DNA from: Zancudomyces culisetae HAW-14-8
Lineage: Eukaryota > Fungi > Kickxellomycota
Assembly (NCBI GenBank): GCA_052426225.1
Contig: JBNJNM010000011.1
Location: forward strand, 3,162,001 to 3,226,000
Length of the DNA: 64,000 nt
Direction: 5' to 3'
The position numbers were made by a program, and so were the translations under genes. Numbering within the stretch: the stretch's first letter is position 1; each line of letters starts with the position of its first letter. Below the pieces are notes generated by a model that made no database searches, was not told the origin of the DNA, and saw only the letters and a program-made list of their open reading frames with translations. Shown here one piece after another: positions 1 through 64,000 of this stretch.

Positions 1-94
1 ACTCGTAATAATATTCATAATGACAAACAGATATAACGTTTATTGAATAGAAGTATAGACTAAAAGGAAGTTAGGATTAATAATCAAGTGGAAA

Positions 95-1849
95 TCAGAA
101 ACGATGAACAATTGCATCGACATCAACCAAATCCAACCTAGATAGATCTCTTCCCTGCCATTTATCAGCGCGATACCCAGTTTTTTGAGAAACAGGGTCA
201 TTTGCTATAATTTTTGAGATGTCGTCCAAATCCAATGAGAGAATGTCTTTGACAAATTTTCCCACATCGGTATTTTCCACATTTCCTCGTAGCTGAGAGG
301 CCTTGTAGCCGTATGCATACAAGTTAACATCAACCGCCGAATGTCCGTGCGTAGACCAACCGATCTGGGCACGGGTGGAGACCAGGTCAGACAGGTGTTG
401 TCTGAGTTCGACAATATCAGTCGTATTAGCAAGGTTTACAACTTCTTCTTCAGTATAATCTTTGATTCCATACCACTTGGGCAAAATTGTGCTTTTTAGC
501 AGGTCATACTTGAGTTTGTAGCTAGAAATGGTTGGTATGTCCGAATCTATGTTGTACAAATACTTGGAAACAGTTTCAGATGAGTTTTTAACGTTATGGA
601 GAACGTGGGGGTTCCATAAATACTCAGGGTACTCTTTATTCAGTTGACGAGCCAAGGTGACACCGCCGGTTTCGTGATCAGATACACTTATAAGGACTGT
701 GTTTGGATTGGCGTTGACAAATTGTTTGGCAACATCAATCGCCTTCCAGTATGCCAAAATATCTTGTAAGTGGGCTGCAGGGTCATTTGAGTGAGCTGCC
801 ATATCGATTCTTGAGCCCTCAATCATAACAAAAAATGATGTTTCGTCGCGCTTTGATTGTTTTTTCAATATACTCAAGGCCTTTTCAGTCATCTCCGCCA
901 ACGATGGCTCCTTTAACTTTTCTCGATCAATTTCATAATTCATATGACTCGCTGTAAATAATCCCAATAATGGCAATCGATGCTCCAGTTGCTCAAATTC
1001 CTTCCTTGTTTGTATGACATTAAACCCCTTATTGTTTATTGCTTCCTTGAGCAGATTCCGATTATCCATTCTACACCCGTTCATCTCTGTGCTTGGAACA
1101 AACTTGCAGTATCCACCACCAAGCATCAAATCTACTGTTCTCCCTAAAGAATAATTTCCTATTAAATATTCAGCTATTAAGTCTTCCATGTTTCTATCGA
1201 TAACATGTGCTGCAAACGAACCCGGTGTTGCATGTGTAATTCTACTTGTGGAAACCAAACCTGTGTACATGCCTTTTTTCTTAGCAGCCTCAAGTATTGT
1301 TCCACATGGCCTTTTGTCATCTGTCACACCAATTGCTCCATTGTAGGACTTTAACCCACATGAGAATGCCGTAGCTCCTGCCGCACTATCAGTTATTAAA
1401 CTATCCGAAGATTGAGTTCTTGAACTTCCCACTAGCATTTCATCAAGCGGGCTTCGCCAGTTCACCTTCAGCCCATTCATAGTCTGGTAGTACTGTCTTG
1501 CCAGTGTCTCTGATGCTGGCCCAAATCCGTCCGATATCATAAATATAACATTTATTGGCTCGTCACTTTTGCTTTCCGCTCTTCCCTTATTTTTCTGCGC
1601 TAATCCTCCATCCTTGGCTATTAAAAGCAGGATTAGTGCCATTGTCGAGACCAAAGCACCTCCAAATAACACTGCTGCGACTTTGGGCCAACATTGTTTT
1701 GTTTTTACGATCTTTTCATCACCACCACTGTGGGCAAGTAGTTGTAAATTTACTTCTTTACTGGATTCTACATTTGTTTCAATTTCGTTCCCAAGCTCCA
1801 GCCGAATCTGTGAAATGGAGCCCTCTCTGGGGATATTACTTTGCGACAT
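95..1849 (-). CDS. PHO8: Vacuolar-type alkaline phosphatase (type II membrane anchor)
   Basis: 584-aa ORF with an N-terminal TM segment, the VIFMISDGFG metal motif, the active-site ITDSAAGATA, and HATP, EGSRIDMAAH, SDHETGG and GHSAVDV motifs. Confidence 0.95.
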   Translation of the reverse strand: MSQSNIPREGSISQIRLELGNEIETNVESSKEVNLQLLAHSGGDEKIVKTKQCWPKVAAVLFGGALVSTMALILLLIAKDGGLAQKNKGRAESKSDEPINVIFMISDGFGPASETLARQYYQTMNGLKVNWRSPLDEMLVGSSRTQSSDSLITDSAAGATAFSCGLKSYNGAIGVTDDKRPCGTILEAAKKKGMYTGLVSTSRITHATPGSFAAHVIDRNMEDLIAEYLIGNYSLGRTVDLMLGGGYCKFVPSTEMNGCRMDNRNLLKEAINNKGFNVIQTRKEFEQLEHRLPLLGLFTASHMNYEIDREKLKEPSLAEMTEKALSILKKQSKRDETSFFVMIEGSRIDMAAHSNDPAAHLQDILAYWKAIDVAKQFVNANPNTVLISVSDHETGGVTLARQLNKEYPEYLWNPHVLHNVKNSSETVSKYLYNIDSDIPTISSYKLKYDLLKSTILPKWYGIKDYTEEEVVNLANTTDIVELRQHLSDLVSTRAQIGWSTHGHSAVDVNLYAYGYKASQLRGNVENTDVGKFVKDILSLDLDDISKIIANDPVSQKTGYRADKWQGRDLSRLDLVDVDAIVHRF

Positions 1850-3910
1850 TACTGTCCCTATTGGTTGAAGCGTGTTTTCTTCCTGAAGCGAGATTTTTAA
1901 AGTTTAATCTGGAGCCTCTTCCCCTTAGCTTACTTTGCTAAATTGTAAGTTTACCTATTATATGCTGAATCCCTTGTATTAACCGCCTTAATATAGAATA
2001 CAAGAAATCCCTCGCAAATACTGAAATAGCTCATCCCGTTTTTTCTCTGTCATAAAGGTCTTGTTGACTATTGCATAAAAATAACCGGATTTTTTACATT
2101 TACGTTATTTGTTACAACTTTTACCATAATTTATTCTAAATATTTTATAATGAGGCTTTTTCTTTTAGTGGACTGAAGGAGGTTTTGGGCTTTATTCAAT
2201 AATAAAGGCAAATGAAATAGCGAAAAAAAAGATTATGCCAGTTTCGCAAAATGAATTAGCAAACCAATCAATAGACGACTTCGTGATTCACTTCGCTAGC
2301 AAGATGAGAATAAGGCGAGGGCACGTGAATGATGTGATTTATCGGTTTTGAAGTTTAGGGCGATTTTTACACCTTCTATTGTTTGAAATTCTAGCTCCCT
2401 TGTTGAATCACCAAATCTTCACTGTTCTGAATCATCACTTTTCAGCGCAGCTGTTTGGCCCATTTAGAAATTGTATAGCATCTGCAAAATGTTAGCCTAA
2501 TTACGCACTATATTTCACTAGAAAGTGATAAATGGTAAATTATTTCTCTAAAAGGATAAATGGGCTTTGGAAAGGAATGAAAACACTACACTAAATAATA
2601 CAAACAATTTAACCAGTAAGTCTGCCGTTATGCATATATGCGGGTATTGAAAAGGCTGTAGACACCTACGTGATATAAAGCAAATAGTGCTTTTTCTAGC
2701 CCTTTTTTACCACATTATTTTTTGGGTTTGTTTTATGAGCTCTATATGCAATGCAAAACCAGAGTTACATCCATACCCCCCGTTCGTTGGCAGCTCATGT
2801 TACATCTATAACAATTAGTGTGCCAAAAAAAACGCATTAGAGGTAACCTTTCAGGCGCTTTTAAAAAGAGCATCATTGTTGCAAAAAATTGCTTATAAAA
2901 CTGATCAAACTTTGCCCGCTATACACAAATCGGGATTGGTGTATTATCGTGCTATCCAGTTTCAAAAAGTAATGCATTGTACGTGGTTTTCTATTTTTGT
3001 GCTACTAACTCCCACCAAAACTCAATGTAATGTATTTAAACATTCAGGCAGAAAGAAAAATACATTTGTCTTTTTCTGCAAGTCACGATATCTATGGCTT
3101 AGTTGCTCCAGTATCCAAAAATATCCACATAACAAAAATAAAACACCGATCCAAACACACTACTTCTTATGCTCTTTCGATTAAATACTGGGTGTCAATG
3201 TCAAAAAAAAAAAGAAAAAAATGAGTGACCACCCAAACTTCTGATATTGCACACTTCACACACCATAGTTGGTTCAGTGGAAAGGCACATAAATTCAACC
3301 TCCTCAGAAGCAATAACTATCAGACCAGTATTTGGAGAAGCCCTATAACCCTGTCCACATTGATAGTTACTTGTTCACTTCCCAGTTCCTCTAGCGTGCC
3401 AGGTAACTTTCTATCATCTAAACTTGAAAATCAAAATATAAAAAAAATCAACAACTTGATAGGCTATTTGTTTTGTCCAACAAATCACATGCATATTGTA
3501 CAGAAACAAAAAGACACGTTCACAAATAGCTGAGATTTTGAGCAAAAACTATCACCCCAATCAGAATAGCGACAAATAAAAAGACAAATATAAAGCAGAT
3601 GTAGAGGCTATATGGCGATGATAGGAACCGATGGTTTGTATACAAACCAAATATCTAAGTGGTGAAGTTAGCTATCGATTGGATTACCAGACCCTTTTAA
3701 TGAGTGATATTTGCTTTTTTTATCTGTTTATGTCAAGCAACGCGGGATTTTGGCTATTGAATTTCGAATCTCATTGACACTCCTAATTTTAGATATAGAA
3801 AGTGAACGTGAAGTAAAAACGGTTTGAAATCTTGTTTATATAGATACAAGCGGAATACAGTATAATGATTCTCAAATAAACCAACAAGTAAGAGTACTAA
3901 GGAATAGAAA

Positions 3911-5026
3911 ATGCGAGAAATTATAAGCAAGACAGCACTCGAAATTGTATTGGAAGACGACAAGATAATCCTAAACGGCGGTCCTGACAAAGCATCACCG
4001 ATATACATCACGGGGTATGTGATATTAAAGATTATCAGAAAAACAAAAGTGCGGAGGCTCTTTGTTCAACTAAAAGGCTCATATAACATAGAGTCTGAAC
4101 GAAACAGTACATTTCATTTTGTACATTTTCAAAAAAACAGCGATTCCAGAGCCCTCTATCAGAACAGATATAACTTGTTAGATTTTGGAGAGGGTGGAAA
4201 AAAGCTTACAAGGGGTATATATAAACATAACTTTCAGTTCATGCTGCCTGGGGATATCACAGAAAGTGTAAAAACACAGTTCGGATGCATAGAATACTGG
4301 ATAAAAGCCAGCTTAGAAAAGCCTCTTCTCAGAATAAACAGCAAAGCACGGGTTCCGATATATGTAAAGCGCATGATATGTGATGGATTGACTTTTCCTA
4401 ATACCATAGAAGTTGTGCCAGAAATCAATGGGTTCTGGAAGAAAAAGGTACGGATTGAGTTTATCACAGAGTCCAATATGGTGGGTGACGGCCAAAGTGT
4501 TGGAATCACAATAAAGATGCAGAGACTAGTTAATGACATTGCACCAATCTCTTACGGCGCAGTTTTAAAAGAATATATTGAAACAGAGAACCTAGCCAAC
4601 GGTACCAGAGCAAAGTCCTTAAATGTCATTTGTAAAAAAGAAATTAAACTGCTCAGGCACCTTAGTCAAAAAGATATAAACATGCTACTTGCAGGAAACT
4701 TCGGGAGAAAAAGTGAACATAGACTAAATATCACGATTCCGAAGGCATACAAGGAAGTCCAGTTTGACGCAGCCAATTCATTTGTAAAGATATTCCACAC
4801 TATTGAGATATATGTAAAGCTTGTCGACACTTATTACAACACAAAGACATTTTCCTCGACAAGGTTAATAAAAATTATGCCCAAGGAATCTCTTATGTTT
4901 TTTGAGAATCTCCCTTCATACGAGAATGATACACACTCTATTCTATGGGAGTCGCCGCCCGCATACAGCAATCAAAATCCATTTGATGGCGAAGCCGAGC
5001 CTGAGCGCACTAAAGCCTCAGCATGA
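3911..5026 (+). CDS. Alpha-arrestin (ART-type ubiquitin-ligase adaptor)
   Basis: Arrestin-N pattern (ITGYVILK; GIYKHNFQFMLPGDITES; GCIEYWIKA) and C-terminal PY motifs LPSY and PPAY. Confidence 0.85.
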   Translation: MREIISKTALEIVLEDDKIILNGGPDKASPIYITGYVILKIIRKTKVRRLFVQLKGSYNIESERNSTFHFVHFQKNSDSRALYQNRYNLLDFGEGGKKLTRGIYKHNFQFMLPGDITESVKTQFGCIEYWIKASLEKPLLRINSKARVPIYVKRMICDGLTFPNTIEVVPEINGFWKKKVRIEFITESNMVGDGQSVGITIKMQRLVNDIAPISYGAVLKEYIETENLANGTRAKSLNVICKKEIKLLRHLSQKDINMLLAGNFGRKSEHRLNITIPKAYKEVQFDAANSFVKIFHTIEIYVKLVDTYYNTKTFSSTRLIKIMPKESLMFFENLPSYENDTHSILWESPPAYSNQNPFDGEAEPERTKASA

Positions 5027-5473
5027 TAATTTTAGAGCTTAGACTATTTGGTTTTTATAATTTTTTTTACAGGTATTTGAGAACTTTTAATAGCATGAAA
5101 GGAGGTGAGTAATTACTTTGTATTTGTACATTTTAAATTTATTATGTATTTATCACAGCCTTTGCGCGAATAACTAGGCAGGAATAAACTGCTTTCGAGA
5201 TTGATGGGATCATCACTACTTTTGCCATTTAATTCATCACACAAGCTTTATTGCACATGCATTTGATTGGAGTAGTGAATTTGCAGCCAATGAAAAATGC
5301 AACTCTAAACAAAAATGAAATGACTCCTCAGGCATTTAAGATTCAAGTCTCATTTCATCAAGCAAAAAAAAAAGCTCAAGTCTCCTCCTCCCCTCGCCTA
5401 TCGCCTTCTGTTTTTTTAGTAGATAGATTGGCGAGAGATCGTGATAGTTTGATTCTTTTTAAAGAGGCGGAAA

Positions 5474-6172
5474 ATGGGGCACAGGACAAGTTCAATCCGA
5501 GTATTTATGATCTTCTTCCTAGTAACTATACTAGGAATCGTTGTTCAATTCAACTATCCAATTAAGGGCGGACCATCGGCTATGGCAAATGAAGCGAACG
5601 CTTTTGGCGATAATACGGTGATTAAACTTTTAACTAACAAAAGAAACCCTCTTAACGTCTACGTAAATAAATTTGGATGGGGTTGGACAACCGCTGTGTT
5701 CGGGGTATACCTGATAAATTCAAATTCCAATAGAAAGTATACCAAGGTCAAGAAATACTTGATAGCAACGACATACTGGCTTCTATTGGCCAAATGGTTT
5801 TTTGGGCCTCCGATTCTTGATCGGTTATTTGTGTACACAGGAGGGTACTGTGCTACATCTGAAACGATCATTTACACTATAAACACTCAAATGGGATGCA
5901 AAAAAATGAAAGGCAGATGGGTAGGGGGGCTGGATATTTCTGGTCACTGCTTTCTGCTGATTCATGGTTCTTTATTTTTGTACGAAAATAGTATAAAAAC
6001 GACTAAAAAGCTTGGTATATACAACTATCTAGGGATAACATTGATACTACTATTTGGAACACAGGTATTTATAACATCATGGTTGTACCACAATTATCTA
6101 GAATCGCTCTTGGGGGCTCTATTTGGTCTGTTCGGGTATATGTTTACCGAGTATCTAAATTTATCGATTTAG
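5474..6172 (+). CDS. SCS3: FIT family (Scs3/Yft2/FIT2) ER acyl-CoA diphosphatase
   Basis: Multi-TM 232-aa ORF with NKRNPLNVYVNKFGWGWT, WFFGPPILDR, GLDISGHCFLL and YH motifs typical of FIT proteins. Confidence 0.9.
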   Translation: MGHRTSSIRVFMIFFLVTILGIVVQFNYPIKGGPSAMANEANAFGDNTVIKLLTNKRNPLNVYVNKFGWGWTTAVFGVYLINSNSNRKYTKVKKYLIATTYWLLLAKWFFGPPILDRLFVYTGGYCATSETIIYTINTQMGCKKMKGRWVGGLDISGHCFLLIHGSLFLYENSIKTTKKLGIYNYLGITLILLFGTQVFITSWLYHNYLESLLGALFGLFGYMFTEYLNLSI

Positions 6173-7356
6173 AAGCTCTGCGTTTTCATCCCAAAACTTT
6201 TCTCCAATTATATCTACGTGCAGCGGTTCAACTCGCTTCTTGGTTCGGATTATAGTATCACCCTCAGGACCTACTTGCTCAACAACCTGATCCTGCCGTA
6301 TCAATATGGTTCCTTTGCGAAAAATTTGTGGGATATTGTTATAGTTAATTTGAAATTTAGAGAACAATAGCTCGTTTTTGTCTGATGACAGGGTCCCCTA
6401 TTTTGTAAAGTTCAGCTCATGGGTTACTTCGGTTAAATTAACTTTTATTTTTGTCGCCATTACCACTGACATATTTATATAATCTAATAAATGCCTTACT
6501 GCTAATATTTTCTCGGCCTCCTTTTTGCCGGTACCTGAATTAACTAGGCTCCAAAAACAAGTGTTGTAAAGATTGTTTATATGACCTATAAATACAAATA
6601 GCTACTCTGTCAAGCCCAATAAATCTTTGCTATACAACTTTTACAATATATATATATTATACCAAGTATGGCCTCTTACAATCGACCTGTCGCCATTTCA
6701 GGTAGTCCTTTAGTATCTTTTCGCTAGGATAGACAACTATTCTTGCATCGAAGGCTGGTGGATATTTCAATTCAACCGATGGGAAATACTGCTTCCAATA
6801 GAATGTATAGCTAGAGGAAAACTGTCCGCATATTACACTGGTGATCTTGCTATCATAATACCATTCAAATCATGATGAACGCTGCTTAAATGCTTTTATT
6901 TTTATATGGGTTTACCAACTATCTTTTAATGACAAAAAGATAAAATAAAGAGAAATTACCTGACTCTCCGCATAAAATATTTACTTTTTTTACTGAATAC
7001 AAAGCTATTTTATCACATTTCTGTTGTAAGAATAAAGCTATCACAAATATCGGGTTAATATCAAAGCGTACATTCTAGAATTCGCAAATGTCTTAAAGAT
7101 CAAAAGAAAAAGTTTTATACCTGTATTCGTCGCTTTGACCATAGGAAAATATAATATCCGAAACTTTAGACATTATTCTCTGTGCACAAAAGTTCATCAG
7201 TTCTAGGGCCTTGATATCATTCGGCTTTTCAAAGCCATGATCAGCTGAAAATTTTGTAAAATTCTGTCCATCGAGCCTGACAACCATAAATGTCATGGGA
7301 AGCACCGCTTCAAACGTTTCAAATTCTCTTACGTATTCATATTTCGAGTTGGCCAT
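6161..7356 (-). CDS. THG1: tRNA(His) guanylyltransferase, 5 exons
   Basis: Exon 1 gives MANSKYEYVREFE...VVRLDG...YGQSDEY. Manually spliced GT-AG exons give SFVF, [41 protein letters not shown] and FRKGT. Confidence 0.95.
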
Positions 7357-7779
7357 GCTTGGTCCAGTCTGGTTTTGGTTTTGATTTTGATTTTGATTTT
7401 AGCTTTAGTTCGTTTTTGTTGGTTTTTTGCTTTCGAGTTTCGACTTTGAGTTTATAGCAAAGAAAATATTTCACAAAAAAAAATTAATTCTGAAATCAAA
7501 TTTGGGCATTATATTTCGCTTCCACTTCTTTGATTTTGAGCTAAAATCGCCACCCGATGCTGCATATTATATACAGTTACACGCTGTATCATTTGTTCGA
7601 ATTACATGTCGCGCAAACTCAACATGTAATTAATCAAAATTCACTGGCAAATATTCGCTTTAATGATCAATGACACCATTTATTTAGCTCTTATAAAAAA
7701 AAGTCAGAGAGTCAGAGTCATCTCCAATAAAAAAAGATACGATAATTAATAAATTAAGCTGAAAGTTAACTAAGTCAAT

Positions 7780-9205
7780 CTATGCCCTTAAAAATAAAAG
7801 GTAGTATACCAACAAGAAAAGTGAGAAAAGCACAGAAATAATAACCGAATACCTCGGAACATAATCGAAAAATACGCTATATTTTACTTTCAGTTGAACA
7901 TTCTTTTCAAGGATATCCAGTTTTTTAAGGAAGACAGCGTCTGTTGGTGCAATCTTTTGCTTCATTACTCTAATGTATCGCAAAAATATCTTGTAAACGC
8001 CATTCATATCGCTTGACTCATATATCAACCGAATAGCCTCAGTCTTGCGAATTTTTACGTTTTCGCTCATCACCTTTGGATTGTTCAAGCACAATGTGAT
8101 CGTTGCTATTGCCATTGTCTGTGGAATTGCACAAAAACTAAATATGGTACGATCGTGTATTTGGCTCAAATAATCCAAAACATCTGGAATATGCTCGATA
8201 GCATTTAGGCACAATTCGTTGAGACAGTTGACACCCTAATTGATTCAACAGAATGTGTATATTCTTAGTAACAAGTACAAATTTAACACATTAATTTTTT
8301 TTTCTTAGTTCTTACCTGAGTTAAATACTTATCGTTGATCAGGTCCCCAACAAGGTTTACATGCTTGCTCCAAACCTCTATGGGCCAAAATCTTCGATCG
8401 TCGATTACATCCTCAAATACATCTCTTATAATATTTGTTTTTTGCAAGAATAATCCCATGCTGTTGGAAAGTGCCTCAAGCTTTTCTATTCCAGAAGGTT
8501 CAAGCCCAGAGGCTACAAAAAGTTGACTAAGCCCAATCCCCACTAATCCTGCAACATAGTGGCAGTACTCGTTCCAGTCCTCCACTGTGTTTACCTTCTT
8601 TGTCGTATACTTCGACATTCCCATTCCCATTTCCCGGGTTATCTTTGCAATTACATCTTGGTATTCTTTTTTTAAGTTCAAAAACTCTGTGATTACTACA
8701 TCGAACTCTATCAACAACGGTGCGTCCTCCTCGTTGGGACCAGCTATAAGAAAATAATAAAGGATATTTGTTAGTGAATTCTTAACGTACCAGATATCAA
8801 CATTTACACAGCTGGCCATTGGATAGGCAAGAATGAAAAAAGGAAAAACTTACAGTCAGCAAAGCTCCAGCCTCTTATATAAAGCTTTTCATAAAATGTT
8901 TCCAGTACCTCTTTCTTGTACTTTATTTCGAGAGTCATATCGTCTTCAACGGTATCGAGCCCTCTCAAAACCAGATAGTAGATACAAATTACATCTTTCA
9001 ACTCTGGGTGCAATTCCTGGATCACCGCTGCAAACGATCTGGATGTCTGCTCCAAGTATTGATAGCAACGAATCAGTTCGCTTGAGCATTTGAGCTTCTG
9101 GATCTTTTCTTCTGCTGAAGCGTGTCTCAATAAATACAATACCGAGGTTACAACCTCCTCGGGATTCATCACCGCCTGGACCGTCCTTAGGATCTTTGAA
9201 CTCAT
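7780..9205 (-). CDS. ERG9: Squalene synthase, 3 exons (9205-8854, 8743-8316, 8235-7780)
   Basis: TSRSFAAVI, YLVLRGLDTVEDD, YCHYVAGLVGIGL, MGLFLQKTNIIRD and FCAIPQTMAIAT motifs, a C-terminal TM anchor, and GT-AG introns that keep frame. Confidence 0.96.
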
Positions 9206-10341
9206 TTTCACACAATTCTTCTTTTTATATCGATTCAGTAGGGTACTATAGATTCTATACTCAGTAGAGAGTGTACTCTATCACAATCGGTGAGTTGAAG
9301 ATTTAAGTCTAAATGCGTATTTATTCTTATACAAAATAAAGAAAAATTTTTTTTGTTTACTATGTAACACAGACTTATTAGTCTGAATGGAAACATAGCG
9401 GTTTATTTAGGATTTTTTGAGCCCCGAGTTTGATTTGACCCTTTGAAAAAATCAGGACAAAAAAAAGATCCTTGACTACAGTCCATTCGCTAAAAAATTA
9501 ATACTTATCAATTAATCCATGTTATCATTCGTGGGTTGCATTTACGATGGTTTGCTCATTTAGTCGAAAAATCAAAAATCGAGTGCCATGAAACCAGGTG
9601 AGCAGTTTCATGGCTTTTGTGGAAACTAAAAGGGGGACTGAGTGGAGGGGACATTGTCGATATTATCTCATCAATTTGATACAATAATAAGGTTAAAAAA
9701 GGAGGGAACTGCACGTGTTGCCTCATACTTGACCCTCTTATTATGAAAATGTTTGATATTGTACTTACTACATTTTGCACTATTTCAGTGCAGTAATGTC
9801 TGCTTAGATTAATTAAGAAATCCATCAATAAACATTTTGTTATTTATAAGCTACCAGTTTATAGCTATTGTTGTCCTTCCATAGCAGAGAGCGCTCCCAA
9901 TTTTACACGCATCGCGTTTGTATCACTGTAATAGCTTTGCTGGGATCCAAGAATTATACAAGCGAAGTTCAGACTTATTCATTAAAATACGTGAAAAACG
10001 TTATTTTTAAGTTTTATGATATAAACTTGTAGAACCACACGCTTTGATGTTTTTTGCATAGAGAATCGCCCACTACAAGCAATGCACTGGGTCAAAAGTA
10101 CAAATACGTACGTACCAAAACTCTCTTTCAGAGCACCTACGTGTTCAAAACAAACATATAAAACTATATTGATCAGCTATACATTATAGCCACAGCAAAA
10201 TCGATAATTTTATTCATAATAATATCAAAATGATAATAAACTGGATAGCAAATTAAATATATTGTTACATGGCGCAGATATTTCTCAAAACCTCGCCTTT
10301 TGGTTTGCTTTGATCATCTACAAGAATTGTAAAACCAAAAG

Positions 10342-11643
10342 TTACTCCAGATAATTTACCCAAAAATTGGGCCCATCGGGGTGTATGGTATTATTTTTGT
10401 TTAGTGGCCTACACACAACTCTTCCTGAGCCATTGACGTATTTGATTGGCTCATCTACCCCCTCTGCTAGTTTGTATTCATAGTCCCCATTCATCAATTT
10501 GAAGTCACGTAGTACATATGGCACATGTACACTAGGTACAACCACTATCTTTCTAAAACCATTTTTCCAAAAATCGTTACACAACAGCGAGCATTCAGAT
10601 GCTGAACATTCACCTGTTTGTAAATTTGATCTCCTAAAGCGAATATTTGCGGGCTGTTCAAATGGTTCGGGATTCATCACAGCTACACCATTCCAACAAC
10701 ACTGTGCTTGAAACGGTAGCTTTTTTTTTGATCTTTCCTTTGTAGTCTTTTCTACCAACATATTATTTATGTCGGCTTGAAATTTGTAACCCGCAATATC
10801 TCTTGCTATCCATACATCCCTAAACTTCTTGATGAATTGAGCTTTTCCTTTTTTTTTCTGCTTACGGTAGATTATATCCAGCGGACATACCATATCTGCC
10901 TTTTGTATACTTGATTGTAACAGCAGTTCTAGAATGTCATTCCTGCAAAATATGATATCATTCAGAAATACGATTTTGTCGTATTTAATTTTGGGCTTAG
11001 AGGTTGTATGTTTGAAAAACGGTTCTAGCGCTTTGTTGCGCACTTTAGCCAAATAATCTATACGGTGAAATATTTCTGGTCTCTTGTTTTCATCAAGCGA
11101 GAATTCATGAGATACTTTCAGTACAGTCAATAGTTCTGAAAAATCGCGTAATATTTTTTTTGTTTTGTCAGTAGACCCATTTTCGTGAATTGAAAAAAAT
11201 ACATTCGAAAATCCCAGAAACCGGAACACTCTAACCATTTCTCTAATAAAGTTTGGTAATATTTTCTCGTTGTTGTATAGATTTGCGGCAAAAAAGTATT
11301 TTGGAGCCGGACCTGGGCTGTTATTAGATTCAAGTTTTTGGTAATAATACGTTTGGTTGTTTGCCACAACTTTGTGAACCGTGTAGTGCCTACTTGGGGG
11401 AAGAAGCTGTAAATATCTACCACGTAGCTCTCGTGAATTATCAAACTTTAACCTTTGATCCGTGCCACACATATCAGTTTTTTGAAGATCTACGTCGATA
11501 TATGCGTTAAATACCTCATCTTCAATAGTTGTCTGTTTTTCGAGTTTGTTATACACATGTCTTAGTATAAATATTAAAGCAACCACAAACACTGCCACTG
11601 CTATACTTCTCCGTGTGCTCTTTTTCTTTGGTGTGTTAAGCAT
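10342..11643 (-). CDS. GT69 (CAP59/CMT1-like) alpha-1,3-mannosyltransferase
   Basis: Type II TM anchor plus FFAANLYNNE, SIHENGSTDKT, RIDYLAKVRNKALEP, VFLND, CCWNG and SECSLLCND motifs. Confidence 0.9.
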   Translation of the reverse strand: MLNTPKKKSTRRSIAVAVFVVALIFILRHVYNKLEKQTTIEDEVFNAYIDVDLQKTDMCGTDQRLKFDNSRELRGRYLQLLPPSRHYTVHKVVANNQTYYYQKLESNNSPGPAPKYFFAANLYNNEKILPNFIREMVRVFRFLGFSNVFFSIHENGSTDKTKKILRDFSELLTVLKVSHEFSLDENKRPEIFHRIDYLAKVRNKALEPFFKHTTSKPKIKYDKIVFLNDIIFCRNDILELLLQSSIQKADMVCPLDIIYRKQKKKGKAQFIKKFRDVWIARDIAGYKFQADINNMLVEKTTKERSKKKLPFQAQCCWNGVAVMNPEPFEQPANIRFRRSNLQTGECSASECSLLCNDFWKNGFRKIVVVPSVHVPYVLRDFKLMNGDYEYKLAEGVDEPIKYVNGSGRVVCRPLNKNNTIHPDGPNFWVNYLE

Positions 11644-13261
11644 TTTTTCGACTCTTTTGTTGAAGAACGTGTTCTTTTTTTCTTAAAAAATACTTTAAAA
11701 ATGTTGTTATGATATAATTGCTACTTCTAGAGGGTACTGTAAATCTTACTATGATATAGTATCCTAAATACAGTCAATAACAATTTCACAATTGTATATA
11801 ATATAAAAAAGCGTCTTTTAATATAGCTACCAAAAACTATAACGAGGCTAATATAGATTTACAAAGTATGTAGTTTAAAAGATAGGGTTTGCATCTAAGG
11901 AACTACACTATCTCCATATTTATATCTCTCTTTCTCGGGTAGATTTATACTAGAACATGTTGGCTCCAAATAATACTAAAAAACTAGATAATTATCACAG
12001 TAGACATTTAGCACCAGTATATTCATGATATGTAAATCAGGATTACAGGTCCATGTGCTGGATTGATATTTGGCTCGGATTTGAATGTTCTGCCTTGAAA
12101 TCCCTGCCTTACTTGTGAGGACCCTAACATTTGTGTGTCTTCAAAATTTACTTACCAAGTGAAAGTGTATAGCTTATCGCTTTAGTTCTCAAACAATTAA
12201 GAGGCACTTTTCAGATTCACCATTGCTTACACTGCATATTGTTTTTCTTGCCCAAACCTTTCCTATATTGAAAGATGTTCGCATTGTAGTCAACTATTGT
12301 CAATGGTTCTCAATTTTTGTTTGCAGAGGCTGCCAAAGAAAGTCATGTTTTTTTGTAGCCCAAAAAAGTATCATTGTCAAGCAGGTGTATACTTAACGCA
12401 GTATCTCTATAATCCCATTCAAAAAGTATTAGAAGGGGAAAAGCTTGGTTGTGATAAATTCGACTTCGCTATCCGCCTGTGCACAAAAAGAACAAAAGCC
12501 GACTTTGTGCTTCTGTATTTTTTTCTTTCAAAGTGAGCTAAAAATAATTAGACTATCAGGAGAACTGTTAATCTATACAGGGAAAAAAGAATATTAACAG
12601 GCCCTTCCAAACATGAAAGCACTACCAAATAGAACTGTGTATGTCCATTTTTCCCTCAGCAATTCTATCAATTCAGTTTTTCAACGGAAGAAACCTGCTG
12701 TTCCCTTCACTACCCGATACGTGCTTAAACCTGGCACGCATAAATTTTACAATTATACGAAAGCGCTATTTACGTATGGGTACATTTTCTCACGCTTGGT
12801 ATGCTTGTAGTATTGAGAAGATTGTGTGTGGACATTTATTAAAAAGAGGGCATTTTGCCTACCTTAATAGAGAAAAAATATATATATTTAGTTTTTAGTT
12901 GTGCTAGATACCTATATTGAAGAAGTGGGTACATAGTTCTCAAGTCATCTTTTACTTGTTCATATTATACTTTATGAGTTTTTCTTATGTATGTTTATTT
13001 GGAACAGACGAAGAATGTAAATTATTTAGCGTCCCCTTAAATAGAAAGGACCTTTTTAAGTTCAAATTCCGGTAAACACTTTCTCTACTATAGTCCTGAT
13101 AATTGAGATGTTGACAATAAGACGAGGGGAGAGAGTGCATTAGCCAACTGTGGAAGAGCTCGCTTTCGCGGCATGTTCAAAATATTTATGCTGTATTGAG
13201 TACATGCTTGAATCATCTTGCATCAAAAAAAAATTTTTTTTGTGAGACCAAAATGTTGGAC

Positions 13262-13319
13262 TGAGTCTCTTAATCTCAAGGTTGTTGGGTTTGACCCCAC
13301 GTTGGGCTCCAAAAAAAAA
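13262..13319 (+). pseudogene. 5'-truncated processed tRNA-Lys(CTT) pseudogene with CCA and A-tail
   Basis: Anticodon arm TGAGT-CT-CTT-AA-TCTCA, degenerate T-arm and acceptor 3' strand GTTGGGC-T, then CCA (13309-13311) and an A-run to 13319. No D-arm or 5' acceptor strand upstream. Flanked by direct repeats. Confidence 0.85.
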
Positions 13320-14581
13320 TGTTGCACTGATGGTGGTCCAATAATCAATTTTGCGGTCACAGAAAAACTGGCAAAAAATTTTTTTTTAATCTTTGCAAAA
13401 ATTTTATTTGGGTATAAAGGGAGGATTGCAGTAGCATCCCCTCTTTCTTTTCTTTAGTCAAAGTTATAAAACTTTAAAAGCCGTATTCCTTAGATCCTCT
13501 AATCTTATTTTGCAGTATGTTCTCTTAACAGGCTGGGTGTATACAAAGTCATTTTGGAATATATCTGGTTACAGAGCGATGTACACAAAAATGGCTGTAG
13601 TTAGGGCTTGAGTCATTAATACGGTATAGCAGTCAAATAGCTACTATTTGAGACTTCCCAGAGAGGAGTGTAGAAGAAAGGGCAATTTCTTTGCAGAGGT
13701 TGTTTTTTTCTTTTGCTCTTCCTTTTCTTTGCTGAGAGATGGTGCCAGGCTAAGTATTCTTTGTTTTTGTTTTTGTTTTTGAAGACTGTGTTGAGTTTAT
13801 TGTATATCCTTTTGTCTAGTTATTTTTTGTTTACCACCTCTTATTTTTTCATTGTCTTTTCACACTGATTATTGTAATTGGTTCTTTTTGCGAGCCTTTC
13901 TCCAGAGTAGTTTTATGTTTGTCTCTTCAGTATGTTTTTTCTTTGTCGATTTGGCTTTGTACAAGTCAGTCATTAATTTTGGCTGATGTGTATAAAAGTG
14001 AGGTTGTAAAAGTTTAAACATGAGGGGTGAACCAAAGCGAAAATGGAGAAGGTGGTCGTGGAGGGAGTAACTTTTTTGCAGTAGCTGCGTGGATACAAGG
14101 ATAGTGCGAATATGGGAGACTGGTTGTAAAAATGATGGATAAATGGAAACAATAGACTTTGCAGTTGGAAACTACAGGTGCGAAGAATGGCTTTCTGGCT
14201 TAGGCTGTGCATATATGAACACATGTATACAACGCAGCCCAGCAGCAGAGCTGGGGAACATACCAATTCACTTTTTTGAATAAATAAACTCAAATTCAAC
14301 CCATACTATGCTTAAACATATGGGAGAAAGTGTGGATGGCGTGAAGCAAGTAGTGTGGTAACGTGTATTTTGGACATGTTGTGTGGTGGGTAATCGAAAT
14401 TGTAATACTATACAATGAATGACCACTCATCCAACATTCCGACTCGTCAAGCCCAAACAGTCAACATCACTATCCCATTTCTTCAATATCACTAATCTAG
14501 GGGAGGGGGGGGCACTGAGCTCGTTTTATTAGCAGAGTGAGACAAAATAATACTCTAAAAAGATAATATACAAAACCCAAC

Positions 14582-15682
14582 CTATATGTTTTTGGTGTTA
14601 CGTTTTTTGCGAGGTTTTAAAACACGGCCACCCCCAGAAAAGGCAGAGTCCTTGTTGTTAACTTGCAGGTTTTCAGCATTTCCATTCCCACCAGATTCTT
14701 CAGCAATATCCTGCTGAGCTGCCGGGTTACTGGGAAACCCAAAGAATAGGCAGCCCATTGGCAAATCCAGTTCGGCAGGATTATTGGGATCAAAATAGGC
14801 AGTTTCGTTGTTATTCTGACTCTCATTCTTAACAGGTTCTAGTGATGGTTTTCTCCTATTGCCCATGTCAACTTGCTTTATAAACGGCAGTATCTGGTTA
14901 AACATCGAGAAACTGTTGTTTGTATCCAGAGGGGCTCTGGAAACAGCTGGTGTGCTACTAGCTGTGTTTTTTGCGCTTGATGGCTCAACATATCCAGGTG
15001 GTGCCTCGAAATCAACACGCAAATCGGTTTCAACTATTGAAATACCATCTTTATCGGGTTGTGTCTCAACAACCAATATATCAAACAGCTTGTTGTTGTA
15101 CTTGATGGTGAACTTATCTCCTGTCGTGAGGGTAGAGTAATTCCGAAGGGCATTCTCCAAAACAGCTCTATGATCACTGATATCCAAAAAATCGGTGCTT
15201 TGTGGCTGAATTTTAACAAAACTTCCTAGCTTCAGCGAAATGTTCTCAATCGATACAAAGTCCCGGGTCTGTAGGCCAAGCGTTTTCATCAGCCATTCTG
15301 GTAGATATATCTGGCCCTCGTTGGCTGTGAATTCAAGCACACCAGCATTAGATATTTTTCCTGTGGTATTGTTTGTTAGTCGAAATAGCATGGGGTACTC
15401 TACGTTTAAACGACTCAGTCTATCCAGTGCTGAAGAAGGTAGAAATATTTTTCCACCATAATTGGCATTTTGATGTGTTTGTCCATCAAGACTAGATAAT
15501 GAGAATGCACGATACTGTGCTTTAAATGTCTGGTTAGGATCTCTTCGTCTGCCAAATCCAAAAGGAAAGCCCGAAAACCCACCGAATTGGTCTTCCTCCT
15601 GGTTGTAATCAGCATACTATTATAATAATAAAAAACATTAGCATATAGAGGCGGTATTCATTCAAAATTTACACCTTACCAT
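14582..15682 (-). CDS. UFD1: Ubiquitin fusion degradation protein 1 (Cdc48 cofactor), 2 exons
   Basis: ATG at 15682-15680, intron 15679-15617, then an open frame giving NYGGKIFLPSSALDRL..VEYPMLF, GVLEFTA and C-terminal SHP box FSGGGRVL. Confidence 0.95.
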
Positions 15683-16209
15683 GTCTTCCCTCGCGCTTTT
15701 TATGCAAATTGGCCGGTGTTACTAAAAAGATAGTAGAATAATTCGAGAGTATTTCTTGTCTTTTCGCTCGCCTTTGTGTTTTTGGTTAGTTTTCAAATAT
15801 ATGAAATAAAATATCTGTGACTTAAAATTGAATTTTCCAGAGAATTTAGCCAGTTCCCCAAATTTATGCTGGTGTAATAAAACAAAGAGGGAACCATGGC
15901 GGAATCTGTTTACGTATGCAAACTATTCTTTTTGGCAATTGGAAAACAAAAAATACCCCAATTTAATTGGAAGAGAGATACAGTACCAAGTTTGCTCTTT
16001 TTTCGCTGTTTTATATCATTTTTGAGGAAATTGGTGGATAGGAGAAGGGGAAGGAATAAAAAAAAAATTTTTTAGGCTAATAGCAACATCAAAATAATAA
16101 TTGTTTATATTCCAGCTACCAGCGTACAAAAAAAAACTGGTTACCTTCTATATTATAAATAAAAATAGTCAGATTGAGATCAAAACAAATCGGAATTAAA
16201 AACTAGAAA

Positions 16210-17475
16210 ATGGCTGAGAAGGTACAAAAGTCGATGGCCAAATTTTTGGCAAGGGAGGCTGAAGAGGAAATCGATCTGACTCTTCCAAAACATCTGGAAT
16301 GGATAGAAGAAAGCGAAGGAGCAGGAAAACGAACAGTGGTGATTGAGCCAATGGTTGCATTTAAAATTATCAAGCATGCAAGAGAACAATATCCAAACAC
16401 AGTAAACGGGCAAGTCGTAGGACTGGAGGTTCGAGGAGGAACACTCGAAGTAACCAATTGTTTCCCAGTTCCAGCTCAATTTCGCAACGAGACGGAAGAA
16501 ACCAACTACCAGCTTGAGATGATGAACTATCTACAGGAAGTAAATATGGAAAGCAATTTGATTGGATGGTATTTTTCAACAAAAAACGGAAGGTTTATGC
16601 AGAGATCGTACCTAGACATGCAAGTAGCCTACCAAGAAAGCTCAACGAACAAGGCTATAGTTCTGGTTCATGATGTTGCGAGAACCAAGAACGGGGCTTT
16701 TAGTTTAAGAGCCTTCCAATTGACAGATAAATTTCTTGAATTAATCAAGCAAAAGAAACAGAAAAAGCAGGATCAACAACCCAGTGATGATGCAGGGTTC
16801 AGTATTGAGGATGAGGATATAAATACCGAAGATATCCTCAAAAGCAAATTGAGCTTTAACAACATCTATGAAGAAATCCCGGTCAGTATCAAAAATCTAT
16901 CGTTGATGAAAGTATTGATGTATGAAATGGAGAAGCAACAGTGTGAAAATGCTAAACCAACAAATTGGATGGAGCCAGGAGCAGAGGGTGCTAAAGACAA
17001 CAAAAACGTCCGTACTGCCATTGAAGAAGGTGGATTCGGTAGCAAGTTTGACACACTAGCATTGAAACCAATTAATTCGCTGCAAGAGCAACTCGGGATG
17101 ATGACGGAATGTATAGACCAATATATCCAGGATGCAAATTCGTGGATGTACTGGAAGAGAGGAACCGCAAAAGAAATGTCAAAGCGACAAGCATACATAG
17201 CTAGAAAACGGCAAGAGCGGAATGCAGTAAGAGTAGCGAGCGGGCAGGAACCTTTGCCTGTACCATCAATCAACTCACCACTAGACCTTTCGACACTTGA
17301 AGAGGACGAGAAGAAGGAGGTCGAAAAAATGTTTAAACTTCAAAAGGAACCTGGAAGACTCAATTCGGTTTTGAACATGGCACAGTTGCATATCATGACC
17401 AAGCAAACTACACAGATTACAGGACCTTCGATTGCTAGGCTGTACGCAGTTAAATCCTTTGATACCTCTGAGTAA
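16210..17475 (+). CDS. EIF3H: Translation initiation factor 3 subunit H (MPN domain)
   Basis: Non-catalytic MPN domain (VAFKIIKH, LEVTNCFP, NLIGWY, LVHD, SLRAFQL) and the C-terminal EPGRLNS motif typical of eIF3h. Confidence 0.9.
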   Translation: MAEKVQKSMAKFLAREAEEEIDLTLPKHLEWIEESEGAGKRTVVIEPMVAFKIIKHAREQYPNTVNGQVVGLEVRGGTLEVTNCFPVPAQFRNETEETNYQLEMMNYLQEVNMESNLIGWYFSTKNGRFMQRSYLDMQVAYQESSTNKAIVLVHDVARTKNGAFSLRAFQLTDKFLELIKQKKQKKQDQQPSDDAGFSIEDEDINTEDILKSKLSFNNIYEEIPVSIKNLSLMKVLMYEMEKQQCENAKPTNWMEPGAEGAKDNKNVRTAIEEGGFGSKFDTLALKPINSLQEQLGMMTECIDQYIQDANSWMYWKRGTAKEMSKRQAYIARKRQERNAVRVASGQEPLPVPSINSPLDLSTLEEDEKKEVEKMFKLQKEPGRLNSVLNMAQLHIMTKQTTQITGPSIARLYAVKSFDTSE

Positions 17476-17592
17476 ATATATATGTCTGAATGGGTTAAAA
17501 GATATAGCCATTTTGTTTGATTGTTATCTCTTTTTCGTTTTCTCTTGTTTATTTTTCTTTACATAAAAACTTATTTTCTAATGATCATGTTA

Positions 17593-19949
17593 TTAGTCTA
17601 CTAAAATGTCCTTAAAAGTACTTATACCAATAAGTTTTCCCTTGTCACCTACAACAAGAATTATCCTGGGCCCAATGGCTTTAAAAATGTCATATACTGT
17701 TTCAACGGGCATGTCCTTGTGGACAGTTATGGGTGTAGTATTCACCAATTGCCACATGTTAATGATGCTTGTTGAGGCCACCGAGTCGGCATAGATAATG
17801 TCATTATTAAAACTGCTGTAGCTGTTATTAACAAAGCTAATATTAGCGTCCAAGAACTCAGCCCTAATGAGCTGGCTGTTTTTCCTCAAATAATTGTGCA
17901 GGTCTTCTCGATTCACAAGACCTTCAAGCTGATAGTCCTCCATATTGTTAACTATTGGAAATGCTCGATATTTGGCACAAGAACGATTGTTGAGCAGTTC
18001 TAGTAACTGCCCTACAGTTGTCTCATTTTGCGCAAGAACGACCAAATCTTGGCCTACCTGGACGCCCACTGCATCCCCTATTTTCCCACCAAACGTCCGC
18101 TTTGCGGGCAAAATTATCTGTTGTTCCTCGTCGCCATTTTGACTATTATCTGCCTCCTCTTGCACTTTTCGCGCACAATCTCCCCCTCCTTCCTCTTCTC
18201 CTTCTACTTCCTCCTCCTCCTCCTCGCGTAGGTATGGAATCCCATTAAGCCTGATAAGTTGCTCTGTAATTCCACCACTAGGCAGTAAATAGTCAGCAAC
18301 TATCCGAGAGACCATTACGACCACCATAGTAGGAACTATAAACCCAAGGGCCCCAGTAAGCTCATACATGATCACTACGACTGCAACCGTTACTCTAGTT
18401 ACACCTGTTAGTGCTGCGCTTGCTCCAAGAAATGCATATGTAGCCGCCGTCACACACGGAGTATCCGGAGTACACTGGGAAAACAACGCCCATTCCGGAT
18501 GTGCTTTCTGTAACATTTGTATCGCTATTCCAACCATTCTACCAAACGTTGCACCAATTGCCATTGATGGTACAAATATTCCACATGGCACCTTGCAACC
18601 ATATGCAAAAACTGTACCTATAAATCGCACTACGGTCGCGAAGAATAACCCCACCATGACTTGCTGCCTAGCAGGTCCTTTATCGCACAACTGTGACCAA
18701 TTCCCATTTCTTTCTGAACACTCTTTGAATAAATATCCCAAAAGCTCCCCCATATCGACTTGTGTAAACCTATTAAAATAAAATAAAACGCACGACATCA
18801 ATGCCAGAAATCCCACCTCCATTTCAGTTCCCAATATTTTCCCCCGCTTTCTTTTACGGATCTCTGCTACTTTTACATTAAATTTCGTTAAATATGCACC
18901 CATAACACCGCCAAATACCCCCAACAATACATAAAAGATCAGCTCAAAAAAGTGCCACTGCCGTGAATATGTCGCGTGAAACATCACCAGCTTTCCTGTA
19001 CGAAATGGGTTCATAAACGCCAACATAGTGGTTGCTATTAGTGCACAAAAAAAAGAACGACCCACTGTACCCAATGGAAACACTGTACTTATATCCTCCA
19101 TTGAAAATATTACCCCTCCTATCGGTGAACCAAATGCAACTGCTACCCCTGCTGCTGCTGATGCCGACAATATCTCACGTTGTTTAATCTTGTTGGACTT
19201 GTATTTACCAAATCTCCTACAAATTACATTTCCAACACAGCACCCCATATGCACAGCAGGACCTTCTTTCCCTACACTCAGCATCGACGCCACGCTTAGC
19301 GCCAGTCCAACAGACTTGATTACCAATGTCCGAAATTCCATGAAGCCCCTGATAAAAAACCCTGCCAAAATACTTTTTATCTCTGGTAATCCCGAGCCCG
19401 CTGCGTATGGCGCATACTCCTTAACTAAAATTCCACTTGCCATACCAAAACTTGTCCCTAATAACACAAACATAAAGAATTCTATAAATCCACCCCCGAT
19501 ACCTCCCTTTGCTCGAAACACTATTTCGCTCCACTCTCTAAAATCCTCGCATCCTCCCTCTGAATTCCAATTTTCCCAGCAGCAAAATTTTTCATTTAAC
19601 CACCACCCCTTTGAGCATACACCCTTTTTCATGCCGCTTAGCCACTCGGTTGCTATCGATATCATGGCTGTATTCACACCTATTGCTATTCCTACCAAAA
19701 ATACCACTATCCAAACCTGTGCCGCTTCGTATCCCATCAACATCCTACCCAACATTGGCTTATATCGTACAGTATTTTTTATTTCTTCTTCTCTCTCTTC
19801 TTCATTTCGTTTTTCTTTGATCCAGTCTACAGATATTAACAGTTTGATTTATTCATTTTTACATCCTCCTGTCTACTATTTTTTTTCTTACCTATTGTCT
19901 CAAACTCCTCGAATCTCGCCGTAAGCTTTTCGTTGTTTCTGTGCCGCAT
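17593..19949 (-). CDS. CLC-family chloride/proton transporter (ClC-3/Gef1-like) with CBS domains, at least 2 exons
   Basis: GSGLPE, GKEGP and GIFVP motifs plus a CBS pair. An upstream exon (19949-19892) spliced to 19826 restores the conserved FEEFETIDWI. The true start is uncertain. Confidence 0.92.
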
Positions 19950-20951
19950 TTTGTCCACTACTATGTTCTGGATGGTTATATTTTTCTTTGTTTTAAACTG
20001 TGAGTTTTTGCTTAGCTCTGTAATGAATTCCCGCTTTTGTATATTGCTACAAATGCTTATTTATTCATCGTAAAGAGTTTGTTATGCAATATTTTTTTAT
20101 GAACATACAAACTTTAGTCGCAAAGACGTTCAAAATTTGATACACCCACTTCTTGTAGCCGACTTTTTTGTACAAGATTTATTCGACTGAACATGCAGTG
20201 CTCTTTTGCGGCTATTGCTATTAGTATCTTCCCTCTATTTATATAAAGGTCGGAATTTACTTGAGTCTCGTGTTAAATATCTCTGCTAACCTAAAAACAC
20301 CTCTGATACTTTTGCTGAGCTGCTTTTTTCTTTCTCAAAGTTAAAATATGTGAAAACAAATAAATTAGCAAATAATTAGATGAATTTGAAATTTAGGGTC
20401 TCTTGTGTTGCCAAATAGGCGGATTCTGTTAACCTTGTTGGTTTTTAATCACATTCTCATTATTGTAGCGCTTTCCCTCAAAAGACAGTAAATAAACGAT
20501 TATACATAAGCGATATATGTTTGCCTATCAGAACGTGTGGTATTAATACAACCGGCATGTATATGAGCCACCAGGCCCACGTAGTTTTTCTTTTGTCTGA
20601 AAGAAGTTGTAGTTGAAAATATAGTATACTAGAGGGAAGGTCTGATACTAAATTACAGCCACCGAACTGTAATAATATCTCATCCATCTCCTTTCAGCCT
20701 AAAATCATAAAATACATTTATTCACTGTGGGTTGGTACATCCGACCAAGAAAAGAGAAAAGAAAAAGAAAAAAGTATAGTGATAAAAATTAAAAAGCGTA
20801 TATATCATAGACAAATTAACAGTTGAATGCTAGTTGCAGTGGTCATATTCCCATCACACACAGCTTTATAGTATAAAAACGATGTATAAAACAACAAACA
20901 CACCGCAACTTCTCTGGTCCAATGTAAGTGCGGTGAAACGAATAGTAGAAG

Positions 20952-22647
20952 TTATAATTCTGACCGTTGTCGCTTTCTTCCAGAGTTGATTTCAGAGTCC
21001 ATCTGCAGTTATTTACAAAACAGGTTATCACTTTTTGTACTAGAATTTTTTTTTCTTAAAAAAACCATAATAGGTAAAGATAAATACACAAAAGACACCG
21101 AAAGTACCCACCTGCCTATGCTGTGTTATATTAGAGCTGGGTGTGTGTATCCCCCTAAAGTTTTTGTTGAGTTCCTATGTGAAAGAAAGCCAGTTAACCG
21201 TTTAATAGGATGCATCTAAAGTTCGAATATGCTAATAAAAATTACATTTTTTATCCTCTTAGCCCTTTCTAGTTTTGTCTTTTGTTGCCCAAGCAATACG
21301 GATAGCTCTCTAACAATTTCTGATCGTAGTCCTTCCTCTCTCTCAACACTTTTGATATATTCATCAATTTGAGTTTCATGCACATCGTCTATTTTTCATT
21401 AGTTTCAACTCGCTCAGCCAAAGTCACCATGAAAACCACAACCATTGTCATTTATTTTTTACCTTTTGCTTTGTTCCCAATCAATTTGGATAGTTGCTCG
21501 TTCGCTCTTGCTATCTCTGTTATCGCGGAATTTAACGAATTTATTCGTTTCTAACGCAGAGTAGAGGAAATACCAAGATTATAGTACATGAGAATGAAGA
21601 TAAATCTCCAATGCATAACTAAAACACAACTATATTCATTTTCAGGAACTAAACTTACCATATTTAAATTTTCATAATCAGATGTACTCGCAAGCCCTAT
21701 CAAATTAATACATCGGTTACTTTCTCGTAGTTAGGCATATCTACAAGGTAATCGTACATTAACAACGGTAAAAATAATATAACGAACCTGCTTCCTCTCT
21801 AAATCTACTCAAAACATCCGCTGGGTAAACACGTCGAGATTCCCATATCTCTAATACTCTCGACACTTCATGCGTAGCATCAGGCTCGCTTCTTTTATTG
21901 TGCATTCGAAATATGTACATAGTAATCAATTAGCTTATGTCGTTATTTTTTTAGCGCTATGTCTTACCTAATAATAAATTTAATACTATCGGGCAAAATC
22001 TATGAGGTAATGTTTTAATATTAATTCTTTTATCATACTCTAGTTAAGATGATGGTGTTTCTAAGTGGAAGAAAACTGATATTACTCAAATATGGTATGC
22101 ATTAACCAAATATTAAAGTTAAACTTACGGAGCTAAACGCTGCTAGAAATTCGTTTCCCTTTTTCCTCGAGAGTTGAAGTACGTCATTACACAGGTATAA
22201 CATTGCTATTTTTCTCTCCTTTGATGCTATTTGGTTAGTTTTATTTTGCATCTTTCATTTGGTTTTCACCGAATCGTACTAAAACTTCATATGTCAAGTC
22301 GCCATCTGTTCATTAATTTTGGCTTATACACCCATTCGAGCATTCTTGCAGATACTTACAAATTTCCAACTCATCCTTCCATAATTTTGCCATCTTGTTG
22401 GCTTCCTTTCTATAAAATATCATCCCTATCCAAGTATTCAAAGTAAAAGTTGAATACCAATCGAAAAAAACGGGGCATTAGTTTTCCTGGTGTCAATTAT
22501 GAGCAATCAAGCTGGTCTGGATTGCATATAATCAAACCACACAGTTATTTTTGCACACTTACATTGTGATAATCTTGATATTGCCTCTGAGCTCTTGTTT
22601 AAGCTTTTGAGCTTGCCTATGTATATCGAATCCGAAAATGCCATCAT
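20952..22647 (-). CDS. RTT103: RNA Pol II CTD-interacting (CID/RPR) protein, Rtt103/RPRD1-like, 10 exons
   Basis: Manual splice of 22647-22563, 22425-22360, 22226-22129, 21999-21968, 21891-21788, 21696-21659, 21550-21463, 21388-21246, 21174-21112 and 21002-20952 totals 768 nt. Gives MAFSDSIYIGKLKSLNKSSEAISRLSQWMIFYRK..KIAMLYLCNDVLQLS..RVLEIWESRRVY followed by a coiled coil. 3' exons are less certain. Confidence 0.85.
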
Positions 22648-23656
22648 TGAACCGTTTGCTTATACTTGTTTCCCAGGGAGAAAGAGGTTTGTGTTTATCG
22701 TGCACAATCAATATAGAACACGTAATTTGCAGCCTCTGTAGATCGTATGCTCAAAAACAGTCGTTATAATACCTGTTTTAAAGTCGTCTTTATTATTTTA
22801 TTTTTTGCTGATTGCTTTTTTTGGCTCTACTTGAAAAAAATGATTATGTCAAACATAGCCTAGCATTTTTTCGAGTTTATGATAATTCGCATTTTCATCA
22901 GCTTTGTTAATTTCAAGTGACTCTGCACGTTTATTGGTTGTACTGTTTTCTTGTTGTGATAAAGCGGAGGGCCAAACTGGTAGCAATAAAAGGTTGTTGG
23001 AGTATCTTTATTGAATAAAAAACTATAACACTAGATATTAAACATCGATGTAGAAAAAGTTAGACAAGCACTATAAATTTATAAAACTAGGAATATATAT
23101 CAAGTTCATCCACACAGTACTTTTCCGTGATCTCACTTTGATCTACTACACTCTGTAATCATCTGCAGTTATTGCGTAAAATCTCATCAAACTGATGGGA
23201 AACAAAGATAAAGATGAGGGGGTGTGAGGCAAACCAATACCTCTTGTATCGCTCGATATGACATTCATTCTTTTATAGCAGAACGCAAGAAAACGATAAA
23301 AACACCCATACTCCCTATCCTTGTCCCCCTTCCATTCCTTTTCCTCTCCTTACCCCTCATCTCCTTTTAGTTACAGGACATTTATACATTTTAACCTTGC
23401 ACACCCTCCTATAGGCTTTCAACACTATTGAATGACGAGACAACACACAAGGGTAACAGGGGAGGAGGGGGAGTGTATAATATGGATGTATAACATGGGT
23501 ATAAATTTTGTCTAAAGCACAACCATGGTTAATCACAAATAATTTCTTTTGGTTTTTTCTTTTACAAGTTGATAAAAACGCCTAAAGAAACAAGCATAAA
23601 GCATAAAATCAGGTATTTTAGTATCAAAAATTGGTATTAGGAAGCTCTACACAAGC

Positions 23657-24719
<1,063 letters not shown>

Positions 24720-25279
24720 TTTGAAGTGTTTTGTCTAGTATATTACTGCGTCTAGTAAGCCTGTGCTTCTCGATTAGATAAATTCGCTTCGAATTACCCA
24801 AGTTTTTTTTTCTTATGCTTTTAGAAAATTTTTTTTGAACCAGAGAACTTTAGGTATTAAAAGCGGCTGTGAGGTGAAAGGAGTATGTTGTTTATTTATT
24901 AATTTCTTATAATCCCTAAACCATTTCCACTAATAACTTTGATTCGGCCTATTAGTGTAAGTAAACGGATGCTTTATTTCGAATTTTTCGAATTTTTTGC
25001 AAGAGGTGTCTGGATGGAACAATGCGAAGGCGGGATCCCCTCCAAGTGCTTGATTATCACATTTTGTAATGATTCAAAAAATGCCATATCTGATTCCCAT
25101 TTGGCAATTCGCGGGCGGGTTTCAACTTTGATTTCATGCTTGATCACAATTGGCCGATAATTCGTTCCTCAAATTTCTTTATCTCTACCCCCTCTTGATT
25201 AAAAACGCTGAAAAAAAAAACTGACAAAAAGGGGGAAATTTCGAGAATCTTAGAACATCCTTACATAGCCTATTATCCA

Positions 25280-25311
25280 AACCAGCCAACCAGCCAACCA
25301 GCCAACCAGCC
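25280..25311. repeat. Tandem repeat (AACCAGCC)4
   Basis: Four perfect 8-mers read directly. Confidence 0.9.
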
Positions 25312-26994
25312 ATGCTTTATCACCAACCCAATTTTATATCAAGAGTTTTCTAGAATGGTTCGGTTGTAAACAACAATCAGCTGTAGCTTTTGCCTTAGTT
25401 CCATAAACACCCCCAAGAAAATAGAAGAAAAAATCAACAAACAAGCAGTCGACCCAGTTGATTGCGGGTTGAAGGAGGCTGACGTACACTGGTAGTAGCT
25501 AGTTCCAGATTTGAAACTGCTAATGCATCAGTTGTGTTGGTACAAAAATCCTCTTAGCTGACAATTTATAGTTGCTGTAATGCGTATCTTTGTCCACACA
25601 TTATGTTTTTTTTTTGATTAGTGGGTAATAATTTGCATCCGTTGAAAAGTGTTAGAAAACATACCCTCATTCGCAACTGCTGCTTTTCAGTAAATAAACT
25701 ACGTCTGGTATGATTTCTACCTGCATTTTGTATATATACAGAGAACTCGTTTACGAGAATTGTATCTTTTTTAGTTGTGATATTTATTGGGAAAACAGAT
25801 TCTGCTTATTTTGATGGCTCGTAGATGATAGATGATAGCTCAATTCATCGAAAATTTCCTCTAAAGAATGTTCTCCGTGTGCATTTGCACGTTCTTATCG
25901 TTTTAAGAGAAAGAGAAAGAGGAAATGATATTGATATCTGAGCTTGTAAAAAATAGAAGCAGGTAAATGCTAGCTAGAAGTGCGCTTTTTTTTGCACAAT
26001 TACTTTCTCTATGAACTGCACTATGCTTTTTAAGGGCAAGTAAAACCAGTTCAAAGCCAGACTTTACGCGATCTTGGAGTATACTCCACCATGCGATCTC
26101 TGCATTAGGTTAATGATGCGGGTATGGCTATGCACTCTTTTGGAGGCTTGAAAAAAACAAATAAATAAATTTATGCTTATGAGTATTAAAGGTGTACACT
26201 CAGCCTGAGCGCAAAAAAAGTAGGCGTGGTACTGTTTTAGTATGAACTGATATCCCGCTAGAATAAACAAAAAAAAAGTGTTTATGGGCATGGTTGCTTT
26301 TCTTTTCTTTTTATTGACTGCAATTGGTGGTCAAATGTGCAATCAAAGCTTTTGGGTTTTAGGGTTTTATGCCTCAAGTTTGGCCTGTATTTTGTGTCCA
26401 TTTTAAAAAGATACACCAGGCACCAACAGTTTTGTTGGGAACTTGAAACATGTACTGTTTTCTCAATATTATCGCCTACTATTTGCTGTTTCATTGTAAT
26501 CATTTAACGCATACATTTCAATAAACCCAGACGGTCTTTTATATTTACACGTATATCGCACCATACAACACATTTAACTACTGTGATGAGTATTGAATAA
26601 AAATTAACGTGTTAATTAGCATTGATAACTGTGTTTTATAGCTCGATTGTTGTGGTAAAGGTTTGGTTTCCCCTTAAAATAGCCGCCCATTTCAAATTAT
26701 CTGTACCTATTGCGTGTTAGTTCTAAATTATCATAAATTCTCAAGGCTAAATTTTAAAATTTATATCACCATCATTTGGCCAAGATATTGCTAACTTTCT
26801 CTCCCATTCGCTCAAAGCCGAAAGATCTGAAAAAGTCGTGAAAAAAAAAGCATAATCTAAATACAATTGATAAGGACATTCAACCCGAAAAAAATAATCG
26901 CCTTTTTATATATTAGACGTAAAAAAAGGTGATATCACATAATAGATAAGCGTTATGATAGTGAAAGGAGGAAACGTTTTATGTTTGTACCATA

Positions 26995-27036
26995 ACCACA
27001 TACCACATACCACATACCACATACCACATACCACAT
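26995..27036. repeat. Tandem repeat (ACCACAT)6
   Basis: Six perfect 7-mers read directly. Confidence 0.9.
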
Positions 27037-27853
27037 AATTGTGGAACTATAATGTACAAAGATCATTAAAAAATGTGTATGAATTTACATGTTATAACAA
27101 CAATAACGAAATATACATGGTTCTGGATTGAAGTATAGTCAAATACATCCTCTAGACGCATTTGTCTGTGCCAACCATAAACTCTTACCTCCCACTTTCT
27201 TTTCAAAGGGTATGTATATAAGATCAATTGTAATTAATATGTGGTGTCTTTCAACATCAGGTTTTTTTTCTAACGGTTGCAAATAACACTTGCTTATGAG
27301 CGCATCTACACCCACTCCCAAGGCTTGTTGTGAAGATGTATGGAATCCAATATTCCTTTTATTCACATATCCTCCCTCAAAGAACTAATTCGGCAAATAT
27401 TATAAGTGTGCTAGATAATTAAAAAAGCAACTTGCATATACAAGTTTAACCATTTCACAATACCGATAATGAATACCTTTAAGAGACAGGTGTATAGATC
27501 AGTAGTTTTTGCATTTGAACTTTCAGATATACGGCTGTGTTAGAAAACCCTATCTAATTGAAGGTTTAACTAGCCTCGTTGGCCTTACATCAGTTTTTGT
27601 AGAGGGAATCTTCAGCATACGAGTAAAGGTAAAAATCCTAGCAAGGCGAAAAAAAAATTTATGTGTTATTTACTTTAAATTAGCTAGGCCAATTATAGTT
27701 GAATAATACAAAAACAACCAATTGTGAGAAACGTTTAAAAAAAATGAAATGAAAGTAAATACAACTTTTGCAACAACACTTTTGCACAAAAAATGGTTTA
27801 AGTGATACTTGCATATTCTCCAGCCTTTTTTTATATAGTATAGGTGAGATAGA

Positions 27854-29004
27854 ATGAATTACAAAAGCAATTCTGTGTCAGAAAACATGACTCCCAGTTC
27901 CTCGGCTCACGATTTCATAGTAGATGCGAACGAGAGCAACAAAAGGATAGAACATAGTATAGGACGGCACTTTAATGACAGCGAATTGGATGCCATTTTT
28001 ACGGTATACCTAAAAAAAATGCTGGGAGAAATTAAAGAGTATAGCCAAAGACAGCTCGAAAGTGAAAGAATGTTGAGGTATTTACTTGGTGAGCAGGAGG
28101 AAGGGGGTGGAGAAATGTTGACTGGTTATGCCGAAGGAATCGATAAAGAAATCGAGGAGCTTTGTCTCGAAATTTCTGTTGCTGAAAATAACCTTACTGA
28201 TGGTAAGAATCTCGAAAAAAATAATTATATTGTGCTTATGTTCGGGGTTTTGGGATGCTGAATTGGTTTTAGGTAGAGTAATAGATAGACATGTAAAAAT
28301 AAGACAACATAATAATTTGTATCATTTTTGTAACTATAGAGAATAATAAATACAACCAGATAGCCGAACAGCTGGTGGCCAGTAATAATAATCTTACAAG
28401 AAAACAGGAAGAATACAAAGCGCTTGGGTATTACGATCAAGATGTTGTGAGTGCGTCACAGGAGAGATGCCAAATAGTACTTCAAGAAAATAACGAAAGG
28501 GACGTTGTTATTAGTGAAACTGAAGCAAGCATTGAAAAACTAGAAAAAGAGATATCAGATATTCAAGACAAAGTTAAAGAAACTGAAGCTATACTTTTTC
28601 AATTAAGAGACTATAATGAAAAGCAAAAATCACATCTTCAAAGCAACGAAAGCTCAAAGATGATTGAAACAAAGATAAATGAGCACTATGAAAAGCTGTT
28701 GTTAAAAAACCAATGGCTCAAAAGCTGTGGTATTGCAAAGGACTTACGTACTAGCGGCAAACGAGAAATGGTATGTTGTATTCACAATGATTTGATAGAT
28801 TTTGAGCTGCCTTCGCATATAATCAGCTCATTACCCTCAGTAAAGTTAACTCTGGGACCAGACAGTACAATAGATTGTATTTCTATTGGGGAATTTTCTG
28901 ATTATTCAAAAGCGCGGTTTTTAAGTTTGATAAAAAAGGCGCATTGTGACATAAACTCCATATTGATTGATCTGTGGTACACTCAAAACAAATTTCTGTT
29001 TTAA
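27854..29004 (+). CDS. Uncharacterised coiled-coil protein with a globular C-terminus, 2 exons (27854-28202, 28340-29004); possibly Sos7/Kre28/Zwint-like kinetochore protein
   Basis: A GTAAGA..TAG intron joins the two ORFs in frame. Long E/K/Q heptad region then an alpha/beta C-terminal segment. The family call is tentative. Confidence 0.6.
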
Positions 29005-31148
29005 TTTTTGTATAATATACTGGAGTGAATATCTTTTATTCTTTTTAATTATTGTCTTGAGTGTATCCTATTTATAAAGGCTGTTGTTATTTTTGTGCTA
29101 GTTTATTTTGACGAGAATTTGGTGCTGTAATTATCAATAAACAACAAAGGAAATATATATGGGATTTCTGAACAGTAATAACATTGAGTGATCGCCAGCG
29201 GCTGTTAGTAAGTTAGTATGATAATGAATGTTCAAGAATATAGCGGGGGGTCGGTGTAGTGTAGCAAATCACTTTTAGAGGACAGGTGTGATGGCTATTC
29301 TTGTAAAGTTGCATATTTTCTTCACTTTGCTGGCCCAGTTCGTCATAACCAAATACTGCCGATCATTTTTTTTACGTATGTACGATCGTAATTTTCGAAT
29401 AAAAATAAAAAGGAGCACATGAAAACATGGGGGTATGATAAGAGTAGAGAATCCAATGATCGAAGGCAAGCCTAAATGACAATTGCTCTTAGATGAACAT
29501 ACATGTAAATCATTTGGGGGGGTTTACCTTACTATTAGTTATATTTTGAATAAGCAGTTTGTGCTCATTTACTATTGGATATATGTATTAATGTTGATAG
29601 AATATAAGATGTTGGTTGGGGCTTTTGAAATGTTAAATATTTACAAAGTGACAGGCCAAGACGAAAATTGATACACACTAGTGTTATTACTGTGAAAAAA
29701 ATTGTATTTAGAAAAAATAACACGCGGCCTAGCTTAAGCGAAATATATGAAACAATGGTGGCTACTGTTATGTTTTAGAATGAATGTGTTAGAGCGGGAT
29801 TTTTTTTTGAGCTATCGTTGTGAAATGACAAAGGAATTGGATATACGTTCCCTAGTACTCGATCACATTTTAACTACTAGGCTTGATGAACAAAACATTG
29901 TTATTGAAATAAGATAAGGAAAAAAAAATAGTCATAGGGGAGTGAGAGTGGGAGAAAAGGCTTTTGCGAGGTTAAGACTAAAATTGTGGTAAGAAAAGCA
30001 AGCGAGAAAGGGGTATATTTTCGGAGCTTGATGTGTCATTACTTACCCACAGATAGATGGGTTTAGTAAAATGTTATTTTATTACTTGTATTGGACAAAG
30101 AAGCGAAGGGAAGCGAATGAGGTTATTTTTAGAATTTGATGAGTACGTGTACCAAAGGAAGTATTACAATAACAGCATGTTAAAGTTAGGGCTCAGATCC
30201 AAGCACCGATTCAACCTCGGGTTTTAGCCTAGGCTAAATATCTGGCCAAAAAAAAAGATGTGCTAAAAAAGCAAGTAGAGAAAGTGATGATTATCCCCTG
30301 ATTTAAGCTACTACAAAATGATGTGAAATCGGAAAATGAAAATCAGTCTAGTTAGTTAGCTAATTACAATAAAAAAGAGCGAGCACAAAAAGAATATCCC
30401 CTTATAGGTCAAAAAAGATATGTGTAACAACGATCATTAGTTAATTACTAAAAAAAACATAGCCAATTTTGGTTACAATCGTCACATAACACAATCTTGA
30501 GAAACATAAAAGTTAATATATAGGTTGAAATGTGTGTTTTGAAAGTATGCAGCGTAGATGTTAGCCAATTTGGTAGCGGTGTTTGTAATTGAGCATTGTG
30601 AATTATTAACATGCTTAGCAAATGGTGTAAAGCTGTTAATTCATGGCATGTGATATGGGAAAAAATACAGATCAAGTTATTGGGGAAAATAGTGAGCAGG
30701 TTTAAATATATAGATTCAAGGGACTGGGTGTGAGAACTGACTGTAGTGTACTGAAAAGATTAAAAATAAAATTTTACGATGTATTAGAGAGTGACAAGGG
30801 TTTATTACACAAACACGCATCTGGAATATACCTATGGGTAGAGGATGGCGTTGAGTGATAATTCGATGAAAAAAGAAATGAGGGAAAAGCCTATGCCCAA
30901 GAAAGAGAGAGAGGAAGAGTCTGTTGGGTATACATTTATAATAGGGAAAAAGTCAACTTTCTGGTTAACGCTAATGACAAAGAGGAATCAAAACTGACAC
31001 AAATGTCAGTACTAGTACTAAAATTCTGTAAGTGGTGACTTTTAAATCGTTGTTTTTCTTTTTTAGCCAGTAGATGGTTGTAAGTGTTAATTATGGTGAT
31101 GCTGATGGTGATGCTAATATCGGTGATTGTGATTATGCTTGTGATTTT

Positions 31149-31193
31149 GGTTGTGGTTGTGGTTGTGGTTGTGGTTGTGGTTGTGGTTGTGGT
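31149..31193. repeat. Microsatellite (GGTTGT)7
   Basis: Read directly; produces the spurious CGCG ORF in the track. Confidence 0.9.
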
Positions 31194-33224
31194 AAAGGGG
31201 CAGTCTATTTAAAAATCACAGTCTATGCAATAATTTATCTTAAACGCACTATAAAATGTCATGTATATATCACACCACAGGAAATTATGTATTTTGGCTG
31301 TGCAGGTTGAAATATTTGTCGACTCCTGGAATCATTCTTGCAGCAAGATACAATCAAGGATATCTGAAAAATATCAGCATTTCCATGTACTGTTAAATAA
31401 TTCAGATCGACGGCTCTCCGCCCTCCCCAAAAAAATCTTAAGCAAATGTATAACAACTGGACTAGACAAAGAATAAAGACCAAAATTGCAACAAAAAAAA
31501 AAGACTGAGGTTTGGAATTAACGTTGAGCAGGTGATATTTAGGTTTGCTAAGGTGGGTTTCTTTTTCAACAAAAATTAACATTTGTGTAGTTTTCATGTT
31601 TTTGTTTATAAAGATTTTCCAACAATATTAATAAATAAGCGGATTTGAAAAACTGGATTGAAAAGAATAATAGGGAAAGAAACGAAAATAAAACTATTGG
31701 ATCAAGATTATTAATAAGTCCAAATAATCAAAAATTAACAAATGATCTTTTGTAATAGCTGCCAATTCTCGTGAAATTGCAATGGTAATAAATGACAATT
31801 TTCACTGATTAGTACAATCGAAAAAAGAATAGGACAAATATTTTATTTCACATTGAGGCGGGCAAATTTGGCTGGTTTGCCATAAGATTTGTGGAGAGTT
31901 TGCTTTATGCATTTGCTTTGTTTATTTTTTAATGTTTATTTTTTGCTTAAAAACGGGTGTTAATAAACAAAGTTGAATATTTTTGTGGGTAGCCAAACAT
32001 AGGCTCTTGCGGGAATTTGTGAGTGGATAAGAGCATTAAAAAAAAAAAGTACTTGTAAGGGGATAGGGAGAAGTAAGGAAGGTAAGAGAAATGAACAATA
32101 AAAAGCAATTTAAATGAAAATGGATCGGGGATGACATCAAGTACTTTCTTTATTGAAAAGGTAAATTTGAAAATGGAAGAAAAACAGCCATCCAGCATTA
32201 CTTTCCGTTTTTAGTAATCTAGCAAACCCACGTTTCTGAAAAATTTTTTATAGCGGGTTTTGGATATATCATTAAAAGAGCAAATGCTGACAAACAAAAA
32301 AATCGAGGTGTAATTCGGGCCAAATGGATATTTTGTAGGCAAGAAAAAAAAATAAACAGCAATAAAACCAATTTCGGTGTTAATTTTTGCAGCTTTGCAG
32401 TGTTTTTTTATAATTTTTTTTTTTTGCCAAACCAAACCTCGAAATAGACTAATGAAAATACTATCTAGAGTAGAAAATAAAAGGTTGAATTTTATATGGG
32501 TTTTATTAAAATAGAAAGCTCAATACCAGAATATACTCCGAATCAATTCATACTTGTGGCGATAACAACAGAAGCGCAAATACAAGAACTAAAAGCATTA
32601 AAGCTACATGCAACATAAAGCGTGGATAATTTCAGAGTAGATCTGGATTTATAAGTAAATCTTCAAAAACACAGCCACAAAAAGTGATTTTATGTTTGAA
32701 GTAGGGGGAGGGGGATGTAAATAGAATTTAAAAGTACTAACTCACAGCATAGGCAAAATAATATCAAAGTTACAAGATAAAAGTAAAGTGATTTCAGGAC
32801 GCTTGGCATAAAAATAGATAAAGAAAGGTCACAAAACACAAAATCTAGAAAAAAATAGAGAAACCCCGGGTGGGAAAAAACGGTGTAAACTCATTGTTTG
32901 GTTGTTTATTCTCATAGCGGCTTGAAGCGAGGTAGAAACAACACTGATGCTCAAACTGAGATGCAAGAGAAAAAAGTCAGGTTTTTTTTTTGACATTTGC
33001 AGTAAAGAAAATATTTGGATCACAAGAAGAGAGCTAAAAGGTCTTTACCAAGAAATAGCGCGTGTATGAGTGAATATTATACCAAAGAGCTAGACAATTA
33101 ATAACAGACCAACTTTAGTAAAGAACAAAGGATAGGTCGGCGTATTTAAATAAAAACACAACAGTCGAAGTAAAAAAATATACTGAAGCTGGAGGTAAAA
33201 ATAAAAAGAAACACAGATAAGAGT

Positions 33225-33741
33225 ATGGGGAAACATAGTGCGATGGGAAGTAAAGCGAAAAAGGAGGCAAAAATAGCGGAGAAAGAGAAGGAGGAAGATG
33301 CGAAAAGAAAAGCGTTAGTAGGAGGTCAGAATACAATAGAAAAGCAACTTTTACCAAAGTTAACATTTGGCAAACTGTTTACATCTGGGCTGAGCAGACA
33401 AAAAACTGTGGGGCGGAAGGTGGATGTGAAAGGACGACCAGATATTGGTGGTAAAAAACAAAAGCATATAGAAGAGGAAGAGAAGGCGGCATCGGCGACG
33501 CCAAGAGTGTTTGGTAGGAATTCGGATCTAAAACGATCCAACACTAAGGATAGTTGGGATTTTATGGAAGATATTAAACAACGAAGCATGGATTTCTTGA
33601 TGATAGTTAAAACGGAGACAGGGTTGGGAGCAAACGGAGGTAACGGTGGTTGTATAAGCAATAGCAGCAAAGCCAATAGCGGCAAAAGTATAAACAGCAA
33701 TAGTACTATCAACAACGATAGCAGCAATAGTAGTGATATTT

Positions 33742-33772
<31 letters not shown>

Positions 33773-36700
33773 TGGTAATGGTAATGGTAACAGTAATAAT
33801 AACAGTAACAGTAATAGTAACAGTAGTAACGAAAACAACAATGACGGTGGTGATAAAGCCAATGAGGAGAAGTTTGAAGAGCTACTTCAAAGCGTAGGAG
33901 GAAAAGGAGACGGAGCGCAACAGCTGGAGGCAGAAAGATTGTTGGTACGACTAGAAAACCAAATCAAGAGGCAGAGTAGAGCGGCAGGGGGATGGAAAAA
34001 GGGTATTAGCGAAGAGTACGAGGGTGAAATAATGGAATCGAAGGATAAACTGGATAGAATAAGCGAAGGACTGGAGCAAGGAATCGAAAGTAGGTATGAA
34101 AAGGAGGAAATAGGTGAAAGGGAATATGGTGGCGGAAAAGGAAAAGGAAAAGAACCAGACCATAGGGATATACAAAAGATGGGACAAAAGTTGAAAAAGG
34201 TGGGAAGTGGCGATGAAGTGAGAAATTTAGAGTCGAGCGAGAAGGAAAAGGAGGAAGCAAAAGATGTATGTAAAGAAGAGGATCGAGGGGAAGGTATTGA
34301 GGAGGAGGGAAAATATGAACGAGAAAAGAATACGCAGACACAGACACAGACACAGACAAAGAAAAATGCAGGAGAATTATTGGGGTTGAATAAGGAAGGG
34401 TTCACTAGAAATAATGATGACGGAGAGGAAGAGGAGCAGCAGCAGGGACAGAGTACAGTGACAGAACACAAAGATGAAGGAGAACAAGAGGTTGAAGGAG
34501 AAGCAAGTAGTAATAAAGACGAGAGAATGAGAAGTGGCAGTGATGGTACAGTTGACGGACCGATTCCAATTCCCAAACGGATAGTCACTTTATCGCCATC
34601 ATTATTGTCACTGCCGCAGCAGGGCGAGCGGAAGCAAGAGAAAAAAGAGGCTACAGGACAGAGTAAGCGAGCACAGGACATGGCAAGCAAAAAGACACCG
34701 GCAGCGATGCGGATGCATGCAGCACGAGAACTGGTGATTACAGAGAAAAATTTTATGGATAATTTGTTTATAATCAAAAAGGTGTGGATGGAGCCAGTGT
34801 TTGCATCGGCCAATACTTCGAAGCCAATTATTCCGTATCAGTCTGCGCGGGTGATATTTTTTGGCATCAATGAGCTACATGCACATGCACGAAAATTCTA
34901 TAAGGATTTGGATAAGGCAGTGATGGCGTGTGAGCATCCAAAGTATACAGGAGATGTAGCAGCAGACCGGCTAAGCGTTGGTGGATTGTTTCAGGGACCA
35001 GGGAGATGCTGGCAAGATTTTGTGGCGTATGTTCAGAACTATGGATCAGCGATGGAGCATCTGCGAAAGTTGGAGGAATACAAGCCGTATTTGCGATATG
35101 AAGAGGAATGCATGTCACAAAAACGGACCAGCCGTCAATCATTAAAGGATTTGTTGATGCTTCCGGTACAACGAGTGATGCGATATACCCTGCTTCTCAA
35201 AAACATTTTGCGGCACACACCAGCAACACATATTGATCACATTGAACAGTGTCGAGCAGTTAAGTTTGTTACGGCACTAGCAGCAGTGGTTAACGAAGTA
35301 CGACGCAGACAGGAGGATGCTCAAAGCGCGACTCTGGTCTTTCGTTCTATAGACGACTGTCCACAGATTCCAGCGCGTGTTCCACGGCGTGTGGTATGCG
35401 AGAGTTTTGGATACGATTTGCTGAGCAAATCAGATATTCGACTGGTGCTGTTCAATGATGTGTTGGTGGTTGCTCGAACCACAACATCGTCTACATCATA
35501 TGCTCTATCATCCAAGTCATCAATTTCTATGTCTATTGGAATTAATTCTAATTCAACAACACATTCGACTACTCATTCACACTCACATTCCTATACAAAA
35601 TCTAACTGGTCGTTCTATGGCTATGCTCCTCTTGATCAAGTTGAAATCCAAAACGCCGGTGAATCAACCGATACCCTGATCACTGTATTGGCTCTCAACC
35701 ACTATCGCCGTCCAGCAAAGGCTGACTATCGTCGCTCGCTTTCTGCCACCAATCTACTGGTAACTCGCGATTCTCCACAATCGCAGTCACAGCCACAATT
35801 GCAACAACAACAACAACAACAAAACACCCATACTCATGCACAACCTGCGCTGCCCATATCGGCGTCGGCGTCGTTTTCATCATCAAATGCTCTTGCAGCT
35901 GCACTGGTTAGCTCCACACCGACAAACCAAATCCAGAGTTATAACGCTGCTTCGTCATTTGAGAAACCACGCGACTCGCTTGAGAGCCCAAAGAATCTGT
36001 TGGGTCGGGAAATGGCACTCAAAAAGTCGATGAGTAGCTCGCAAACTTCCAACAGCCCCATCGAAATGACTGTTTACAAGGTCACCAAACTCACTTCACA
36101 TAATCCACATCAGAATCCTCAGAACCTTCTTTCTTCATCCGGTTCCGACTTGTTTTCTCCAATTTCCATCCCGGCTTACCCTCCAAAATCTGCGTGCAAC
36201 TCAACAACAAACCTGTCAAATCCTTCCACCATGATCAACTCTTCCTTGTCCACAAGCCCTGTTGCATCCATCTCTCCCTCCTCAAACTCCGCCACCACTA
36301 CTCCTGCTTCGGCGTCTATTGCCTCGTCTATTGTCGCTTCCACAAACCCGTTTCCACCTCCATTGCGAACTTTTTCGCTGGTTCTGCAACACCCAACTTC
36401 TGTCGCTCGCAGATTCTTTGTCAATGCTTTGCTTGAAGCTGAAAAGGCTTTATCTTCATCTATCAGTGCTTCTCATTATCCAGCTTCCAATTCTGCCATG
36501 ATGTACATACTTGCCTCAAACGATTCTTCTTCAAAACCCTCTACCAATACCGATGTTATTTTCCCTATTATTACCGATTCAAACACTGAGTCTGATTACG
36601 ACTCTCAACCTCATTCCAACTCCAACTCTCACTCTGAGTCTGAGTCTCAACCTCATTCCCGACCTCAGTCTACTAGATCCTCCTTTATTTCTCCACAGCA

Positions 36701-37097
36701 ATCCACACCCACACCCACACCCACACTCCAATCTCAACAACAATCCCAATTACATCATTTAACTGTTCCTATAGTTTCTAATCTAAGCTCAGCTTCTTCT
36801 GTCTTATCTTCAACCAGCAGCACCTCCAATATTAATTCCAACCACAACACCAATCTTGGAAATCCTGAACATTCGTTATCTCGTTCCTCTTCGTATGGCA
36901 CCACTAATGACGTTTTTATTATGAAGCCATATTCATCCTCTCTGTATTCCTCCCCTTCACTTCCTCAAAGTCTCAACAATAACAATACCAAAGATTACAT
37001 CCGTACTTCTTCTACCCAACCATCTTCTTCAAATACGATTTCTCCTTCTGACTTCAATCCCAACTCATCTTCTTTATATAACGACCATCAGAATTGA
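33225..37097 (+). CDS. Rho guanine nucleotide exchange factor (DH-PH) with low-complexity termini
   Basis: DH hallmarks ARELVITEKNFMDNL and SLKDLLMLPVQRVMRYTLLLKNILRHTP, PH start RLVLFNDVLVVA, poly-N and S-rich tails. Confidence 0.92.
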
Positions 37098-37450
37098 TAT
37101 TTTGTTCCTTTCTTGCTTGCTCACTTTTCCCCTTTTCTCCTTTTTTTTCAATCACCATTGTCCTCTACCTATATTTTTACCGCTTTGTTTTATTTATTCA
37201 ACAAGTTTTGTTGATTTTTGCAAAAAAAAAAAAACTAAAACCCTAGAGTTATCTTTTTATTATTATCTCATTTTACATTAAAATATATTCAAGTAATTTC
37301 AACTTCAACTTCAAAGCAAAAGCAAAAGCAAAAATAAATCTTATTTAGTTTAATCTGATCTAGTCTAATCTAATTATAAATACAATAAACTCACGACTTG
37401 ATAGTAGATAATTGGTAATCGGTAGTTAGTAAAGATATGGATAACCAAGT

Positions 37451-38725
37451 CTAAACTTCAAAGCTTCGGGGTGGGACATGTGTCTTTGGTAGTATTACCT
37501 TGGGTCTTTGTATTGGTGGGACCGGTGTTGGTGCCCTATCTTGCAAATGTGATACCTTGATATGGTTGTTGGTATCGCTATACTTGTCCACAAACCTGCC
37601 TTCATTCTCGTCGCCTGATTCCTTTTCTTCTGTTTCGTATTGTCCGCTATCCTCGATTATAAACTTGGGTAGGTTATAGTTCCGCTTTTTCTTTTTGTTT
37701 TTCTTTTTGCTTTTCTTTTCACTCTTCTCATTCTCATTCCCATTACCACTCTTTATTTCTGTCTTCGTATCTATACCTGTACCTATATCTATATCTATAT
37801 CTATATCAGTATCCGTACCCATTCCAATGCCCGTATTTTTACTTATTTTTAGATCATTCATCGAATTTTCCAATGTACTATCTTGTGAATTATCTGTGTC
37901 GCTACCAGAACTTTCATCATTATCAAAATCACCATATATATCTGTGTTTTTCTCCAAGGAGAAATCTTCTAAACTATCAAAGCTATCTCTACCTCTACCT
38001 CTGCCTCTACCTCTACCTCTACCTTTATTTTTGTTTTTGTTTTTGTCAAACTCAGTAGTATCAGTATTCTCATCTACCACAGAGTCACCCAGTCCAAATT
38101 CATCCTCACTGTCCATAGACATGATACTCGCCACATCATCCATATCCAACATATACCTCCCACCATCCTTTCCCGTATCTCCCCCAATTTTAACCAATGC
38201 ATCCATAAGTTGCTGTTCTAAGTGCCCCTCTTTCTTTGGTGGATCTTCTGCTCTCTGAACCCACCCAATATCCGGTGATCCTGGCGGAGATATCAACCAT
38301 ATCTTATCCTGCTTTGGAAGTTGCAGATACTCAATTTTGTTCATACCACCACCAGCACCACCGTTCATAAATGAAAAATCCGAAACTGGTGTATGCATGC
38401 TATAGTACACGCGCAATTTGCTGCCCGCAATCTGTGCTCCATTGTACCGTTTATATACTTGTTGGCTTATTAGTGTAGAACCAAAGACAATAAGCAGCCT
38501 GCCAAAGCTTGGCAGACGAACAAAGTATTCAGGTACTAGTTTCGTTCCAGATTCTGAGGTAGTAGCATTACCAGTAGTCGTAGTAGTGTTGTTGCTGTTA
38601 CTGTATTGGAATCCTTCGTATAATTCTCGTTCAATTATCTTTACCACTTCTTCATCATAATTGTCAAGTATCACTACCAAACTGTTTGTACATTCAATGT
38701 TGCCGATTGGATTCTGGTATACCAT
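37451..38725 (-). CDS. RCN1: Calcipressin / regulator of calcineurin
   Basis: RRM-like N-terminus (LPSFGRLLIVF), LxxP (YLQLP), SP motif WLISPPGSP, PxIxIT-like PKFIIE and C-terminal TxxP-like PKTHVPP. Confidence 0.9.
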   Translation of the reverse strand: MVYQNPIGNIECTNSLVVILDNYDEEVVKIIERELYEGFQYSNSNNTTTTTGNATTSESGTKLVPEYFVRLPSFGRLLIVFGSTLISQQVYKRYNGAQIAGSKLRVYYSMHTPVSDFSFMNGGAGGGMNKIEYLQLPKQDKIWLISPPGSPDIGWVQRAEDPPKKEGHLEQQLMDALVKIGGDTGKDGGRYMLDMDDVASIMSMDSEDEFGLGDSVVDENTDTTEFDKNKNKNKGRGRGRGRGRGRDSFDSLEDFSLEKNTDIYGDFDNDESSGSDTDNSQDSTLENSMNDLKISKNTGIGMGTDTDIDIDIDIGTGIDTKTEIKSGNGNENEKSEKKSKKKNKKKKRNYNLPKFIIEDSGQYETEEKESGDENEGRFVDKYSDTNNHIKVSHLQDRAPTPVPPIQRPKVILPKTHVPPRSFEV

Positions 38726-40070
38726 TTTTGCGTATATTTCATGTATTTTTTCTTTTCTTTTCTTTCTTGGTTTAGGTTTTTTTTTTGGTTTAGGTTTTTT
38801 TTTTGGTTTAGGTTTTTTTTTGGTTTTGTTTTTTGTTTTGGTTTCTTTGAGTATTGTTACTAATTAATAGTAAGGTTGGTTTTGCTGCTGTAGTTTTTGA
38901 TGTAATTGGAAAATCTGTAGTTTAAAAATATTAATTCTATAAATATATTTCTTGAGTATACAACATAGTAATATATATCTTGTGGAAAACAAAAAGGTTG
39001 GTATTGTCGTTGCTATTACTATTTCTATTTGGTGTTTTGTTATTTATTGCACAGTAAACGGTACAAGAATAAAAGAGAACAAAAACAGGAATATGAAAAG
39101 GTGCACATCTATTGGGTAAAATATCATTATTTTTTTTTTTTAGTGCTAATGGACCAGCAGCATATTCTTCCAGCTACATGTTGAACATCACATGAATCCA
39201 AACATTTTTTTCTTTTTTCCTTTTTCTTTTTTTTTCAAAAAAAATTCAATGTATTTGATTTTCTAATCAATGGTGTATACGAAATTGACTCTGGTACACC
39301 CTCCTAGCTCACTTATCTTTTACCACTCTCTCCTTTCACCCTCCCCTGCTTTCTTCCATGTTATACCTAACCATGATTAGTAATCGTAGAGCCCAATAGA
39401 CAAATTTGAACCCAATTAACTAATTGTTTTTCTCTAATGGGTTAAAGAGCGAGTTAAATGATGCATGAAAAGAGTTGCATAAACATATTATTTGAGGAAG
39501 ATCATTGCCACTTTGTCTTATGTAGATGGGAGAAGAGAAACAAGAGGGTGGTGGACGGGGGGAATAAATTATGGTTCCAGAAAATAATTATTTGCATGAC
39601 TAGTGCTTTATTCCCCCCCCCCCCTTTTATCATAAAGGTTAGTTAGGAATAGGGTCATGAGATCGATGGTCGGAATATAAGAACGATGAAAAAAGACGGT
39701 TTTTTTTCAGCTACCGGATTTTATATATATTTGATTTCAGAGTTTTAAACGATTTAGACTAATTAGGTTAACGGTTTTCCCAAACCATGTTAATCAAAGG
39801 AACATAATAATCCTATTATTTACAGCCAATATATTTTGCTAAAAACAGCTTGGTATCATATTAATAATGTTAATAGTATCGAAAATACTCTAAAAGTATC
39901 GCTATAACCAAGAAGAGTAAAGATGGTGTTTAGATTAGTAATCACAACTCCCTCCTTTGTTTGTTTTTATCAGTTTTCATGTATTCGAAAATGGATTTTT
40001 TTTATTCCAAGAGCATCAAAAAATAAAAACCACTTTACAAAATAGACTACTAAAAATAAAAATAAAAAGT

Positions 40071-40161
40071 GGTGTATGTGTATGTGTATGTGTATGTGTA
40101 GGTGTAGGTGTATGTGTAGGTGTATGTGTATGTGTAGGTGTAGGTGTAGGTGTAAGTGTAG
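40071..40161. repeat. Compound hexamer microsatellite (GTGTAT/GTGTAG)n
   Basis: About 15 hexamer units read directly. Confidence 0.85.
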
Positions 40162-40725
40162 GGGGCTTTTAGTAGATAATGTACTTCATCAGGGATGTAA
40201 TCAGTTCATTTAAACTATTTTGATTTTTATCCCCTATCTACTACTAACCTAGTCATTATAGATGTTGGATGGAGGGGATGGAGGGTGAGAAGAAGTGTGG
40301 TTTTCAATAAGGGGTCATTATGATGAATCTGGATTTCGGCTTTCACACTATTCATGAATTCCAAACCATACACAAAACATCTCTTCCTCCTCCTAATTGC
40401 TTAATAAAAAAAAGATGAATGATATTAAAGAAGCATAATCAATTGCTAGAGCACGAATTTACATAAGTATTCTCCTATATAAGAAATTCGGAGACAAAAT
40501 TAATAAGCTGGTATGCAGTTATGATTGAGTAGTGTTCTATTGGGTACAAAAAATAATATTTGGTAAAAACCCAACTTCAACTACATCATTGGTTAGTACT
40601 TAATAACAGTTCGAAGGAGATAAAGGAGGAGAGCGAAGTAAAAGTTAGGTCATAGACAACGCGAATGCATTTTTTTCTTGCATGGGTTAGTTTTACGCAC
40701 TTTTCACTGCACACGAAACGTTTCA

Positions 40726-40781
40726 CACTACGCACTACGCACTACGCACTACGCACTACGCACTACGCACTACACACTACA
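40726..40781. repeat. Tandem repeat (CACTACG)6 plus two CACTACA variants
   Basis: Read directly. Confidence 0.9.
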
Positions 40782-42258
40782 CACGAGTGCAAATATGATA
40801 CCAGGTAATACGCTAAAGGAAAAAATGGTAATGAAGCGTTTATAAGAATTTGCATGCCGAAAAAGGAAATAAGCCACGAATCTAATCTACAAAGCGAAAA
40901 TCCATTGCAAAAAGGCAAATGTGCTGAAAATGTTGAAAATGCCGAAAAATAACAGTCAAGCCCCTGGGGAGGAGGGGGAGGGGGCGGACCGTTTGGGTTT
41001 TTCGTTGATATTTTTTTTTTGAGTGTTATATACTAACAGATTATTGCTTGGGTAAAATTGTACTTTATACTTAATTTCCTTCAACTTGGATCAATGGTTT
41101 AGATGAACGAATTTGTTGGAGAAACTATCCGTGTTGATCCCAAAAGGCACCAAAAAAAAAAGTGATCACCGATTATAAGCACTTTGAGGTAATCAAACTT
41201 CCGTTTATCTTTTCACAGATCAAAGTGAACAAATCCGGATAGAACGGAAATAGTATGTATAAAGAGAGGGTTTGCAGAAAATTAAGCCATAATGATAAAA
41301 TAGATTTCACATGTATTATAAACTTGAGCAATTAATAGATGGAAAAAAATTTTTTTTAAATTAAAATGAGTGGAAGAGAAAAAACATTGGCGAATTTCTG
41401 CCCATTCACTGTTTTTTTATTGACTAACTAGTGCGTAGAATAAATTGTATTCAATCCCTTGCCACAAAAAAAAAAATACCGATGGTTTATGACATATATA
41501 TTTTTATTCGTCCACCAACCAACGTTTATTTTAAACTGGACACGCAAAGAGATTACAATAGTATAGGTATAAAAATTTATCGATATTTATAACAAAAAAT
41601 ATAAAAAAGGGCCAAAATGGTGATGAAAGCACTAATTATTTTTTCACTAGATTGATATCAAATACACAAAATTCCAATCATTTTTTTATAATTATAAAAG
41701 CTTTTTCCTTTATTTGGAGATTGCGGGTCGATTTACGGGTTAATTTCACATAGTACATGAGAATACCAAAGTATTTATATAATTAAATGCGATATTAGAA
41801 TTAGAAAAAAGCAAGAATATAATTTAACAAGAAAAAGTCTAGAAAGCAAAAGGGAATTGTAACGCGAACAGAGTAAACGTGGGACCAAGCAGATATTATT
41901 CATTTGATAACGGTAAAAGCATAGTCAATTTGATGCTTAATTTAGATTGAACCTCTTTTAAAAGCTTGCGAATAAGAAAATATTGATATATAAACCAAAG
42001 GTTTATGCACAAAAGCGAGGTTATACAGCATAATATCACGACTAATACCACTAAACCCAACAACTAAACTTTTCAGTATCGATACAATAATAAAATCAAC
42101 AAAGTTTTTAATTTTTTTTTGAATTAGCAATAGTTTTCACAGGGAAAGAGAAAAAAAACGCGGTATTATAAATTTTAGGAGCAGTGTCATATGAGTAGAC
42201 ACTAAGAAAGCAAATTCAAATAGAGAAATAGAAAGAAAAAAAGAAATGAAAATATAAG

Positions 42259-45200
42259 ATGGCACCAAAATACTTTGCACCAGTATGGAAACATTTCGAG
42301 AGAAAGGAACCAACAGGAAAATCTAAACATCATAGAGCAGGATGTATATACTGTAAGTATGAGCTGAGTGGGCAACCAGAGAGGATGAAGGCGCATTTGC
42401 GGAAATGTCCAAAAATATCAGAAAGTGTTAAAAAACACTTTTATTCAGAGGACAATGAAAATGAGGGAATAGAGATAATAGATTCGGGAAATGGGGGTAT
42501 TATGAATGGGAATTTGCGAATCAGGAAAAAAGAGATAGGAAGGGGGTATGGTAGTGGTAGCGGGACTGGTGTAGCTGGGGGAGAGGATGAAGGAGAAGAG
42601 GATGAAGAGGAGGAGGAGGGAGAGGAAGGAGGTGATGTGCAGCAAGAAAAGACTCGAAATGTTGACGGTGGCAGCGGGGGTAGATATACGAGTAACGACA
42701 CAGACAGTGATATGGATGATAGTAATCAAAGTAAGGGATTGAGGGGTGATGTCTTGGGTCAAGGCAGTCGAAGGGCCAGCGAAAGTATTGATCAGGAAAA
42801 GAGAACTGAAAACGAAATAGAACTAGAAAAGGTATACGAATATTTAAAGTCGGGAGTATCGGTTGGCGGAAAAGTTGATCAAAGCAGTAGTGCGAATAAA
42901 GAAAACGCAAACGAAGCCGAAAAGAATGATATGCAAATTACTGCAGGTAACTGGGGGAAAAATATAAATACAGAAAAGTATAATATAGTAGCGGGTTATG
43001 AGTATAGAAACGAAGATAGTGTATCCGAAAGCAGTAAAGAGGAAAGAGTGGGACAGAAAAGGAAGGCGAGTAAAGTTTTACCAGGAGAGGCAGGAATATG
43101 GAAAATGCGAATGAATATGTATACTAGCGGCAAGGAGGAAAGAATGAGAGCGGGTAAGGGGCGTGGCGAGTATGAAGAGGCGAGGATAGGGTATTTTATT
43201 GACGGAGATAATAGACAGCGGAAGGGGCTCTACATACCAAACATTACAGACCCGAGGCATTACAGCAAAAAGAGACCAGGGTACCAGAATGTAGCAAGCT
43301 ATTACAGTAAAGTGAAACCAGAGCGAAGTAAACTCACATCAATCTCAACGATAGTTTCACCGCATCCAATCATTAAAGAGGCAATTTCAAAAGTGCCAGA
43401 GCCAATATTGAATAATTATGTAGGATGTGGGTTTCCAATTCCACTGGGGATAGAGGGTTTGAAAGTGTTGGATCTAGGGTGTGGGAGTGGAAGAGATTGT
43501 TATGTGGTAAGTAAACTGGTAGGATCACTTGGGGAGGTGTGTGGGATAGACAATGATGCGGAACAGATAGGCATTGCATCAGAATATATTGATATGTATT
43601 CAAAGGAGTTAGGATATAAACCAAACCTCAAATTCAAACATGGGTACATAGAGTTTCTGACCAGAGCAGGAATCTTTCCAGAGTCGATAGATCTTTGTAT
43701 TTCAAACAACGCAGTGAATCTTTCACCTGACAAGGAGTTAGTATTTAAGTCTGTATTTGAGATATTGCGAGAGGGTGGCGAGTTTTACTTTTCTGATATA
43801 TATGCAGACCGTCGGCTGCCACCACATTTAAGAACACATCCAACATTGGTGAGTGAAAATCTGGGTGGTGCACTGTATATCCAAGACTTTATGAAGTTGA
43901 TTGAAAGTGTTGGGTTTGCAGATCCACGGCAAGTGGGGCCAAAAGTGCCAGTACAAATCCAAACCACAGAGCTCAGTGATCTGGTGCGGTCAACCAAGTT
44001 TTTTGCGATTACCTACCGGTTATTTAAATTCTCAAAACCCGGAAACGTTCTGGAACGGTCTCGCGAAGATTATGGGCAGCTGGCGATATACAAGGGAACA
44101 ATAGATGGGCAACGCTCGTTTTATAGATTAGACAACGATTACAGTTTTGAGGCCAACAGACCGACCCTTGTAGACGGCAACTCTGCCGTAATGCTGGCCG
44201 AGTCGTGGCTGCAAAAGCACTTTGAGGTGCGAGGCGACCGTGCCCACCACTTTGGAGCGTTTCGCAACCAGAATGCATACTTGGCGTCTGTCGATGCAAA
44301 CAGACCTGCCAAACACGACTGGGAAACCGAAAACGAAAACTACCGCAACATCAACTCTCTTTTGCCCTCTGCAAAACCTTCAACGTTTTTCAACAGCTTT
44401 CATACCTTCCACAATTTTAATGAGGGTAATAGTGGTGGAGGTGGTATTGGTGTTGGTAACAACCCTGATTTGTTCTTGTTTTCGGATTTACCGCCTTTGT
44501 TTGATGCCTCCAACCTTTATTCTTTGGCTCCTATAAATTATAGCGCTATCAATAGTACTTCTACTCCTAACCTCGCTTCCAATTCTACCACCAATATTAA
44601 TCTCACTACCAATACAAATGCTAATACCAATACAAATGTCAACACTAATGCTAATACAAACACAATTCCTAATACAAACTCAAACTCTAACACAAACTCT
44701 AACCCAAACGCAAATAATATTTCTGTTCCTTCATCAAATTATTCTCAAAACATTCCTCCCACAAATCCTATTGCATCAGCAGCCGCAATACCAGGCAGAA
44801 ATTTTGTTGAAACCTCTTCTCATACCGATCTTTTTGGCCTTAATACATCTCATCCAACCAACTCCAGCTATTCCAACCCCACTCCATTATTTACTACAAA
44901 AAACACCACCGTTGCTGATCAGTTTTATCACCAAAGTATCAACAACAAGCAATTGAATGTGTCTACAAATTCAGCTGCAACACCAGCCTCAACTAGTTTG
45001 CATCTCTTGGGTTCTTATCTTGACTCGTCTACGTCTGTGACTAACAGGACTAACTCTGCCAACGCTACCAACACTGCTACCATTACTGCTGCAACCACTG
45101 CTACTTTTACAGTCGGCTCAGCAAAGACCACTCCACTGACTTCTCATCTACCTTTAGTTAACCCTACCTCGACATCTATTTCATCCACCCATAATCTTTC

Positions 45201-45480
45201 CCACAATACAGCCACTACCAGCTTTAACAATACCCACACCAATGTTATTAACAATACTGATATGTTTGATTTGTCACAGAAGCCAAAGGTTCATACCACC
45301 AGCAGCACCCCTATTATTGCATCTGCCACTACAATCATCAATGATCCAAAATCATTAGGAAATATGAATAATCTTGGTAATAATACAAGTGCTTTTCCTG
45401 CTAGATCCACCTTTGAACACTATAAAAAGAAATATCCTTTGTTTTCTATAAAAACTTCCAAACTCGACACTAGTAAATAG
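42259..45480 (+). CDS. BED zinc finger fused to an AS3MT/ArsM-like SAM-dependent methyltransferase domain with core Cys replaced by Asn, plus an N/S/T-rich tail
   Basis: aa 1-53 PVWKHF..CIYC..RMKAHLRKC (BED). About aa 345-670 is colinear with AS3MT: YVGCG, VLDLGCGSGRDCY, GYIE, LSPDK, GGEFYFSDIY, LGGALY, TYRLFK. Confidence 0.9.
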   Translation: MAPKYFAPVWKHFERKEPTGKSKHHRAGCIYCKYELSGQPERMKAHLRKCPKISESVKKHFYSEDNENEGIEIIDSGNGGIMNGNLRIRKKEIGRGYGSGSGTGVAGGEDEGEEDEEEEEGEEGGDVQQEKTRNVDGGSGGRYTSNDTDSDMDDSNQSKGLRGDVLGQGSRRASESIDQEKRTENEIELEKVYEYLKSGVSVGGKVDQSSSANKENANEAEKNDMQITAGNWGKNINTEKYNIVAGYEYRNEDSVSESSKEERVGQKRKASKVLPGEAGIWKMRMNMYTSGKEERMRAGKGRGEYEEARIGYFIDGDNRQRKGLYIPNITDPRHYSKKRPGYQNVASYYSKVKPERSKLTSISTIVSPHPIIKEAISKVPEPILNNYVGCGFPIPLGIEGLKVLDLGCGSGRDCYVVSKLVGSLGEVCGIDNDAEQIGIASEYIDMYSKELGYKPNLKFKHGYIEFLTRAGIFPESIDLCISNNAVNLSPDKELVFKSVFEILREGGEFYFSDIYADRRLPPHLRTHPTLVSENLGGALYIQDFMKLIESVGFADPRQVGPKVPVQIQTTELSDLVRSTKFFAITYRLFKFSKPGNVLERSREDYGQLAIYKGTIDGQRSFYRLDNDYSFEANRPTLVDGNSAVMLAESWLQKHFEVRGDRAHHFGAFRNQNAYLASVDANRPAKHDWETENENYRNINSLLPSAKPSTFFNSFHTFHNFNEGNSGGGGIGVGNNPDLFLFSDLPPLFDASNLYSLAPINYSAINSTSTPNLASNSTTNINLTTNTNANTNTNVNTNANTNTIPNTNSNSNTNSNPNANNISVPSSNYSQNIPPTNPIASAAAIPGRNFVETSSHTDLFGLNTSHPTNSSYSNPTPLFTTKNTTVADQFYHQSINNKQLNVSTNSAATPASTSLHLLGSYLDSSTSVTNRTNSANATNTATITAATTATFTVGSAKTTPLTSHLPLVNPTSTSISSTHNLSHNTATTSFNNTHTNVINNTDMFDLSQKPKVHTTSSTPIIASATTIINDPKSLGNMNNLGNNTSAFPARSTFEHYKKKYPLFSIKTSKLDTSK

Positions 45481-46162
45481 CCCCATTAGCCGGTCTTTTT
45501 TTTTCCCCTGTATAGTATAACCAGCAATCCCAGGCTGATTTTGGGTTTAATAAATATTACATTCCTATTGATGTCTGGCTAGACAAGAAGCATGTTTGTT
45601 TGTTATTTTTTTCTTTCTTTTTTGTATCGTTTAATGTTGTTAGTGTGATTTATTATTTTAGAACAAGCCATTTTAAATACCACAAACTTGGATAAAATTT
45701 CCAATAGCTCCCCACACTCCATCCCACTTCTACCATTTCTCTGATCCCTCACACTGTCAACTGTTTTATTATTTTTTACAAGAAAAAACTAGGTATATTT
45801 TGACGTGTTTGTGGAAAAAATATATCTTGCCCCGCCAAATCTGCAACATCTAAATCAAGAAAATTGTTGAAAAAAAAAATTTTCTTGCTCTTGATTTTGT
45901 TTATCAATTAGCGAAAAGGGCCGCAAAAGGGCAATACAATTTTATTATTCGATATTGAGCTACCAATATACGAATAATAAAAAAAATACTAAACGAGCAA
46001 GGGAGGCTGATAAAAAAAAAACAAGCGAGTAAACAAGAACAAGGATCGGAATTATAATTAGAATTAGGATCCACGACTTTCAACACATTTATATACATAT
46101 CCACAATCTCCAAAGCGAACTAGAAATCACATAAACTAGATATTATATCCGAGAGTTCAAAA

Positions 46163-46936
46163 ATGCAAAAAGCTCAGCCAAAGGCAAAGTTTATCCATAA
46201 TATTTATAAACAGCTGCTTCAAGGTAGGCTGAGGGATCAGAAACCGGTTTGGCTTGATTCGATGGAACTGTATCCACCAGGTCCCTCAATATACAAGGAT
46301 CCATCGGCTTTTGATGTAAGGGGCAAATATGCTTTCGAATCTACCCAATCGAACAAACAAAGCCAAGTTCAGGACAACCAGCCGAAGGCGTTGTATACCA
46401 GAGGCAGCCATAAAAAGCTTAACAGAAGGCCTAAGGTGCGTCCACCCAAAATAGTATACCCCGAAGACAGATTACGTGAGAGGTTTTATAAAGATCATCC
46501 ATTTGAACTTAATCAACCGATTTCGCTTGTTGAACGAAATATAGCTACCAAGCAGAAATACGAATCCATAAGTGACTATTCTCCATTTGGGATAAGCGGT
46601 GAAAGTGTTATACGCCGGCAGCTATTCTTAATGCATGGTGCAGATGGCAGCGAGGGGTTAACTGAGGATCAAGCCTATACAATTGCTTGCTCAGAATTCT
46701 ACCAGGCTAGAGCAGAAAAGGAACTTGAAACCAGAATTGCTGGTCAGGAGGCTAAGCAACACGGTCACTTTTCCAGAGTTGTTGGCAAAGATAGTGACAA
46801 GAATGTCAGTAATATTAATAGAATCCATTCCTTGCTATCAAAGACACTTGAGTGGGAAAAACTGTTGGAAAGCGAGCAGGTCATTGCTAAACGAAATGAA
46901 ATGAGTTCCACCAACTCTTCACTGCTAGGCTTTTAG
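46163..46936 (+). CDS. RSM25: Mitochondrial ribosomal small-subunit protein mS23 (Rsm25)
   Basis: PVWLDSMELYPP, PPKIVYPEDRLRERFYKDHPFEL, GESVIRRQ and AYTIACSEFY motifs. Confidence 0.9.
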   Translation: MQKAQPKAKFIHNIYKQLLQGRLRDQKPVWLDSMELYPPGPSIYKDPSAFDVRGKYAFESTQSNKQSQVQDNQPKALYTRGSHKKLNRRPKVRPPKIVYPEDRLRERFYKDHPFELNQPISLVERNIATKQKYESISDYSPFGISGESVIRRQLFLMHGADGSEGLTEDQAYTIACSEFYQARAEKELETRIAGQEAKQHGHFSRVVGKDSDKNVSNINRIHSLLSKTLEWEKLLESEQVIAKRNEMSSTNSSLLGF

Positions 46937-47577
46937 ACTTTTTCCATTTATTTATTTTTTATATCATATTTTATTTTGTCCTCCGTTGTTGATACACTCG
47001 CATCATAAATAATAAAAAAATGAACCTTTATGCTTTTCGTATGGTATCGTTGTTAGAATATCGTTGAATTTTGAATTTTGATGGGGACACGTTCTATACC
47101 CCAAACAAATCGATAGTGGTATAGTTAAAAGACCTAGTATTTCTGCTGCTTGTTGCTTAGCTTTACCTCTAACCACTGATCTTGTTGCTAACTTTATCGC
47201 TAATCAAACCCATCTTGTTAAAGTGTAGGATGAACCTAACATACCCTACATTCATACACTCCCATAAATACAGTGGAAATAACATAGGTTCTACTGGATC
47301 TGTGTAAACAGAATCAAAAAAAGATCAGATAATGGCTGGCCACGCAGAGTTCAAACACAAACCAATGTTGTTTTGTGTAAACAGCATACACACGCATGAC
47401 ATGCAAGCACACAAACGCACCGAAGTAAAAAAGTTCACATTGTTAGTTTTATTACAACAAGTAACAAAAACAAACTATAAAAGAAAAGTCCAGAAAAAAA
47501 AGCACAACAGAATAACCAAGAAAAAGAAGTATATACTATATTATATATCAAGTCAAATTGAACTCAATTTAATAAAA

Positions 47578-48392
47578 TTATGCAATTTGGTCCTTGTTAA
47601 TGTTGTAGTATTTAAGTTTGTAGGTGTTCTTGTCAGTAGAAACAACTCTCAACCAATCTCTCAACATGTTCTTCTTCAAGAACTTCTTGGTTAGGTATTT
47701 GACGTAGCGCTTGCTAAGATCGATTTTTGAGGTAATATCGATGACTGAGTTTCCTTGTCTCTTGATGACGATGGTGTTTCCAAGCTTTCCAGCAACTCCG
47801 TTAATCTTGATTCTGTCGTGCAAGAACTTTTCGAAGCTTGATACATCAAGAATCTTATCACCAGCTGGGACGCTGACGTTGATCTTGTATCTTGGCCAAA
47901 GTTTTCTTGGTTGTGTCTTGGATTTCTATGTTGTAAGTTTAATTGTTTTGTTAGAAAAGCACAATTCTAGCACAAAGAAGTTATATATTATTACACATGC
48001 TGTTAATTCTCGAGTGAAGCGCAAAAAATTGTATTTATCCCTCATAAAGAGTTATATATACAAAAGTTAATCAGCAAGGTGAGTTTTTTATTCTCGTCTT
48101 ACTAGAAGCAGTAGTTATAAAAAGGTGGTGAATAAAAAATAGCGGCACAAGAAATGTATAATCGTAAAATATATCGTTATACACATAATGCAGTGCTACC
48201 ATCCTCTGTTCAACCAAGATGTTACAAGATATGCTCCATACGATAATAAAAGACGCTCCTTGTGTTGCAATTCCAAATTTCAAATCAACCCTTAACCCTC
48301 ATCCCGATTGCCCTCACCAAAAAATATCATATACTCATCCTACATAGCAATGGTAATATTAGTATTTAAAGGTCACTTACAACTCTAGTCAT
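47578..48392 (-). CDS. RPL22: 60S ribosomal protein eL22, 2 exons (48392-48381, 47925-47578)
   Basis: FEKFLHDRIKING..GKLG and SKRYVKYLTKKFLKKNMLRDWLRVVS. Exon 1 MTRV is followed by a GTAAGT donor. Confidence 0.95.
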
Positions 48393-49759
48393 TTTTCGGT
48401 ATACACACAAAAACTGTTTTTTCTATATAGTTTTTATTTACTAATAAGTAAAATATTGAAAGAGCTTTATATGTTTTATTAAAATAAATATTTTAAAATA
48501 TTTTATTTAACATTGCAATTTAGCGCAAGCGAAAAAAAAAATTGTGGTTTAGTCAACAATAGGAGGGGAGGGGCAGGAAAAGTGTAAAATTTTTTTTAGT
48601 ATGTGTGGAAAAAAAAAAAAAAATAGACGAGCTAAAAAAATTTTTTTTTACTGCCTCGGAAGCATACCACTAACAAAAAACAATGGAGAGTCGGCAAGAA
48701 AAAATATATAAATTGCAATGCGGGATTTGGTACACCATATCCATTTCCTGCAAAAGTCGATGCAGCCCTCCCCCTCACCTACCCGAGCTTGAATAGTTAA
48801 GAAGAAAAAAATCAGTTCTTTTCTTGGTTTACTTAATTTTTGGAACTATTTATCTGTAAACGAACCACAATGCGATTTTGAGTTCGTTTTTTTTTTTTTG
48901 AAAATGGAAAGTTATGAAATTTCAGTAAACAGCAAAGGAAAAATAATATTTTACTCTAAATAGTCTTGACTTGCAAACAGCGAATACAATGAAAATTAAA
49001 ATTGATTCACCAATCACATATCTAATAACTTCAAAATATTGTGTAGGGTTACTTTTTTTCTTAATTTAGCAGAGGCATAACTGTAAATTATAAAATCTGT
49101 GCTTTTGAGAAATAATAGCAAACCAAATGTTGTGAATAGCGGTAGTGGAGGGGGAAAAAAGTGCTATTGTCAAGATTGACAAAAAAACGAATTATTAGCT
49201 CTTGGGCAGTTGGAGCTGGTGGCGGGGCTCACCAAGATGCAGACATGTATTTCAATCCATAAGCAATTTCGGCCATGTGTTGGTTGTTGATCTTCATATT
49301 TATGGTAATATGATACAACAGATCCCGTACACACAACCTGTTTACAATGCGTAGGCTCAGCAATATATACAAATATAGATTTCCCAAGTTATTCTTGAGT
49401 TTATTATGGCTTAGTGTTGCTCATGACATATGTTGGCAAAATAAGAGATGGTAAAAGTTATTATTTTCAATAGGAGCTATCTCTTTTTGAGCAAGCCAAA
49501 ACATAATTAAACTATTTTGGTTATGATTGGTATATTCGCAGTATAAAGTAATGTTAGTATCAATACACACATGTCTAAACCAAAAGCATTACAAGAAACG
49601 TTGCACGCATCATAATTGTGTTACTAAACCAGCAATAGTTGCTGCATCTTGGCTGCTGTCATTTATCATATCATCATTATATAAAGTGTCTATTCGCTCT
49701 ATCAACTCAAGATACAAATGACAGAAAATGAATATCTCTACATTATAAACAAAAACAAA

Positions 49760-52234
49760 TCAAGATGGAAGACCCCAACTTCCTACAATTTCCATGGCTT
49801 CAACACCGCCTCGTGAGAGCTGGTCAAGTGAATGCGACTTGTCTATTACAGATGGCGAACTGCCGTTATGGTTGGCCATGCTAGAACGCAGCAAGTTTGT
49901 CAAACAAAGCCATGGATCTCTCCCACCACCCCATTGTAGGATGTTTTTTCTGTAAAGTTCTCCAGATATTCTCCAGGAATCGGATTTAGGATCGCCATTG
50001 AAAGAAGGAATAGTTTCGCTATTAACTGGAAATAGCGAGTGGAATAGAGTTCCAGCAATTGCACGATCAAACAAATAGGAATAATAGCAGGAAGCATACC
50101 CAAGAAGATGAGTGAAGCGTGTGTGCCAGCGTGTATGTGGAACATATGGAAATACTGCATGATCTGCGGAGCCAAAATGTGGGTTCCCATGTAAACGTTC
50201 AAGAACGTTCCTACTCCAGTCAAATTGGTGGGATGTTGCCTGTGATGAATGGAGATGTAGGTCTAATGCAGACATAAACAATTGTGTATTGGTATCATAA
50301 GAAGCAAATCGGCGACGAACATCCAAAAATGTAGATATTCCAGAAGGCGAGACCGGTAGACCGGTTTTGTAGTGTCGAGAAAGCTTGGACGCAAACTCTG
50401 GAATTCTTACAAAGTGTTCCATCAGCACAGAAGGAAGCTCGACAAAATCAATAGGGCATCTAGTACCACTGACATTGTGGAAATCCGTTTGGCCAAACAT
50501 GGAATGCATTGCATGGCCCAACTCGTGGAACAGTGTTTCGACGTCGTATAAACTAAGTGGTGGGGATTTCACCACTCCACCTTCTGCCCGGCCAGAAAAA
50601 TTGCACAAAAGAACAATAACTGGAACCTGGCGAGTCTTTTCTCCATCCACGACCGTTAGTTGACCTTTACTACCTGTCCTTCCCGTTCCCTCAACAACAA
50701 AATCGTCGTCCACTCGTCGTGAACAGCGAACTGTGAAGTGTGCTGCACCAACCACTGCTTTGTTCCTCCGATGAATCAAGTCACAGTATATTATCCCCAG
50801 TAGCTTGCCAGAGGTGGTATCTACAACCCGTAGTTTGCGCACACTATCATGCCATACCTCGTCTGGCTCTGCCTCTTCAGCTACAAACTTCACACCATAC
50901 AACGTCTCCATCAGGTTTGAAAATCCAGCAATTGTCCGCCCCACACTAAAATAATCCTTCAAACGCGGAACGATCAGGTAATTTTGATCGTTTAGCATAC
51001 CCAACAGATATTCGCGATTCCATAGCTGCAGTGTCGATTTATCTTCGATTTTTGTTTTTTCTTGAGCATTCAGCAGTTGTTTTGTCAGTGCTGACCACTT
51101 TGGCTGCTCTTGTTTAGATAATGTTGTCAAAAAGGTTTCAACGTTTCTTGGCGTTTTAGCCATTTTATCCTTCAGAACTAGTGTGCTGTAGCTCTCAAAT
51201 CCGACTACTTGTGCCAGCTCTGCCCTCTTTTCCAAGATTTTTTCTAATACTGCAGCAGTTTCTTCATTGTTTCCGTATAGCGCCGAGTATACCTTTTTTC
51301 TAATGTTTTCATTCGTACTCTCTTGCAGGAGTCTTTGTCCAAAGCTGTCTCTAAATGTTGCTTTGACTTTGCCGTTCCCAGCGTTCCTGTTCATTTCAAA
51401 AACAAGGTCACGCCCCATTTTTTGTTGTCGAAGCTCTTCGGCCTCGCCAAGTTCGAGCTCTGCGGTTTTGTTCCCATACTCGTTTTGTTGAACTCGCATA
51501 TATTCTCTGCTTAACTCGTTGATGTCATTATTCAAAAGAATAAACTTCTCGTGTGCTGCTTTATCTAGCTGAATACCCGATTTTTCAAAATCTTCCTTGA
51601 ACGATTTCGCTACTTGCTGCTCTATCTCACCAAATTTACCCATAATAGCATGATCCTTCATAGCTCCGACAAGCTTGGTATATATCCCATAATGGGTATT
51701 TAGAACGTTCATATATTCTAACATAAAAGCATAGACTTCTTCTGCTTTTTGTATCCATACATAATCCTCGCTTATCTGCCTAATTACCTCTGCTGAATCC
51801 ATTATCTGGCACAGGTTATCGCTGATTTGATCTAACAGCTTAACTATCTTTGCATTGTCATCATTACTATCCGCCTGCATAATTCTGTTTACCAAAGCTT
51901 CGCTAATTTTTATGCTAGTCTTTGCTGCTGCTTCAAATTCCTTGGGACTGCCGAACCGAGGATCGCCAAATAATCCTGTTTTTTTGGCTGTTTTCTTGTG
52001 AAATATATTTCCAGCTTTTCTACCGGATGTTTTGGTAGATTCAGGAAAATCAAAAGTCATTCTTAGCTCATAGTCATCGGGATTTTCTCCGGGTTCTTTT
52101 CTGTAGGCTACATATTCATCTCGAAGGACCGAATAACTTTTCCCGAATCCAGAAACAGACTTCAGTTTTTTGCGATGAAATCGCAGAATGTTTGTGCTAT
52201 TTACAACATATCTTTTGCTTTGAACATGCATCAT
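49760..52234 (-). CDS. OCT1: Mitochondrial intermediate peptidase (M3 family)
   Basis: LDQISDNLCQIMDSAE, MNVLNTH, AHFTVRCSR, LFHELGHAMHS, VSGTRCPIDFVELPS and YYSYLF motifs. First ATG taken as start. Confidence 0.93.
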   Translation of the reverse strand: MMHVQSKRYVVNSTNILRFHRKKLKSVSGFGKSYSVLRDEYVAYRKEPGENPDDYELRMTFDFPESTKTSGRKAGNIFHKKTAKKTGLFGDPRFGSPKEFEAAAKTSIKISEALVNRIMQADSNDDNAKIVKLLDQISDNLCQIMDSAEVIRQISEDYVWIQKAEEVYAFMLEYMNVLNTHYGIYTKLVGAMKDHAIMGKFGEIEQQVAKSFKEDFEKSGIQLDKAAHEKFILLNNDINELSREYMRVQQNEYGNKTAELELGEAEELRQQKMGRDLVFEMNRNAGNGKVKATFRDSFGQRLLQESTNENIRKKVYSALYGNNEETAAVLEKILEKRAELAQVVGFESYSTLVLKDKMAKTPRNVETFLTTLSKQEQPKWSALTKQLLNAQEKTKIEDKSTLQLWNREYLLGMLNDQNYLIVPRLKDYFSVGRTIAGFSNLMETLYGVKFVAEEAEPDEVWHDSVRKLRVVDTTSGKLLGIIYCDLIHRRNKAVVGAAHFTVRCSRRVDDDFVVEGTGRTGSKGQLTVVDGEKTRQVPVIVLLCNFSGRAEGGVVKSPPLSLYDVETLFHELGHAMHSMFGQTDFHNVSGTRCPIDFVELPSVLMEHFVRIPEFASKLSRHYKTGLPVSPSGISTFLDVRRRFASYDTNTQLFMSALDLHLHSSQATSHQFDWSRNVLERLHGNPHFGSADHAVFPYVPHTRWHTRFTHLLGYASCYYSYLFDRAIAGTLFHSLFPVNSETIPSFNGDPKSDSWRISGELYRKNILQWGGGRDPWLCLTNLLRSSMANHNGSSPSVIDKSHSLDQLSRGGVEAMEIVGSWGLPS

Positions 52235-52783
52235 TTCTATCAAATGTTGCAAACCAGCGAACTAACCCTACGTTAAACAAAAGAGTATTTTATTATTGTA
52301 AATGTTAATGTGCTGTTTGCCTTTTATGGCTCACGTTTATCGAACTTGATTCCATAAATTGAGTATGAATGGCTGATAAGCTATTAGAAAGAAACATTCC
52401 AGATATCAATCTGGTAATTTTGTCCACACAGAAATCCCAATAAATGATTGAGTTTTATGTAGTCTCACATAATTCTACTATTTGATTTTTAGTTTACTGT
52501 AAACAAAGCTGACCTAATGAAAAGTTGTATAGAAAACAAAAAGCTAATCATTGTTTAGAATTGGGTTTAAATGAACGAAATGAGCCGAATTGGGCGGTCA
52601 ACTGAAAGTAAAAAGCAATCTCAAACCTCTATATCGAGTACTTGTTCAAAGCACAAAGACTAGACTTTTTTTTCTGCTTATTTTTTTTGTTGCTTGTGCT
52701 ATAGCCCTACATAAATCTTGAATTATTCAAGTGGTTTGACTGTAACTATTTGCAAAGTCAAGGTGTGAGTAAAATAGGATAGA

Positions 52784-55700
52784 ATGCTTGAATTCACAAG
52801 CTTTGAAGACAGCGAAAATGAGGCAGGTGAAAACCTTTATAATTTTGGGAGTCAGGGCATGGATAGCGAAGTAATTGGTCCTACACAGAGTGTATCTAAG
52901 TACAGGAACATACCTTTAATAAATAGTCTCGAAACTCCTAAGGATAGCAGGCGTCACAAGAACACAGAACCAATAGGGAAATTTATGGTCAAAGATATTT
53001 ATGAGGAGAAAACTATTACAGAAACGAAAGAGGGAATTCGAGAGGACGAAGAGGAAGAAGAAGAAGAAGAAGAAGAAGAAGAAGAGAGTGATATCGAACC
53101 TACACAATTTATACCAAACCGAAAGAGGGTAGTTCATATGTTAGAAAAGTTTAAAGAATATAGCCAAGACACTGAAAGCCAACAGCAAAGCATACCCAGC
53201 TCAATAACAACAAACGACGAAAACATGTCCTTTCAAAACCGAAGCATGTGTACACGACCGGAACAACAACACCAACATCAACACCAACTATATCTACAAA
53301 AAAAAAACATGGATAGTACAAAGAGTACAGAGTCTAACGAAGAAAGCGATGAGGAATGCGAAATTGGAGCAACCCAATTACCTAGTGCCAAAAAACGCGT
53401 TATAAAATTCAACGAAAGAGTTCAAGAGTACGAACAATATAGCGAACAGGAGTATTTAACAGAGAATGAAAGTCCACAGGCTAGCATACCCAGCTCAATA
53501 ACAGTAAAAGACGAGGAATATATCTCTTCTAATCCTTTTAGGCACACAAAGATAGCAAAGGCACAAGCAGTACAAGAGGTTGATGACGATAGATGGGTGC
53601 TAGAAGAGGATGGAGTTTCGGACGAATCAGAGATCGAACCAACGCAATTTCCGGTGAATAATCGCAGAAATAGCACTGGTAGGCTCGAAATTTCTGAAAC
53701 AAATACCCAGAGTCATTCGGATATGTGTGGTACGTGGATAGCGAGCGAGAAAGAGTACTCAAGTATTGAACAGACAATTCTTTATACTGAAGATACCCCC
53801 AGAAAAGAAGAAGACCAAGGGAGAGAGGAAGAAATGGAGAAAATTGAAGCGAGAGATGAACTGATGGAGAGCATCGATAAAAGCTATTTAAATGATAAAA
53901 ATTCGGACATAGGACCGACACAGTACCCAGTGGTTGGAAAATGCATAGAGTCGAATTCTGTAGAGGTCAACTGTGGTGAACCTACAACGGATGGTGACAA
54001 TAGCAGAGCACAGTTAGATGCTCAGTCATTGGGCCCACTTAAAAAAGTTCTAAACAGTGCTATGAGTACAGATAGCCATTGGTCAGATAACAATAGCATG
54101 ATAGAAACACCAAGTATGTTTAAAGGCGGCAAAAGGTGTACTGACGCCAACCTGATGGAAAGTGGAGGAGGGGGTATTGACATGCAAAGTGTGGAGCTTA
54201 ATAGTTTTTTGGTAGAATACGGTAGTGTTCCAAGCAAGAAAAATAATGTACAGCCAGAAAGTATTCGTGACAAAGGTGCGTACGGAGATAGCTATAAAGA
54301 TGACGATGAATCTAAACCCGAACCCGAACCCGATAGTTCGACACAGCAGGCAGAAAAGCCCAAGTTATTTCTGGACAAAATTAAAATCGACACAAAAATA
54401 GAGAAAAATATGGAGCCTACAGAAAAGGCAGCAAGAAAAAAAAGAAGGTTGTACAGATCTAGTTTAATAATGAGTGGTGGTAGCACACAGGAACTACCGT
54501 GTTTCGATAACTTGGTGATGAAAACACCCCAAAGCGATAAACTGGCCAGTAAAAAGATTGCGAAAAAAATTGAATTTACTACAATAAAACTTGGAACTAG
54601 CAAAAATACTGATAATCACGACAAAAATGATAGTGAGAGTGGCGGAAAGAAGAGAAAGAGAGTTAAAATAGGAAATATTTGTGATATTGAAATCAAAAAG
54701 GACGTGTGCAGTGCAAAAAAGAAGGCTAAAGGTATCTTGGGATATCTGACAGACAAAATGACATTTAGATTCAGCAATAAAATAAAAGAGCAATGCCAGA
54801 ACGAGCCGATTAGTGTGGAAAACTCGCCAGTAAAGGACGACATTGAACAAATTAGCTTTTCGGATGTACTAATTACACCAGATAAAGAAAACACTCTGCC
54901 TAAAAACCGAGCCAGCCAGCAGCAAGTAGAGGAGTTGGCAGTTAAAGGGGGGTGGGTCTGGATGTCACTTCCAGGAAACAAGCATACGTATATTCCAGCA
55001 GTTCTGATGCCATCACCAGAAAACAACCAGCTAACTGCTGTCGGATTTTCTGCAGACAAAAGCAGAAGGATCAAACCGTTGGTATTTAACGTAGATTCTT
55101 TGTCACCATCCAATGTTAAACCAATGGCTCGAGGAGATAGGGTACTAGCTACAAGAAAGAGGAAGAGGTTGGTTGAATACGCAACTGTGAATATGCTTCC
55201 AGATAAAAAAGAAACGGAGATGATTAGGCGTACACTAGTCAATGAAAGTCATCAATTGACCAATGTATCTATTGGTTTGCTTTTTGATGGAGGCGAGCAA
55301 GAGAACATTTTTGTGCATAAGCTTTGTTCAAATCGAAACTTGCTATGTATCCCAGAGTCTATAAAGAAGAAAAAACACAACATTGTAAAGTCTGTTCCAT
55401 TCAATACTAACTTTGATTTATCCCTATTTGAGGGGTACTCGTTTCTAATTACCACTAGTCCCAGCTTTACCATATCTGAGTATTTGTCTGATTTGTACAA
55501 CTATTATTTACAGTCACAGGAACAGAACACGCAGCAGCCAATGAATATGGGCTCATACGATTCTTTACCAGTATTTCCAAAAAACTCGTCTGTTAAATTT
55601 GACAAGAAAGTTTTGATTGACTCTATACTGCAAAGATCTGGATCTATAGTCGATGATCCCTTTGAGTTGGATCCTACCAACGGTGTTGCTGTTGTTGTGG

Positions 55701-56245
55701 CTGATACGCCATCAGCTACTCCAAAATATCTGGTGGGTCTTGCTCATGGTCTTCCTATCGTTTCACTTATATGGGTGCTGAAATCAGTGATCAACAACTG
55801 TATCCAACCCATTGATCAGTACAGGCTTTCAAATGGATGGAGCGATGAACTTAACTCTGCTGTTGGTTCATTCCACAACTCACAATTCTTTGCTGGGTAT
55901 TCAGTGATGGTCATAGGCTCATCATCCACGTTTACCAAAAACTGGACGTTTGTTTTCAACTTGATTGGGGCTACTGTTGTTACGTACTGTGATAAGCTTC
56001 CAAGCGCCACTGATAACACCCTGGATTTTGTATTATCGGAATCCAAACCCGATTCTGTATTTTGTAGCTTCATTACACAAAACTTTAGATCTATTTTGCA
56101 CAGCTCAGCTGCACCACTATTTGTGTCTAGTGTTTGGGCTAGACAATGCTTGATCAACCAACGAGTTTTGACTGATTTCTTACCATCGTATTCTGTATAT
56201 TCTAGAGTGGCTACCAAGTCTATGAATGCGTTAAAGCTTGTGTGA
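52784..56245 (+). CDS. DNA-damage checkpoint mediator, Crb2/Rad9/53BP1-like
   Basis: Acidic S/T-Q-rich N-terminus, a Tudor-like beta region (WVWM..YIPAVL), and C-terminal tandem BRCT (LFEGYSFLIT; TPKYLVGLAHGLPIVSLIWV; VSSVWARQCLI). Confidence 0.8.
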   Translation: MLEFTSFEDSENEAGENLYNFGSQGMDSEVIGPTQSVSKYRNIPLINSLETPKDSRRHKNTEPIGKFMVKDIYEEKTITETKEGIREDEEEEEEEEEEEEESDIEPTQFIPNRKRVVHMLEKFKEYSQDTESQQQSIPSSITTNDENMSFQNRSMCTRPEQQHQHQHQLYLQKKNMDSTKSTESNEESDEECEIGATQLPSAKKRVIKFNERVQEYEQYSEQEYLTENESPQASIPSSITVKDEEYISSNPFRHTKIAKAQAVQEVDDDRWVLEEDGVSDESEIEPTQFPVNNRRNSTGRLEISETNTQSHSDMCGTWIASEKEYSSIEQTILYTEDTPRKEEDQGREEEMEKIEARDELMESIDKSYLNDKNSDIGPTQYPVVGKCIESNSVEVNCGEPTTDGDNSRAQLDAQSLGPLKKVLNSAMSTDSHWSDNNSMIETPSMFKGGKRCTDANLMESGGGGIDMQSVELNSFLVEYGSVPSKKNNVQPESIRDKGAYGDSYKDDDESKPEPEPDSSTQQAEKPKLFLDKIKIDTKIEKNMEPTEKAARKKRRLYRSSLIMSGGSTQELPCFDNLVMKTPQSDKLASKKIAKKIEFTTIKLGTSKNTDNHDKNDSESGGKKRKRVKIGNICDIEIKKDVCSAKKKAKGILGYLTDKMTFRFSNKIKEQCQNEPISVENSPVKDDIEQISFSDVLITPDKENTLPKNRASQQQVEELAVKGGWVWMSLPGNKHTYIPAVLMPSPENNQLTAVGFSADKSRRIKPLVFNVDSLSPSNVKPMARGDRVLATRKRKRLVEYATVNMLPDKKETEMIRRTLVNESHQLTNVSIGLLFDGGEQENIFVHKLCSNRNLLCIPESIKKKKHNIVKSVPFNTNFDLSLFEGYSFLITTSPSFTISEYLSDLYNYYLQSQEQNTQQPMNMGSYDSLPVFPKNSSVKFDKKVLIDSILQRSGSIVDDPFELDPTNGVAVVVADTPSATPKYLVGLAHGLPIVSLIWVLKSVINNCIQPIDQYRLSNGWSDELNSAVGSFHNSQFFAGYSVMVIGSSSTFTKNWTFVFNLIGATVVTYCDKLPSATDNTLDFVLSESKPDSVFCSFITQNFRSILHSSAAPLFVSSVWARQCLINQRVLTDFLPSYSVYSRVATKSMNALKLV

Positions 56246-56526
56246 TTTTCCGCAATTTCTTCCTCCTTTTGTTTTGCATTGATACCTTGTGTTTTATTAT
56301 ATTTTCTTTTGTTTTGCTTTGTTTGGTTTTTAATATTGATTGGGGGGGGGTTATGCTTATAAATTGATGAAATTTCTGCATCAATTTATGGTTGGTTTCT
56401 TGAGCCTTAATGTTTGTTTTTACCATCTTTAACCATTTGAATTATTTTGGCATATAGCTTTGTATACATTAATAAAGAAAGCAATCACGAACATTCTTAA
56501 CAAAAATTCAAGCTATTATAGAAAAA

Positions 56527-57796
56527 ATGGAACTTGAAAACAAAATTGCAATAACTAAAGAAAACATTCAGCACACAATAGGATCGGCAAAAGAAAACAA
56601 ATGGAATTTGCTCAAAACGCAACTATTTACATTATTCAGCGACATCGAAAAACTTGAATTTACCAATTTGCAAAGTAAAATACAGCTAGTGAGGTAAGTT
56701 AGGCGCAGAAAAAGTACATGCTATACATTGAAATTAGTAGTTAGTGTAAACAAGGAAAAATAAACACATATACACATACACACGCCTCATTGTTATTTTC
56801 TTGAACCTTTTTCCCAATGGTGACTTATCCATAAATATTTTTTATAAATAGGGATTGTTTACGATTGAGTATGGAGACCAGTGTTTTTGAAATTCAGGCA
56901 ATCTTGAAATTCATCAACATTCAACTGCTAGATTATTTTTTATTTGTACTTATTACTCAAAATGCACCCACTGCGTCATACCCACTTGTTAAACACTTGA
57001 GAGTCATCAGGCTAGGAATAAATGTTTTGGATTCTCAACAGGTTTTGTCTATCAGCTTGCACAAATCGCAACAACCATCCTCGTTTCACAATCAGTATTA
57101 TAGCAAGAATATACAACAGACCCTCGTGTCCTCTCCTACAAGGCTTAATAAAATGCCCAGTATGAGTAATATCAATACTAACCGTGGTAATAGTAATACA
57201 ATTAACACTACTTGCGGTAATACTTCTGAGAGCAATGCTCCCGAGAGCATGATACCATTGGAATCTATAATAAAAAACAGTTTGGGCCAATTCCAACACC
57301 AAATCACCTTCAAGACTGTGCTGATCCAGGCTTGTAGATTTTGGGAGCTTTACTATTCTAAATACTTGCAGTATATGGAAGCTGTATTTTTACCAGTACA
57401 AATGGAATTCAGAAATGCCCTTATTAATAAATTTGGGTTCTTGGTCGATGTAAGATACACCAGTCTGGAACTATTTTACAACTTTGTTGTTGTACCCATT
57501 GTATTACCTGCACTAAAAGGTAACGTATATAGTATATTGATGTTGTACCTGTCTGGAAAAATACATTTCGTCAAACGATATTTATCTGTTACTTTCTTCT
57601 GATAGAGTATACAGAATCAATGGATTCGGTTAACAAGAGCAATCTGAAGTTTAGGCTAAAACAAAAGTATACTAGGTCATTGATTCAAATGCTAGTATTG
57701 GTTTCCCATTTAAACGCAACCAACAGTAAACATTTTGATGAAATTGACCAGATTGTTAAAACACTGTCCGGACGTACCACCAATTCTTCAGAGTAG
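56527..57796 (+). CDS. HbrB-domain protein (Bit61/Protor-like TORC2 associate), 3 exons (56527-56693, 56852-57519, 57606-57796)
   Basis: GT-AG introns keep frame. FWELYYSKYLQYMEAVFLPVQ..VRYTSLELFYNFVVVP and LIQML resemble the HbrB/PRR5 core. Confidence 0.7.
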
Positions 57797-57977
57797 CGCG
57801 AAAGAACAGTGAATATAATAAGTACAATTAAATTGTTTAAGGGGTTTTTAGTTAAAGAGCAGATCAGCTGGAAATTGATAGCAACAAACAGCACTTGTGT
57901 GTACTAACACGATTTTTACGTTTATTAAAAAGTAACGAGATTCGCCCTAGAAGAATATGCGAATGTAATACATAACA

Positions 57978-59958
57978 CTAGCGAGAGTCCAAAAAATGCT
58001 GATACAGATTTCTAAATTGCCCTATATCGTTGATACTCCTTGAAAACTGGTTAAATGTCACCAGTAACGATACAATTTCATTTCGTTTGAGTAGGGCTTG
58101 ATTCGCTGCAATGTCTGCTGGTGAAGATGATGACGGAAATGTTTCTGGGAGCTCAAACAGGATTTTTAGCGCTGTTCCCAACCCCAGAACTTGTGTTTTT
58201 CCCCATAATCGACATTTTTCACATCCTGTGCAGTCCATTATCTCCGAAACATTTCGAAAGTTGGTTTTAAACTCTTCTTTTAATATTCTTGTGACCTTTG
58301 AGGTAAACAGTTTTTTCTCATTGATCGGATCTCTAACTGTATTTACTCTTTCCAAAACTTTTGATACCAGAGTCTATAGTGGTATTATTTAGAATTAAGA
58401 GCCTTTCTCATAATTCATCGTGGGTTAAGAAAAGAAACACTGGATAAACACAGTAAAGAGCTGCAGGTAAAATTTAAAAAGATAACGAATAATAACATAG
58501 ATGGAATCGGAATCATACCTTTATTTTTTCATCTTCGCGCGCATCTCCAGTGCCATAGTTGTAACTACGCAATAGCGGTGCAATTTTTTGTATTGATCTT
58601 AGTAGCAATGCGAAATCAAAATAAATATTCGTTAGCCTTTCTGGGAAGGCACCGATTCTTGCAATAAAACAACCCAGATTCGGTTTCTATATACATTTAT
58701 CAGAAAGCAATTAGAACTGTGTATACATGGATTTTTTGTGGAAACCTACTAATAAATATTGACTTGTATTATCGATCATCTAAAACGACTTACCCATGTA
58801 TTTGTTTCAGCGTCGTAGTTCTCGTAACAGATGTGTGTCGAGGTAGAGGCATGCAACCCAGAAATGGCTTGATAAAACAGCTCCAATTCTCTTGGAACAT
58901 CGGATTTCAAACTAATTTCCCTCTCGCTCTCCATCAAATCCTCTAAAAATCCCTTCAACTTCCGCCTATTTGCTGGTGGCTCCACGAATGGCGATTTTTT
59001 ATTGTCTACACCATATTTTTGACTTCCCCATCCAGCTGCAGTATCTTGCATTTTTGGTTGCACGCCAAAACAGTAGTCGGTGTATATTGATACCCATATT
59101 TGGTTCGCTGTCGATCCTGCATATCCCGTAAACTTCTCTGGATTTGCGTATAGGTCTACCCAGACCCCGTCGCCCGTTTTCTCGTTATTAACCACTGAAT
59201 AATCTTTTTTATCAAATACATGTCCCTTTCCCACCTTATCTTTTTCCATCATTTCGAGAAACGATCCAAATCGCTGTTTGTTCCATTGATCTTGGCCATC
59301 CTCTTCGATCTCGGCTTCATTTTCATCTCTCCAAGAGGCTGGGATCTCGTTATCATCAACTGGATCGACAGTACAGCCCTCTTGTGTACACTTGTCTTCA
59401 TTCTCCCATAATTTACATTTTTTAAACAAATCAACTTTCAAAAGGCGAAAAAATTTGCTTTTCATTAATTCCTCCAGGTATGGATGTAAAGCTTTATTTT
59501 CCGCCTCTACGGTTTCAAAATCCAAACACGTTCCTTCAATATATCCCGCCAGCTACATTTATCCAGTACAAATTAAGTATTAATAATGGCATCAAAGTCC
59601 TTTTGATTGCATCCGCTTGTTTAATACGTAACTATTGAGCTTGGATGCGTAAAATGTTAATAGCAATACTTACCGAACACAGATTCCTTCCTCCAGTTTT
59701 TTGCAGAACCTGGACCATGAAATCAACGCCGCTTGGTTGCTGGTTACTTTCAACGTCCAGAGGCGAGTGTTCTTTGTTTCCCTTGACCAGGTTTCCGTAG
59801 CTAATCCCAAGAACTAGCGCAGCTAAAGTTGCCACCCTTAAGCCTGTGGTTATCCAACTTGCTTTTTCCGTAACAGCCTTACCAGTTTTTACATTTATAA
59901 CCTCCGCCCTGTTATGTGTACTAGCTTCGTCATCGCTATCCGGTCTTTCTTTTGTCAT
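57978..59958 (-). CDS. ERO1: ER oxidoreductin 1, 4 exons
   Basis: Shuttle-loop CKLW..C....C, WVDLYANPEKFTGY, ISGLHASTSTH, PERLTNIYF and active-site MDCTGCEKCRLWGK. N-terminal TM segment. Confidence 0.95.
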
Positions 59959-60846
59959 TAGGTTCAAGGGATTTGTTATGCCAATAGTTGAAAATTAGGT
60001 GTGTGTATACCAAAAAAAAGTGGTTTTATTGTGGTTATGAGATTGTTTAGAAGTGTCTATGTCTTGAACTATAAGTTTGGTGTTAGATAATGTCCTTGGA
60101 TGTTTTTAATGTAAAGATAACACGGTTTTTTTGTTTGTTGTTTGTTGTTTGTTGTTTACTGGTACTTTCGCCTTTAGCAGTGGCTGGTGTTTACGACTGA
60201 AATCGTTTACAAGTCGCTTGAGTTATTTTTATGTTTTAACAGCCAAAACAAAACCCCTAAATAGCTCTTCTAGAACATAAATGTCTTCAAGTGATTTCTT
60301 TTAGAATAGGGTTTATTTTTGGATACCTTGCTGGTGCCTAATGGCTTTATACATTTTCCATCTGACTCATGAAGATTTACTGGCTGCTTTCTAAATTATT
60401 TAATTGTAAAACATTGGTGTTTATTGACTCGTATGCGAGCAAATAGAAAATTTAAATGTGTATTTTCTTGTTTTACATTTTATTTTATTTTGTCTGTTGA
60501 GACAAATTGTTGCCATGGCAATTGTTTGATGAATGTACAATGTATATATAGCCACGTGGATGTTGACTGTTACCAAGTATACGAAAAAGACCAATATATC
60601 AGTCGAATAGCCGATCTAAACAGACGGAAGGCTCTTGCTGATGTTGAGATATTTTTCTGGTCATGTTAATTATGAAAGTAATACCTGGTCATTAGAAGGG
60701 AAAATGCACACGATTTTCCCTTATTTTGCATTCCCATTCAATCTCACATTCACACTATTTCTTTGCTAAAAATGCAAAAAAAAATACAAAATAATTATAA
60801 AATAATCCCCATAACTCTAGTATAAAAATTATTGGTTTTTCAGACG

Positions 60847-60854
60847 TATAAATA
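60847..60854 (+). promoter_or_regulatory. TATA box upstream of U1 snRNA
   Basis: TATAAATA about 32-39 nt upstream of the predicted U1 5' end. Confidence 0.5.
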
Positions 60855-60885
60855 TTTAGTTTAAACTTGAAACTCATGGTTCTTT

Positions 60886-61169
60886 ACTTACCTGGCGTCG
60901 CTATTCAGTGATCATGAAGGCTGGATAGCTGGGGAGGATCCCTAGCATTGCACACCGCTTGGGGAACCTCACTGCGAACGCTCATATTCTGGGTGTCTCG
61001 GACGTAAAATTTTTGCTTGAAGGGGGTTTGGACTCTCTAAGAAGCTGTCTCTGGTTGGTGCTTGTTTGGGTTGTTTGCTGTTTGATCTGCTTGTCTTCGG
61101 GCATGTGGTGACGGCAGTAGACTCCTGGATTAAGTCTGGCTTAGAGTGGCTTTTGAGTCCGGATCCCCA
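60886..61169 (+). ncRNA. U1: U1 spliceosomal snRNA with a greatly extended stem-loop 4
   Basis: 5' ACTTACCTGG, SL1 10-bp stem with U1-70K loop GATCATGAAG, SL2 with U1A loop ATTGCACACC, helix H GCGTC/GACGT, Sm site AATTTTTG (61008-61015), then a long 3' hairpin. The 3' end is inferred. Confidence 0.93.
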
Positions 61170-61453
61170 CAAATATTTTTAATAAAAAAAATGAAATGAT
61201 TGTCTGGTTGACGTGAGTTAATCTGCACTGTCAGGATGTCATGTTTTGTGTGTAACTGCTGAAGTGTCATGCAAAACAATTGTCGAACATCCGAGGCTGT
61301 AACTTGTACTTGTATTGCTGATGCCTAAAGCTAGCATATCAGTCCTTCTTTTGATATATAATAAAAGCCATGTTGTTTTTGCATATATTGAATTGTAATA
61401 GTACATAAATGAAATTGTTTACGCCTACAAATAAAAGATACAAACTAAATAAT

Positions 61454-62971
61454 CTATTGATGAGGGGAAAAGGCTATCAAAGAGTAAAAAAGTCCAGAGA
61501 CTAGACCAGCGGCTGGAAGAGTCATGGCCCAGGAGAAAAAGCAAAATGCATACATTCTCCAATTAACAGCATGGATATCGCCATTGCAAAGACCTACACC
61601 GGCCATTGAACCAGTAATACAGTGTGTTGTCGAAATTGGAAGGCTTAGTTTTGAAGCGGTTACAACAGTGAGAGAAGTACCCAATTCGGCACAGAAGGCT
61701 CTGCTTGCGGTAGTATATGTAATATTGTTTCCAAGCGATCGCATGATGTGGTATCCATACAAAACAAGGCCACAATCAATACCAAAACTACCAAAGGCCA
61801 AAACCCAGGTTGGAACTGGACTCTCTGACCCTGGAATCGAACCCTTTTGCCAGACTTGATATATGGTCGCATATGGGCCAACAGCATTAGCCACGTCATT
61901 GGAACCGTGAGCAAAGGATGCAGCCACGGCAGAGAGAATTTGGATAAAATTAAACAAGTACTCAGTTTGGTCGTCAAACTTTTCGGCCCTTTCGTGCATA
62001 TCGTAAAGGTTTTCATTGTCCAAATTCCTCACATCCTTATTTACGCCATGCAACAAGAACCCTTTGACCCTGGAAAATATACCTTTTTCTTGAGAAACCT
62101 GTCGGGTGGAATAAGGCGGGCGAGATTCGTCTCTAATGCCTTGTTTTTCGATGTCTGATCGTACCACAGGTGGTGCTCTGTATTTGATGAATGGTGCAAG
62201 TGGAATATGATACCACTTCAGATCTTCCTTTTTAAGAATCTTTCTCTCTAGCCATTTTGCATAAAAAATGTATGAAAGGATAGAAACACCCCCGGCAACT
62301 ACTGCTGCCACCCAAAGTATTTTTCTAGAAGGCCAGTTATTCTTTTGAGTGTTTGGACGACTCCGGTACAATATTAACGACATGTTAACAAAAAATGCCA
62401 AGAAGAAGTAGAATGGGATAGCGACAAGTCCTCTTCTAAAACTATTTTCACTTCTGAGAACGAGATACTTGGTCAGCAAAAATATAATTGCAGAAACTAT
62501 TGCAGCAATAACTGGTGATAAAAACCAACTGCTAATGATCTTGGAAACACCATTCCAGCCCCAAACAACAGCGTCTTTTCCAAATGCAGCAATACCCATA
62601 CCCATAACAGCTCCCGTTATCGAGTGTGTTGTGGAAACTGGCCACCCCCAGGTAGTGGCAAAGATTACCCATGCTGCAGATCCAGCAACCGATGTCATCA
62701 TACCCAGCATCAAAAGATCTGGCCTACCTTCGAAGTAGCTGAGCTTTACAATTCCTCCTCGGATTGTTTCCGCGGTATTTGCTCCCAAAAGAAAAGCACC
62801 CAAAAACTCTGTAAAAATAGCAACAACACACGCTTGTTTTAAGCTCAGTGTTCCGGAACTGACCGATGTAGCAAAACTATTGGCTACATCATTAGCTCCT
62901 ATCCCAAAAGCATCGCAAAATGCGAATATCGTACCAAGTATAAATATCTGGGTGTATTCATGCGTTGCCAT
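61454..62971 (-). CDS. PHO89: PiT-family Na+/phosphate symporter
   Basis: Twin PiT signatures GANDVANSF and HGSNDVANA, plus PVSTTHS and PISTTHC; multi-TM. Confidence 0.93.
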   Translation of the reverse strand: MATHEYTQIFILGTIFAFCDAFGIGANDVANSFATSVSSGTLSLKQACVVAIFTEFLGAFLLGANTAETIRGGIVKLSYFEGRPDLLMLGMMTSVAGSAAWVIFATTWGWPVSTTHSITGAVMGMGIAAFGKDAVVWGWNGVSKIISSWFLSPVIAAIVSAIIFLLTKYLVLRSENSFRRGLVAIPFYFFLAFFVNMSLILYRSRPNTQKNNWPSRKILWVAAVVAGGVSILSYIFYAKWLERKILKKEDLKWYHIPLAPFIKYRAPPVVRSDIEKQGIRDESRPPYSTRQVSQEKGIFSRVKGFLLHGVNKDVRNLDNENLYDMHERAEKFDDQTEYLFNFIQILSAVAASFAHGSNDVANAVGPYATIYQVWQKGSIPGSESPVPTWVLAFGSFGIDCGLVLYGYHIMRSLGNNITYTTASRAFCAELGTSLTVVTASKLSLPISTTHCITGSMAGVGLCNGDIHAVNWRMYAFCFFSWAMTLPAAGLVSGLFYSLIAFSPHQ

Positions 62972-64000
62972 TTTTTTAACGTGTACTCCGTTAGTATATT
63001 ATCGGTTCTGGTTGTTACTTTTCGATTGGAAAGATTATTGTTCGTTCAAAATTTCCTTTTTTAAAAGAAATCTCTGGAAAGGCTATGATATAAGTTTGCG
63101 TTTTTGGCAATTTTCTCTTTCTCTTTTCCCCGTTGAATATTTTGACTTTGGATTTGCAATTTTCTTTGTGATTTATTACTTTTTTCTAAGGTGCTTTTCT
63201 CGCTATTTAAGCACTGGATTTGTGATAATTTTGTTATAGCCGACACACTATTTTTTTGGTCAGCTATTTGTAGATTCGTTTGATAACTAGTTGTTTCAAA
63301 TTTATTATACAAGTGTTCAAAGATTGAACGCAGTCGTATTAGTATATTACACTTCTAACGTTTAATGAAATCGCTTTTACTTAATGTCTGGAACAAATAA
63401 CTGATCAACTAGCAAAAAAAAATCGTATATACACATATACAAATTACATGTTAATGCATTACAAACTGCTGTTACTTTATTGAAGCTCTTTTTGGATTTT
63501 GCCAACGCTTGAACAGGATTGGCATCACTACATCTTTCCACCTTTTTCGCATTTTCACATCGTCTTGTCACCCATTTAAACCCGCACGTGTGATAATTTC
63601 AATAAAATTACCTTTATCCAATCGAATCAAATTCATTGATCTCTATTTTTCTAGATGCTCATACCAATCATCTATTCGCTGGTATGAAGTTTTCTTCTCA
63701 TTGATTTTATTTTTACATAATACCAATCTCTTACCCACAAACACCACCTATTTATTTCTAAACATTTTAAAATCACGGAGAAATAGACCAGAGTGTTTGA
63801 GTGCTTCGCTATTCTTTTGTACTCATTTTCTACCAATAAATGGTATAAAACAACACTGAGATTAGAAGTCCACCCGACTTTAGTCTTTGTATTAAACCAA
63901 CACAGACATCAAAGTCTATCTTTGTGTTTTGATATTTCTGTCTCTTTAAACTGATCAAGGACATTGTATACCAGATGGTTATATTGTAGACGATATTTCC

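Follow-up and report, generated by a model that had tools for sequence, protein, structure and literature searches.

A BED zinc finger joined to an arsenite methyltransferase fold without its arsenic site: a probable SAM-reading or SAM-using gene regulator in Harpellales and Kickxellales

What does a gene do that places a transposon-type zinc finger and the fold of an arsenic-detoxification enzyme in one protein? The question is raised by a 64,000-nucleotide window of the genome of Zancudomyces culisetae HAW-14-8 (contig JBNJNM010000011.1, positions 3,162,001 to 3,226,000 of the forward strand), which contains a frame of 1073 codons without an internal stop (Table 1). All parts of this frame that the initial annotation had described were found again: the BED finger, an acidic and glycine-rich linker with the string QKRK (at residue 266), an AS3MT-like domain, and an N/S/T-rich tail. 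A draft contig of another Z. culisetae strain has this frame open as well, with 11 codon differences. Genome scans found one BED domain and one AS3MT domain in the 27-Mb genome, and the fusion was its only AS3MT-like locus found.

Table 1. Features of the fusion gene, numbered from the first letter of the window
Feature	Position	Strand	Basis or remark
Whole ORF, BED-AS3MT-like fusion, 1073 aa	42259..45480	+	ORF call; one copy in genome
BED-type C2HC zinc finger, aa 1-62 (W10, C29, C32, H46, C50)	42259..42444	+	PF02892; net charge +10
Acidic/Gly-rich linker, aa 63-335	42445..43263	+	Net charge -18; length and sequence vary among orthologues
Linker motif, basic NLS-like patch then G..G..W, aa 266-281	43054..43101	+	Conserved among orthologues
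Candidate in-frame 96-nt phase-1 intron (GTAAGG...TACAG)	43154..43249	+	Sequence; position and phase conserved in orthologues
AS3MT/ArsM-fold domain, ~aa 341-675	43279..44283	+	Homology and AlphaFold2 model
Acidic WE[TL][ED] motif directly after the AS3MT domain	44317..44334	+	Conserved in family
Low-complexity N/S/T-rich tail, aa 701-1073	44359..45477	+	16% T, 16% N, 14% S
Tail motif PLFSIK (family xxFSI[KS]x[SN])	45436..45453	+	Near C-terminus

The neighbours of the fusion are ordinary fungal housekeeping genes. As had been noted from the sequence at the outset, no transposase ORF was found among them and no clean terminal inverted repeat around the frame, the inverted matches being of low complexity only. 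A live hAT element was rejected, since the protein had no Pfam match to the transposase core or dimerisation domain, the gene is single-copy, and no clean terminal repeat was present; genome scans with PF04937 and PF05699 also gave no match, but the control scans were likewise without a match. A divergent calcipressin gene lies nearby, but since it is not conserved as a neighbour, a functional connection with the fusion was rejected.

The 285-codon stretch between the two domains is free of stops, with a chance probability of ~4e-10 at the local composition, and its other two frames contain 16 and 36 stops; the other frames of the tail contain 8 and 40. An older Z. culisetae annotation used the donor at 43154 with a frameshifting 61-nt acceptor and split the locus into OMH84959.1 (243 aa, a 97% identical fragment) and a 429-aa gene on the 3' side, while the frame is intact with or without the candidate 96-nt intron. 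According to the annotated proteins of the orthologues, six of them have a phase-1 intron 12-13 aa past the linker Trp motif, and in Smittium simulii and Coemansia sp. RSA 2050 one uninterrupted exon holds the whole fusion. The enzyme exon of Mycoemilia and S. mucronatum has no usable upstream start, its first Met lying 9 aa before SAM motif I, and thus offers no start from which a separate whole enzyme could be made.

Three short motifs persist although the linker and tail are otherwise unalignable. The linker motif has the consensus KR(R/K)xS...G[AV][EQ]GLxGLxW in Harpellales, Kickxellales, and Mycoemilia, of which Z. culisetae has a degenerate but alignable version; we assume its basic patch to resemble a PKA site inside a nuclear localization signal. 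The second is the acidic motif following the enzyme domain. The third, FSI[KS], is present in the tail of most family members from the two orders, 10 residues from the C-terminus in Z. culisetae, and is presumably comparable to PxIxIT-type beta-strand docking motifs.

Related genomes, in which absence of the fusion had been named as grounds for doubting it, were found to carry it. The BED finger and the AS3MT fold are conserved together in ~25 full-length orthologues from Harpellales, Kickxellales, and Mycoemilia, including all sampled Harpellales and Kickxellales, and recent chance read-through was rejected because of this conservation across orders. A search of long proteins with the enzyme domain returned ~30 relatives with 54-68% identity, all from Smittium, Furculomyces, Coemansia, Kickxella, and Mycoemilia, whereas canonical AS3MTs were mostly lower (~45-54% identity to the Z. 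culisetae domain). The same finger opens every relative's model with an intact N-terminus. Members from Dimargaritales or other fungi were absent from the hit lists. The ESM Atlas groups the family in a single Zoopagomycota cluster of 65 members, whose automatic name is "arsenite methyltransferase family," and NCBI and UniRef likewise name its proteins "arsenite methyltransferase." The dN/dS ratio of the enzyme domain was 0.03-0.07 in most pairs (0.43 in one GC-rich pair) and that of the finger 0.05-0.16 where dS was measurable, values that place both domains under strong purifying selection.

The finger has the signature W10-x2-F13, C29xxC32, H46-x3-C50 and matches Pfam zf-BED (PF02892) at aa 8-50 with 21.4 bits, just above the 20.6 cut-off; in the whole-genome scan the match reached 28.1 bits. 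In an alignment of 25 orthologues (58-74% identity to Z. culisetae), 28 of the 65 columns are invariant, zinc ligands included. In the ESM Atlas, the clusters closest to the finger contain plant and Mucoromycota BED fingers. Searches with the finger alone returned the same fusion family and nothing outside it among proteins, no match among PDB sequences, and no second copy in the Z. culisetae genome. The predicted model shows the expected helix, hairpin, CxxC, and helix, and weakly matches ZBED2 (Z 4.0) and ZBED1 (Z 3.7), tied with the Serrate/ARS2, TUT4, and matrin-like RNA-binding fingers, all at Z ~4. As modelled, the fold match is too weak for telling DNA-binding from RNA-binding fingers.

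The second domain has the three-domain class I methyltransferase fold of AS3MT according to both phmmer and Foldseek. Pfam Methyltransf_31 covers aa 400-547, and the closest solved relative is Chlamydomonas CrArsM 5EVJ (phmmer E 2.8e-93), followed by CmArsM and human AS3MT. The AlphaFold2 model of aa 336-680 (pLDDT 90.7, pTM 0.90) aligns with 5EVJ at a Foldseek E of 2.4e-41 and a TM score of 0.84 (query) or 0.95 (target), and all AS3MT entries ranked far above other methyltransferases in the structure search. SAM motif I (DLGCGSGRD, at 43471), D431 of motif II, the IE motif (E465), and N483 are kept; with SAM contacts assigned by motif conservation, D405, G407, G409, G411, D413, D431, E465, and N483 are invariant in 35/35 family members. 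Z. culisetae alone has N432/D433 beside motif II, where all others have M/T. The net charge of the domain averages +3.2 (sd 2.4) in the family versus -9.5 (sd 4.2) in canonical enzymes, the shift lying mostly in the C-terminal half, and Z. culisetae, at -2, is the least basic-shifted member. Family-specific Arg residues occur at positions 566, 573, 621, 623, 653, and 658. By these calculated charges, the domain became ~13 charges more basic than canonical AS3MT.

The domain had been described as a full AS3MT/ArsM-like one, which holds for the fold only, as just one of the four catalytic cysteines is still there. When residues are counted along the CmArsM alignment, C44, C72, C174, and C224 correspond to S363, C390, N484, and N534, and only the Cys72 equivalent is still Cys. 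In the family, whose counts come from related sequences and not from independent events, the Cys44 equivalent is Cys in 0/33 members versus 269/276 other homologues, and the Cys174 equivalent in 0/35 (N in 27, S in 7, K in 1) versus 288/296. The Cys224 equivalent is Cys in 25/35 versus 268/294, being lost in Z. culisetae and nine others, and the Cys72 equivalent in 34/35 (Phe in S. megazygosporum) versus 281/289. The alignment thus indicates that loss of the Cys44 and Cys174 equivalents is family-wide and that of the Cys224 equivalent sporadic; Z. culisetae has neither the Cys174/Cys224 metalloid pair nor the Cys44/Cys72 N-terminal redox pair. Cys174 and Cys224 form the metalloid site, the first methylation, that of As(III), requires all four cysteines (PMC6138428), and C72, C174, and C224 were conserved in 343/343 sequences of an ArsM survey (PMC5552862). 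Judged by these residues, the fusion family is outside the catalytically competent AS3MT class. Because the Cys174 equivalent is lost family-wide, a point that the initial annotation did not raise, arsenic is improbable as a ligand or substrate, and the idea of repurposing is strengthened. Cys480 was considered as a substitute catalytic residue and rejected, since the stand-alone sister enzymes carry it too. The former acceptor positions vary (N/S/K at 484, C/S/N at 534), as does the lid segment, which would be expected of a ligand-binding and not of a catalytic pocket.

In a quick maximum likelihood tree, with SH-aLRT support only and a midpoint root, the domains from fusion proteins group in a single clade (SH-aLRT 100) with a stem of 0.71 changes per site and mostly short inner branches. 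Its sister group (SH-aLRT 89) comprises stand-alone AS3MTs of Spiromyces aspiralis and Coemansia sp. RSA 1821, which keep Cys174; S. aspiralis additionally carries a fragment of the fused family. Because the long-stem fused clade is sister to Cys174-bearing stand-alone enzymes, the tree fits, with moderate support, a duplication in the common ancestor of Harpellales and Kickxellales, followed by BED capture, loss of arsenic chemistry, and then stasis.

The two functions proposed in the initial annotation, a SAM- or ligand-sensing regulator and a DNA-tethered methyltransferase, are still the leading candidates. The family is best read as a lineage-specific regulator in which a duplicated AS3MT gene was combined with a BED finger of hAT type. 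We tentatively favor a nuclear regulator that would bind DNA through its finger and SAM or SAH through its AS3MT module. The BED finger would bind a promoter motif, the basic linker patch would import the protein into the nucleus, and the AS3MT module would bind SAM or SAH without arsenic turnover. Cofactor occupancy could then alter DNA binding or how far the conserved acidic and FSI[KS] motifs are exposed, which may recruit co-regulators; the net effect would be a one-component transcription factor reading SAM. In ArsM, the N-terminal/Cys72 loop moves upon SAM binding (PMC4211708). Points for the regulator are the invariant SAM motifs, the lost cysteines, low dN/dS, the long stem, the basic shift, and the conserved NLS-like and tail motifs, although the invariant SAM motifs would fit an active enzyme equally well. 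N432/D433 and the weakest basic shift, both peculiar to Z. culisetae, count against a regulator, as does the weak fold match of the finger. It also counts against this reading that known pseudo-methyltransferases often lose SAM binding.

Less probably, the domain is an active methyltransferase, brought to its sites by the BED finger, with a new acceptor that might be a protein (of chromatin or a partner), a nucleic acid, or the domain's own Cys72 equivalent. The invariant SAM motifs, the high conservation of the whole domain, the more basic surface with its six family-specific Arg, and the nearly universal Cys72 equivalent are all in keeping with such an enzyme. AS3MT can automethylate cysteines, the Cys72 equivalent among them, which keeps this explanation alive, but in mouse the reaction requires several of the cysteines lost here (PMC9013690). 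Moreover, the Cys72 equivalent is replaced in S. megazygosporum, and no new invariant catalytic residue has appeared at 484 or 534. Cofactor sensing is favored over a tethered new enzyme because the acceptor positions vary instead of being fixed on new catalytic residues, a modest argument.

It is rather improbable that the AS3MT module serves solely as a scaffold or a surface for interactions, with the cofactor structural or absent, and/or that the finger has RNA or protein instead of DNA as its target. Protein contacts do mediate the action of a truncated human AS3MT isoform (PMC11952104), and the finger model resembles RNA-binding fingers as much as those of ZBED proteins; against this, sequence searches place the finger in BED, and the SAM motifs are invariant across orders.

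Retained arsenic biology, in the form of a metalloid-sensing transcription factor or a low-cysteine arsenite methyltransferase, appears more improbable still. It would agree with the AS3MT ancestry in the tree, the lack of any other AS3MT-like locus found in Z. culisetae, and the Cys72 and Cys224 equivalents kept together in 25/35 members, and TtArsM of Thermus thermophilus, a single-Cys arsenite methyltransferase, works with one Cys and two His (PMC8649762). However, Z. culisetae and several other members retain only one of the four cysteines, no His replacement was found at these positions in the family (N/S/K), and a separate AS3MT with Cys174 is still present in Kickxellales such as S. aspiralis and Coemansia sp. 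RSA 1821. A two-Cys Bacillus enzyme was also reported to need the C-terminal-type cysteines 145 and 195 (PMC6950371).

An artefact, in which two adjacent genes were taken for one or the main transcript separates finger and enzyme by splicing, is very improbable: the older annotation did split the locus and six orthologue models need an intron for joining both domains, but the open frame shared by two strains, the single-exon fusions, the conserved intron position and phase, the enzyme exons without a usable start, and the conserved linker and C-terminal motifs all speak against it.

The fusion can be set beside several known systems. With AS3MT/ArsM proteins (CrArsM 5EVJ, CmArsM 4FR0/4KW7, human AS3MT 8XT7) the fusion shares the three-part fold, ~48-50% identity, the SAM motifs, and the Cys72 equivalent; unlike them, the family has lost the Cys44 and Cys174 equivalents, Z. 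culisetae also the Cys224 equivalent, and the domain is more basic and, instead of standing alone, is flanked by a BED finger and long disordered arms. BED proteins, both hAT transposases and the domesticated ZBED, DREF, and DAYSLEEPER, have a similar N-terminal W..CxxC..H-x3-C finger, and single copy, purifying selection, and missing terminal repeats are further likenesses, but the fusion has no transposase core or hAT dimerisation domain, and its partner is a small-molecule methyltransferase fold. No description of such a partnership for BED, of the BED and AS3MT architecture, or of AS3MT-like genes in these fungi was found in the literature, in which subscription journals were thinly covered; this agrees with the initial annotation, which knew of no characterised protein of this kind.

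Regulation through a methyltransferase fold or SAM binding is known from SAMTOR/BMT2, fungal LaeA, mitochondrial TFB/Mtf1, and bacterial MetJ, whose fold is unrelated to that of methyltransferases; to our knowledge, none of them has its own BED finger or descends from AS3MT. By its domain content, the fusion joins BED domestication with the regulatory use of methyltransferase folds, both of them known themes. A one-component factor reading SAM or SAH on DNA, as a functional analogue of MetJ, or else a DNA-targeted methyltransferase with a new substrate, may have been fixed across Kickxellomycotina, although this remains rather doubtful. TtArsM, which also has one Cys, binds TtSmtB and in this way contributes to the control of transcription (PMC8649762), but it is distant, uses two His, still methylates arsenite, and has no fused DNA-binding domain.

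An arsenic-detoxification enzyme thus appears to have been duplicated, disarmed, and joined to a transposon-type finger, and the product is strongly selected in both free-living Kickxellales and insect-gut Harpellales. If SAM is read on DNA, methyl-donor status would be linked directly to transcription; we know of few eukaryotic proteins that make this link on their own. The "arsenite methyltransferase" label would wrongly credit these fungi, Z. culisetae included, with arsenic methylation. The protein is probably a SAM-reading or SAM-using gene regulator and not the detoxification enzyme of its database name.

The fusion gene changes composition along its length: the 5' half is purine-rich and the 3' half C/A-rich, with GC skew passing from +0.35 to -0.28 inside this single gene. 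The 3.5-kb intergenic region upstream contained no ORF longer than 71 aa, and a TGTATG/TGTAGG hexamer microsatellite was found within it. Near this microsatellite the assembly of the draft strain is interrupted by a gap. The 61-nt acceptor of the older annotation shares its donor with the 96-nt candidate intron, and its use would shift the reading frame, with a predicted product of about 324 aa that carries the finger alone.

RPL22 is the next gene after the fusion gene in Zancudomyces and Furculomyces; a CTLH-domain gene occupies the next downstream position in Coemansia and Mycoemilia. P0016 looks like a gene model that reads through from the fusion gene into the CTLH-domain gene. The annotation of P0086, the stand-alone AS3MT of Coemansia sp. 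RSA 1821, joins an AAA ATPase to AS3MT and is probably a merged gene model. In P0086 the Cys224 equivalent is Gly, and a second methyltransferase gene is located head-to-head with its gene.

Coordinates of the described features (window positions unless a locus is named)
Feature	Position
Hexamer microsatellite	40059-40172
GC skew change	42001-46000
61-nt intron of the older annotation	43154-43214
aa 602 and 639	44062-44175
Genes downstream of the fusion gene	L003:11076-11896, L004:9564-10094; also in L006, L008, L011, L012 and L013
P0086	L014:1568-7944

Residues 602 and 639 of the fusion protein correspond to Cys-Cys in canonical AS3MTs (223 sequences) and Arg-Asp in the family (34 sequences). 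This co-variation suggests a salt bridge in place of a disulfide or contact. CmArsM likewise carries Arg-Asp at the equivalent positions.

Among homologues P0032-P0120, many bacterial ArsM domains were fused to radical-SAM ArsS, and single cases of fusion to a MIP channel (P0070) and a glycosyltransferase (P0080) were identified. The Cys174 equivalent was also absent in eight unrelated AS3MT homologues (P0124, P0128, P0139, P0152, P0147, P0234, P0236, and P0262), one of them from Pythium oligandrum; therefore, disarmed copies arose in other places too.
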